Shown piece after piece: positions 1-64,000 of a stretch of 64,000 nucleotides of DNA. The DNA comes from Eledone cirrhosa (Eukaryota), in the NCBI GenBank assembly GCA_964016885.1, contig OZ024745.1, positions 101,370,001 through 101,434,000 on the forward strand. The letters are read 5' to 3'. The notes under the pieces were generated by a model. It ran no database searches, was not told the origin of the DNA, and saw only the letters and a list, made by a program, of their open reading frames with translations. The stretch's first letter is position 1. Each line of letters starts with the position of its first letter. The position numbers were made by a program, and so were the translations under genes.

Positions 1-101
<101 letters not shown>

Positions 102-213
102 GATAAAAATACTTGATTATTTACAGTATAAGATATAGCTCAATGTTATCAAACAGAGCCGAAAAATTACATAAAATTAACAAAGAAGCCTTTAATACAT
201 TAAAAATCTTTAT

Positions 214-258
214 TTCCTGACAATGTTTCGTCCCATTAATTAGGACTCATCAGAGCAA
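214..258 (-). ncRNA. Minimal type I hammerhead ribozyme motif (Penelope-like pLTR type)
   Basis: Minus strand reads TTGCT-CTGATGA-GTCC(TAATTAATG)GGAC-GAAAC-ATT-GTC-AGGAA. The inverted partial copy at 693-754 has AGCAA, which restores stem I. Confidence 0.8.
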
Positions 259-993
259 GGAAAAAGACAAGAAATATCATCGGCTAGAACAAGCCAAAAT
301 TCAGAAGAATAGCGAATGGATATTTAGGAATATTTAGGAAAATTATCATGGAAAGATATGTTAAACCTAATAGGGTGCATTTGTAAATAAAAACTATAGG
401 GCAAGAGAGCAAGCAAACATTAAACAAACCCACGTTAAAAGTACAATATAAGTCTAATACTTGAAATACAACATAGTAATATAATGCGAGAAATAAGATA
501 TAAAATTTATAATATAATATACAATACAATACAATACATAATACAGAAATAAAATATAATATATATATATATCTACACGCACTCCGACACATATATATAC
601 ACACACATACACATCTACACATACACATACACATATACACATATACACATATACACATACACATATACACATCTACACATACACATACACATAAACATTG
701 TCAGCAAATAAAGATTTTTAATGTATTAAAGGCTTCTTTGTTAATTTTATGTAATATATATATATATATATATATATAGGTAAGTATGTATGTATACGTA
801 CATACATATATGTATACAGACGTACAGTAGTATGTATATATTTACATACATGCACACATATATACATGCACGTATCGGTTTACCGAACATTTATTATAAT
901 GCTCGGTTTGTTTGTTTGTAAACAAACAGCTCGAATTACGCCGTACAGTGTTTAGGCAACCACGTCACCTTTTTGTTCAACACTGACACAGGA

Positions 994-1036
994 ACGATGT
1001 ACTAGTTTCAAGCTTATTAGCTATCGTCAGCATCAT
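994..1036 (-). ncRNA. Minimal hammerhead ribozyme motif
   Basis: Minus strand reads ATGATG-CTGACGA-T-AGCT(AATA)AGCT-T-GAAAC-TA-GTA-CATCGT. Confidence 0.85.
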
Positions 1037-1507
1037 ATACCTTCCTGCCAGATGGTTGAACGTCTGAAAGTATATACTTTCCTTATGCATATTAACGGCT
1101 GAGCAGCCTAATTTGCATATCGAGTGAGTTCAGTCGGCCGGGCAAACCGAACGGCGTAATCCGGGCTGTTTGTTTGTTTGTTTGTTTACAAACAAACAAA
1201 CCGAGAATTATAATAACTGTTCGGTAAACCGATACGTGCATATATATGTGTGCATGTATGTATATATATACATACTACTGTACGTCTGTATACATATATG
1301 TATGTACGTATACATACATACTTACATTTAAGTAAGTGCCGTACTAAGAGTGAGAAATGAAATTTCGTTTCATTCTATTCCATTTATCGTTTTCCGGTGT
1401 GCCCGGCCGACTGAACTCACTCGATATGCAAATTAGGCTGCTCAGCCGTTAATATGCATAAGGAAAGTATATACTTACAGACGTTCAATCATCTGGCAGG
1501 AAGGTAT

Positions 1508-1550
1508 ACGGTGCTGACGATAGCTAATAAGCTTGAAACTAGTACATCGT
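1508..1550 (+). ncRNA. Minimal hammerhead ribozyme motif
   Basis: ACGGTG-CTGACGA-T-AGCT(AATA)AGCT-T-GAAAC-TA-GTA-CATCGT. It has a 6-bp stem I, a palindromic stem III (ACTAGT) and predicted cleavage after 1544. Confidence 0.88.
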
Positions 1551-1863
1551 TCCTGTGTCAGTGTTGAACAAAAGGGCAACGATGGTTGCTAGACACTTCG
1601 GCTTAATTCGGGATGTTTGTTTACAAACAAACCGAGCATTATAATAAATGTTCGGTAAACCCATACGTATATATATATATGTGTGTGCATGTATGTATAT
1701 ACATACTACTTTACGTCTGTATACATATATGTATGTACGTATACATATTTATATTTAGGTATCAGCCGTACTAAGAGTGAGAAATGAAATTTCGTTTCAT
1801 TTTTTCCATTTATATATATATATTATATATATATATATTATATATATATATTATATATATATA

Positions 1864-1963
<100 letters not shown>

Positions 1964-1988
1964 TAATATATATATATTATATATTATA

Positions 1989-2019
<31 letters not shown>

Positions 2020-2316
2020 GTATTAAGGGTACTATTTATGGTTATGTATGTAATAAAACCTTTAATGGTAATATATTATATATACAAACCTTAAATAGTG
2101 AAAGATAGTCATTAATTACTATCCTATTACCAGTAAGATAAATAGCTCAATGTAATAACATCAGTTGTTTTTACAGAGCAGTTATATAGAGATTACAATA
2201 ATCAAAGTTCAGTTTAAGTCATTTATTTGCTTACAATTGTTGAGCAATATGCGCATATGTTTTATGTGTCTCTTGGGTTGAAAAGGAGGTCAAGTATGTT
2301 ATAGATCAGTAAATAG

Positions 2317-2365
2317 TTGCTCCGAAGAATCCAAACCTCGGTTTGGAGGAAACAATTGTAAGCAA
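2317..2365 (+). ncRNA. Minimal hammerhead ribozyme motif, U4C core variant
   Basis: TTGCT-CCGAAGA-A-TCCAAAC(CTCG)GTTTGGA-G-GAAAC-AATT-GTA-AGCAA. An inverted partial copy of the tail lies at 2192-2241. Confidence 0.75.
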
Positions 2366-2401
2366 ATAAATGACTTAAACTGAACTTTGATTATTGTAAT
2401 A

Positions 2402-2500
<99 letters not shown>

Positions 2501-2650
2501 TATATATATATAGAAAAAATATATATATAAATTCATAAAAATAATGAATAAAAACAAAGAAACATTTATATTAAAAAATTCATCATTTTACGATCGTTTC
2601 TAGGATATATATGTTTGTGTTGGTATGTATATCATATAGATATATGTAAA

Positions 2651-2687
<37 letters not shown>

Positions 2688-2843
2688 AACACAGGCGCGA
2701 AATCACTCTTACCGAAAGCGTATATGTCCTGCTATTCTTGTTATATAGCCGCATCTATAGAGACATAGATAGGAGAGAGAAGGACAGGCATATATATACG
2801 TGTGTGTATGTATGTTTGAAGAGAGGGGGAAAGAGAGATTGAT

Positions 2844-2849
2844 AGAGAG

Positions 2850-2943
<94 letters not shown>

Positions 2944-2962
2944 GAGAGAGAGAGAGAGAGAG
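2844..2962. repeat. (GA)n microsatellite
   Basis: Long GA run. Confidence 0.97.
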
Positions 2963-3091
2963 ACCTCACTGAGAGTGACTGATATACATATATGGATATA
3001 TTAATATGGAAAAAATAGATGGGTTGATAAGACTGAAAATACTACGGTGTGAACTAACCTCTAAATCAACATTGATTCATTTACTTTGGCA

Positions 3092-3162
<71 letters not shown>

Positions 3163-3476
3163 GTCTTTAATGCGCCGAAACATCTGAGACCCACAACAGA
3201 CAACTGATGAGGGGAACTGTCCATGTCAATGTTTGTGTTTCCTTTACTTTCTAAACACTCTTTATTAGTAACCACGCAGCACTTTTTCCCTTTCAATATA
3301 TATCCATATATATATATATATATATATAAAAATTAAAATACTAGAGTGCGTTGGAGTAAAACACACTCGTCATATTATAGAAATGACAGTATAGGATATA
3401 GCTCAATGTAATACAACAGAGCCGAAAAATTATAAAAATAGACAAAGAAACCTTCAATATATCAAAAAGTCTTTAT

Positions 3477-3518
3477 TAGCCTACAATGTTTCGTCCCATT
3501 AAGGACTCATCAGGGCAA
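3477..3518 (-). ncRNA. Minimal hammerhead ribozyme motif (same family as 214-258)
   Basis: Minus strand reads TTGCC-CTGATGA-GTCC(TTAATG)GGAC-GAAAC-ATT-GTA-GGCTA. It lies within the 3429-3608 fold-back. Confidence 0.8.
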
Positions 3519-3601
3519 TAATATATATAATATATTGCCCTGATGAGTCCATTGTAGGCTAATAAAGACTTTTGATGTATTGAAGGCTTCTTTGTCTATT
3601 T

Positions 3602-3646
<45 letters not shown>

Positions 3647-3759
3647 ATAATAATAAATGTGAAGACTAAAATCCAAAGAGGGCTCGATAATTTTCAGAAG
3701 ATCCCGTTAAGGGTTATGAAAGCAGTCATTCTTTGCTTAAACTTTAATCTGTTATTTTA

Positions 3760-3819
<60 letters not shown>

Positions 3820-4715
3820 GTGTGTGTGTGCGCGCGCGCGTGTGTGTGTGTAAAAGGTAAAGAGAAATAACAACACAATCGGTACAGTATATGGAAGGGA
3901 AATGTTAATGTTTGGTTCAGGAAGTTTGATATTAATATTCATGCACGTGTCCTTTCTTGTCTCTCTTGGTGTTGTTGAACACCTTTCTATTCCATAACTT
4001 CCATATTCTTCTAACAATCACAAAAATGAACGGTGAATAGCGATGTATTCCACTTTCGAAAGATTGGTGCGGCTCTTCTTCAAAGTGATCTTCGAGTTAT
4101 CTTCTGACTCCTTCTTTGGTTCACCATCAAACTGTAAACCATGGTTTATCTGGGCGCAGAAGATCCAAGACGCGTGTCCAACATACACATACGCACTATA
4201 TGTCCGAGTCATTTCAACTGATGACTTTACGTTTGTGGGGGTGACAAGTTTGTGGGTATGATGAGTATTTCATAAAACACCTCACTGACTGCTCAATACA
4301 CTGGTTTCAGAGCAATTAGAATTATTCTTCTTTCAGTAAAAAATATGCCATTGAATAACTGGTTTCACGAAATAACTTTCGGGGACATAGCATTCATTCC
4401 ATCATCAAAATTGTGTATGTCGTGTTTGGGTTGCATGCATCTGAACTTTTTAAATTTTCCACCTTTCATTTTTCAAGGTAAAATGTGTGGATTAAGCTTC
4501 ACTCTGAGTATTTTACTACTGATTTTTTTAGAGTTTATAGGGACTGTATAGAGTTGCTCAATGAGTCTTAAGTTTATCATTCTGGAGCCTGTCAATCGTT
4601 TTTACCATATCAAACACACACATATATTTGTATAGATCCCCTTAGTATATGTATATATGTGTGCGGGTGCATGTACACATACATACATACATACATACAT
4701 ACATACATACATACA

Positions 4716-4749
<34 letters not shown>

Positions 4750-5599
4750 CATACATACATACAAAGGTTTGAAAAGAATAGATAAAATACAAAAAAATGA
4801 TTAAATAAACTAAAGTTGTTTACAACTATTAAAGACTTATATAAATTAATAAACACTAGATTTAGCAAGCCGAAGGTGTGGTTTTATTGAATGGTAATGT
4901 TGGTGTATGGGAAACGTTGGCTACTATTATCATTCAAAACAAGGAATAATTGAGTGTTGTTATTGATTTTTCTAGACAAATTTCATTTCTTTGTCTTTCA
5001 GCTTTGGTAAACAACTCATTTTGGAAATAATTCATACATATAAACAGCAAACCCGCCACCTTCATCGTTTGCAATTGTCAATATACTACAATTGCAATCT
5101 CAGCCTGTTACCATCATTAACACTTCAATGCTATCACAAGCAATTTTACCATTACTAACCAGCATGGGAGCTAATAGGTGTTTGCCGGACCTCATAGAGA
5201 TAACAGCCAAATCCCCTCAGATCATACCTTTACAGATTTCAGAAAATAAAGAATAGACGAGACGATGTCATCCAAGATATTCAAAACCACGCGATAGTCT
5301 CGACTGGAGCGCTTTTGATTATATGTTTACTAAATCAAGAAATCTCTGGGACTAAATTACAATTGACCTCCTAGATATAGCAGCTAAATCCTTCAAATCA
5401 CACCACTTTCTTTGAAAAAAAAAAGAAGAGATGTATTGGATATTATAATTTGCGATCAGTTATATAAAAGACGGGATGATCATGTAAAGAGGAAAGGCAA
5501 AGCTAACCTTGGCAGGATTTGAACTCAAAAACGTAAAGGGTCATAACTATGCCGCAAAGCATGTTGTCCGCCGCTTTACCAATAACAATAATAATGATT

Positions 5600-5800
5600 T
5601 CTTATTTAGGCACAAGGCCAGCAATTTGGAGAAGGGGAAAGTCGATTGAATCGGACCCAATGCATTAATGGCACTTTATTTTATCGACCCCTTAAGGATG
5701 AAAGGCAAAGGTAACCTCGGCGGGATTTGACCTCAGATGTAAAGGGCCATAACTCTACACTGCAAAGCATGTCAGATGCTCAACCACTACTGCTATTCGA
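5600..5800 (-). mobile_element. tRNA-headed SINE, family A (Nin/Deu-like central domain)
   Basis: Reverse complement of the TCAAATCCCGCCGAGG..GCCTTTCATCCTTA.GGGGTCGATAAAATAAAGT.CCA consensus seen in many copies. Confidence 0.8.
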
Positions 5801-6102
5801 CCATATTAAAACCTATTCCCCCTCTTTCCGACACACTTGATTTCTTCTAGCTTGCCATCACCACCCCACCATCAATAGTCTGAAATGTAAGAGTTTGGCT
5901 CACTACAATCCTTTTTCAAGGTACACTAACTTTCCTCAGTAAAGTTTGTAAAGTTTGTAAATTTATTGATAAATTTGTATATTGCGAAGAAAAAAAATCG
6001 ATTCGTTAGAAAGGAAAAGAAAATTCTCATTTTACGAAGTACATTGTTATGACATATAAAATATACGGGTGTGCATGATCATATAAAACAAACATTATAT
6101 AT

Positions 6103-6520
6103 AGGCGGTGGATTGGCAGTATCGGTAGAGGGTTCGGACACCATGCTTTGCCACATAGAGTTACAGCTCTTTATGATCTGAGTTCAAATCCCGCCGAGGT
6201 TAACTTTGCCTTTCATCCTTACGGGGTCGATAAAATAAAGTATCAGTCACGCACTGGGGTCGATTTAATCGACTTTCCCCTCCCCCAAAATTGCTGGCCT
6301 TGTGCCTATATAAGAAACCATTATATGTAGGCGGTAGATTGGCAGTATCGGTAGAGGGTCGGACGCTATGCTTTGCAGCAAAGAGTTACATCCCTTTATG
6401 GTCTGAGTTCAAATCCCGCCGAGGTTAACTTTGCCTTTCATCCTTACGGGGTCGATAAAATAAAGTACCAGTAATGTAGTGGGTAATTGTTGGCCTTGTG
6501 CCAAATGTAGAAACAATTAT
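6103..6520 (+). mobile_element. Two tandem SINE family A copies (6103-6320, 6329-6520)
   Basis: A-box-like TGGCAGTATCGGTAG, B-box GAGTTCAAATCC, then GCCTTTCATCCTTACGGGGTCGATAAAATAAAGTA. Confidence 0.88.
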
Positions 6521-6544
6521 ATATGTATTATATATGTTACAAGA

Positions 6545-6735
6545 GTCGATCGACTTTCGTCAAATCGGACCGAGGGAAACAATGTTTCCATTGATATTTC
6601 CAATTACTAATACTATCTGTAGAAGGAGCAACGTGAAATAAAGTGTCTTGCTCAACATAACGGATCACCAGGTCCGAGAATCGAACTCACAACCTCACGA
6701 TTGCAATTCTCTAACCACTCAGCCACGCGCCTTAC
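6545..6735 (-). mobile_element. CORE-like SINE, alternative tail (family B2)
   Basis: tRNA-like head plus GAGCAAGACACTTTATTTCACGTTGCTCC. The tail is shared with 59100-59318. Confidence 0.7.
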
Positions 6736-7149
6736 AGTTAGTAGGTTCTTAAAACACAGGTTTGTTATCAATTGGTGTGTACCTAATCCCGTTCTATCCA
6801 CGAAACCACGGTGGTTATTTCAGTGGAAATGTATTTAATACAACATACATAAACAATCTACCCCTATTCTCTGTATTAAGTGCCCTCTTTATTTTTCGTT
6901 CGATTTGATAACAATGGCCCTTTAAAAGGCTAACTAGTTTTATTTCGGACAAAATGCTTTGTTATATTTAGTTACGATTTCTATGTTCTTAGTTCAAATC
7001 TTGTCGAGGTCAATTTTGTCTTTTATATTTCAGGAGTCGATAAAATAAACTATCAATCAATTTTGCCCTTTGCTCAAATTTGCTGGTCTTGTGGTTAAAT
7101 TAGAAATCAATATATTGGGTCGTCAAGTATGAAATTTGTAGGTATTTGT

Positions 7150-7183
<34 letters not shown>

Positions 7184-7208
7184 ACAAATTTCATACTTGA
7201 CGACCCAG

Positions 7209-7523
7209 TCTATATTATAAAGCTGAGCGTCGTGTGTATGTATCCTACACACCTCCCTATAGTTTCTTAGCTTTACTCTCTCCAACACTCTTCCTTCTCT
7301 CTATAATAGATCATTCGCCCTCTCTATAATTTAAATGCTTTACTCTCTCTGTCGCTCTTCACTCTCTATATGACAACACTGTTTCAGTTTCCGTATCTCC
7401 CTTCTTTCCAATGACGTTAAATCAAGTATCGGCATTAAAATAATGATCAAATGTAGAGGTGATTGAATCAGCTGTCGTCGCTCGCATAAGTAACACACAC
7501 ACACACACACACGCACACACACA

Positions 7524-7557
<34 letters not shown>

Positions 7558-7867
7558 TACACATACNNNNNNNNNNNNNNNNNNNNNNNNNNNNNNNNNN
7601 NNNNNNNNNNNNNNNNNNNNNNNNNNNNNNNNNNNNNNNNNNNNNNNNNNNNNNNNNNNNNNNNNNNNNNNNNNNNNNNNNNNNNNNNNNNNNNNNNNNN
7701 NNNNNNNNNNNNNNNNNNNNNNNNNNNNNNNNNNNNNNNNNNNNNNNNNNNNNNNNNNNNNNNNNNAGTCGGAAAGACAATGTGACACGGGAGGGTGTGT
7801 GGTATCTTTGCAGTGGAGTGGTGGAGCAGGTATACCTAGCCGGGCGCCTGCCGGACGGGCCAACTAG
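7209..7867 (+). mobile_element. Non-autonomous Helitron-like element (spans the gap)
   Basis: 5' TCTATATTATAAAG start. GC-rich subterminal hairpin (CCGGGCGCCTGCCGG) followed by CTAG|T at the 3' end. Confidence 0.55.
7567..7766. other. Assembly gap (200 N)
   Basis: N run. Confidence 1.
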
Positions 7868-8245
7868 TATATGATAAAGGCCAAGTGGGAAACCCGGTGT
7901 TGTACAGAATACCTAAAACTTCAAGGCAAGGTATACAATTAAAATCATCTATACAGATTTCCTAACCTTCTGGAGATTACTTACGTATAAAAGGTTAGAA
8001 TAAAATACGCACAGTTAATAACTTGTTTTGAAGTTGTAGGCATTCTGTAGAGTGCCTACAACATCTATCTAACACGGAAGTTTCACACAATGACGGTAAC
8101 ATATATATATATGTGATTGGATGTGTGTATTCGTAATGTATCAATGTATAAAAATGTATATCAATGAATAAAATGGGAAACTACGGTTTTCAAGTGCGAA
8201 TGTCATGAACTCATACTTGATCTTGCGGTTTAATTTAATTCAACG

Positions 8246-8246
<1 letters not shown>

Positions 8247-8337
<91 letters not shown>

Positions 8338-8347
8338 GTGTGTGTGT
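8247..8347. repeat. (TG)n microsatellite
   Basis: Long TG run. Confidence 0.98.
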
Positions 8348-8947
8348 AAGGAATAACACACATACAGAAATAATTATTGTGTGTGTATATATATATATAT
8401 ATATATAGTGAACGTACAGACACGTATTGGTCTTTTCTTTCTTATTTTCATAATTTCAGAAACTATATCTATCTTTATTGGCTGTTTTTCAACATTCCAG
8501 AAATTTATTTGACCCCTGAAATAGACAGACATTCTTTTCAAGTTCTGAGAAAATATGACAGATGACAATTATGACACCTCTAAAGCATACGATTCTTTCA
8601 ACATTCCGCGTCCACAAGTACCAATTATCACAATACGCAGTCCACCTCCGCACTTTGGTGTACAATAAATAACCAAAAAGAATTCAATAATGTCACTGTT
8701 TCTCCTATGCTAAGGATAAGGACCAAATAAACCTTGTTCTACTTTTTAAAATTCCCTTTTAGGATTCCCTTTTCACATCTCTAACATTTGACACGAAATA
8801 GCTTCAATAAATCTTAGAAAAAACAAAACAAATATTTTTCTACAAAAGACAATAACAAAAACAACACTAGAGTTACTTTTCCGTTCAGTAGACTAAAAGT
8901 CGTTCTCGAAAAGACGTTCAAAAGCGTTTTAACTGTGCCCATAACGA

Positions 8948-9024
<77 letters not shown>

Positions 9025-9047
9025 TATATATATATATATAGATATAT

Positions 9048-10118
9048 TTCTTTATTAGCCACAGGGGCACAAAAGAAGGGGACAAATACAAAGGGGGAAG
9101 TTTACATACAATAAAAACGTGTAAAATGTTATCACAAATGGAATTTAAAAAGTTAGTCGATTTTCCCCAATATAGGGAGACAGTTTATATGGGTAACACA
9201 TACCCCCGAAAAAAAATGTGCAACCCTCATCTCCAGGAGTACGAAGAGTTTGTACTCCTCTCCTCTCCTCCTCCTTTTCCTCAACCTACAGGCTGATATA
9301 GAGAGAAGGCCCATTCACTCGGGCCATTCTCGCCACTTTTACCCACCTTTCATAAAACTTGCTGGGGTACAGCACCTCTCTCTCCATCCTGATTCTTCTT
9401 CCAAAGTGGTATTTGAAAAAAAGAATCAGTTGTTGGCCGGAGAGAAAGGTGTCTGACCTCAGCCCTTTCAACCTTGTCCACCATACAACCTCTTTCGCCA
9501 TAGCTATCACACAAAGGAAAACCGCCTCTCCTTCGTTTTTGAAGGAGGGTGGCGGTTTGATCATGACAATGGACTCGGTGGTCAATTGGATTGGTCCCAC
9601 CCGCGACAATAGTCGTTCTACATAGCCCCACAGGTCAGTGACGCCCGGGCAGTGTATGAATGCGTGCGCGACGGTTTCTTCGTCTCGCACGCACCTCGGA
9701 CAGATCTTTTTTGCAGGGTCCCTGCCCGGGCGCCCATGTCTGTAGAGCTTGTCTCGAACTGGTAGAGCTCCTCGGTAGCACTGCCAGGCCAGGGACTTTT
9801 GGAAGTTGTCCATCGGTCCCGGGCGGAAGGTCCTACCAAACAGACTGGCCAGTTCATCTTCCTCTACGCCTAGAGTTTCACCGAGCGCGTCGTCGCACTT
9901 GCTGCGGACCAACCCTCTATATAATGACGAAGTGGAGTCTCCACTGATCGCCGAGTCCGCCTGCCAGAGGGCTGTGAGCGCCTGAGCACATTCGATGTGC
10001 CAGTCGCCCATTTTCCTCGGTCTTTGCTTGACCTAGGACTGCAGTTCGGTCAGCGAGACGAGTCGTGGGAAGGCTCGCCTCACGAACGGGGCCCACACCG
10101 GTTGTCCGGTGAGGAATA
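9048..10118 (-). mobile_element. 5'-truncated L1/Tx1-clade LINE: ORF2 C-terminus (zf-RVT-like) plus 3' UTR
   Basis: ORF 9286-10011 contains WQCYRGALPVRDKL..CPRC...EETVAHAFIHCP (CCHC). The GC-rich body ends with AATAAA next to a TA/GA microsatellite. Confidence 0.85.
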
Positions 10119-10354
10119 CGTATATATATATAGATAGATTGATAGATAGATGTATTTAATTTGTTGGATTTCCGACGAACATAAATGTTTATAACTGATT
10201 TAGAGCACTCAACAAATTGCTGGTTCTTTTTTCAATTATTTACACATTCATTTGCATATTCACACATAACTTTTAATGTTCCACTATCCAGTGAATTTCC
10301 GACCGATAAGGTGTGATTTCCATGGGTACGTCTTTATTTATAAAACAAAGTTTG

Positions 10355-10419
10355 TATTTTATCTGATGAAAGCGCACCAAGGTAGGCTTGGTTGCCCTTG
10401 AAATATATATAATAAAATA
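10355..10419 (+). ncRNA. Minimal hammerhead ribozyme motif (TATTTTAT family)
   Basis: TATTTTAT-CTGATGA-[AAGCGCACCAAG GTAGG CTTGGTTGCCCTT]-GAAA-T-ATAT-A-TA-ATAAAATA, with an 8-bp stem I. Confidence 0.85.
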
Positions 10420-10491
10420 AATATGGTTTTATAAATATAGTTTCCATTTATTTAATATCATGGTATATATATATATATATATATATATATT

Positions 10492-10531
10492 ACGAGCTGA
10501 GGATCCGCTAAGGTGAAACAATTGTTCTCGG
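10492..10531 (+). ncRNA. Minimal hammerhead ribozyme motif
   Basis: CGAG-CTGAGGA-T-CC(GCTAA)GG-T-GAAAC-AATT-GTT-CTCG. Confidence 0.78.
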
Positions 10532-10714
10532 TATGGTGAACTAACTGTTGTGTAACCACTTCTATATATATATACATATATATATATAGGCTTAAAAATA
10601 GGAAGAAAGCAAGAAAGCAGACAACTGATGAGGAAAACTACTCCCGTTCTTGCTTTCTTCTTATTTTTAAGCCTGCCTTATCTAGCAACAACGCAGCCAC
10701 TTCTATTCTTCATA

Positions 10715-11054
10715 TCTATATTACTGAAACAGGGAATGTCTGTTTCTCTGTCTGGATGTCTGTAGAATCATTAAAACTCGAGAACCACCCAACCGATTGT
10801 TTTCAAACTTTACACATGTAATACTTATGGTCCTATTGAGTGGTCTGAGCAAAAGAAATTTCAAATTTTCAATGTCCTATGGACCGCATTAGGCGATTTA
10901 GCGATATATATATATATCTCTCTCTCTCTTAGTCTTTCGCTTTTTAGATAGATACATAGATATTACGTTGAGCTCTTATAATATCTGTATGCCTGGCTGT
11001 CTGCATTACGTCATTATGACGTGGTGTGTGCGTGTGTGTGTGTGTGTATATATA

Positions 11055-11114
<60 letters not shown>

Positions 11115-11226
11115 TGTAACGTTTTTCGAAATATTTACTTCTGCGTTCACAGATTTATTATTTTAGTTTCAGAAGATCCCGTTAAGGGTGAAAGCAGCGA
11201 TTCTTTGCTTAAACTTTAATCTGTTA

Positions 11227-11266
<40 letters not shown>

Positions 11267-11401
11267 CAGATATTTTTGCATACACAATTACAAAATATAA
11301 ACAAACGTATTTATTTCACGAGGCTCGATAAGGATAAATATATATCAAATATATAAGAACCCCTAGAGCAAATCCCGAGCAACGCCGGGCCATTCTGCTA
11401 G
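10715..11401 (+). mobile_element. Non-autonomous Helitron-like element with nested insertions
   Basis: A|TC start. 3' hairpin CCCGAGCAACGCCGGG then CTAG|T. The body is shared with 25413-26353. Confidence 0.7.
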
Positions 11402-11739
11402 TATTATATTTTTTGAGCAAAAATATTGATGTAATTCAATTCAAGAACCTCAAAGTGCATTTTCTTCACAGGAGTGACGGAGTATTTTAGAATAAGGAAA
11501 TACAAAGTATAGATGATAAAATCATTCATTGATAAGGCCGTTATACATATTTCAAGGACGACAATAAGTTGCGCAATACACTGTAGAAGCTAGTGCCATG
11601 CTCTCTTCAGACAGTGTCTTACATAATAAAGTTACAATCAACGAGGTAATCCAAAATTGAAGTGACAAAAGGGAACGGACAAACGGTGATATTCGTTAAT
11701 TGAATGTCCGTTCCCTATATATATATATATATATATATA

Positions 11740-11913
11740 CAGGTAAAATTCTGTTATAACGAATACCATTATAACGAATTATTAAGTATAACGAACATTT
11801 TTTCAATCCCCGGCCACATGCTCGATGTGTTAGGTCGATATCGTTATAAAGAATTTTTCGTTACAGTGAATTTTTTTATACTCCATGAATTTCGTTATAA
11901 CGAAATTTCACTG
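11740..11913. mobile_element. Tigger/pogo-like MITE
   Basis: TA|CAGGTAAAATTCTGTTATAACGAA ... TTCGTTATAACGAAATTTCACTG|TA imperfect terminal inverted repeats (TIRs). Confidence 0.75.
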
Positions 11914-12199
11914 TATATATAATCCTGCCGAGGTCAACTTTAAAATAAGAACCAGTCAAGACTGGGGTCGATTCTTCCTCTATATCTCTTTCTCACTCTC
12001 TCTGTTCTTCTCTGGAAGAAATCTGCTATATTCAGGCCTGGAAAGGATATGGACCCTAGAAACGCTGTATGTCAATACTGTGCCCCAATTAATCCTTCAG
12101 GAGTTAAGGGTCCATACCATACCCTATAATATATATACATGTATGTATTATATACAGTGTATATAATACATACATGTATATATAATATATAATATAATA

Positions 12200-12388
12200 T
12201 AATTGTTTCTACTTTAGGCACAAGGCCAGCAATTACCCAGTGCATTACTGGTACTTTATTTTATCGACCCCGTAAGGATGAAAAGTAAAGTCAACCTCGG
12301 CGGGATTTGAACTCAGATCGTAAAGGGACGTAACTATGCTGGAAAGCATGGCGTCCGACCCTCTACCGATACTGCCAATCCACCGCCC
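12200..12388 (-). mobile_element. SINE family A
   Basis: Full reverse-complement match to 6329-6520. Confidence 0.88.
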
Positions 12389-12450
12389 TGTATGTATTAT
12401 ATATAATGTATGTATTATATATAATGTATTATATATAATGTATTATATAT

Positions 12451-12626
12451 ATGGGGGTGCTGGAAGGTACCTGGTTTTAAGAGTATCGTGAGAGGGTACA
12501 GCTTTACAGGAGATCTTGAACAACTATTTAGAAGTTCATATTACTGCTTATTCAGACATTAGACAGTGTTGATAATGATGTATTTTCTTTTCCCCAAAGT
12601 CAGGAACTTTTCACCACCCCCTCGTA
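12451..12626. mobile_element. mariner-like MITE
   Basis: Imperfect TIRs GGGGGTGCTGGAAGGTACCTG / CAGGAACTTTTCACCACCCCCTCG|TA. Confidence 0.55.
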
Positions 12627-13155
12627 TATAATGGTATTCATTATAACGGGATTTTACCTGTATATATATATATATATTCTTGTAGCCACCAACCCTTACT
12701 TTTCTACTTCTTCATTCTCTTCCTTCTCTTCTCCCCTCTTTCTGTCTTCCTCCCGCAGACTTATCTTCCTTCCCCCTTTTTGTTTGCCTATATCTGACCG
12801 GTCGTAGTTGTTTAGATACGGGTCCCGTAGAATAAAAAAATGTCTTCGCGACAATCCTGGCCTGACTGTAATACCGACCTTTCCTTCTCTTTTTTTCTGT
12901 CTTTCTTCTTATAGCTGACATTAACCCTGGTTTCTCTTCTTCTTCCTTCCCCCTTCTTCTCTCTCCCTCCTTTCTTTTGTCTTGTGGCATGAGATTAACG
13001 CTAACTTATGTTCCCATCCCTTTCTGTTTTCCTTTATCTGACCGGTAGTAGCACACTGTAAGCTTTAGCCACGTCACTCGAGGACGACCGGCTAAGGTAG
13101 AAGGTACAGGATAGCGATCGCCCTTTATCTATTACATTCACGTATTATATTTCGA

Positions 13156-13213
13156 ATACCTGATGATATCACCGGATTCATACGGAACCCGGTCATTGAA
13201 ATGATCATAGTAT
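13156..13213 (+). ncRNA. Minimal hammerhead ribozyme motif
   Basis: ATAC-CTGATGA-T-[ATCACCGG..CCGGTCAT]-T-GAAA-T-GATC-A-TA-GTAT with a palindromic GATC loop. Followed by AATAAA and a short fold-back at ~13236-13312. Confidence 0.85.
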
Positions 13214-13528
13214 AATAAACCTTTCAAGGATTTAATTTACACAAATCCAGCCTCCTGTCATTTCATTATATTATATATAATGAAATGACAGGAGGCTGGA
13301 TTTGTGTAAATTTATTTATAACAGATTCGAAGCACTCGACAAGTTTTCTGGAATATAATATGAATGATATTAATAAATGGAAACTATATTTATAAAACCA
13401 TCGTCCCTTTACGATCTGAGTTCAAACCCCGCCGAGGTTGACTTTGCCTTTCATCCTTACGGGGTCGATAAAATAAAGTACCAGTAATGCACTAGGATAA
13501 TTGATGGCCTTGTGCCAAAAGTAGAAAC

Positions 13529-13579
<51 letters not shown>

Positions 13580-13623
13580 TCAATGATATTAATAAATGGA
13601 AACTATGTTTATAAAAACATATT

Positions 13624-13684
13624 TATTTTATTATATATATTTCAAGAGTACCAACGTTTTGGTATGCGCTCATCAGATAAAATA
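13624..13684 (-). ncRNA. Minimal hammerhead ribozyme motif (left arm of palindrome)
   Basis: Reverse complement of 13808-13868. Confidence 0.78.
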
Positions 13685-13807
13685 CAAAATTTGTTTAATA
13701 AATGTTGCCATACCCAAGAAACCAGACCTTATCGGTTCAGTTTGATTGAACCTGAACCGATAGGGTCTGGTTTCTTGGGTATGTCAACATTTATAAAACA
13801 AATTTTG

Positions 13808-13868
13808 TATTTTATCTGATGAGCGCATACCAAAACGTTGGTACTCTTGAAATATATATAATAAAATA
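13808..13868 (+). ncRNA. Minimal hammerhead ribozyme motif (TATTTTAT family)
   Basis: TATTTTAT-CTGATGA-[GCGCATACCAA AACG TTGGTACTCTT]-GAAA-T-ATAT-A-TA-ATAAAATA. The base of stem II is imperfect. Confidence 0.78.
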
Positions 13869-13999
13869 AATATGGTTTTATAAATATAGTTTCCATTTAT
13901 TAATATCATTCATATTATATTCCAGAAAACTTGTAGAGTGCTTCGAATCTGTTATAAATAAATTTGTTGAATAACCAACAAATTAAATATCTCTTTGCT

Positions 14000-14030
<31 letters not shown>

Positions 14031-14054
14031 TTAAGGATACTATTCATTGAAAAA

Positions 14055-14106
14055 TTACTCCGAAGACTCCAAACCACCTCGGTTTGGAAGAAACAATTGT
14101 AAGCGA
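14055..14106 (+). ncRNA. Minimal hammerhead motif, U4C variant (family of 2317-2365)
   Basis: TTACT-CCGAAGA-C-TCCAAACC(ACCTC)GGTTTGGA-A-GAAAC-AATT-GTA-AGCGA. Confidence 0.65.
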
Positions 14107-14153
14107 ATAAATGGTTTGAATAGAACTTTGATTCATGTAATTTCTGTATGTAT

Positions 14154-14288
<135 letters not shown>

Positions 14289-14300
14289 GTGTGTGTGTGT

Positions 14301-14931
14301 GTAGGTAGGAGTTCCCTTGAAAAGTTGGCTTGCCTCACAACAATGTTGGATCCCTATGATGTAGGATTGTTGCATACTGACCAGCGAAACTGTACAGTCG
14401 GGACATTGAGGAAAAAATAGGTATATATCTGTGTCTATTACTTCTTACTTTATAATTTATTAAATATATATATATACATACATATATATATATATATAAT
14501 ATAATTGTTTCTACTTTAGGCACAAGGCCAGCAATTACCCAGTGCATTACTGGTACTTTATTTTATCGACCCCGTAAGGATGAAAAGCAAAGTCAACCTC
14601 GGCGGGATTTGAACTCAGATCGTAAAGGGACGTAACTATGCTGGAAAGCATGGCGCCCGACCCTCTACCGATATATTATAATATATATATAATATATATA
14701 TAATATATATATAATATATATATATATAATATATATATATATTATATATATATATGTATATATATATTTAACAAATTATAAAGTAAGAAGAAGTAATAGA
14801 AACAGATATATACCTATTTTTTCTTCAATGTCCCGACTGTACAGTTTCGCTGGTCAGTATGCAACAATCCTACATCATAGGGATCCAACATTGTTGTGAG
14901 GCAAGCCAACCTTTCAAGGGAACTCCTACCT

Positions 14932-14935
<4 letters not shown>
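14301..14935. repeat. Inverted repeat (arms ~14301-14465 and ~14768-14935) with a SINE A copy and TA tract between
   Basis: GTAGGTAGGAGTTCCCTTGAAA... versus ...TTTCAAGGGAACTCCTACCTAC. SINE A lies at 14502-14672 on the minus strand. Confidence 0.9.
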
Positions 14936-14966
<31 letters not shown>

Positions 14967-14968
<2 letters not shown>

Positions 14969-15603
14969 AATGGAAAAGAATGAAACGAAATTTCATTTCT
15001 CACTCATAGTACGGCTGATACTTAAATGTAAGTAAGTATGTATACGTACATACATATATGTGTACAGATGTACAGTAGTATGTATATATATACATACATG
15101 CACACATATATATATGTACGTAGGGGTTTACCGAACATTTATTATAATGTTCGGTTTGTTTGTAAACAAACAGCCCGAATTACTCCGTACAGTATTCAGG
15201 CAACCATCGCCTTTTTGTTCAACACTGACACAGGAACGATGTACTAGTTTCAAGCTTATTAGCTATCGTCAGCTTCGTACACCTTCCTGCCAGATGATTG
15301 AACGTCTGAAAGTATATACTTTCCTTATGCATATTAACGGCTGAGCAGCCTAATTTGCATATCGAGTGAGTTAGTCGGCCGGGCGCACCGAAAACGATAA
15401 ATGGAAAAAGAATGAAACGAAATTTCATTTCTCACTCTTAGTACGGCTGATACCTAAATATAAGTATGTATGTACACGTACATACATATATGTATACAGA
15501 CGTACAGTAGTATGTATATATATACATACATACACACATATATATATATGTACGTATGGGTTTACCGAACATTTATTATAATGTTCCGTTTGTTTGTAAA
15601 CAA
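14967..15603 (-). mobile_element. Second locus of the ~430-nt HHR monomer repeat (~1.5 tandem units)
   Basis: AAATGGAAAAGAATGAAACGAAATTTCATTTCTCACTC occurs at ~14968 and ~15398. High similarity to 780-1812. Confidence 0.85.
15236..15278 (-). ncRNA. Minimal hammerhead ribozyme motif
   Basis: Minus strand reads ACGAAG-CTGACGA-TAGCTAATAAGCTT-GAAAC-TA-GTA-CATCGT, with one stem I mismatch. Confidence 0.8.
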
Positions 15604-15937
15604 ATGTGGTAAGTTGGGTAATTGAAAATTTCGAAATATTTCTCACAGGTGGCGTGATAAATACGTCAGACCTTCAATTTGCTATGTTAATAATTCAATC
15701 AGCAGTTGTTGTTGTTGTTTTTCAAGCTGAAAGGAATAAAGTATATAATTATATGTAACTTGGAATAGATACTTTAAAGGTTTATTTGGATAGGAATACA
15801 CTTTATATTCGGTGGTTAAGAGTGCTCGGCTATCTGTCTTGATTTTGATGCAGTCAGCTCAATAATAATAATTTTGTACTCTTTTGTTTTCATCATATCT
15901 TCATTCGGACGAAGCTTTATATTATGTTACGTATAAT

Positions 15938-16142
15938 TCTTTCTACTTTAGGCACAAGGCCAGTAATTTGAAGGGGAGGGGAAAATCGATTAAATCGGCC
16001 CCAGTACATTACTGGTACTTTTATCAACCCCGTAAGGATGAAAGGCAAAGCTATCCTCTGCAGGATTTGAACACAGAACGTAAAGGGGCGTAACTCTATG
16101 CTGCAAGGCATGTTGTTTCGGCGCTCTACCGATACTGCCAAT
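15938..16142 (-). mobile_element. SINE family A
   Basis: Reverse-complement match to the 6103-6320 variant. Confidence 0.8.
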
Positions 16143-18534
16143 ACGTATAATGATGACTAGAAGGAAGGTATATTGAAATGGTTTCTTCTTGCCATAAACT
16201 GATAGGTATGGAACTTAAAATGTCTTCATGATAAACCACAGCTGTAGTAAATGGATTTGTAACTTAAACGGGATGAAAAGAATGCCGGATGGCAACAGTA
16301 TGATGATTTGAGCCAAACAATCTAACGTTCAATCTACACTTCAATTCTTCTGCATCGCTAGTCAACCAAACCCATCTGAAGCTCACACAGAAACAATTTA
16401 CACTGAAGTATGACGAAATATTGAGAAGCAATGTGGAACCATCAATGATGCCACAAGAACATTTACCCATTAATCAATATGCCGGCACTAAAACAATGCC
16501 ACCATATGCAATTCTTTTTGACTCTAATTATAGATTTAATATTCTAATTAATTTATTCAGTAGTTATTACTATGTAATATTCTTTCTTACTAGCATGTTC
16601 TATGTGAGGCTAATTTCAACAACAGGCTGTTCTTGGTAAATATTGTATTACAAATTTTCCAAATTATCATTGTTAACTTATAAGGTCTAGATGGCATTTC
16701 AGTCACAGGTGAAATAGTCACTATTCAATTAAAGCTAAGAGAAATATTTTATACTCCAAATTAGTAAAAAAACAATGGTAGCTATTCCAAGATATTTCAG
16801 ATCTTGAACAGAAGTGAAAAGAAAAGCAATAATTAATTTATTTATTCTACGAGGAGATACACATGAACAAAAGTTAATGTTTGTGTTTAGCAATAAAGAG
16901 CGGGGGGAGAAGGGAAAGGAGGAGCAAGCGAGAGTTGCTGTGAGATAAAAGCATGGACATTTCGAGAGCTTATCAGGTCAGACAAAAATCTCCAGTTGAT
17001 TGTTTATTTACAAGGATTCGTGTGATAAGAACGTAGTGTTGTGTTAATTAGTGTATAAGGCGTTGGCTAAAGAAAAAAAGAATGAGATAAAGTAATAAAA
17101 TATTTTAACAAATAGTGAGAAAAGAGTTGACTAACTGCTTCACTTCAACTGCAATAATATCAGTGATGCTGATGATATCAACATTAAATTGACATATTAT
17201 TTACAGTTTTGAATCAAAATTAATGATCCCAGAGGCTAGACAGCTTGATGCTACCAAATGTAAGACATTGTTGATAGTTTTATCAGCTTAAAAGAAAAAT
17301 TATCCCTACATATTTCTGTGGAGAACAAGCGATGGAACTGAAACCAAATCTTTAATAGTTTCCAACCTCCAGTTGGGAATATGGCGAATGTATATCAGAC
17401 ACGTATGAAAACGACGTGTTGAGATTTTTCTTTCGCAGGAATACGTTTCCTTGTTGGTTTTGGTTTCTTTTAATAGGCTGAGCGATTGAAAAGATTGGTT
17501 TCATTGCAAAGAACACCGAGACAGTGTGAACGATATAGGGAAGATAGTGTCAGTATATTGAAATAAAAATAATCTGAGCTGCAAAACTTAAACAAACATT
17601 TGAAGAAAGAGAATGAGGAAAGGATAGAAATGTGTGTATAAAAGTAGGGACAAAATATAACATTAAAATACGTTTATGTGGGATCTTAAGATCGTCGGTC
17701 ACCGCTGAAAACTTTGCTGGGTTAAAGTGGTCGGAGATAAGGATTAACTATAGAAATAAGAGCCATTTAAGTAGTGTTATGTTAAAGTCGTTGGCAGTAT
17801 ATGTTAAAACTTGATAGAAATAACTATTCGTACATTATCTACAGGCAGTGTATCAGGGTAGCCCACCCATCTTCCAAAGCTCCAGAATATCGAAATTCGA
17901 TTCAATGCCAACAACCCTCATTATTAATTATATCCATTAGAGAGACAAAGCTGCACTAATTATAAAACAACATACAGATCTATATCTTAGATCACGATTT
18001 TGGATGAACACAGACGATAAAAGCACCGAGAATCTTTAAAGTCATCCTATCTCTTAAAACAAGCTATAGTATATCAAACAAAATATACCAGAATGTAACA
18101 AAGAAAATGATTAAACTTAATCAAGACTCACTTAAAATATATTGAAAGTATTATTGTTACATATTATATGACTGAAATTTGATTTAAATATATCTATATT
18201 CTTTTCTGAGTCTCAGTAGCCGGACTGCGGCCTTGCTGTGGCACCATCATCAAGTGGACATAATCGATTATATCAGCCTAGTACTTTGTTTGGTACTTGT
18301 TTCAGCGATCTCGTAAGAAATAAAAGACAAAGTGTTCAATCAGTCCACATCTATACACAAACAAACCTGATTCCAGATAGAACTTTGCAGGGAAAATGAT
18401 TGTCTTCGGACCCCTTTCTGCAAACTGAAAATCCAAATATATAAGAAACCCGAATTGAGTTTTTCAATAAATATAATGATATAACATGAACTTTTAAAAT
18501 CTATTTTCTATCTTTGCAGCAAACTATCTCTATC

Positions 18535-18802
18535 TACCTAGGGTAAAATTCCTGAGATCCATGGACGAGTTCTCTGCAGCAGTCTCTGTCCCTCATCATC
18601 GCTGCCATGTCTCTAAGAGATCGGTGTCTGTCCTTAAGGCATCTACATATGTCAATCTCGGTTTCCCTCTTCTAGTGTGTCCGTGCAGGGGCTCCCACAG
18701 GAGCACTAACTGCAGTGTCAACTCTGGATGTCGGTGAGCATGTCCAGCTAACCTCAGTCTCTTCTGTGCTACTTTCGAGCTGACTTTTGGGAGGCTCCCA
18801 TA
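18535..18802 (-). mobile_element. 3' fragment of an RTE-superclade LINE (same family as 49182-50250)
   Basis: YGSLPKVSSKVAQKRLRLAGHAHRHPE..LLWEPLHG..GKPRLTYVD. Confidence 0.88.
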
Positions 18803-19371
18803 GCAAACTATGGCTATGATAAAATATGAGTAAAGTGGATGGCGTTTGGTGTACATTATGACTGCATAATTGAACATAATGGCAGTTTAACTTTCGTACA
18901 TACTTTATTCCTTGCAAACTAGAATGGCCAAAAGGAAACAAAAAACTATATACAAAGCAAATTAAAAAAGTGGCACCAATGTTATGTCAAAATATAAAAA
19001 TACTAAGAAAAATACATCTTTTTTTAAAGTAAATCATTCATAATACTGTGCAGTAAATTTCTTGCTTTATGTACAGGAAATTATTTCGTCCAGACAATAA
19101 TAAAAAATAAAATTTTAACTTGGTAAAATAGAAGCAGTTTCCTGAAAGACATTATCCCTATAAAAGGAATAGATCAATGGATCATTGCATTATTTTACAA
19201 AGGTTAGAAAACATATTGCTTTATATGTATTTTATTATTGTTGTGTTTTTACCAGCACCTGACTGTTTTCCCTATAAAATGAATATTTTATAGGGAAACA
19301 ATCAGGTACTGGTAAAAAGACAACAATAATAAAATACCTAGAAAGCAATATGTTTTCTAACCTTTGTAAAA

Positions 19372-19553
19372 TAATTGTTTCTACTTTAGGCACAAGGCCA
19401 GCAATTACCCAGTGCATTACTGGTACTTTATTTTATCGACCTCGTAAGGATGAAAGGCAAAGTCAACCTCGGCGGGATTTGAACTCAGATCGTAAAGGGA
19501 CGTAACTATGCTGGAAAGCATGGCGTCCGACCCTCTACCGATACTGCCAATCC
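19372..19553 (-). mobile_element. SINE family A
   Basis: Near-identical to 12200-12388. Confidence 0.88.
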
Positions 19554-21538
19554 AGGAAGGAGTCAATGAAGGTTTTCTTTTTAGGGAAGAGCCGTCTTCT
19601 GACGGTTTCAGATCGATATATCGGCTCCCCCCACCCTCACAAACATACATTCGTCCGAGGGACTTCAGCACAGTTTCCGTTTACTAAATTTCACTCACAA
19701 GGTTTTGTTCGATCCGAAAGTATGGTAGAAGACATTTGCCCACGGTGCTATGCAGTGGTGTCAAAAGTGGAGCCAGGTAGTTACGGAGTAAATTTCTTAA
19801 TCACAAGACAGTGTAAATATTTCTTTATGAAATTGTTGAAGATTGCTGCTTAATGCTTTCAATGCCAACCAGTCTGAGATCGTTATATCGAACTGTTCAA
19901 ATTTAAATATAAATTTCAATTGAAATTTTATTATTAAATTTATGATAAAAGCGGCACCTCAGAATCAGTAAAAAATACCATGCGATATTTAATTAAATCC
20001 CTTCACTTTCTGGCCTTTTCCCAATGCAAACGGGAGCTTATCTTGTGCACCTTTTAGACCTCAGTAGGTATGCATCGCTCGTCAATAGCCCATTACTGAG
20101 CAGCCAGCTGAAGCACCAGGCACATTATCATATCAATCCTAATACTAGAACTGCACTTATTGATCCTGGGAGGGTGATAAACAGTCGACTTGGGTTAAAT
20201 TTGAACTCAAAACGATAAGATTTATAACTAAATAGCACTAGACATTTTGTCTGACGATTCTGCCAGTCCATCGCCTTTCTGTCTCTGAGTTATAATCCCA
20301 CTGGTGGAGGACTTTGCCTTTCATTCCCTTGGGTTGATAATGCAAATTTTAGAAATAATTATTGCACCCATGGTAAAGTATATCAGTGTAAACTTGTATT
20401 TTATTGTATTTCAAATACCACCAAAGTGGAAACCTCTTTGCCTTAACTGAAACCTTTTTCATTTATTGGTTTCGGCTAGAGAAAAGACTTGTGTCCATGA
20501 CCTTCGCAGATCCTCTTACACCAGTGAGATCGACTCTTGGAAATTGGCAAATAACAGCTAAATTTCCCTAAAATCGCACTCTAAAAAAGTTAGATGTTGA
20601 ACAATGTAGTCGTCCTAGATACAGTGTCTGTAAAAACAGACAAACAAACAAACAAAACAAGATGTCTTGAATTCGTTTGCTTAATCCGAAGCTAGCTAAA
20701 CAACTCAAAAAGTTACGAAACACCATCAATTTCTTAGTTACTTTGAAAATAAAATTAGACACATAAGCAATGTACAGTAATGAATAATGTTAGGATATTT
20801 ATTTTCTCTAAAGAATATGTAGTCAGGAAATATATTTACGCCTTGATTTCAGCCTTAATCTAAAATTTCAACAGATTTGCATGTTAATCTTTTAGAATAC
20901 TATATTTAGAAACTAGTTTACCGTGCTATCAAAAGATGACAGATTTTTAAATGTCTTTGAGACGAAATTTCCTTTTCATAATAATTTTTTGATATTTCTC
21001 TAATTTCCCTTTAGATTTTGACAGTTTAATTTGAGCTTTCTTTCCACTACTTTATATTTTATATTTTTAAGAATTATATCATGTAGTCAAAACGAAATAC
21101 ACACATACATACAAAAAATGATTATGACACACCTACTATGTATGATGTCGTCACGCTCAGCTTGTGTAGGCAGAGGAGTTGCAACACTATACCTAGCCCA
21201 GCACGTCATTATAGGTTTTGAGAGTAATAAAAAGTAATTCTTAAATTTAACCCTCCTTTGACACTTCTATTTCAATTTATAGCATAAAAATGGATGCAAT
21301 GGCACTATTCAACTCATACAGTTCTAGTTCGAATAGATATAATAGAAAATTCTATATTAAAGTTAAAAAACATACATTATACTGTATATATATATATTAT
21401 ATATTATATTATATTATATTATATTATATTATATTATATTATATTAGTAGAACACTGGTGGGTTATATCCATAGTAGATCACTCAGTCCAAGGGACGAGT
21501 TTGGTAGAAGTAGTTCCACAACAGTTAGTTCACCATTT

Positions 21539-21579
21539 TCGAGAACAATTGTTTCACCTTAGTCAGATCATCAGCTTGG
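21539..21579 (-). ncRNA. Minimal hammerhead motif (left arm of palindrome)
   Basis: Minus strand reads CCAAG-CTGATGA-TCTGACTAAGGT-GAAAC-AATT-GTT-CTCGA. Confidence 0.68.
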
Positions 21580-21665
21580 TTTAAATGAGATTATACGGAA
21601 AAGGAAAAACAATTATAAAAATATTTATATAATTGTTTTTCCATTTCCGTATAATCTCATTTAAA

Positions 21666-21706
21666 CCAAGCTGATGATCTGAGTAAGGTGAAACAATTGT
21701 TCTCGG
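21666..21706 (+). ncRNA. Minimal hammerhead motif (family of 10492-10531)
   Basis: CCAAG-CTGATGA-TCTGAGTAAGGT-GAAAC-AATT-GTT-CTCGG. Confidence 0.7.
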
Positions 21707-22493
21707 AAATGGTGAATTAAATGTTGTGGAACTACTATATATATATATTATATATATAGTTAACTTATAATCGTTAACATATCTATCATTAGTTTTGTAT
21801 CAGTTTTTCCAGACTTGGCTGAGACTCTTTCAGTCAGCGCCACAGTGAAAAATTTTGCTAGGCAGCCTATTTTTGGACAATAATGGGCAGGGTTTGATGG
21901 GACCTTCTCAAAATTCAAGAGGCCGATAGAACATTTTTTTCATGGGCTTATTTAAACTAATGTTTCCAATTGAAGTTTAGTCTTATATGTGTTGTCTTCA
22001 GCACAGCTTTTTGCTATCTCGTGAGGTTTGGCATTCTCAGATCAAATTTACCATTTTTCATGTTTTCCTCTTCTGCAAAATTCTTCCACTTTTATCACTT
22101 GACACTTCTTTACCCAACTGTCATCCTTCCTACGCATTGTTGGACAAAATGCCTTGAGGTATTTAGTTACAGCTTTTATATTTTAAGTTTAAATCCTACT
22201 GATTGTGACTTTCGCTCTCCCCCAGAATTTAGGAACTTGTGCCTAAGTCAGAAGTTATAATTATTATTATCAAAAGGGTGATGGATTGTCAACATTAGTA
22301 GTATTAGGATAAAATGCTTTATGGCATTTGGTTGTGTCTCTTCACTTTTTCAGGTCAAATGCTGTGAATTCTTTATAGTATAATTATTCTGAGTTCAAAT
22401 TCTATATATATATATATATATATGGAATTTGAACTCAGAATAATTATACTATAAAGCATTCATAAAGCATATATATATATATATATAATATAA

Positions 22494-23229
22494 CTAGCAG
22501 AATGGCCCGGTGTTGTTCGGGCTTCTAAACATAGATTGGCATGTTTATCCCTCCTTTCTGAAACAGTACAGAGAAGGACGGAATACCTCAGCATGGGGAT
22601 GATGTCTACATTTTGTGCTTATAAAAAAAATTCGTCATAGATTACCAGGGGTTTAACTTAATTGGGTGCCTGAGAGTAAAAAGTTCAACCCACGAAAGCC
22701 ATGACGATAGGGTTAAGTAAAAAGGCATTCGACAAACCGAATATGTATTTGTTGTGAATGGTACAATGAAAGCTAAAGAGCAGTAAGTGCAGTGGTGGAG
22801 AGCATGAAGGAATTTAGTTGGATACTTTTAAGGTTACACATATCTACCCAATCTGATATAGACCGAACTGTTATATCGGATGCCGAACGCTTCGGAATTA
22901 CTATTGGGGTCACCATCAACAATTTCAAGGGATGTACGTTTAAGTAGGGATAATATAGTGTATAAAGAGAGGTAACTCTTTCAAAATACTAAAGAGTTGT
23001 CACTCTTGAACATTGTAGACAAAATAGCCGACAAAAAGGGCTTAAAGTTAGTGAAAAAAAAACGCCTTTAACAGCAGAAAATTGAAAAATAAAAGCTGCA
23101 GTTAATATCTTTAGACCGCAAGGAATATATAAATACAAGTTTGAAGTCAATTGGAGTAGAAATGTGGATTTGTATGGACTTTGCAAAAATTAGGACACAC
23201 ACACACACACAGACAATTTCAGTTTTATA

Positions 23230-23232
<3 letters not shown>
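22494..23232 (-). mobile_element. Non-autonomous Helitron-like element
   Basis: A|CTAGCAGAATGGCCCGGTGTTGTTCGGG is the reverse complement of the 3' end at 11375-11401. The other end is ACAGACAATTTCAGTTTTATATA. Confidence 0.68.
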
Positions 23233-23295
<63 letters not shown>

Positions 23296-23543
23296 GACTT
23301 ATTGTAAAGATGCAAATTACTAAAGAATATCAACCACCAGTTAAGTCATTCTTTCCCTTTTTTTTCAAATTTATCTTACCGTACCAAAGAATTCCCTCCA
23401 TTTTCTACTATATATATATATTTTTTACTATAAGTACAGATTATAATAAATATTTACTCTACGGATCTATCTATATAGATATATATATATAATCCTTATC
23501 AAGCCCTCTTTGGATTTTAGTCTTCACATTTATTCTTACTATA

Positions 23544-24581
<1,038 letters not shown>

Positions 24582-25229
24582 GATGTATATATCACACGAG
24601 GTTTGTCCCAAAAGTAAGAGTACTGATGTTTTATTTAAATGTATATTAGAAGTACGTGTAATTACAAGTTATCTCTTTCAAAATATGACCCTTGGGAAGT
24701 CACACAGTGGCTCCAACAATTTTTCTATGTTTTATGACATTTGGTTGTGTCTCTTCATGTTTTCAGGTCAATGAAAGAAATAACAATCAAATACTGTGAT
24801 TGCTTTGTAGTATTTTTATTCTGACTTCAAATTCCACTGGGGATTAATTTGCTTTTCACCCTGCCATGGATCAAATATCAGTCAGATATTGTGCTTATGC
24901 TCTTTGATAATCTGAGTTCATTTCCCACTGTAGTTAAATTTGTGCTTCACTTTATCTAAAACCTCTTATCATAATTTCATGTAAGAACCTTTATGTCTGC
25001 TCGAAACAGCAGCTGAATAAATCTCTCAAAATTCTCAGTTATTTTCAAAATTAATTGAATATCATAAAGTGTCTTTCATTAGAAATATGGTATCAATATG
25101 CCAATATTTTTCTGGGTATGATGAAATTAATAATGTATTTATATTTGTTTATGCTTTTGCTGCATTCCTTCATAAAATGGATCTCACATATTGTAATATA
25201 AGTTGTGTTTTACAAAAATATTTATCATT

Positions 25230-25412
25230 AGGTGAATTGGCAGTATCGGTAGAGGGTCGGACATGTTTTCCAGCATAGTTACGTCCCTTTATGAGCTGAG
25301 TTCAAATCCCGCCGAGGTTAACTTTGCATTTCATCCATACGGGGTCGATAAAATAAAGTACCAGTAATGTACTGGTTAATAGCTGGCCTTGTGCCAAAAG
25401 TAGAAACAATTA
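25230..25412 (+). mobile_element. SINE family A
   Basis: Matches 6329-6520. Confidence 0.88.
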
Positions 25413-26353
25413 TCTATATATATAAAACTGTGTGAGTTTGAATCCCTAAAACTCGAGAAATATCAAACCGACTGTTTTCAAACTTTACACATGTAATACT
25501 TATGTTTCAGGGAGTGTTCTGAGCAAAAAAATTTTCAATGCCCTAGGGACCGCATTAGGCGATTTAGCGTATAGTTCTTAGTCTTTCTCTTTTTAGATAG
25601 ATACATACATATAACTGTTTCTACGTTAGGCACAAGGCCAGCAATTACCCAGTGTATTACTGGTACTTTATACATACATATAACGTCGCGCCCTTGTAAT
25701 ATCTGTCTGCATTACGTCATTTCCCTGTGTGCGTGTGTGTGTCTGTGAGTTTGAATCCCTAAAGCTCGAGAAGTACCCAACAGACTTTTTTCAAACTTTA
25801 CATGTGTATTACTTATGTTTCAGGGAGTGTTATGCACATAAAAAATTCAACTTTTTGATCCCCTACGGCCCGCATTAGGTGCAAAACTGCGTTCTTTCAG
25901 GGTTTTAGGGGCTTTTGGGGGCGTTACGTCAGACAGATTTCCTTAAAATTGTAACTATGTATTAGTCAGTCTCTTCTTCATACTGTGAGCAAAGAAAATC
26001 CAACTTTTTATGGCCTAGGTGAAATGTATTATGTATTAGGTGAAATAAATTTATTTTTTCAGCTTTTTAGGGCTTTTTTGAGGCGTTACGTCTAGTCGAT
26101 TTTCCCGAAATTTCAAGGCATATTATGCACATTAAAAAAATTAATTTTCTTGATCCTCTAGGGCCCGCATTAGGTGAAAACCTACATTTTTCCTGTTTCA
26201 TCGAGGAAAATCTTAAAGATTATCCAGCCATCAGAGTATTCGGTTTATTTTCTTTACATATTGTCGAGGTATGCAGTTTTTCCACGATTAGGTCTGTTGG
26301 CAGCCCGCGTTCCAAAATACCTTATCCCGTGCAAAGCCGGGTATCACTGCTAG
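25413..26353 (+). mobile_element. Non-autonomous Helitron-like element with an internal duplication
   Basis: A|TC start. 3' CCCGTGCAAAGCCGGG hairpin then CTAG|T. Bases ~25428-25560 are repeated at ~25743-25880. Confidence 0.7.
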
Positions 26354-26561
26354 TTAATAATATAACAAAGGAATTTTAACCCTCATAGCATTGTTGTTCT
26401 ACTGAATTAAGAATCCAAATTAGTTCAGGTCAAATATTATTTGCTAGCTTTGTATGAATTGAATTAATACATCACTAGTTTCAGTTAGAAAAAATGTGCT
26501 GCTGGCTGATTGAACTGACAGGAATTGTGAGTATGTGAGTGAGTGAAGTAATATATATACA

Positions 26562-26638
26562 CAGGGTGTCTCCAAAAATGTAAACACACTTTAACAGCAT
26601 TCTAATAAAAATGTGTATACATTTTTGGGACACCCTCT
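26562..26638. mobile_element. Very short Tc1/mariner-like MITE
   Basis: TIRs CAGGGTGTCTCCAAAAATGTA / TACATTTTTGGGACACCCT. Confidence 0.7.
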
Positions 26639-26868
26639 CTGTGTGTGTGTCTATATATATTTCCAAACCCATGCAAGCGTGGAACATGGACGTTAAACGA
26701 TGATGACGTTATATATATATATATATAAATATAACCAAAGATTAATATGGTTCATTGATTACTCAATGCATATAGTTTTACAATAGATTAAAAGCACTCT
26801 ACAATGGTTTTCTGGGGTTATTATTATTCATAATAATAATAAATGAAGACATTCACATAATCAAAATA

Positions 26869-26935
26869 TATTTTATTATATATATTTCGAAGGTACTGTG
26901 CTGTTTTTTTCAGTACGTCCTCGTCAGATAAAATA
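26869..26935 (-). ncRNA. Minimal hammerhead ribozyme motif (TATTTTAT family)
   Basis: Minus strand reads TATTTTAT-CTGACGA-[GGACGTACTG..CAGTACCTTC]-GAAA-T-ATAT-A-TA-ATAAAATA. Confidence 0.83.
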
Positions 26936-27342
26936 CATGAATTGATGTATGACATACCTCAACGGTCTTGATAGTACAATTCCAGTATTGACTGCCAATA
27001 CTGGAATTGAACTATCAAGACAGTTGTGGTATGTCATACATCAATTCATGTATTTTATCTGACGACGACGTACTGAAAAAAACCCATATATTTTGATTAT
27101 GTGAATGTCTTCATTTATTATTATTCTGAATAAAAGTATATATATATATATATAGATACGATATTAACAAATGGAAACTATATTTATAAAACCATATTTA
27201 TTTCATTATACATATTTCAAGGACACCAAGTTAAATTATGGTGAAGTTCCTGGATAGTCACAACTATCCAGGAGCTTCCAACAGTAATGGTTGCATTTTT
27301 AAAGTGTATGTCAATATTTATTTATAAAACTGATCTATATTA

Positions 27343-27407
27343 TATTTTATCTGATGAAAGCACACCATAATTTAACTTGGCGTCCTTGAAATATGTATAA
27401 TGAAATA
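27343..27407 (+). ncRNA. Minimal hammerhead ribozyme motif (TATTTTAT family)
   Basis: TATTTTAT-CTGATGA-[AAGCACACCA..TGGCGTCCTT]-GAAA-T-ATGT-A-TA-ATGAAATA. An inverted partial arm lies at 27157-27243. Confidence 0.78.
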
Positions 27408-27595
27408 AATATGGTTTTATAAATATAGTTTCCATTTGTTAATATCGTATTTTTACTCCAAATATTTGTTGAGTGCTTTATATCAGTTATAAAAATATTT
27501 AAATAGAACAATTTAAATAGAACTTTTACATATATATATATATATATAAGTCAAATATGTAAAATTTGGCTTCGTTTATTACAAATTATAGATAT

Positions 27596-27653
27596 ACTGC
27601 TATATATATTTCGGTGACAGCCATCATTGGCTGTGACCTCTTCTTCAGGCAGT
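27596..27653 (-). ncRNA. Minimal hammerhead ribozyme motif
   Basis: Minus strand reads ACTGC-CTGAAGA-AGA-GGT-C-ACAGCCA(ATGA)TGGCTGT-C-ACC-GAAA-T-ATAT-A-TA-GCAGT, with a perfect 5-bp stem I. Confidence 0.85.
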
Positions 27654-28369
27654 CTGAATTGGTGTGAGAAGAACAGGTACATATGTTGTTGAAGTGTGTT
27701 TTACTCCGCCATTCCATCGATATGTCCAGCTCCTGGTAGTGTTGTTATTTCACTTAGGAACTGGAATCATATGAGTTAGAGCAAACGAATGTCATAGGAC
27801 ACACTGGCATCCCATTGGTCAGTTGTGAGAACATTCCTCAGTCAAAAGTCTATAGAAATTTTTCTGAGGCAAGACAATCTGTTGTAGTAGTTTTTATTTG
27901 GGTACAGCTGACCTCCTCCATTGTGTTGGTAGTGGTGTTAAGGGGTCAGCTGGCAGGTCAGTTTTAGTGTGCTGCTGCTATGTTCAGAAGAATTTGTGTG
28001 TAGGTTGGCATCTATCCTGCCACCATTTCACGTGGTGGGGATGCCAAACAAATAAAAAATAAAAATGTGTGTGTGTTACAACCAATATCAAAATTTGAAA
28101 GTATTGAAAAATATTAACTGAAGCAGAAAAGCTGTGTGTCAGAATCGAGAAGTGCAAAGAATTACAATTCTTATACTATCATCAGGTGGTGCATTTTAAG
28201 AGCAAATGAGATAAGAGTCGAGTGTAAAACACCAAAAACCTGAGTGTCAAAATCCGGAAATACAAAGGACTACAGTTCCTATTTCGGCATAAAGTACATA
28301 TGTGTGTATGTCAATGCACATCGTTGCAAGCACACATGCACAAACACAGGCTCAGGTACATTCCATATG

Positions 28370-28405
<36 letters not shown>

Positions 28406-29050
28406 TACATACACTATATATATATACACACACACACACATATATATATATACATATATTACTCGTATGCGGACCTTGACCGCGGAATCAACTACCATCC
28501 TAGGATTTTACTAACCATTCCACCACATCTTCTTACGGAATCACCTTTATGACTCACCCACACTTACACCCAAAAAAACTTTTTTTCCCACACGCCACCT
28601 ACACCCACAACACGCTTAAACACCACACACACATGCGTTCCACCACATATTTACACATTCAGCCTCCGGATTCCTCTCCCCCCACCCCTCTATCCACACA
28701 CGTACACACACTCCGACCTACACCCCACCCCACACACACCTCTTCTTGAACATGCAACCCCGTTCTTCCCCCAACCCTTGCTTTCACATACACACACACA
28801 CGTACACCTACACACACACACCACCTTCAACCCTCCCCGCTCGGACACCCCGTCTCCCTCTCCTACTTCACCCGCCACCACCCCTACACGCCCCACACCC
28901 TTCCACCACCTGTTTTACTCCATTTTAATTTTATTTTGATCATGCTTTTATTTTTAATTTCATTCGCACCGTTTCCTCCCACCCCCTTTTCGCTATATGT
29001 CTCTCCACCTCTCCCCTACACACCCTTTGAACTCTCTTCCCACACACTTT

Positions 29051-29085
29051 TCACCTGAAGAAGGGCTTATGCCCGAAACCTCGTT
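29051..29085 (+). ncRNA. Hammerhead-core motif in the pLTR-like end of a nested insertion (28462-29170)
   Basis: CTGAAGA-A-GGGC(TTAT)GCCC-GAAAC. Stems I and III are degenerate. AATAAA follows at ~29121. Confidence 0.55.
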
Positions 29086-29175
29086 CCCCACCACCACCCC
29101 ACTCTCAAGAGCGTGAAATTAATAAACATTTGTTGTACTGCCTCTCTGTTTTGTTCCTGTTCAAATTTTCCATTA

Positions 29176-29220
<45 letters not shown>

Positions 29221-29222
29221 AT

Positions 29223-29480
29223 ATCATCATCATCATCATCATCATCAACGTTTAACGTCCGTGTTCCACGCTTGCATGGGTTTGGACGCGGGTAGTCCCA
29301 CTTGAGGCAAGAGTGATTGTCTTGCTCGCATAGGACTGTCTGGCTGGTTTTCTACAGTTGGATGCCCTTCCTAACACCAACCACATTTACAGTGTGGGTC
29401 TGGGAGGTTTTTACCGTGTTGCCTACACGGCCACATTACAGCGTGGACTGTGTGTTTTTTTGTCGTGACACCTACACGAT
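29223..29480 (-). mobile_element. RTE LINE 3' UTR fragment
   Basis: Reverse complement of ~44860-45105, with a (CAT)n tail. Confidence 0.85.
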
Positions 29481-29493
29481 CTCATTTGATATA

Positions 29494-29533
<40 letters not shown>

Positions 29534-29694
29534 CACATACACATACACATACATGCAAGTATCTATGTATGTATAATTTTAAACAATAGTATCTATGCAT
29601 GGACATATGTATAAGTATGTGTTGCAATAGGAGTCGATCGAGGCAGGAGTAGGAGTGGTGAGTGTGTAGGGGCGTGGTTTACCTTAGGCTCGGT

Positions 29695-31305
29695 AACGGA
29701 CCTGGTTGGGCTCTTCCTGCTGAAGCAGATAAAGGAAGAAATCCCCTGCCTGGGCGGCGGATTATATCGTGACGATGCTCTATTCACAGTCTATGACAAC
29801 AGCACCACTATGGTGGAATGAAGAGGAGAATTAGGCATTTCTTTAAGAACCATGGGCTTAGTATTGAACTAGACCCAAATAGAAAGGTAGTCAACTTCCT
29901 AGAGACCACCCTAAACCTGAGCAATGAGCAATACTACCCCTATCACAAGCCCAACGAGAAACTGGTATATGTTAACGCCAAGTCAAACCACCCTAGATCC
30001 ATAATTAAGGCCGTAGTGAAGAGTGTCTCGGACAGGATCTCCAGCCTGTCCGCCAATAAGGAGATCTTCGATAGCAACTCAGAGTATTACAACACAGCTC
30101 TAAATATGGCGGCGCATGGACAAAATATATATTATAATCCGAGGCGCCATGATAAGGATAGCCCATCGGACCTCCCCGACCCACGGTATCCGGGAAGGGG
30201 GGGGGGACCCTAACAGTACAGGCAGAGTGGAAACCACTAACCCCCATGAACCCGACACCACCACATTAGCGAAAAGGACGAGTACGCCTAGCCATAGGAG
30301 GAAACTCAGCACGAGTAGCGGTCTCAGGGGTGATACTAACCACCCAGTGGCCCGACGCCCCCAACCGCGACGGATGGAGGATCATCCCATGGTAGAACTC
30401 CCAGCGTGAGCAACAACCACCCCACAGGTATGGGCCGGGAAGCTAGCAAAACACATAGCGCCCAAAGGGGAAGCAACAATGCGGGAGCCACTAGCAACCC
30501 AACAACTCCCCACAGCACGCTCAATCCACCCATAGGAATAGACGTAGAAAAATCACATGGTACAACCCACCCTACTCAGCGGTCCTAAAGAACACCCTGG
30601 CCCGGTCATTCTTTAGAGCACTAGATAAATGCTTCCCAAGGGACCATAGATACCACAAGATCTTCAACAGACACACTGTGAAGCTCTCGTATTCTACCAC
30701 ACGCAACGTAGCCCAGCACATATCGGTAGACTTAGAAACTACACACAACAATCAGTGGCAATATAAGCACCCAGCAGAACCATGTGGAGGGAAGGAAGGG
30801 TGGACCCGGTACCCACCCCATGAACCCAAACAGACCCAGGGAACCCCACCCTATAATACGCAATGGGAACCCCACATTAGGCACTCAGGGGTCGACCACC
30901 TCCTGCAACTGCAGAACCCCCACATTATTCCCCCTTAGTAATGAATGCCTAAGAAAGAACTTAATATACGGATGTAGAGAAGAAACCCCCAAGTCTGAAC
31001 ACCTTTACATAGGAGCCACATCAACGAGCTTCAAAGACCGATGGTATAACCATCGCCATTCCTTTAATAGGGAGGACAAAAGGAAAAGTACGGCTCTTTC
31101 TGAACTGATCTGGAAGCTCAAGCTGGACAGGTCCCTGTACTCTCTGGCCTGGTCCCAAATCAGGAAAGTACCACCTGATAGAGGGGGATCTGGCATCTGC
31201 AAACTATGTCTGAGCGAGACCCTCAAGATACTCAGCGGTGGAAGCAGCCTAATAAACCTAAGGGCCGACTTCTTTGGTAGACACCTCAAGCTATATGGAC
31301 AATAA
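29695..31305 (+). pseudogene. Frameshifted Penelope-like RT plus GIY-YIG endonuclease
   Basis: DLVGLFLL..GLYRDD (YRDD at 29765-29776); VNFLETTLNL..PYHKPN..YVNAKSNHP; RKITWYNPPYS..HKIFNRHTVKLSYS (~30546-30700); CNCR..C..LIY..YIGATSTSFKDRWYNHRHSF..CKLCLSE. Confidence 0.92.
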
Positions 31306-31499
31306 CAACACATTGGGATGAGAACTTCCCTCAAGCTATAGGGACAGTAGCTCTGCCACACCGAGCCCAAGGTAAACCACCCCTACTCCTGCCTCGATCG
31401 ACTCCTCTCGCAACACATACTTATACATATGTCCATGCATAGATACTATTGTTTAAAATTATACATACATAGATACTTGCATGTATGTGTATGTGTGTA

Positions 31500-31560
<61 letters not shown>

Positions 31561-31784
31561 GTATGTGTGTATATATATATATATATATACATATGGAATG
31601 CACCTGAGCATGTGTTTGTGCGTGTGTGCTTGCAACGATGACCGTTGACATACACACATATGTACTTTATGCCGAAATAGGAACTGTAGTACTTTGCATT
31701 TCTGGATTTTGACACTCAGGTTTTTGGTGTTTTACACTCCACTTTTATCTCATTTGCTCATAAACATAAGAGGTATGTTTACAA

Positions 31785-32350
31785 TGTTGTGTTCTGGAAA
31801 GGAGATTGCGTTGGTATGGACATGTGGTGTGTATGAAGGACGACAGCTGTATAAAAAAGTGCAGGGCAATGAAAATTGATGGAAGCTGCGGAGTGGGTAG
31901 ACCAAGAAAAACCTGGGACGAGGTGATAAAAACAGACCTTGCCCACCTACACCTCTCTAAGACAATGACACTGGATCAAGACCTTTGGCGCCATGCAGTT
32001 GTACAGAAGACCCAACTACCCTTGCATGCAAACCTACAGTCAGTAGGCACCTCTTAACTCAATGTACACCCCGCCGCCACACCCTACCCCATCCTCCCAT
32101 TCTGTCCACTGTGTCAATAACACAACAGTCCACACTGTAAGGTGGCCGTGTAGGAGACGCGGTGAAAAAGCTCCCACTCCACACTGTAAATGTGGTTGAT
32201 GTTAGGAAGAGCATCTAGCTGTAAAAAAAACCTGCCAGAGACACTTCCGTACGAGCGAGACATGGTCTCCCGACCATTCCAGCATCAAATGGAACAAAAC
32301 CGTCTAACCCATGCTAGCATGGAAGATGGAGGTTAAACGATGATGATGAT
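31785..32350 (+). mobile_element. RTE LINE 3' fragment
   Basis: [20 protein letters not shown], then the 3' UTR and a (GAT)n tail. Confidence 0.88.
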
Positions 32351-32741
32351 ATATATACATGCGTTGATTTGGCAGAGTTGTTAGAGCGTCGGATAGAATG
32401 CTTTGCAGTATTCGTTTCCACTCTCTGCTCTCTGAGTTCAAATACTCACCAAAGTCAACTTTGTCTTTCATCCATTCGAGGTTGATAAAGAAAGTACAAG
32501 TCTAGTACTCAGGTCAAACGTTGTTTGATATTTTCATGCATCATAAATGTAACATAGGTTATAAACTCGTCTGTACATAAACAGTAATAACTCATGATTG
32601 ACCCAATTGATTATGTTAAAACAAGTATATATGGGCAGCCAACACGCCTAAATATATTGTGGTACTGCATTACCATGTTATACATAGCAAAATCAGTACC
32701 ATTACTTTTGGAATAACCTTGTGTATGTATATATAAATATG

Positions 32742-33078
32742 TAATACAGAGTACCCGACCTCCCATGGGTACAAGCTGAAGCATATAGACAATATGCCCC
32801 CACACCCTCCCACTGCAAGGTGGTCGTGGAGGTGCCACGGCAAAAAAGCACCCAGCCCACACTGTAAAGTGGACGTGTAGACGCCACGAAAAAGCCCCCA
32901 GCACTCACTGTAAATGAGGTTGGTGTTAGGAAGGGCATCCAGCTGTAGAAATCAAGCCCAATCAGTTCCTGTATGAGCAAGGCATGGTCAGCCGACCAAA
33001 CACTGCCCACAACAGGACAACCCGTCTAACCCATGCTAGTGTGGTAGAACGGACGTAAAACAGTGATGATGATGATGA
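32742..33078 (+). mobile_element. RTE LINE 3' UTR fragment
   Basis: Near-identical to 57641-57990. Confidence 0.88.
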
Positions 33079-33942
33079 TAATATAAAACCAGTGCGGGCA
33101 ATGACTACTTCTCAGTCATATCAATCCAGTCTGCCTGCTGGAAACCCCACCATCAAAAAAAAAAAAAAAAAAAAAAAGAAAAACGTTTTTACTTGGGACA
33201 CTGCATATACACACACACATACATATCACTGAGAATAATCTCTTCCCCAACTGGGAGAGATGGGTTACTGGAATCATTCACTCACCTCCACAATCAAATT
33301 TATGCCTCTTTTCATCATGCTGACATAAGCTCTGGTGATTTTGTCACTGTCAATTTGTTGATTCCACTGAGATTTATTCTAATTACTCTACACCTCTCTG
33401 CCAGGGACTTCATCAGTTCTTGATACTTCATCTGACTGACTGGCTGGCTCAGCAAGCAAAAGCAAACATTCATTTTCTTCACTTATCAAAAACTATTGCA
33501 GCCACACCCCTTTTCTTCTTCTCATACATCATCTGATTCTTTTTAATATATTAAGGTGGTGGATGTTGTAAAAAAAGAGATTAACTCTTGGTTAGATAGC
33601 CAAGTCTGCATCTTGCTTTGGATTATCAGTTGAGGCTATTTTACTTCACTCATATCAACAAATGCTTATGTTACTGATGTTGTTTAGGCTTGTGCCAGCC
33701 CCGATCAATTAGATCTATGATTAGAAGCCATGAAAATCCTGTATTTGTTTTTAAATTGAAGTGTAGTATATTTAAAACTACATAGTCCAATGTGCCCTTC
33801 ATTTCTTAAGATAGTCAGTTAATTTATAAGCGCGATATGGCTGCTATTTCTTGTAGATCAAATGACCACAAATACACACTTCTTGACTTAGGATATTCAT
33901 AAGCTGTTGTTGTTGTGCTTATTTATTCTCATGTAAGCTCTG

Positions 33943-34349
33943 TTAACCCTTTAGCATTTACATTACTCTCTATATATTATTATATGTTCATGGTAGATGG
34001 TGAATTGGCGGTATCGGTAGAGGGTCGGACGCCATACTTTGACGCATAGAATTACGGCCCTTGCCATTCTGAGTTCAAATCCCGCTGAGGTTAACTTTGC
34101 CTTTCATCCTTACGGGGTCAATAAAATAAAGTACCAGTAATGCACTGGGTAATTGCTGGCCTTGTGCCAAAAGAAGAAACAATTATATTTTCAGGGTAAA
34201 GGCTTTACCTCACATAATATCAAATCTACGAGATTTTGATATTATTTATTTTGAAAACAATACCTTAACATAAGTATGAGTGGCCGGTTACAGCCAGTTT
34301 GAATAGAAAGAGGTGAGAGAATTCTGGCCGGTTTAAATGCTAAAGGTTA
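33943..34349. mobile_element. piggyBac-like MITE with a nested SINE A (33992-34185)
   Basis: TTAA|CCCTTTAGCATTTA ... TAAATGCTAAAGGTTA. Related copies at 34809-35019, 35945-36135, 37607-37836 and 58374-58949. Confidence 0.7.
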
Positions 34350-35679
34350 TATTAAATCTATGATAAGACAATCCAGTCATGTCAACCATTTCTTCTGTTT
34401 CAGGAGAATATCAAATGTTTAATTCCTTTTCTTAAACAGAAGAGTTTTTGATTTGAAATAAATTTTGTAGCTGTTTCTACCACTAAAACATATTGTTAGC
34501 TCATAAAGATTTGTTATTAAGAGGCATGAACATCAACACACTCTATTTCCTTATTCATTATAAATCGGAGACATTTTATTAGTTTACCCATTCACAGTAA
34601 AACCATCCTACAAGTTTACAGTAGATATGTTTCATATAGAAATTGAGAGCCAACAAGGAAGATTAGTTTCCTTCAAATCATACCCTACACTTCTAGATAA
34701 GCCAAGGACACATGCAGTCTACCATATCCCCACATTCATTCTGCCCCTCCTGCCAAAAAAAAAAAAAAAAAAAAAAAAAGAGGGGGATGATTACAGCTGG
34801 AATACCTTTAACCCTTTATATTACTCTATATATACTATTATATATTCACAGTAAAAGCCTTACCTCACATAGTTATCTCACATAATATCGAATCTATGAG
34901 ATTTTGATGTAATTTATTTTGAGAACAATACCTTAACATCAGTATGAGCAACTGATTATGGTCAGTTTGAACAGAAAGAGGTGAGAGAATTCTGGCCAGA
35001 TTAAATGCCAAAGGATTAAACTTAGATCTAACTAAAGTTATGTGACTTAAAAAAAAACACAAAATAAAAAAACATAAAATATAGAGCAAATTGAAAAAAA
35101 ATAGTTTATTCACGTCTCATAACTTCTGAATGTTGTAGAGAAGTTTTAATATCTGAAAACATACTTTTCTGTTTTACATAATGAATTATTCTCAATGAAA
35201 TGTCTCTTTGGGAATAGTGACCCCTTGGAATGTGTAGAATGCTACTTCACCATTATCCACAAAGGCCCAGTTGATAGGTACTTGATCTTTAAGTAAACCA
35301 GTAAGATGAATGAAATCTGCCAAACTTGGTGGTTTATCATCAAACCTGAAAAAGATAACATTGGAAAGTTAACAACAATGGTTTATACTTTAGGCACAAG
35401 GCCAAGAATATGAAAAAGAGGGTAAAGTTGATTAAATCAACCCTAGTATTTGACTGGTATTTTATTCATCCTGGAAGGATGAAAGTCAAAGTTAACTTCA
35501 GAATGTAAAGAGCCAGAACACCTCTAAATTTAACCCCCTTATATTTTATCTTCAAATTTAATTCATTATCACCAACAAGTTCCAGTGGCTGACATAATAT
35601 TTCTACTTCATGCTTCCTTGAGAATGATGGTTGGGACTATGGTTGATAGGCTTCAAATATCTTATATATTACTTATTGT

Positions 35680-35850
35680 TACCGTATTTCCCGGCGTCAA
35701 AGAAGCTACTTCTTTCTTAAAATAAGTCTCAAAAATCTACCATGCATCCTAGAGGCCGAAGGTTGTTTATTTTATTTTTTTTATTTTTGGTTGTCAAAAT
35801 TAGGGTGTGTCCTCAAGGACGAAGCATCTTTGCCGCTGCGAAATATGGTA
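35680..35850. mobile_element. pogo/Tigger-like MITE
   Basis: TA|CCGTATTTCCCGGCG ... CGCTGCGAAATATGG|TA. Confidence 0.7.
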
Positions 35851-37606
35851 ATTTCTGGATTATCTTAGTTGAGTATTTAATTCATTTGATTATATAGTTT
35901 AGCAGTTTATCATGGTAGCCCATTTTGGCAAATCAATAATCCTCTAACCATTTAGCATTCACATTACTCTATATTTACTATTGTATTTTCACAGAAAAGG
36001 CTTTATCTCACAAAATATCGAATCTACAAGATTTTGATATTATCTATTTTGAGAACAATACCCTAATGTCAGTATGAGCAGCCGGTTACGACCGGAAATA
36101 GGTGAAAGAATTCTAGCCGGATACAGCCAGTTTGAAAAACAATTGAAAAACAATTTTCCAAAAATTTGATAAAATTAACATTTGGTAATTTTTCTTCAGG
36201 AAATATCCTTCAGTTTACATTTGCTGTAAATGTGTGGTAAGCCTTACAGCTAATTCTTTTTAATACTTAGGCCAGGGAGGGGGGGAGGAGGGAGGAAGGT
36301 ATAAAGAAATATGTAAAAAAAAAAAAACCCATAAAAAAAGCTAAATCTTGAATACAATCATGTCTTAAATAATACATATCTAAAAGAAAAGCTGTTCTCC
36401 ATATATATGATTATATAGAGAGAGATAGATATCATAACATCTGTTCTCACTGATATATACATACACACACACACACATACATAGATTCTCCCATTTCCTT
36501 AGAACAAAGGTGGAAGACTAATAAATAGAAGCTTGTTCAGCAGTTGATACAAGGACTATGCTGCATGCCCAGAGTGGTACATCACTCCTTCAGTTTATTT
36601 TTTTATTTTTTCCTCCTATTCTATCTGTTTTCCTTTCTTTCTATCACCACTATTATTCTTGTTTTCAATCTAGCAAACTATTATTGCTGATTCCATGTTT
36701 ATATATATGTCAAATATCTGCAACTTCTTATCTGTAGCATGTGAGCACTTCATATATATAAAAAAACCTTTTTTTTTCTTTTTTTTCAACCTTCCAGTTT
36801 CCTCTTTCTCCGATACATTCCAACAAGCGTGAAACTAAGAAAACTTTGTGCGATTGTATTTCTGTGTTTATCTTTTTCAATCTTGAATAATATATATTTT
36901 GAAAATAAATTTAGAAGCTTTCACTGTATATTGACGACAGAAAATAGTTTAATGTTTAGGACATTAGCATGCATGGGAATCCAGCCTACACCCCTATTTT
37001 CATGATAAATGTGCTAACCGATTACACTTATCGCAAAAATAAAGAGTGTGGGTTGGATTCCACCCATGTTTAATGTCCTTTCCTTTTCCATTATGGAAGC
37101 TCATATGCCCTAATATTAGACTATAGTCAATATATGGGGAAAGCCTCTAATTCTATTTTTAATATTTTCAATGGCCACAATATTTTAATTCACACACACA
37201 CACATGCACAGATATGTATATTTGTTTAGCTTCCTTATGGTTTCTGTCAACCAAATTTCCTCACAAAGCATCAGTTGACTTGGGGCTATGGTAGGGAACA
37301 CTTTTCTAAGGAAGATGTTATACAGTGGGACTGAACTGAAAGCCACATAGTTCTGAAAGAAACTTAACTACACAGCTATATGTTTGGATATTGATTAGAA
37401 AATATGTACTGAGAAATGACACACATACTGAATCTGACAAAGATATATGTGAGATTTAACCCCTTGCTCATCCGAGAGGTCAGTAGTTCTGATTAAATAC
37501 TCACTTGGTCTGTGTTGACCTGACCAACTCTTGCTAGCAGAGAAAATGGATCTTAAATGATGATGTTGATCACTGTTACAAAATACATATTTTGGTAATA
37601 TTTGCT

Positions 37607-37836
37607 TTAACCCTTTGGCATTTACATTACTCTATATATACTATTGTATTTTCACGGTAAAGGCCTTATCTTACATAATTATCTCACATAATATCGAATC
37701 TATGAGATTTTGATAATAATCATTTTGAGAACAATACCTTAACATCAATATGAGTGGCTGGTTACGGCTGGTTTACACAGAAAGAGGTGAGAGAATTCTG
37801 GTCAGATATGGTCGGTTTAAATGCTAAAGGTGTTAA
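37607..37836. mobile_element. piggyBac-like MITE
   Basis: TTAA|CCCTTTGGCATTTA ... TAAATGCTAAAGGTG|TTAA. Confidence 0.72.
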
Positions 37837-40094
37837 AAGACTCAACAATACGTTTATTTTATGGGATTTCTTGGACAAAAATAAGATGAAATAAAATATA
37901 ATTACCATCTAACTAAATCGAAGTAGTGATGTCTAGACAGTTCCTTCCTTCTAAATATCATACTGAGTTCATAATCAAAGACAAATATTTTTAACCCATG
38001 GACAACTCTGACTGCAGATGTAAGGTCAAAATCGTTTTAATCATGACTTTCCTGTATTTTTCTTTCTAAGGTACAGTGTACCTAGGAATACATTATCTAA
38101 TGGATTATATTTTTCAAGAGAGTTAAATGTGTACTTTAAAAAATGTTTGGCTGTTTCTTGCAGGTTGAGCGACAATATAACCACACTTTGGTGGCTCTTT
38201 GTTACAAAACATGTATGCATGTAACTACCTTATCTATTTATCTCTCTCTGTATTTATCTCTCTCACTAACTCACTGTTTCTCCTTCCCACTTTACCTCTT
38301 CTCTCTCACTCTCTCTTTCTAACTCTTACATAAATCTCTCTTCACCTTTTCCCCAAATGTTATACATTTCTTTTGAAATGTAAAATGTAAACATAAAAGT
38401 GATATGTATAGAGATAATTTGGTATTATAATGAAAGGCCTAAACATTGGCAGAGAAAGTAAATAGTCAAAGAAACATCTTTAAGATTGGACAACAATTTC
38501 TCTGAAAGCAATCTTTGTAGGCATTCTAACATTAGCATCATCTAATAAGTTTAGATTTAAACTGACAGAAAATGGATGGATCTGATCAACCTGACTGTTT
38601 CCATTGGTCTCATAACAAAAACTAGATCTCCCTCCTTACCAATGTTATTTGCATGTCAAATTTGAAATTAACAAAAAGATGGTGCATTAAGACAAGCTTT
38701 ACATAATGGCCAGAAAATATAAAAGTAATTGGAAATAAAGAGCTTGGATGAAAAATGTGACATAAATAATAGGTTGATAAGTAGGGAGTGAGAAAGATTA
38801 TAAAGATACAGGAGGTGGGTGAAGAGTGGAAGAGTGCAAAGTAAAGAGGAATAAATAAAGATTTGAAATGAAGTAAGAGGGGTGGAAATGTTTAAACAAG
38901 AACTTTTATAGTCAGTATTGATTAAACTCTGATATACATTATTTCTCTTCCCTACCAGCAACATATCCATGCCTATACCCTAGAGATTATACTGAAGTGG
39001 GTGGTCAAAACATTATAGGACCACACAGAACAAGATGAGATATGGTCTACTTGGTCTTTAGATAGATATCATACTTACATTCCAACATTAAAATAATTCA
39101 ACAATGTTGGGTGGTGAGCAATAAATTATTTGAGGGGAGTGTGAAATGGGACTTGAGATTTCAGAATTGAATTGTTTAAAGAGGTAAATGGGTGGAATGT
39201 GGAACCCCAAAACAACAAAACCAAAAAAAGAGAAAAAAAATGACGAAAACAAAACAGTGGTTATAATTTTTTTCAGGGTTAAGCACACTTTTGTGGAATG
39301 CTCTAAATTCTAGTCCCAAAATAATTTTTATGTTTCATTATTATATTTTCTTCTATTTGTGTCTATGTTGTTTATTCCAGACACTTAACAAGAACATAAC
39401 TAGAAAACAAATAAATAAATCATTTGGGCTAGTGAAAGTTCACAATATACAAGAGTAGACAAAGAGACAAAAGCAGTTATTTCATTATGCTAGCATCTGA
39501 AGATGTCACTGTTAGTATAAGTCATAGTAAAAAAAAAAGGGGTTCTCTAGTGGAGAAAAAATGTATTAAGAGATTTATTACATAGTAAAAGCTAAGATCT
39601 TTATCAAATGTCAAAACAAATTACTTGTTTTAATCATTATAATTGTATTTGTCATAAAAATAAATCCCAAATTCTAAAACTTAACTTCATAGCATCCTTT
39701 CTAGATCTCAACTTCTGTATTAATCACAACATAAAAACCTACTACACAAATTATCTAACTGAGGGTTTCTTGTAAAACAGTATAATTGTCATGGTTTAGC
39801 ATAAGAGAAGAAGACAGCCATTAAACTACCAAAGGTTCAACACTGGTAATCCAATAAATTATGAGGCTAAAGCATAAACTAATTAGAAAAGTGAATATTT
39901 GTTGTCTCAATGCTTTATCTATTACGTATATAAGCATATAAGCAAACAGACACTATATGTGTGTGTGGTCCTGGAACTCCTGATAGAGTCATAAGGGCAC
40001 CGTATTGACATATGACGTTTCTTGGGCATTTTAAGCCTAGCGGAGCCCATCACCTCTCCAGGCCTGAGTACAACAGATTTCTTCCAGAAAGAGG

Positions 40095-40250
40095 AAGAAT
40101 CGACTCCAGTATTAGACTGGTACTTTTTTTATCGACTTTGAAAGGATGAAAGGCAAAGTTGACCTTGGCAGGATTTGAACTCAGAGAGCAGGAACGAATA
40201 CCATAAAGCATTCTATCAGACGTTCTAATGACTCTGACGATTCGCCACCT
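40095..40250 (-). mobile_element. SINE family A (diverged)
   Basis: CTGGTACT..TTTATCGAC..AAGGATGAAAGGCAAAGTTGACC..GGATTTGAACTCAGA. Confidence 0.75.
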
Positions 40251-41179
40251 ACATAAGATAGATTAAACTTAAGCCAAAATCTTGTTTTGGTGGGATACAA
40301 GCCAGTTTCAACTTATATAATACCCTGATGATGGTTTCTGGAACTCAGAATACAACATCAGGAATTCCAGAACATTGGAATAACGAATATTGGAAAAAAT
40401 TAAAGTTCCTGCATCAGGAGATAAATTCTTCTTAGAAATAAGCGGCCAAGTTGAAAATAGACCATATGGTGAACAAGGTGTTGTATCAGTGAATTAGTAT
40501 ACAAATATATTCCACCCAAAGGGACAAGTTGAATATATGTCATACATACCATGTCATTAATAAACCACATGTTGAAATGCTGAATTACTGTATGAATATT
40601 TCCTTCTTAATGTATTAGGACAATACAATGGGCTTATATTGACGCTGGAAACGACAGCCAAAACCATGGATAATTTATTAATATATCTTATCCTTTCATT
40701 GAGATGTTTACGTATTAGAGACAGCTAACTTTATAGAGGGTTAAATGTATACGTATACATATATATTCCCATCAAAATTGAATGTTAACAACATAGGGTA
40801 GTGAGGACTCTTCAATAATGTCAAGGACAAGACAAATGCTGATGTCATGATAAAATGCTCTTAGTACACACTGTGAAGTAGTTGATGTTAGGAAAGACAC
40901 CCAGATATATAAACCATGGCAAAAACAGGGTAGGACCCTCTCTACAGTTGCTGCTAATATAAAAAGCACCCAGTCAACTCTGCAAAATTGTTGGTAATAA
41001 GAAGAGCATGAAGGCATAGAAATCATGCCAAAATGGAACATAATTGGGCAAAGTGTCATCCCCTGACTCATTTTGGAGGACAATAACTCTAAATAAGTAC
41101 TAACTTGGTTTATAACAAGCTTTCCAAGCTATGCCAGCATGTGCAAACAGATGTAAAATGATGAAATATATATATATAA

Positions 41180-41585
41180 GGTGGCCTGGCTGGTGACACA
41201 ACAAAAGCCTTTATTCCACCACGCAAGGTGCTTATGTTGGTGACATGACAAAAAATCAACTAACCCTTTTTGCAATGTGGTTGTGTCGATGGCACGACAG
41301 AAGGTACCCGGTCTACTCTGTGGAGTGGTAAGGTTGGTAGTATGATATGAAATTAAATGCCCAGCCCACTCTATATAGTGGGAGTGATTGTGACACAACA
41401 AAAGCACCCATCCCACCCTGTAAAGTGGTTGTTTTCGTGATGTGACAAAAAGCACCCAGTCAACACTGTAAAATGGTCATTGCAGTGCCACGACAAAAAA
41501 TCACCCAGACAATACTATAAAGTGGTTGTGTTGGTGTCATGATAAAAAGCACCCAGTCCAGACTGTAAAGTGGTCATTTTGGTGC
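41180..41585 (+). repeat. Diverged ~49-bp tandem array (~8 units) related to the RTE 3' UTR subrepeat
   Basis: Recurrent GTG.CACGACAAAAAGCACCCAG.CCACACTGTAAAGTGGT. Confidence 0.8.
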
Positions 41586-42275
41586 AAAACAGAACGTATG
41601 ACCTACACTGGCCCTTCTCACCAGCGCCAGAAAATACTTCAACCCCTAACAAGCTAATAACCCTCTGTAAATCTCAGATGAGATGCACTAAAGTACTGAC
41701 CCACAAGTATACTGAAAGGGACACTGGTCATGTGCATGTCCTCAAAGCCACCCTGTCATGTCAGATTGATCAAATTTGAGAAACACAGGCAAGCCACTTG
41801 GCATGATGGTAGAGGATCTGCCACAAAGGTACAGCTCACTTCACAAAAGATCACACAGACCAACTGGTCACTCACCGAGAATCAAGATTCCTTGTTGACA
41901 ATGACTTCATCTAAGCCACGAAGGTTAAAATGAAGCAAGTAATGACACGCACACATTTTTCTTCCTTGATTTCTATTCTGTACTGCACCTGAAGCCCTCC
42001 TGCATTTGGTGGTACCAGAAGCATATACATTTTTGAATAAGTCTTTTGTTCAAAACCACCTCCATTTATGGAGAAAGGGATGCTGTGAGTGGTCTCTCAT
42101 TGCCCTCCCCACAGTGCAACATAGCCAATTTTGAGAAAGGCATGAATCAACCTCTGTTTTTGACTGGTACTTTCTTTATCGACCTGAGAAGGATGCAAGT
42201 TAAAGTTGACAGGCAGGATTTGAACTGGAGTGCCAAGAGCTATAGTAAACTCTCCAAGAGATGATCTCTCCATGA

Positions 42276-42315
<40 letters not shown>

Positions 42316-42398
42316 TATTAGGGAGAGGATCAGGGGTGTATAACACTCCACTGCCTGTTGGATTTGTTATTGCTTGTGTGATATGTAATCAACCTTTA

Positions 42399-42444
42399 TG
42401 GTCTGATGAGTCCCACTTATAGTGCGGATGAAACAATGTTAGCA
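42399..42444 (+). ncRNA. Minimal hammerhead motif
   Basis: TGGT-CTGATGA-GTCC-CAC(TTATA)GTG-C-GGAT-GAAAC-AAT-GTT-AGCA, with one stem I mismatch. Confidence 0.65.
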
Positions 42445-42484
42445 AGTAAAGATATGCATATGCCATAGGCGTTCTTTGTTATTG

Positions 42485-42535
<51 letters not shown>

Positions 42536-43162
42536 CACATACATATATACATATATATATATACATACACACACATACATATATATGTATACATACATAT
42601 AAAAGCATACACATACATATATACACACACACATACACACACAATCTATTGCTGCCATCTTTCTTTATGAATGTACTTTTTTTTCTTGTCTTTCATTCAC
42701 ATCTTCCATCTCTTGTTAAAAAAAAAAAAGGCAAAAAGAAAAAAAAAAAAAAAAAGGCTGAAGTCTAATTTCTCCATTCCGATCATTCAGTGAAGATGGC
42801 ATCCATCAGCGATGTGTCAGCAGATGAGGCAACATATATATGCAGATATCAGATTTTCTAATGGAAGAAGAGAACTGTAAATTTATTCAAATTATGTGTC
42901 AACAAAGGATGGCTGGAAAGGAAGGAAAAAGGGAGAAGTAGCATAGCACCATGTTTAAAACTCTGAAAAGACAAACTTCAAAAAACAAAAGAAAAAAAAA
43001 AAAAAATCTGACAGAAACTAGAAACATTAACAAATAGTGAGAGAGGTGGCTATTTAAAAGGAGAATTAGACTTTCAGAATCTCACTTGGTGAATAAAAGT
43101 ACTTTCAGGGAAGAAAAAAAATTATTAATAAAAAATAAAATAATTTGAACAATTGAAGAAGC

Positions 43163-43204
<42 letters not shown>

Positions 43205-43664
43205 AAGGGACATGGAAATATATATACATATATAAGACATACAGAAAAAAAATGAAAGAAACAGTAGACAAATTAAAAAAAGCCAACTCAAAAACAAATG
43301 TGATTAATATGAAGGAGAAAGTATGGAGACTGAAGAGCAATGTCAACACGGACACACACACACACACAGACATACACACACACACACACACAGACACACA
43401 CACACATACACATACACATATATTGAATTGAATTAGTAGTATTTGCTGTATTTTTTACAAGAGAAAATAGTCTAATAACAGGGGGTGTATAAACCCCCAT
43501 AACAGAAAGAAATGAGCATGTGTGATACCCATTTTTCTCGCGGTTTTGGGGGTTTATACACCCCTTGTTATTAGACTATTTTCTCTTGTAAAAAATATGG
43601 TAAATGCTACTAATTCAGTTCAATATTCAAATACCACAGTCGTCTTCTAAACATGTGACCGCTT

Positions 43665-43695
<31 letters not shown>

Positions 43696-43837
43696 AACAA
43701 ACTATGAAAGGGGCTGGGTAAATGTTGAAATTCTATTTTAGAAAATGTAAGAATCCCAAATGCAAAAAATAACTGTTAGCACAGTTGATTGCTATAAATA
43801 ATAGCATATGCATACACACACACACATATATATATAT

Positions 43838-45105
43838 ATTCCAAACATGGAAGCATGGCCTAGAATCAAAAGGCCTTAAAATTAACCTGTCTAAGACTAA
43901 AGTTCTAGTTTGTAGGAAGGTAAATAGGGTGCCGGTCCCATCCGGGAAATGGCCATGCTCAGTGTGTAGGAAAGGAGTAGGTAGAAACTCCATTTTATGT
44001 CCCAAATGCAAAGTATGGTTGCATAAAAGGTGTAGTGGGATCATAGATTTTATATGTGGCCGGTGCTCTGGTACAATAAGTAGCAGCAAGTGCCCACAGA
44101 ATACTAGCTCATTCCATTGTGAGATGGTTCTACAGAAATAGTGGACAGCTTCCGTTACCTGGGTGACAAAATCAGCAGTGGGGGAGGGTGCTCTGAAATT
44201 ACAGTAGCTAGAGTCAGAACTGGATGGAAAAAGTTCAGAGAGCTTATACCACTATTAGCCGCTAAAGGGTTCTCCCTAAAAATGAAAGGCAGGCTGTATG
44301 ATGCCTGCATACGAACAGCAATGTTACATGGCAGTGAGACCTGGGCATTGTGTGCAGAGGATATACGCAGACTGGAGAGGAACGAAGCTTGCATGCTCCG
44401 CTGGATGTGTAATAGTAATATACGTGAACAGCAAAGCATAAACGAACTAAGGGAAAAATTAGAAATAAGAGGGATCAGATGTTGTTTACTCGAGAGAAGA
44501 CTACGTTGGTATGGTCACGTGATGCGCATGAAAGACGACAGCTGTATAAAAAAGTGCAGGCCAATAAAAATAGACGGTAGCCACGGAGTAGGCAGACCCA
44601 GAAAAACCTGGGACGACTTGATAAATTCCGACCTCACACACTTACACCTCTCCAAGACAATGTCACTGGACCGAGATCTTTGGCGCTACACAGTAATACA
44701 GAAGACCCGCCTTACCTAAGTACAAAGTGAAACCTACTACAGTCAGTAGGCACCTCTAACAAAATACACCCCCGTCCCACTACCCAACCCCATCCACACC
44801 ACCCCTTTCAATGTAAAGTTATGTTGGTACCACAACATCCAGCCTGAAACAAATGAGGTCGTGTAGGTGTCACGACAAAAAAACACAGTCCACGCTGTAA
44901 TGTGGCTGTGTAGGTAACACGGTAAAAACCTCCCAGTTCCACACTGTAAATGAGGTTGGTGTTAGGAAGGGCATCCAGCCGTAGAAAACCCGCCAGACAG
45001 TCCTATGCGGACAAGACAACCACTCTTGCCTCAAGTGGGAAAACTCCCGCCCAAACCCATGCAAGCGTGGAATATGGACGTTAAACGATGATGATGATGA
45101 TGATG
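43838..45105 (+). mobile_element. RTE LINE, 5'-truncated (post-RT region with Cys-rich insert, 3' UTR, (GAT)n tail)
   Basis: ORFs 43785-44141 and 44141-44719: [55 protein letters not shown]. Confidence 0.93.
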
Positions 45106-45139
45106 ATATATATATATGTGTGTGTGTGTATATATATAT

Positions 45140-45476
45140 GGAGGCACATGGCTTAGTGGTTAGAGCATTGGCCTTGCAATCGCAAGGTTGTGAGTTCAAT
45201 TCTCAGACCGGGTGATGTGTTGTTTCCTTGAGCAAGACACTTTATTTCACATTGCTCCAGTTTACTCAGCTGTAGAAATGAGATGATAGGACTGGGGTCC
45301 CTATCATTCCACTGCAAAGTGGTCGTGGAGGTGCCACGGCAAAAAAGCACCCAGCACTCACTGTAAATGAGGTTGGTGTTAGGAAGGGCATCCAGCTGTA
45401 GAACCAAGCCAGAATCAGTTCCCGTCCCATTCTTGCAAGCAGGGAAAAGGGGACGTAAAATGAAATGATGAAATGA

Positions 45477-45480
<4 letters not shown>
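45140..45480 (+). mobile_element. CORE-like tRNA SINE, family B, with RTE-derived tail
   Basis: A box TGGCTTAGTGG, B box GAGTTCAATTC, CORE-like TGTTTCCTTGAGCAAGACACTT. The tail matches the RTE 3' UTR. Confidence 0.88.
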
Positions 45481-45513
<33 letters not shown>

Positions 45514-45799
45514 TGGTAAACACAGATCTGTGCTGAGGGAGCTGTTGTACTCTGTCTCTCTGAATGCAGGAGCCGATGTCTCATCAGTGAAGTAACTCTA
45601 TAGGTGTTTCAGTCCCTTCCACCTTGACACCAGAGCTACTCAGGGCCACCCACCGATGTAGGCGATGGAACTCCTTCCCAACAGCACAATCTTTGGTAAG
45701 CCTGATGTTGTGACTCATCCACATTAATACATCAGAACAGCTTGAAATATGATGTGTCTGGTGTTATGACTCCAAGCAAGATGTCTCCATTTACCTCAA

Positions 45800-46790
45800 T
45801 GTGTCAAGCACACCATTCCTCTTTACTTATGAGCCCGATGTAGCCACTCTCTTTCTCAGCTGACTCCGATAAAGCCCTAGAAAGGTGTTTCTTTTCCTTT
45901 GCCACCAGTTGAAGACCCCTAAGGAGCCAGTCAACCCTGGTTCCGACAGATCCTCTGACTCTTACCTCTACAGGGAAACAAGATACCTCTCGTCTGCAGG
46001 TTTCAAGAGTTCAACCAGTTCACTGTAATTCCTGTTGAATGCACCATCGATGTTTACCTCTCAAGAGATTGTAAGCTCTACCATCTTCACTATGTTCCCT
46101 TCCTTGCACCACTAGATGAGGTCAGGTTTCTTAGTGGTAATAAAGTATTGGAAAATGGTATTTGTTGTCCAGGTCAACTGAGACCCCTCAAATCCCTCCC
46201 ATTTTTGGTCAGTTTTCATTCTTACAGTGGCTGGTTTGCAGTGTTCTTTTTTACAAAACTTCATTTTGTTCTTCTTCACTATTGTGGTCTCTCACTGTTG
46301 TTCATCTTCTTCACCCTCTGTGCATCATCCAGTACTATTCACCCTCTCTTCCACTGCATCAGCCAGTACTTTAAGCACCTGGTTATACCATCATGTATGT
46401 CTGTTCTTCAGGCCCAGTGCACAACTGGACTGTATGTGTCTCATCATTCAAACCTTCCCATCTTTGTACAAACCACTCTCTTCAACTTTCCAATGTTTTA
46501 AGTTTGTGGGACTAGGAAGCATGTCATAGACAGAGCAAACCAGCAAACTGGTTCTGGCTGGCTCCCATGACCACAATTCCTTCCATCCCATCTTCTGCTC
46601 AACCACAAACTCCTCCCAAGATACACAATGTCCCAATTGGGTGCATTGCACCAAGGCCACATGGCGACTTCTCACTTCCTCTCTCTTTACCAGGTCGACT
46701 ACTACAACTCTTCTCTCCTTCTGATTCATGGCATAGGTTCACACTTTATCACATTTGTACTACTCTACTATTGATGGTGTAGGTAATTCT
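45800..46790 (-). mobile_element. Decayed HERO/NeSL-like LINE C-terminus (restriction-like endonuclease)
   Basis: WKELWSWEPARTSLLVCSVYDMLPSPTNL; WYNQVLK; KPDLI..VELT; FPVEV.VRG motifs across frames. Confidence 0.78.
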
Positions 46791-46868
46791 ATTGAAACAC
46801 CATTTGTGGACAAAGCCGCACATACAAAGGTTTGTGACAAACCTATGCATTTCTGCTCAATATATATA

Positions 46869-46934
<66 letters not shown>

Positions 46935-47472
46935 TGTCTATAAATATTTATTCATCCATATTTATGCAAGCAGGGAAAAGCGGACGTAAAATGATGATGA
47001 TGATGATGAAGATGTAAGATTTTGTAACAGAATCAAATGAGTTCTAACTACCATCATGAAATTTGTGTCTAAGATAAGAGTAAATGGCATATATTCATCT
47101 ACTTTAGCCTTGAGACACTCTGCAATAGTTTCTTTTTAAAGTAATTCATCATCATCATTGTTTAACGCCCATTTTTCCACGCTAGCATGGGTTAGACAAG
47201 TTGCCCTGTTGTGAGACAAGCCAGGTTCAATGATCATATCTTGCTCATACATGACCAATTTCAGCTAGGTTTCTATGGCTGGATTCCCTTCCTAACACCA
47301 ACCACATTTACAGTATATGCTGGGTGCTTTTTGTCCTGACACATTATTATTATAGCTTATACTGAGAGAGGAAGCTGATCACTGACTAGCGGTCTCACTC
47401 TGTCAGAGAAATCAGGTGCCTATAAGGAATAATAAATAAACAAACAGACCAATAATATAAGACAATGATTCT

Positions 47473-48030
47473 TTATGTGAGTAAGCATGGACATATTTTT
47501 TTAAGTAGAACTAAACATGAGAGATCAGAATGCAACTCTTTCTGGCTAATTTGATAACCTAGAATGTAGATAGATTTAGTTGTAAATTTACATTTATCAA
47601 TATTCAGTATCACATTATTTTCACAAGCAAGTTTTAAAAATTTAGATAAAACTTTGTCTCTCTCTGTGGCATTTCCAGACATGCTGACATCATCTAAATA
47701 GGCATACGTGCTCTCTAACTCATTTTTATGAAGGAGATTGGCTATCATTTGTTGGAAACACACATCTCCATTTGTAAGACTGAAACCAAGATATAAAATA
47801 AAATAACTGATTATCTGCTTTGTAAGTGGTAAATACTTTAACCATCAGAATGCAATGCAACACAGTGGTATGTGCTACATAAATCTACAGTATTAAATAT
47901 ATATCTTGTAAGAAGATATATTTATTGTTAATTAGATCCTCTAAGTAGGCTAGAGGATAAACATCTAAGTGGGTAAATTTATTAGTAGTTTCAGAATAGT
48001 CACCAACTAACCACTTTTTACTGTTACCAT
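47473..48030 (-). mobile_element. Ty3/gypsy LTR-retrotransposon RT remnant
   Basis: LVGDYSETTNKFTHLDVYPL; YAYLDDV..LNIDKCKF..ILGYQIS. Confidence 0.8.
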
Positions 48031-49181
48031 TAATGGCATGTATATGAGGTTGCAAAGATGAGTTATTTGGATCAAATCAGACCAAGGAAACAGTTTTCAT
48101 TGGTCTTTTCATTGCTGATACTATCTACCATTCGCAGCTTCTGGCAGACGGAACAACATGAAATAAAGTGTCTTGCTCAAGAACCCAATGCAATACCCGG
48201 TCTGAGAATTGAACGTGCAACATCACGATTGCAAATGAAACTCTAACCACTAAGCCACGTGCCTTACTTAACATAGGAGGAAGTTATATAGAAAGATGAA
48301 GCACATATTCTGCAAACATCTCCCCAACGTGGCTAACCCTGAAAAGTGTATGTTAAATCAATTATGACACTGGATTAGAAGTAAAGATGTAACTCAATGT
48401 TTTTGCACAGTTTGAGCTCATCAATACTTTGGATTAGTTAATTACTAAGTAAAAAAAAAACTAAAAAATCAAAAAGAACAACAACCATGTAACAAATAAG
48501 ATAGATTCCTTATGTCAGAAAGAAGCATTAATGTGAAATGTGAACGATGTAATATTGGTTGCTTTCATTGATGGTTGTGAGAAAGTCTACAGATTGCAAT
48601 TATTAACTTGTCTGGCCTGCCACTAATTATGCTTGAGTGCATTTAATGATACAGTTCACTTGAAATATCAATACCAATGCAAATGAAACTGGTATCAGAC
48701 TCATGTTAATTTAGCTAATGTTCATCCTGTTTGCAGTAAATCAAGTGAAATTGGATACACATCTCTACTCCAGCTGACATATGATTGGAACACAGTTAAT
48801 ACTTTCAAACTTCCTTACCCAACACTTCCTTAGTTTTCGTTATCGGAATATAATTAACGCATTTATTACCATATCTCTAAATGGGAGAGACTGCTTATGA
48901 TTTTTAATTCATTTTAGAAATAATCAACAATTTCATAGAATTTAGTAATATAAGTAACTTTTTCATTATTAAGCTATGTAGTTACCTGTTTAGACTAGTA
49001 AATTTACTATGCAAGGTGATGTAAAACTCTTATTTAACCCTTTTAGGGTATGAAATTAAAAACATTGCTTACAATATCTGCCTCCGATGAGCCTCATTGA
49101 GCGAAACGCGCGCGGGAAGAGTTTTATAAAGATATGTTTTAACAGCTTGTAACTCTTTCATCAATTATTTTGCTATATATT

Positions 49182-50250
49182 CTAAGGCGGGTAAAATTCC
49201 CGAGATCCATGGACGAGTTCTCTCCAGCGGTCTCTGTCCCTCATTATCGCTGTCATGTCCTGCGTCTCCAACAGACCAGTGTCTGCCCTTAGGGCATCAA
49301 CATACGTTAACCTTGGTCTTCCTCTTCCAGTGTGTCCATGTAGGGGCTCCCACAGGAGCACTGAGTGCAATGTCAACTCTGGATGTCGATGAGCATGTCC
49401 AGCTAACCTCAGTCTCCTCTGTGTCACTTTTGAGCTGACTTTTGGGAGGCTCCCATACAGCTCTGAGTTTTTCATCCTCAGTGTATACTGATTAATGTTC
49501 AGAGCCATCCTCAGCATTCTCGTGTAGCACCCATCTACCATCTGAATGAGTTTCTTGGTCAGTGTCCAAGTCTCAGACCCGTACAGCAGCACAGACTCCA
49601 CTACAGTAATGAAGAGGCGGATTTTCAGGTCTTTACGAAGGTCCGACTTCCACACCGATCTCAAGCTGTGGGACGCCGCCCAGGCTTTGCTCTTCCTCTC
49701 AACCACATCATCTTCCGTATTCCCAATCTTTGCTCCGAAGTACAGGAAGTCCTCAACCAATTCTAGCGGCTTCCCGCCTACGTTAGTGATTCCCTCTGGC
49801 TTCTCAACATTCTCTACCAGATATTTTGTTTTAGTCTCGTTCATTCTCAGCTCCACACCCAACCACACACAGTCTCAATCTCCTGTATCAAATCCTCTGC
49901 CTCCTTCACTGTATTTATCACCAAAACTATGTCATCGGCAAATTCAGCATCTGATATCTTTTTCGCCTTAACTCTCCTGCTCTGAGCCGGTGCTACAGTA
50001 AAGCCAGAGTCCTGGTGTTTCCCCAGTGCAAGGCGCAATCAATAGTCAAATACTTTGATAAAAAGGTAAGGAGCCAATATATCTCCCTGGAGCACTCCAG
50101 CCAGTATCTCAAAGAACTCTCTCATCCCATCAGGTGTAATGACTTGGGCTTTGGTGTTGGTGTAGAGCAGTGACATCAGGTCACTATCTTCTTGGGGATT
50201 CCATAAGCCTGCAAGAGCTTCATCAGGCAGTGACGGTCCACAGAATCTGA
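49182..50250 (-). mobile_element. RTE-superclade LINE RT fragment, frameshifted
   Basis: GVLQGDILAPYLF; EFADDIVL; NETKTKY; LLYGSETW; RRLRLAGH; GRPRLTY. Confidence 0.92.
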
Positions 50251-50495
50251 GATCTCTCTGCACTTGTCGTCACATGGTACCATGGGCCCAGCACTATGTG
50301 TCAATAATTGTCACAAGTGTAGTGTTTGTACCAGAGTTTTCAAGTCATTGGCTGGACTAAAAAGTCACACTCGTTCAGCGCATCGGTAGGGGTTCTCCTA
50401 CATGGATATAAAGTGGTGGCCGTACTCGAAAACGAGTTGGTAGCCACCATGTATATATATATATGTATATGTATGTATGTATGTGTATATGTATG

Positions 50496-50534
<39 letters not shown>

Positions 50535-50832
50535 GTATGTATGTGTGTGTGTATGTATATATGTGTATGTATGTATGTATGTATATTGTCAGGTCACCAG
50601 TTGGTGCTACTGGTAACATGTATCGTTGCGACTAAACTGGCAATCCCACCAAGGTTTCTTGGTGAGGAGGGTGACTTTGGACATCCTGCAGGACTAAAAA
50701 CAAAACCTGTCAAAGGGCAAAGGAGCTCTTAAGAGTCAATGGCCATCCAAAATCACCGGGAGAGATGACCACTTAGCCTTTGTCAAGGCAGAATTCTAGA
50801 AGGAAAACTCTGATATAACACCTGCAACCCTG
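50250..50832 (+). mobile_element. Non-coding repeat pieces resembling an RTE 5' UTR; inverted homologue at 54056-54420
   Basis: 50250-50449 is the reverse complement of 54056-54256. 50798-50833 is the reverse complement of 54384-54419. Confidence 0.65.
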
Positions 50833-50889
50833 ATATACATATATATATACATACATACATATATACACGTACATACATATATATCATAA

Positions 50890-51230
50890 CCATCATCATC
50901 ATCACCATTTTACGTCCACTTTTCCCTGCTTACAAGGGTCGGACGGGAACTGATTCTGGCTCGATTTCTACAGCTGGATGCCCATCCTAACACCAACCTC
51001 ATTTACAGTGAGTGATGGGTGTTTTTTTGCCGTGGCACCTCCACAACTACTTTGCAGTGGAATGATATGGACCCCAGTCCCTATCATCTCATTTTTACAG
51101 CTGAGTAAACTGGACCAATGTGAAATAAAGTGTCATGCTCAAGGAAACAACACATCACCCGGTCTGAGAATTGAACTCACAACTTTTCGAATGCAAGGTC
51201 AATGCTCTAACCACTAAGCCATGTGCCTCC
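50890..51230 (-). mobile_element. SINE family B
   Basis: Reverse complement of 45140-45480. Confidence 0.88.
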
Positions 51231-51308
51231 ATAGATATATACATACATATATATACATACATACATACATACATATATATACATATATATATACATATAC
51301 ATATATAT

Positions 51309-51360
<52 letters not shown>

Positions 51361-51369
51361 ACATACATA

Positions 51370-51405
<36 letters not shown>

Positions 51406-51447
51406 CATATATATATACATACATATATATATACATACATATATATA

Positions 51448-51483
<36 letters not shown>

Positions 51484-51531
51484 CATACATATATATACAT
51501 ATATGCATGCATATATACATGCATATATATA

Positions 51532-52145
51532 TTGTTGTTTACTCGAGAGAAGACTACGTTGGTATGGTCACGTGATGCGCATGAAAGACGACAGCTGTAT
51601 AAAAAAGTGCAGGGTGATAAAAATAGACGGTAGCCATGGAGTAGGCAGACCCAGAAAAACCTGGGACGACTTGATAAATTCCGACCTCACACACTTACAC
51701 CTCTCCAAGGCAATGTCACTGGACCGAGATCTTTGGCGCTACACAGTAATACAGAAGACCCGCCTTACCTAAGTACAAAGTGAAACCTACTACAGTCAGT
51801 AGGCACCTCTAATAAAATACACCCCCGTCCCCCACCCCCACCCCTTTCGATGTAAAGTTATGTTGGTACCACAACATCCAGTCCTAAATAAATGAGGTTG
51901 TGTAGGTGTCACGAAAAACAAAACACACAGTCCACGCTGTAATGTGGCCGTGTAGGTAACACGGTAAAAACCACAGCCCACACTGTAAACGTGGTTGGTG
52001 TTAGGAAGGGCATCCAGCCGTAGAAAACCCGCCAGACAGTCCTACACGAGCAAGACAACCAATCTTGCCTCAAGTGGGAAAACTCCCGTGCAAACCCATG
52101 CAAGCGTGGAAGATGGACGTTAAACGATGATGATGATGATGATGA
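51532..52145 (+). mobile_element. RTE LINE 3' fragment
   Basis: Highly similar to 44480-45105. Confidence 0.92.
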
Positions 52146-52253
52146 TATATACACATATATACATACATATATCTATATATACATATACACATATATACAT
52201 ACATATATATATATACATATACATACATACATATATACATATATATACATACA

Positions 52254-52293
<40 letters not shown>

Positions 52294-52349
52294 CATACAT
52301 ATATACATGCATATATACATATATACATATATATACATACATATATACA

Positions 52350-52407
<58 letters not shown>

Positions 52408-52458
52408 CATACATACATATATATATACATATATACATACATATATATACATACATAC

Positions 52459-52501
<43 letters not shown>

Positions 52502-52590
52502 CATACATACAAATATATACATATATATGTATACACATATATAGATATATATACATATATATATATATATACATACATATACATACATAC

Positions 52591-52623
<33 letters not shown>

Positions 52624-52624
52624 C

Positions 52625-52662
<38 letters not shown>

Positions 52663-52678
52663 ATACATATATATATAT
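52146..52678. repeat. (TA)/(TACA) compound microsatellite
   Basis: Low-complexity run. Confidence 0.98.
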
Positions 52679-52992
52679 GGAGGCACATGGCTTAGTGGTT
52701 AGAGCATTGGCCTTGCAATAGAAAAGTTGTGAGTTCAATTCTCAGATCGGGCGATGTGTTGTTTCCTTGAGCAAGGCACTTTATTTCACATTGCTCCAGT
52801 TTACTCAGCTGTAGAAATGAGATGATAGGGACTGGGGTCCATATCATTCCACTGCAAAGTGGTCGTGGAGGTACCACGGCAAAAAAGCACCCAGCACTCA
52901 CTGTAAATAAGGTTGGTGTTAGGAAGCTGTAGAAATCAAGCCAAAATCAGTTCTGCAAGCAGGGAAAAAGCGGACGTAAAATGAAATGATGA
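52679..52992 (+). mobile_element. SINE family B
   Basis: Matches 45140-45480. Confidence 0.88.
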
Positions 52993-53015
52993 TATATATA
53001 TATGCATATATATAC

Positions 53016-53050
<35 letters not shown>

Positions 53051-53129
53051 CATATATATATACATATATATATACATATATATATATACATATATATATA
53101 TATACATATATATATACATATATATATAC

Positions 53130-53180
<51 letters not shown>

Positions 53181-53237
53181 CATATATATATACATATATA
53201 TATACATATATATATACATATATATATACATATATAC

Positions 53238-53295
<58 letters not shown>

Positions 53296-53329
53296 ATATG
53301 TATATATATACATACATATATATTACATA

Positions 53330-53367
<38 letters not shown>

Positions 53368-53401
53368 CATATATATATATACACATATATATATATACAT
53401 A

Positions 53402-53439
<38 letters not shown>

Positions 53440-53505
53440 CATATATATATATACATATATATATACATACATATATACATACATACATATATATATACAT
53501 ACATA

Positions 53506-53545
<40 letters not shown>

Positions 53546-53587
53546 CATACATATATATATATACATACATATATATATACATACATA

Positions 53588-53627
<40 letters not shown>

Positions 53628-53694
53628 CATACATATATAAAAATGTATACATATATATACATACATATACATACATACATATATATATATATAC

Positions 53695-53765
<71 letters not shown>

Positions 53766-53794
53766 CATACATATACATACATACATATATATAC

Positions 53795-53879
<85 letters not shown>

Positions 53880-53966
53880 CATATATATATATACATACAT
53901 ACATACATATATATACATACATACATATATATATACATACATACATACATACATACATACACATAC

Positions 53967-54043
<77 letters not shown>

Positions 54044-54055
54044 CATATATATATA
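52993..54055. repeat. ~1-kb (TA)/(TACA) compound microsatellite
   Basis: Low-complexity run. Confidence 0.99.
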
Positions 54056-54528
54056 TGGTGGCTGCCAACTCGTTTTCGAGTATGGCCACTACTTTATATC
54101 CATGTAGGAGAACCCCTACCGATGCGCTGAACGTGTGTGACTTTTTAGTCCAGCCAGCGACTTGAAAACTCTGGTACAAACACTACACCTGTGACAATTA
54201 TTGGCACATAGTGCTGGGCCCATAGTACCATGTGACAAGTGCAGAGAGATCTCCAGATATAAAGCAATGCCTGTGCCGTGAAGCTTTTATAGTGAGCAAA
54301 GGCACTGCACAAAGCCAGTCCCACTCTTTTAACCAAGATGATATTTACCAAAAAGAAGAACAAGTCAACATCATTGGATACCATCAGGGTTGCAGGTGTT
54401 ATATCAGAGTTATCCTTCTCCTTGAAGTGAAGTAAACCTTTATATATAAAGTAAATCGGCCATTCTTGTTATTTCATCTAACAACTGTTATAATCCTTCT
54501 AACAATTACTAAAAATACCCTTCGTTAA

Positions 54529-54562
54529 ATATATACATATATATATATACATATATATATAT

Positions 54563-54609
<47 letters not shown>

Positions 54610-54642
54610 CACATATATATATACACATATATATATATATAT

Positions 54643-54697
<55 letters not shown>

Positions 54698-54750
54698 CAT
54701 ATATATACATATATATATATACATATATATATATACATATATATATATAC

Positions 54751-54783
<33 letters not shown>

Positions 54784-54794
54784 CATATATATAC

Positions 54795-54841
<47 letters not shown>

Positions 54842-54842
54842 C

Positions 54843-54879
<37 letters not shown>

Positions 54880-55004
54880 CATATATATACATATATATAT
54901 ATACATAAATATATATATACATATACATATATATATATATACATATATACATATATACATATATACATATATATATATATATACATATATATACATATAT
55001 ATAC

Positions 55005-55035
<31 letters not shown>

Positions 55036-55386
55036 CATATATATACATATATATACATATATATACATACATATATATATATATACATATATATACATAT
55101 ATATATATATATACATATATATACATATATATATATATACATATATATACATATATATATATATATACATATATATACATATATATATATATACATATAT
55201 ATACATATATATATATATACATATATATACATATATATATATACATATATATATATATACATATATATACATATACATATATATATATACATATATATAT
55301 ATATACATATATATACATATATATATATATACATATATATATATACATATATATACATATATATATATATACATATATATATATAC

Positions 55387-55417
<31 letters not shown>

Positions 55418-55689
55418 CATATATGTACATATATATATATATATACATATATGTACATATATATATACATACATATATGTACATATATATATACATACAT
55501 ATATACATACATATATATATACATATATATACATATATATATATATATATACATATATGTACATATATATATATATATACATATATGTACATATATATAT
55601 ACATACATATATGTACATATATATATACATACATATATATATACATATATATATATATACAAGTATATATATATACATGTATATATGTG

Positions 55690-55753
<64 letters not shown>

Positions 55754-55787
55754 CACACACACATATATACATGTATATATATATACT

Positions 55788-55837
<50 letters not shown>

Positions 55838-55872
55838 CATATATATATATATATACATACATATATATATAC

Positions 55873-55906
<34 letters not shown>

Positions 55907-55955
55907 TCATATATATATATATATACATAAATATACTTATGTGTATATGTATATA

Positions 55956-55987
<32 letters not shown>

Positions 55988-56014
55988 CATATTCGTATAT
56001 ACATATACATACAT
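54529..56014. repeat. ~1.5-kb (TA)/(TACA) compound microsatellite
   Basis: Low-complexity run. Confidence 0.99.
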
Positions 56015-57395
56015 AACCAGCAAATTCTGGACAAAGAAATTATCATTGGCCAGCAGTTCTTTGAGGGGTTTCCGAAAATCAACCTTACTACTAAATTTTC
56101 AAGGAAAAAAATGAAGATCGGGTCCCTAAAATAAAAGTACCAGTGACACACTGGAGTCGATTTAATCAACTTTCTCCTTCCTTTTCAAATTGCTGACATA
56201 GTGCCAACATATAAACAATTAATAAAGATTGTTCATGTTATTGTTCCTGTATTGAGTACTTGAATACTAATATTTTTAGGGATTGTTTAATATATAGAGA
56301 GAGAAAGAAAGAAAGGAGAGAGAAAGAAAGAACAAATTAAGGAGAGAAAAAACTCATAGGTAGCTAGGTAAGATGTATTAGTGTAGGGGGAAAGATAGGT
56401 AGTGTCAAACAGATAGTTAATGACTGATGCAGAACTGGAAAAAAACAACAACAAAAAACCCCATAAACTATGGCAAGAAAAAAATTCCCATCAACCCTTA
56501 AAAAATCCCCACAAAAAAAAAAATCACCTAAAAAAAAACGTCACAATGACATGTTATTACAGATGCTGTTTTGCTAGGCTGGAAATGTAAATATTACAGT
56601 TGATTCCACTCTAAGGCAAGATTCAACACCAACCTAAATGTTGATGTATTTTTTAGTTCGGTTACCTATTTGTTTTATAAATGAAATAACATCAAGGAGA
56701 ACAACAAGCAAGTTGATTTGGAGAGTGTGTGTGTGTATGCATGCATGTGTTTATGAGTATGTGTGTGTGTGTGTGTGTGTGTGTTTGTGTGTGCATGCAT
56801 GTGTGTATGTTTGTGTGCATGTGTGTTTGTGTGCATGTGTGTATGTTTGTGTGCATGTGTGTTTGTGTGCTTGTGTGTGTGTGTGCATGTGTGTGTGCAT
56901 GTGTGTGTATGCATGCCAATATTAACTATATTCACATGGATGGTTGAGTTCCATGAAATGATTTGGCTTGCTTCTCTTTTTTAACCCTTTCCACACCAAG
57001 CTGCCTGAAACTACTCCTCGCTATGCAATACAAAACTGCTTGTTTTACATTGTTTATATTTATCTAAAAACCTCCCAACATAGAATTTGAACATAGCAGA
57101 TACATAAGTGTAAATATGGGTTATATAATCAGATATAATGTACACATTATTATGTACAGGGTTATATGGGTTATATAATCAGATATAATGTACACATTAA
57201 AAAATACCATATATTTTCAACAGTTCAATCGAATAGCAGAGAGGTATACAATCCCGAAGAAAGGAAATGACCCAGAAACAGGTTGATTGTTCCTTGATGC
57301 TACTGTTGAACAAATGGATGACAATAGTCATCAAAAACAAAACATAGTAAGGCTGTTTGCTCACAAACGAATAGAATATTATTATTATTATTATC

Positions 57396-57990
57396 ATGAG
57401 AGAGAAACTGAGCATAAGAGGAATCAAATGCTGTGTGCAGGAGAGGCAGTTGCGCTGGTATGGACATGTGATGCGTATGAAGGATGACAGCTGCATAAAA
57501 AGGTACAGAGCACTAGAAGTTGATGGAAACCGCGGAGTGGGGAGACCCAAGATGACCTGGGATGAGGTGATAAAAGCCGACCTTACCCAATTACACCTCT
57601 CAAAGGCAATGACACACGACCGTGACCTCTGGCGTCACGCAGTAATACAGAGTACCCGACCTCCCATGGGTACAAGCTGAAGCATATAGACAATATGCCC
57701 CCACACCCCCCACCGCAAGGTCGTCGTGGAGGTGCCACGGCAAAAAAGCACCCAGCCCACACTGTAAAGTGGACGTGTAGGCGCGCAATGAAAAAGCACC
57801 CAGCACTCACTGTAAATGAGGTTGGTGTTAGGAAGGGCATCCAGCTGTAGAAATCAAGCCAAATCAGTTCCTGTATGAGCAACGCACGGTCAGCCGACCA
57901 GACACTGTCCACAACAGGACAGCCCGTCTAACCCATGCTAGCGTGGAAGAACGGACGTAAAATGGTGATAATGATGATGATGATGATGAT
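57396..57990 (+). mobile_element. RTE LINE 3' fragment
   Basis: [20 protein letters not shown], then the 3' UTR and (GAT)n. Confidence 0.92.
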
Positions 57991-58373
57991 CCGATATAAC
58001 CCTCCCATCATAATTTTATGTAAGAGCCTTTAAGATATGCTCTTAACACCAGCAGAATAATAAACATTTTGGTTACATAACAAAATCCCTCCAAATTCTT
58101 GATTATTTTCAAAATTAACTGAAAATCATAAATAGTGCTTTTTATTAGAAATATGGTAAATGGAAGGGTTAAAATATATAAAAAAATGTTTTAACAGATG
58201 GTTGAAAGTGTCTGCAACTTTAGAGATTTACATCGAATGTAAAGTGAGACAATGGTAATTTTAACAGCTGCTACTATTGTTATTTATGATTGCTGTTGGT
58301 TAGCGCCAAATCAGCCCCGATTGAGTAGGCCTATCATCAAAGATTTTATCGTCAAATTTTATTCTAATGTTAA

Positions 58374-58949
58374 TAAACCCGTTAGCATTTAAACCAGCCA
58401 GAATTTTCTCACCTGTTTCTGTTCTAACCGGCCATAACTGGACACTCATACTGATGTTAAAGTATTGTTCTCAAAATAAATAATATCAAAATGTCATAGA
58501 TTCGATATTATGTGAGATAAATATGTGAGGTAAAGCCTTAACCATGAAAATATAATAGTAAATATAGAGCTTCTGAGTCTGAGTCTGATAGAGTAATCAT
58601 CATCATCATCATCATTTCATTTTACGTCCACTTTTCCCTGCTTGCAAGGGTGGGACGGGAACTGATTCTGGCTTGATTTCTACAGCTGGATGCCCTTCCT
58701 AACACCAACCTCATTTACAGTCAGTGCTGGGTGCTTTTTTGCCGTGGCACCTCCACGACCACTTTGCAGTGGAATGATATGGACCCCAGTCCCTATCATC
58801 TCATTTCTACAGCTGAGTAAACTGGAGCAATGTGAAATAAAGTGTCTTGCTCAAGGAAACAACACATCACCCGATCTGAGAATTGAACTCACAACCTTTC
58901 GATTGCAAGGCCAATGCTCTAACCACTAAGCCAAATGCTAAAGGGTTAA
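58374..58949. mobile_element. piggyBac-like MITE with a nested SINE B (58597-58932, minus strand)
   Basis: AACCCGTTAGCATTT ... AAATGCTAAAGGG|TTAA. The SINE interrupts next to the right TIR. Confidence 0.75.
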
Positions 58950-59099
58950 GGGAAATTTTGGCACTATTTCTAGCAAATTGAGCAATCACTTGAGCGTTCT
59001 CTTTTGCTGGTTTGTTATTAATGGCTTTATGGAGTGAATACTAAGTGTAGTATCATAGTGAACAGGGATTAACAGAATATTAATGTCACTCATTAATTA

Positions 59100-59318
59100 G
59101 TGAAAGCATGTGGCTGAGTGGTTAGAGAATTGAATTCACAATCTTGAGGTTGTGAGTTTGATTCCGGACCGAGTGATGCATTATGTCCTTGAGCAAGACA
59201 CTTTATTCCACGTTGCTCCTCCTACCTGGAGTTGCGACCGATGGGTAGTATTAGCAACTGGAAAGACTGACAAAAACATTGTTTCCTCGGTCTGATTTGA
59301 CGAAAGTCGATCGATATA
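59100..59318 (+). mobile_element. CORE-like SINE, family B2
   Basis: TGGCTGAGTGGTTAGA head, TGTCCTTGAGCAAGACACTT, and a tail as in 6545-6735. Confidence 0.72.
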
Positions 59319-61756
59319 TGTATGTATGTATGTAATGTCACTCAAAGAAGCATTACAATAAATACTCTTTGAATTGAAAGGTTTGTGTAACACAGATAGC
59401 ATTGCCATCTATATCTTCCAGAAGTAACTTTTCCAATGAAATGTTAGTAAATTCACCACATATATCAAGAATATTTATATATACAAAGTCAATAAAGGAA
59501 TCTCTATGGTAGAAATCAAAACAATGAAGGGAGAACTCTACTGAACTTATTGATCCTTTAAAAATAGTAGCCAAAATCTCCCTCAAATTACTCGCTGCTA
59601 TTTTAGAATCTAAAAGACACACTAGATAATACAGTAATAGATAATCTAGAAAAAAAAAGTGTTATCATGCCTGGAATGCTTCTCACTAAAATGTCTGATG
59701 AATCGGAGTGTGGGGTGGGGGTGGGGTGAATTGGGACATAACAACAACAACAACAACAACATCTGTGTACAAATATTATCCCTAATAAGCCCAGAGTTTG
59801 TTATATAGTAGTGATAGGAGTTGAATGAGCATTATAAATGTTTGAAAATAAATAAGAACAACAACAAAGGACTCCCTTTCAAAAACAAAATAATAAATAG
59901 ATATTAAATCAAATATATAGATGATCATGAAGAAGATAAGGATGATGATGATGATGACAATGATGATAAGGTTGAAATGGCTGAGACTAAATAATACCTG
60001 TCATACATCTATAGAGTTAGATGTTAACAAAATAAATATCAATAATGTAAATTAACTTGACACCAAGCATTAAAAGATCATATGCTAACCTTTCCAGGGA
60101 CTTTCATTATGATCATCTATCACCAATAGTGTGTGTGTGTATGTGTGTGACTTCGTGTGGATGTGAGTATTTTGACTGTCTCAATTCTGATTAATTATTC
60201 CAAACCATGTGTTACTGTAATTTTCATTCTAAGTTAATTTTTACTATTGCTGTGAAGGGATTTTTTTTTTTTTCCATACTCTAGTTTACTAGGTCAGAAT
60301 ACAGCAGTTTCAGAGATCTGTCGAGCCTCAATAATTCATATAGCCCTGTTGTTTTTGTTGTTATTGTGTAGCTCCCCACTGGTTAGCCATGCTCTGCAAA
60401 CTAGGTGATAATACCTCTCTATATGTTCTCTCTCTCTCTCTCTAATGAAGAATAAAGGTTTTCCACAGACACCAACCTTCCTATGAAACAGAAAACCCCG
60501 TTAAGAAGAATATTCAGATAACGAAAACAAAAAAAGAAAGCATTTGATTGGATGGATGTGCAAAGATGAAATCAAATGACTAAAATATAAATGAAAAATA
60601 AAAATAAAATAAAGGAATAAATAACAGTTTAATTCAACCATGTTAAATGCAGCTGTGTTATGCTAAAACCATTCATAAAATAAATACCATTCACATTAAA
60701 ATACTACAAAAATACAACAATATTAAAAAAGGAAAGAAAACTATTAAGGTGATAAAGGAAAAGAAAGTAAGCAACAGAATAAATAGAAAAAGAAAATCTT
60801 TGTTAACCTTCAAACGCTCTGATAACTCTTTCTACATTTGCGAATTCATATGAAAATATAACAAATATTCTGCAGCATTGCTTGCTCTCTCTCTGCTTAA
60901 TACAACAAGGAAAGAAAGAGATATAGCAAAAATGAAAAAACATCAAAAGTATCTTGCTTTATGCCAACAGTTACAAAGAATATGATTTCTTGAATTTAAG
61001 CTGTCCAGGTTTTGGGATAATAATAAAACCTTTATAATCAAGCAAATATGATTGCTAAGCTTATTTCTGTTGTTGCTATACACAATGTCAAAAAATAAAA
61101 ATATCATTATTGAACATACTTTTAATTGTATGAACGCTTAAAACTGCTTCCTGGTAGGTCTTTAGTAAACTGTGTTGTGGTAAAACTGAATGTTTGTTTG
61201 TTTTTTTACCAAAAGCCCAAATTGTAATAACAGCAACTGACTTTAAGATGATGTATTATTTGTATAAACTTTCATAAGTCAATTTAAAAAGGACATTTTC
61301 AACTGATTTTTTCCAGCTTTATTTGGAAATTGAAGGAAACTTGTAACAACACTTTTAATATATCTTAATCTATTTTTGCTTTTACATTGACTTACAAACA
61401 GCATATTTGTGGAAGGTGATGTACCTTGTGATATCTGTTCTGACATTTTTCATTCAGATTCAAATCCTTTAATGGCTAAATCATCACTCCTTATGAAAGA
61501 ATTAATGGGCATCACAATAGACATTGACAGTGACACCACTCTGCAATTGAGCAGGCTTCTTATCTCAACACAGTTTTGTCATGCCTACAAAGGTTGAGAA
61601 GACTGAGTAGAGTAGACATCGAATTAATGACTTTTACCATATTAGGAAACAGCTCCCAGTGTTTCAGAAACACTGGAACCATCTTTGACATGAAGAAAAT
61701 GCTGCTGTCACCAATGTAAGTTTGTATATATATATTTATATATATATATATGGACC

Positions 61757-63568
61757 AGGTCATGAAAGTAACAGAAAGAATTTGGGTTTGCACCAGGAAG
61801 AGGCACCACTGATGCCCTCTTCCTTGTGAGGCAGTTACAGGAAAAGTACCTAGCTAAAAGTAAGCCACTCTAACTGGCATTTGTCGATCTCGAGAAAGCC
61901 TTTGACAGAGTTCCACATGCTATAATCTGGTGGGCTCTTAGAAAGCTAGGAGTAAATGAATGGCTTGTGAAAGCTGTACAAGCCATGTACAGGGGAGCAG
62001 TCAGCAAAGTTAGGATTAGCAATGAGTATAGCGAGGAATTTAGCGTACAGGTCGGTGTCCACGAGGGCTCTATTCTTAGCCCTCTCCTGTTCATCATAGT
62101 CCTGCAGGAAATAACGGAGGAGTTTAAGACCGGATGCCCATGGGAACTCCTGTATGCAGATGACCTCACACTTATAGCTGAATCTATGGTAGAACTAGAG
62201 AAGAAATTCCAAACTTGGAAGCAGGGACTAGAAAGAAAGGGTCTCAAAGTCAACCTGACAAAGACTAAGGTCATCATAAGTAGACGAGAAAACAGAACCC
62301 AGATCCCCTCAGAGAAATGGCCTTGCTCAGTATGTAGGAAAGGTGTAGGTAGGAATTCAATTCTCTGCCCCAAATGTAAACAATAGGTACACAAGAGATG
62401 TAGCGGATCTCAGGAAGCTTAACTAAGAATGTAGGCTTCACATGTAGCAGCTGTGCTGGGACAGCAAGCAGCAAACAGCCACAGGAAACAAGTACCACCA
62501 AACTCTGGGAAGGCTCTGTAGAAACAGTAGATAGCTTCTGCTACCTAGGTGACCAAATTCACAGCGGAGGTGGGTGTTCAGAAAGTACAATAACTAGGGT
62601 AAGAACGGGATGGAAGAAGTTCAGGGAGCTACTGCCACTGCTAGCTGCAAAAGGCTTTCCCCTCAAAATGAAAGGCAGACTGTAGAAACAGTAGATAGCT
62701 TCTGCTACCTAGGTGACCAAATTAGCAGCGGAGGTGGGTGTTCAGAAAGTACAATAACTAGGGTAAGAACGGGATGGAAGAAGTTCAGGGAGCTACTGCC
62801 ACTGCTAGCTGCAAAAGGCTTTTCCCTCAAAATGAAGGGCAGACTGTATGATGCCTGTATACGAACAGCAATGTTACATGGTAGTGAGACCTGGGCACTG
62901 AATGTGGAAGACTTGTGTAGATTAGAAAGAAACGAAGCCTGCATGCTCCGATGGATGTGTAATAGTAATATATGCGAACGGCAAAGCATATATGAATTGA
63001 GAGAGAGACTGAGCATAAGAGGAATCAAATGCTGTGTGCAGGAGAGACGGTTGCGTTGGTAAGGACATGTGATGTGTATGAAGGATGACAGCTGCATAAA
63101 AAGGTGCAGAGCACTAGAAGTCGATGGAAACCGCGGAGTGGGGAGACCCAAGAAGACCTGGGATGAGGTGATAAAAGCCGACCTTACCCATTTACACCTC
63201 GCAAAGGCGATGACACACGACCGTGACCTGTGGCGTCACACAGTAATGCAGAATACCTGACACCCACACGGGTACAAGCTGAAGCTGAAGCATATAGACA
63301 ATATTCCCCCACACCGTCCCACTGCAAAGTGGTTGTGGAGGTGCCACGGCAAAAAAGCACCCAGCCCACACTGTATAGTGGACATGTAGCACTCACTGTA
63401 AATGAGGTTGGTGTTAGGAAGGGCATCCAACTGTAGAAATCAAGCCAGAATCACTTCCCGTATGAGCAAGACAAGGTCAGCCGACCGGACACTGCCGACA
63501 ACAGGACAACCCGTCTAACCCATACTAGCGTGGAAGAACAGACGTAAAACGGTGATGATGATGATGAT
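61757..63568 (+). mobile_element. RTE LINE, 5'-truncated (RT domain to (GAT)n tail), with stops and a 164-bp internal duplication
   Basis: GFAPGRGTTDALFLVRQLQEK..FVDLEKAFDRVP; GVHEGSILSPLLF; LLYADDL; LHGSETW; GRPKKTW. Confidence 0.95.
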
Positions 63569-64000
63569 AAATGTATATACATCTTAGGGAAAATGGGAGA
63601 ACTTGGCATATAGAAGCTGCTAGAACAGCAAAATACCGTCGAAACGGCGTTGGGTAAAATATTACCTCAAAGGACAGAGATCAGCGGCTAGAAGTGAGTT
63701 GGCTCAAAGGAAGGAAGAGAAGATAGGAAGGAGGAAAAGAATGGATGAAAGCGGACAGGCCACAAACATTAACATACACTCATCAGGTCTTAACCTCCAA
63801 CAGTTTCAACGAATTAATAAGACTACTGCTTGCGATAGGAGGCTCGTAATGGAGAGTCAAATATCTTCGTTCATATATTGTTTGCGTTGGGACAGATTAA
63901 TGAAAAAGAGAGAAAGATGAAGTGCATCTGATCGACTCCAAATCTTCGCGAGAAAGGAAGAATGTTGGCATCTGTAGGGTCGGCCTTTAGAAGGGAGAGA

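Follow-up and report, generated by a model that had tools for sequence, protein, structure and literature searches.

Animal non-LTR retrozymes have been described from coral, Mytilus (350-390 bp) and axolotl (330/350 bp), with circular RNAs and ribozyme cleavage shown and mobilization by Penelope-like elements (PLEs) proposed (Cervera and de la Pena, 2020, PMC7229834). Vertebrate retrozymes are reported as non-autonomous PLE derivatives, and eight of nine Xenopus retrozyme dimers did not cleave (Li, Clavereau and Pollet, bioRxiv 10.64898/2026.07.22.740005). In both papers the proposals of PLE mobilization draw on co-occurrence and phylogeny, and the mechanism is left open. The canonical animal type I hammerhead works as a dimer (PMC4209133). 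Among PLEs themselves, the Poseidon element PAc of Anolis has two internal starts, extends both strands and takes unprocessed RNA as its substrate (Frangieh, 2024, PMC11167929), and Neptune, Nematis and Naiad elements show one-sided tails, inversions and a (TA)n bias (Craig, 2021, PMC8557442). Finally, newt satellite 2 is reported to have an internal snRNA-type promoter, as cited in PMC2220036.

Here we analyse a 64,000-nt stretch of the Eledone cirrhosa genome (contig OZ024745.1; hereafter the window) in which two loci carry a ~430-bp unit. This unit is an animal non-LTR retrozyme, a class already published, and we put at roughly 80% the probability that it is a non-coding retrozyme with a predicted hammerhead that is inserted into TA microsatellites by the reverse transcriptase/endonuclease of a PLE acting in trans. 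As a sequence class the unit is ordinary; its insertion footprints are unusually clear. Both the class and its PLE link have been published, and what is added here is a count of how the insertion ends are paired. The literature searched, a scope outside which subscription journals, Repbase/Dfam and supplements fell, held no description of this family or of an end-pairing count in retrozymes. The features are listed below by window position.

754..778 (no strand): (TA)n target at the left end of locus 1
780-1149 (-): inverted arm of locus 1, covering unit positions of about 15-377; its 3' end is of the short type and meets (TA)n
994..1036 (-): hammerhead carried by this arm, core start 1030, predicted cut after 1000
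1179-1811 (+): tandem of locus 1, about 1.5 head-to-tail units, period 426
1151..1385 (+): partial unit truncated at its 5' end, whose start BLAST places at 1179 and inspection by eye near 1151
1381..1811 (+): full 431-bp unit, taken as reference and numbered q1-431
1426..1433 (+): octamer ATGCAAAT, a possible promoter element retained in a sister family
1483..1569 (+): hammerhead of type I whose helix I is extended, from motif, folding and covariation
1753..1757 (+): site of the short 3' ends in this family (q about 373-377), with TAT/TATAT microhomology with TA repeats
1758..1811 (+): 54-bp 'tail', an optional segment containing the hairpin GAAATGAAATTTCGTTTC at 1781-1798; the long 3' end is 1811
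1811..2019 (no strand): (TA)n target at the right end of locus 1
14968-15604 (-): locus 2, about 1.5 units, period 431, long end into (TA)n, one hammerhead

At locus 1 the inverted arm and the tandem units are joined head to head with (TA)n flanking each side, and locus 2 is 90.4% identical to locus 1 across 647 bp. The original prediction, made from the letters of the window, had described a ~427-431-bp unit in about 1.5 tandem copies at two loci, a common end base running into (TA)n and an inverted 5' arm at the first locus, all of which was borne out by the periods and coordinates listed above and by the ends of both loci, which read TTCCATTT before (TA)n. It had also named the junction between units the monomer junction. 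The junction is indeed shared by both loci (CCATTTATCGTTTT), but it corresponds to the long start of reverse transcription, and an RNA monomer end would fall at 1544/1545 instead. The inverted arm terminates at another fixed site, which lies some 54 bases upstream, and the partial unit at 1151..1385 shares its subtype with this arm (96.6%). Across 700-1900 the longest ATG-initiated ORF has 57 aa and is mostly microsatellite, leaving no meaningful ORF, and the octamer ATGCAAAT may be a promoter element. The window copies are probably inert insertions; each has one ribozyme per strand and therefore no monomer release would be possible.

Other repeats lie close to these loci. The left (TA)n of locus 1 also serves as 3' tail to a different repeat with a hammerhead-like motif (CTGATGAGTCC...GGACGAAAC), which is found at 99-258 (-), 693-755 (+), 3386-3613 and 42403, so that the left arm of locus 1 is inserted in its TA tail. 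Its copies at 99-755 are arranged as an inverted pair that runs into (TA)n through a long end on one side and a short end on the other. Yet another hammerhead family (TTTTATCTGA.GA...GAAATATATATA^ATAAAATA) occurs at 10336-10490, 13308-13965 and 26860-27548, often as inverted pairs, and likewise has TTTCCATTTAT before (TA)n at its 3' end. More hammerhead-like motifs were seen at 10495-10560, 21509-21736 and 13160-13201, with similar ones downstream of the PLE ORF at L033, and an inverted repeat (14281-14505 / 14726-14952, 94%) that adjoins locus 2 has the hammerhead-like core CTATGA in both arms. A ~190-bp dispersed repeat occupies 14464-14673 and many other places, with more than 10 copies in the window, and a weak tRNA match at 58875-58934 (-), from an Rfam gathering scan, is possibly a SINE head. 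The sampled loci contain many more hammerhead types, and at L061 and L165 another hammerhead-bearing repeat, tandem with a period near 310 bp, is probably a third retrozyme family.

In the reference hammerhead, stem I is formed by ACGGTG (1508-1513) and CATCGT (1545-1550), the core is CTGACGA (1514-1520), helix II is a U.U pair plus AGCU/AGCU with an AAUA loop and is followed by GAAA (1535-1538), and helix III is the palindrome ACUAGU, with the predicted cut after GUA at 1544. In the alignment fold helix I runs via an internal loop into a long stem. Cores in the window loci lie at 1514(+), 1030(-) and 15272(-), the cut of the inverted arm being placed by homologous position. One hammerhead per tandem had been foreseen and is present, but the one at locus 2, described as well-formed, has an A.A mismatch in stem I. 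An Rfam scan of the window at gathering score made no hammerhead call, and identification came from motif, folding and covariation. In a set of 44 copies selected by an exact core match, the sole variable helix I pair outside that core was U.G in 20, A-U in 11, G.U in eight, C-G in one, U-A in one and broken in three. The cleavage triplet of the non-A class, taken from the first 30 of 1,783 copies without a preceding A, was GTT in 25, GTC in two and another triplet in three; rates of core conservation are circular where loci were chosen by an intact core. As judged from these alignments, ribozyme pairing and the cleavage triplet are maintained across subfamilies. Self-cleavage after 1544 is predicted, with an activity that may be low because helix II opens with a U.U pair and helix III is minimal; helix III copies pair with one another at -6.8 kcal/mol.

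The genome-wide check that had been suggested for the monomer revealed a large family with multimer arrays and fixed 3' ends. Exact matches to the post-cleavage 25-mer number at least 26,677 (24,894 + 1,783) in the 3.0-Gb genome, and a 32-nt core variant has at least 9,756, both counts being lower bounds. The reversed control of the core variant has none, and these matches are not due to chance. Copies are spread over many contigs with TA-joined or truncated ends and no LTR structure, and take two forms, dispersed insertions of 1-2.5 units or ORF-less arrays of >20 units. Examples of the arrays are L121, where 23 unit matches fill 10 kb, L122 with 22 and L128 with 17, none of which contained a PLE tblastn match. 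Consecutive ribozyme-bearing units are present in these three arrays and absent from the two window loci; among 65 dispersed insertions, taken from the window and from 58 loci at the beginning of contig 1, eight have at least two same-strand cores. Monomers measure 429-442 nt with a GC content of 0.36-0.39, and the earlier assignment of the ORF-less monomer to a retrozyme-type element is thus supported by its type I hammerhead and its short, low-GC tandem unit. A sister family of 469-475 nt (L165, L166, L050, L073, L197), 62% identical in full-length alignment, retains the TTTATCG junction, ATGCAAAT, the ACTAGT helix III, the tail hairpin and both end sites, and its predicted circular fold has a z of -12 to -14. 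Family variants also occur in contigs of four runs (X1, X4, X5, X6; organisms A, B and C), the kind of which is unrecorded and which are uninformative on expression, strand and circularity. A strict alternation of A and B subtypes was rejected, most loci having one subtype.

The ends of the insertions carry the main evidence for how the family spreads. The 3' ends cluster at q412-431 (long) or q360-386 (short), two sites 54 bases apart. The 203 sequences gave 201 clusters, of which 124 were classed after dropping L001-L032, overlapping duplicates, clusters of <150 bp and clusters touching a locus edge. Two 3' ends were present in 61 of these 124 insertions, as long plus short in 44, long plus long in one, short plus short in one and with one atypical end in 15. 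The long plus short arrangement therefore accounts for 44 of the 46 inverted insertions with typical ends (p 1.5e-11 versus 50%), in a sample that was partly chosen by tail and so is biased toward long ends but not toward pairing. Single-ended insertions ended long in 34 cases, short in 23 and elsewhere in six. TA repeats abut the long end in 76 of 85 cases and the short end in 73 of 79, the latter count being partly self-fulfilling because the short end sits in TA-like sequence. Other microsatellites follow six long ends, some of them (TC)n with the end shifted to the matching stretch. The longer, internal (TA)n tract seldom serves as an end, and it is therefore likely that structure, not microhomology alone, sets the two sites. 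Target-site duplications are unreadable because the copies sit inside (TA)n. The 5' ends are scattered, and none of 30 loci starts at the ribozyme cut, in a test that misses truncations after A or shifted by a few bases; this is the fair test, as a second count (0/108 5' ends at q160-170) is biased by loci chosen for an intact core. Retrotransposition is indicated by 3' ends that are fixed, 5' ends that vary, inversions whose end types are paired and targets in microsatellites, and the fixed sites and TA counts also support the earlier proposal of priming at TA microsatellites with PLE-like ends.

Resident PLEs show comparable ends. A first look at the genome gave 38,634 PLE reverse transcriptase candidates, of which 150 were scored, and some have open frames of 630-719 aa. 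Atlas look-alikes of the PLE ORF are HTH_animal, GIY-YIG and RVT_1; a Pfam search with this ORF gave no match, and the PDB nothing useful. Its Cys-rich linker is compatible with Neptune or Nematis elements (PMC8557442). L163-L172 carry PLE ORFs that are nearly intact and reach 719 aa, which suggests recent activity. The window itself has a broken, GC-rich PLE remnant at 29678-31260 (+) with reverse transcriptase, Cys linker and endonuclease pieces. The L163-family PLE has its own terminal repeat and ribozyme, which differ from those of the unit, and has two end sites, some 80 bp from each other, that both run into (TA)n, with one end of each type in four of the five loci listing both orientations; its long end, ATACTTAT followed by ATA, is the same as the short end of the unit. 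Direct joints between the unit and the ORF of this PLE occur at L031, L147 and L161, where the PLE does not resume on the far side, matching what template switching would give. Chimeras were found in two of 39 protein-picked L163-family loci (seed excluded) and the unit lay inside the ORF in none of 56 loci of two other PLE families, where it lay >1 kb beyond in three, a difference that is not significant and not like for like. At L055 the unit is joined to a different PLE family in inverted orientation, and the joints point only weakly to a particular partner. In its countable footprints (two starts, the long/short rule, TA targeting and few chimeras) the unit thus matches an autonomous PLE of the same genome.

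Because its ends, tail and inversions resemble those of PLEs, the unit might instead be the orphan pLTR of an unsampled autonomous PLE, with the tandems as by-products, a reading that we regard as improbable. Three PLE families (L163, L055 and L039) were sampled, with the terminal repeat visible in the first two; neither of these termini is the unit, their ribozymes differ from its own, and no sampled PLE was found to share its sequence. Searching PLE termini for the tail hairpin yielded only the sister retrozyme. Genome-wide the tail continues into the next unit in 2,037 cases, ATA in 1,972 and G/T in 175, a survey that omitted C-not-GTTTT and A-not-TA continuations. The 30 G/T cases examined comprise 16 decayed junctions, 11 TA-like ends and three unrelated flanks, and no other sequence shared after the tail was found in any of them. 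These counts argue against an orphan pLTR, as do the 6-bp helix I and short helix II of the unit compared with the long-helix-II ribozymes of resident PLEs (PMC4209133). That the unit would prove to be only a pLTR lacking ORF-less multimers had been named in advance as the outcome against the original prediction, and this failed, L121, L122 and L128 being such multimers with tails that run into the next unit or TA. Spread at the DNA level as a satellite, through unequal crossover or extrachromosomal circles and with the ribozyme as a relic, is less probable still. The higher-order structure of long arrays (L122, L123) would agree with it, as would a five-unit insertion of alternating identical units (422/420 bp) at L057:2727-4873, which reflects either dimer duplication or a dimeric circular template. 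However, duplication accounts for array growth only, and the end pattern, microsatellite targeting and conserved ribozyme pairing and triplet described above all stand against it.

A rival that bears on the template, rolling-circle reverse transcription of a single self-cleaved and ligated monomer circle as the main insertion source, which is the published retrozyme model, is unlikely. The lack of starts at the cut in 30 loci indicates a template that is uncut or re-ligated, and natural monomers taken cut to cut have stable predicted circular folds (z -5.1 to -9.6; seven monomers, 25 shuffles each), a stability owed in part to a palindromic TA/CA tract. The sequence of a ligated circle junction is the same as that of the tandem DNA junction. 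Units within an insertion are 4.5-4.8% apart versus 7.9% for random copies, tandem partners rank among the closest 3-5% of copies, and 18 of 57 tandem pairs (L002-L030, L033-L090 and the window) have no difference at any common variant site, all of which a monomer circle would accommodate. In contrast, 23 of the 57 pairs have at least two common-allele non-CpG differences, private variants shared within tandems number seven (four in L057) versus 231 rare differences, and at locus 1 the terminal and upstream units differ in subtype. Neighbouring units are thus often unlike each other, which speaks against a single monomer circle as the only template and indicates that multimers of mixed units, or switches between templates, occur.

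We therefore favour mobilization in trans by a PLE, which could proceed as follows. Transcription of multi-unit loci would come first, possibly driven by an internal promoter that contains the octamer, after which tandem ribozymes would pair through their palindromic helix III, cut after 1544 and release a ~430-nt monomer that may be ligated to a circle, as in published retrozymes. A PLE protein, the presumed enzyme, would bind the tail region and cut the (TA)n targets that we observe. Reverse transcription would begin at one of the two fixed internal sites, aided by 3-5 bases of TAT microhomology. Both target strands would be extended, one from the long site and one from the short, which would produce the observed pairing, and the two truncated cDNAs would then join head to head. 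The absence of 5' ends at the cut suggests that copying traverses the ribozyme site on templates that would be uncut multimers, perhaps circles, and some loci probably became arrays later through local duplication. A more speculative version, which we hold to be doubtful, is an octamer-promoted, ribozyme-closed ~430-nt circle on which a PLE reverse transcriptase dimer would prime both strands of a cut TA repeat, using two structure-defined sites of a single RNA, one for each strand. If true, it would be the first direct mechanism of animal retrozyme integration and would explain the one-sided tail of PLEs. The shortness of the RNA, PLE ORFs that are nearly intact and an in vitro assay already in print make both trans-mobilization and templating by circles versus multimers directly testable.

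Set against the published work, the unit agrees with the retrozymes of PMC7229834 in its short ORF-less tandem units, its GC below 45% (36-39% here), its type I hammerhead with a weak palindromic helix III, its stable predicted circular fold and the presence of PLEs in the genome, and it shares a U.U pair at the base of helix II with axolotl HHR_Amex2. It differs in that its 429-442-nt monomer sits at the long end of the range, in that circular RNA and cleavage were demonstrated there and are predictions here, and in its two fixed ends and paired inversions, which the portions of PMC7229834 consulted do not describe. Its ribozyme has the canonical animal type I form of PMC4209133. As in vertebrate retrozymes (bioRxiv 10.64898/2026.07.22.740005), monomers are dispersed, multimers are clustered, PLEs co-occur and mobilization by PLE enzymes is proposed. 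Xenopus retrozymes have sequence kinship to pLTRs, whereas here no homologous pLTR was found among the PLE families sampled and the link runs through end structure and chimeras, and by the criterion of that study (two consecutive complete ribozymes) the window copies are inactive.

Tandem hammerhead repeats with a dimer-type ribozyme are also found in newt satellite 2 (PMC2220036), where the promoter is reported, whereas the octamer of the unit is a putative one. Non-autonomous Chlamys elements such as MRC1 (PMC8557442) are, like the unit, ORF-less PLE dependants, with pLTRs and head-to-tail multicopy insertions, but they are algal, share 3' sequence with autonomous families and mostly have no hammerheads. 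With regard to PLEs (PMC11167929, PMC8557442), the unit has no ORF, its ribozyme is canonical and not PLE-type, and its tail is 54 bp versus 30-40 in PLEs; its starts use 3-5-nt microhomology whereas those of PAc occur without homology, and in vitro the start sites of PAc did not differ between strands (PMC11167929), in contrast to the long/short pairing here. The likenesses to PLEs (PMC11167929, PMC8557442) comprise two internal starts of reverse transcription that yield an optional tail, the cutting and extension of both strands, targets that are AT-rich or (TA)n, partial tandems, inverted arms truncated at the 5' end, a tail that is often one-sided and an unprocessed RNA template.
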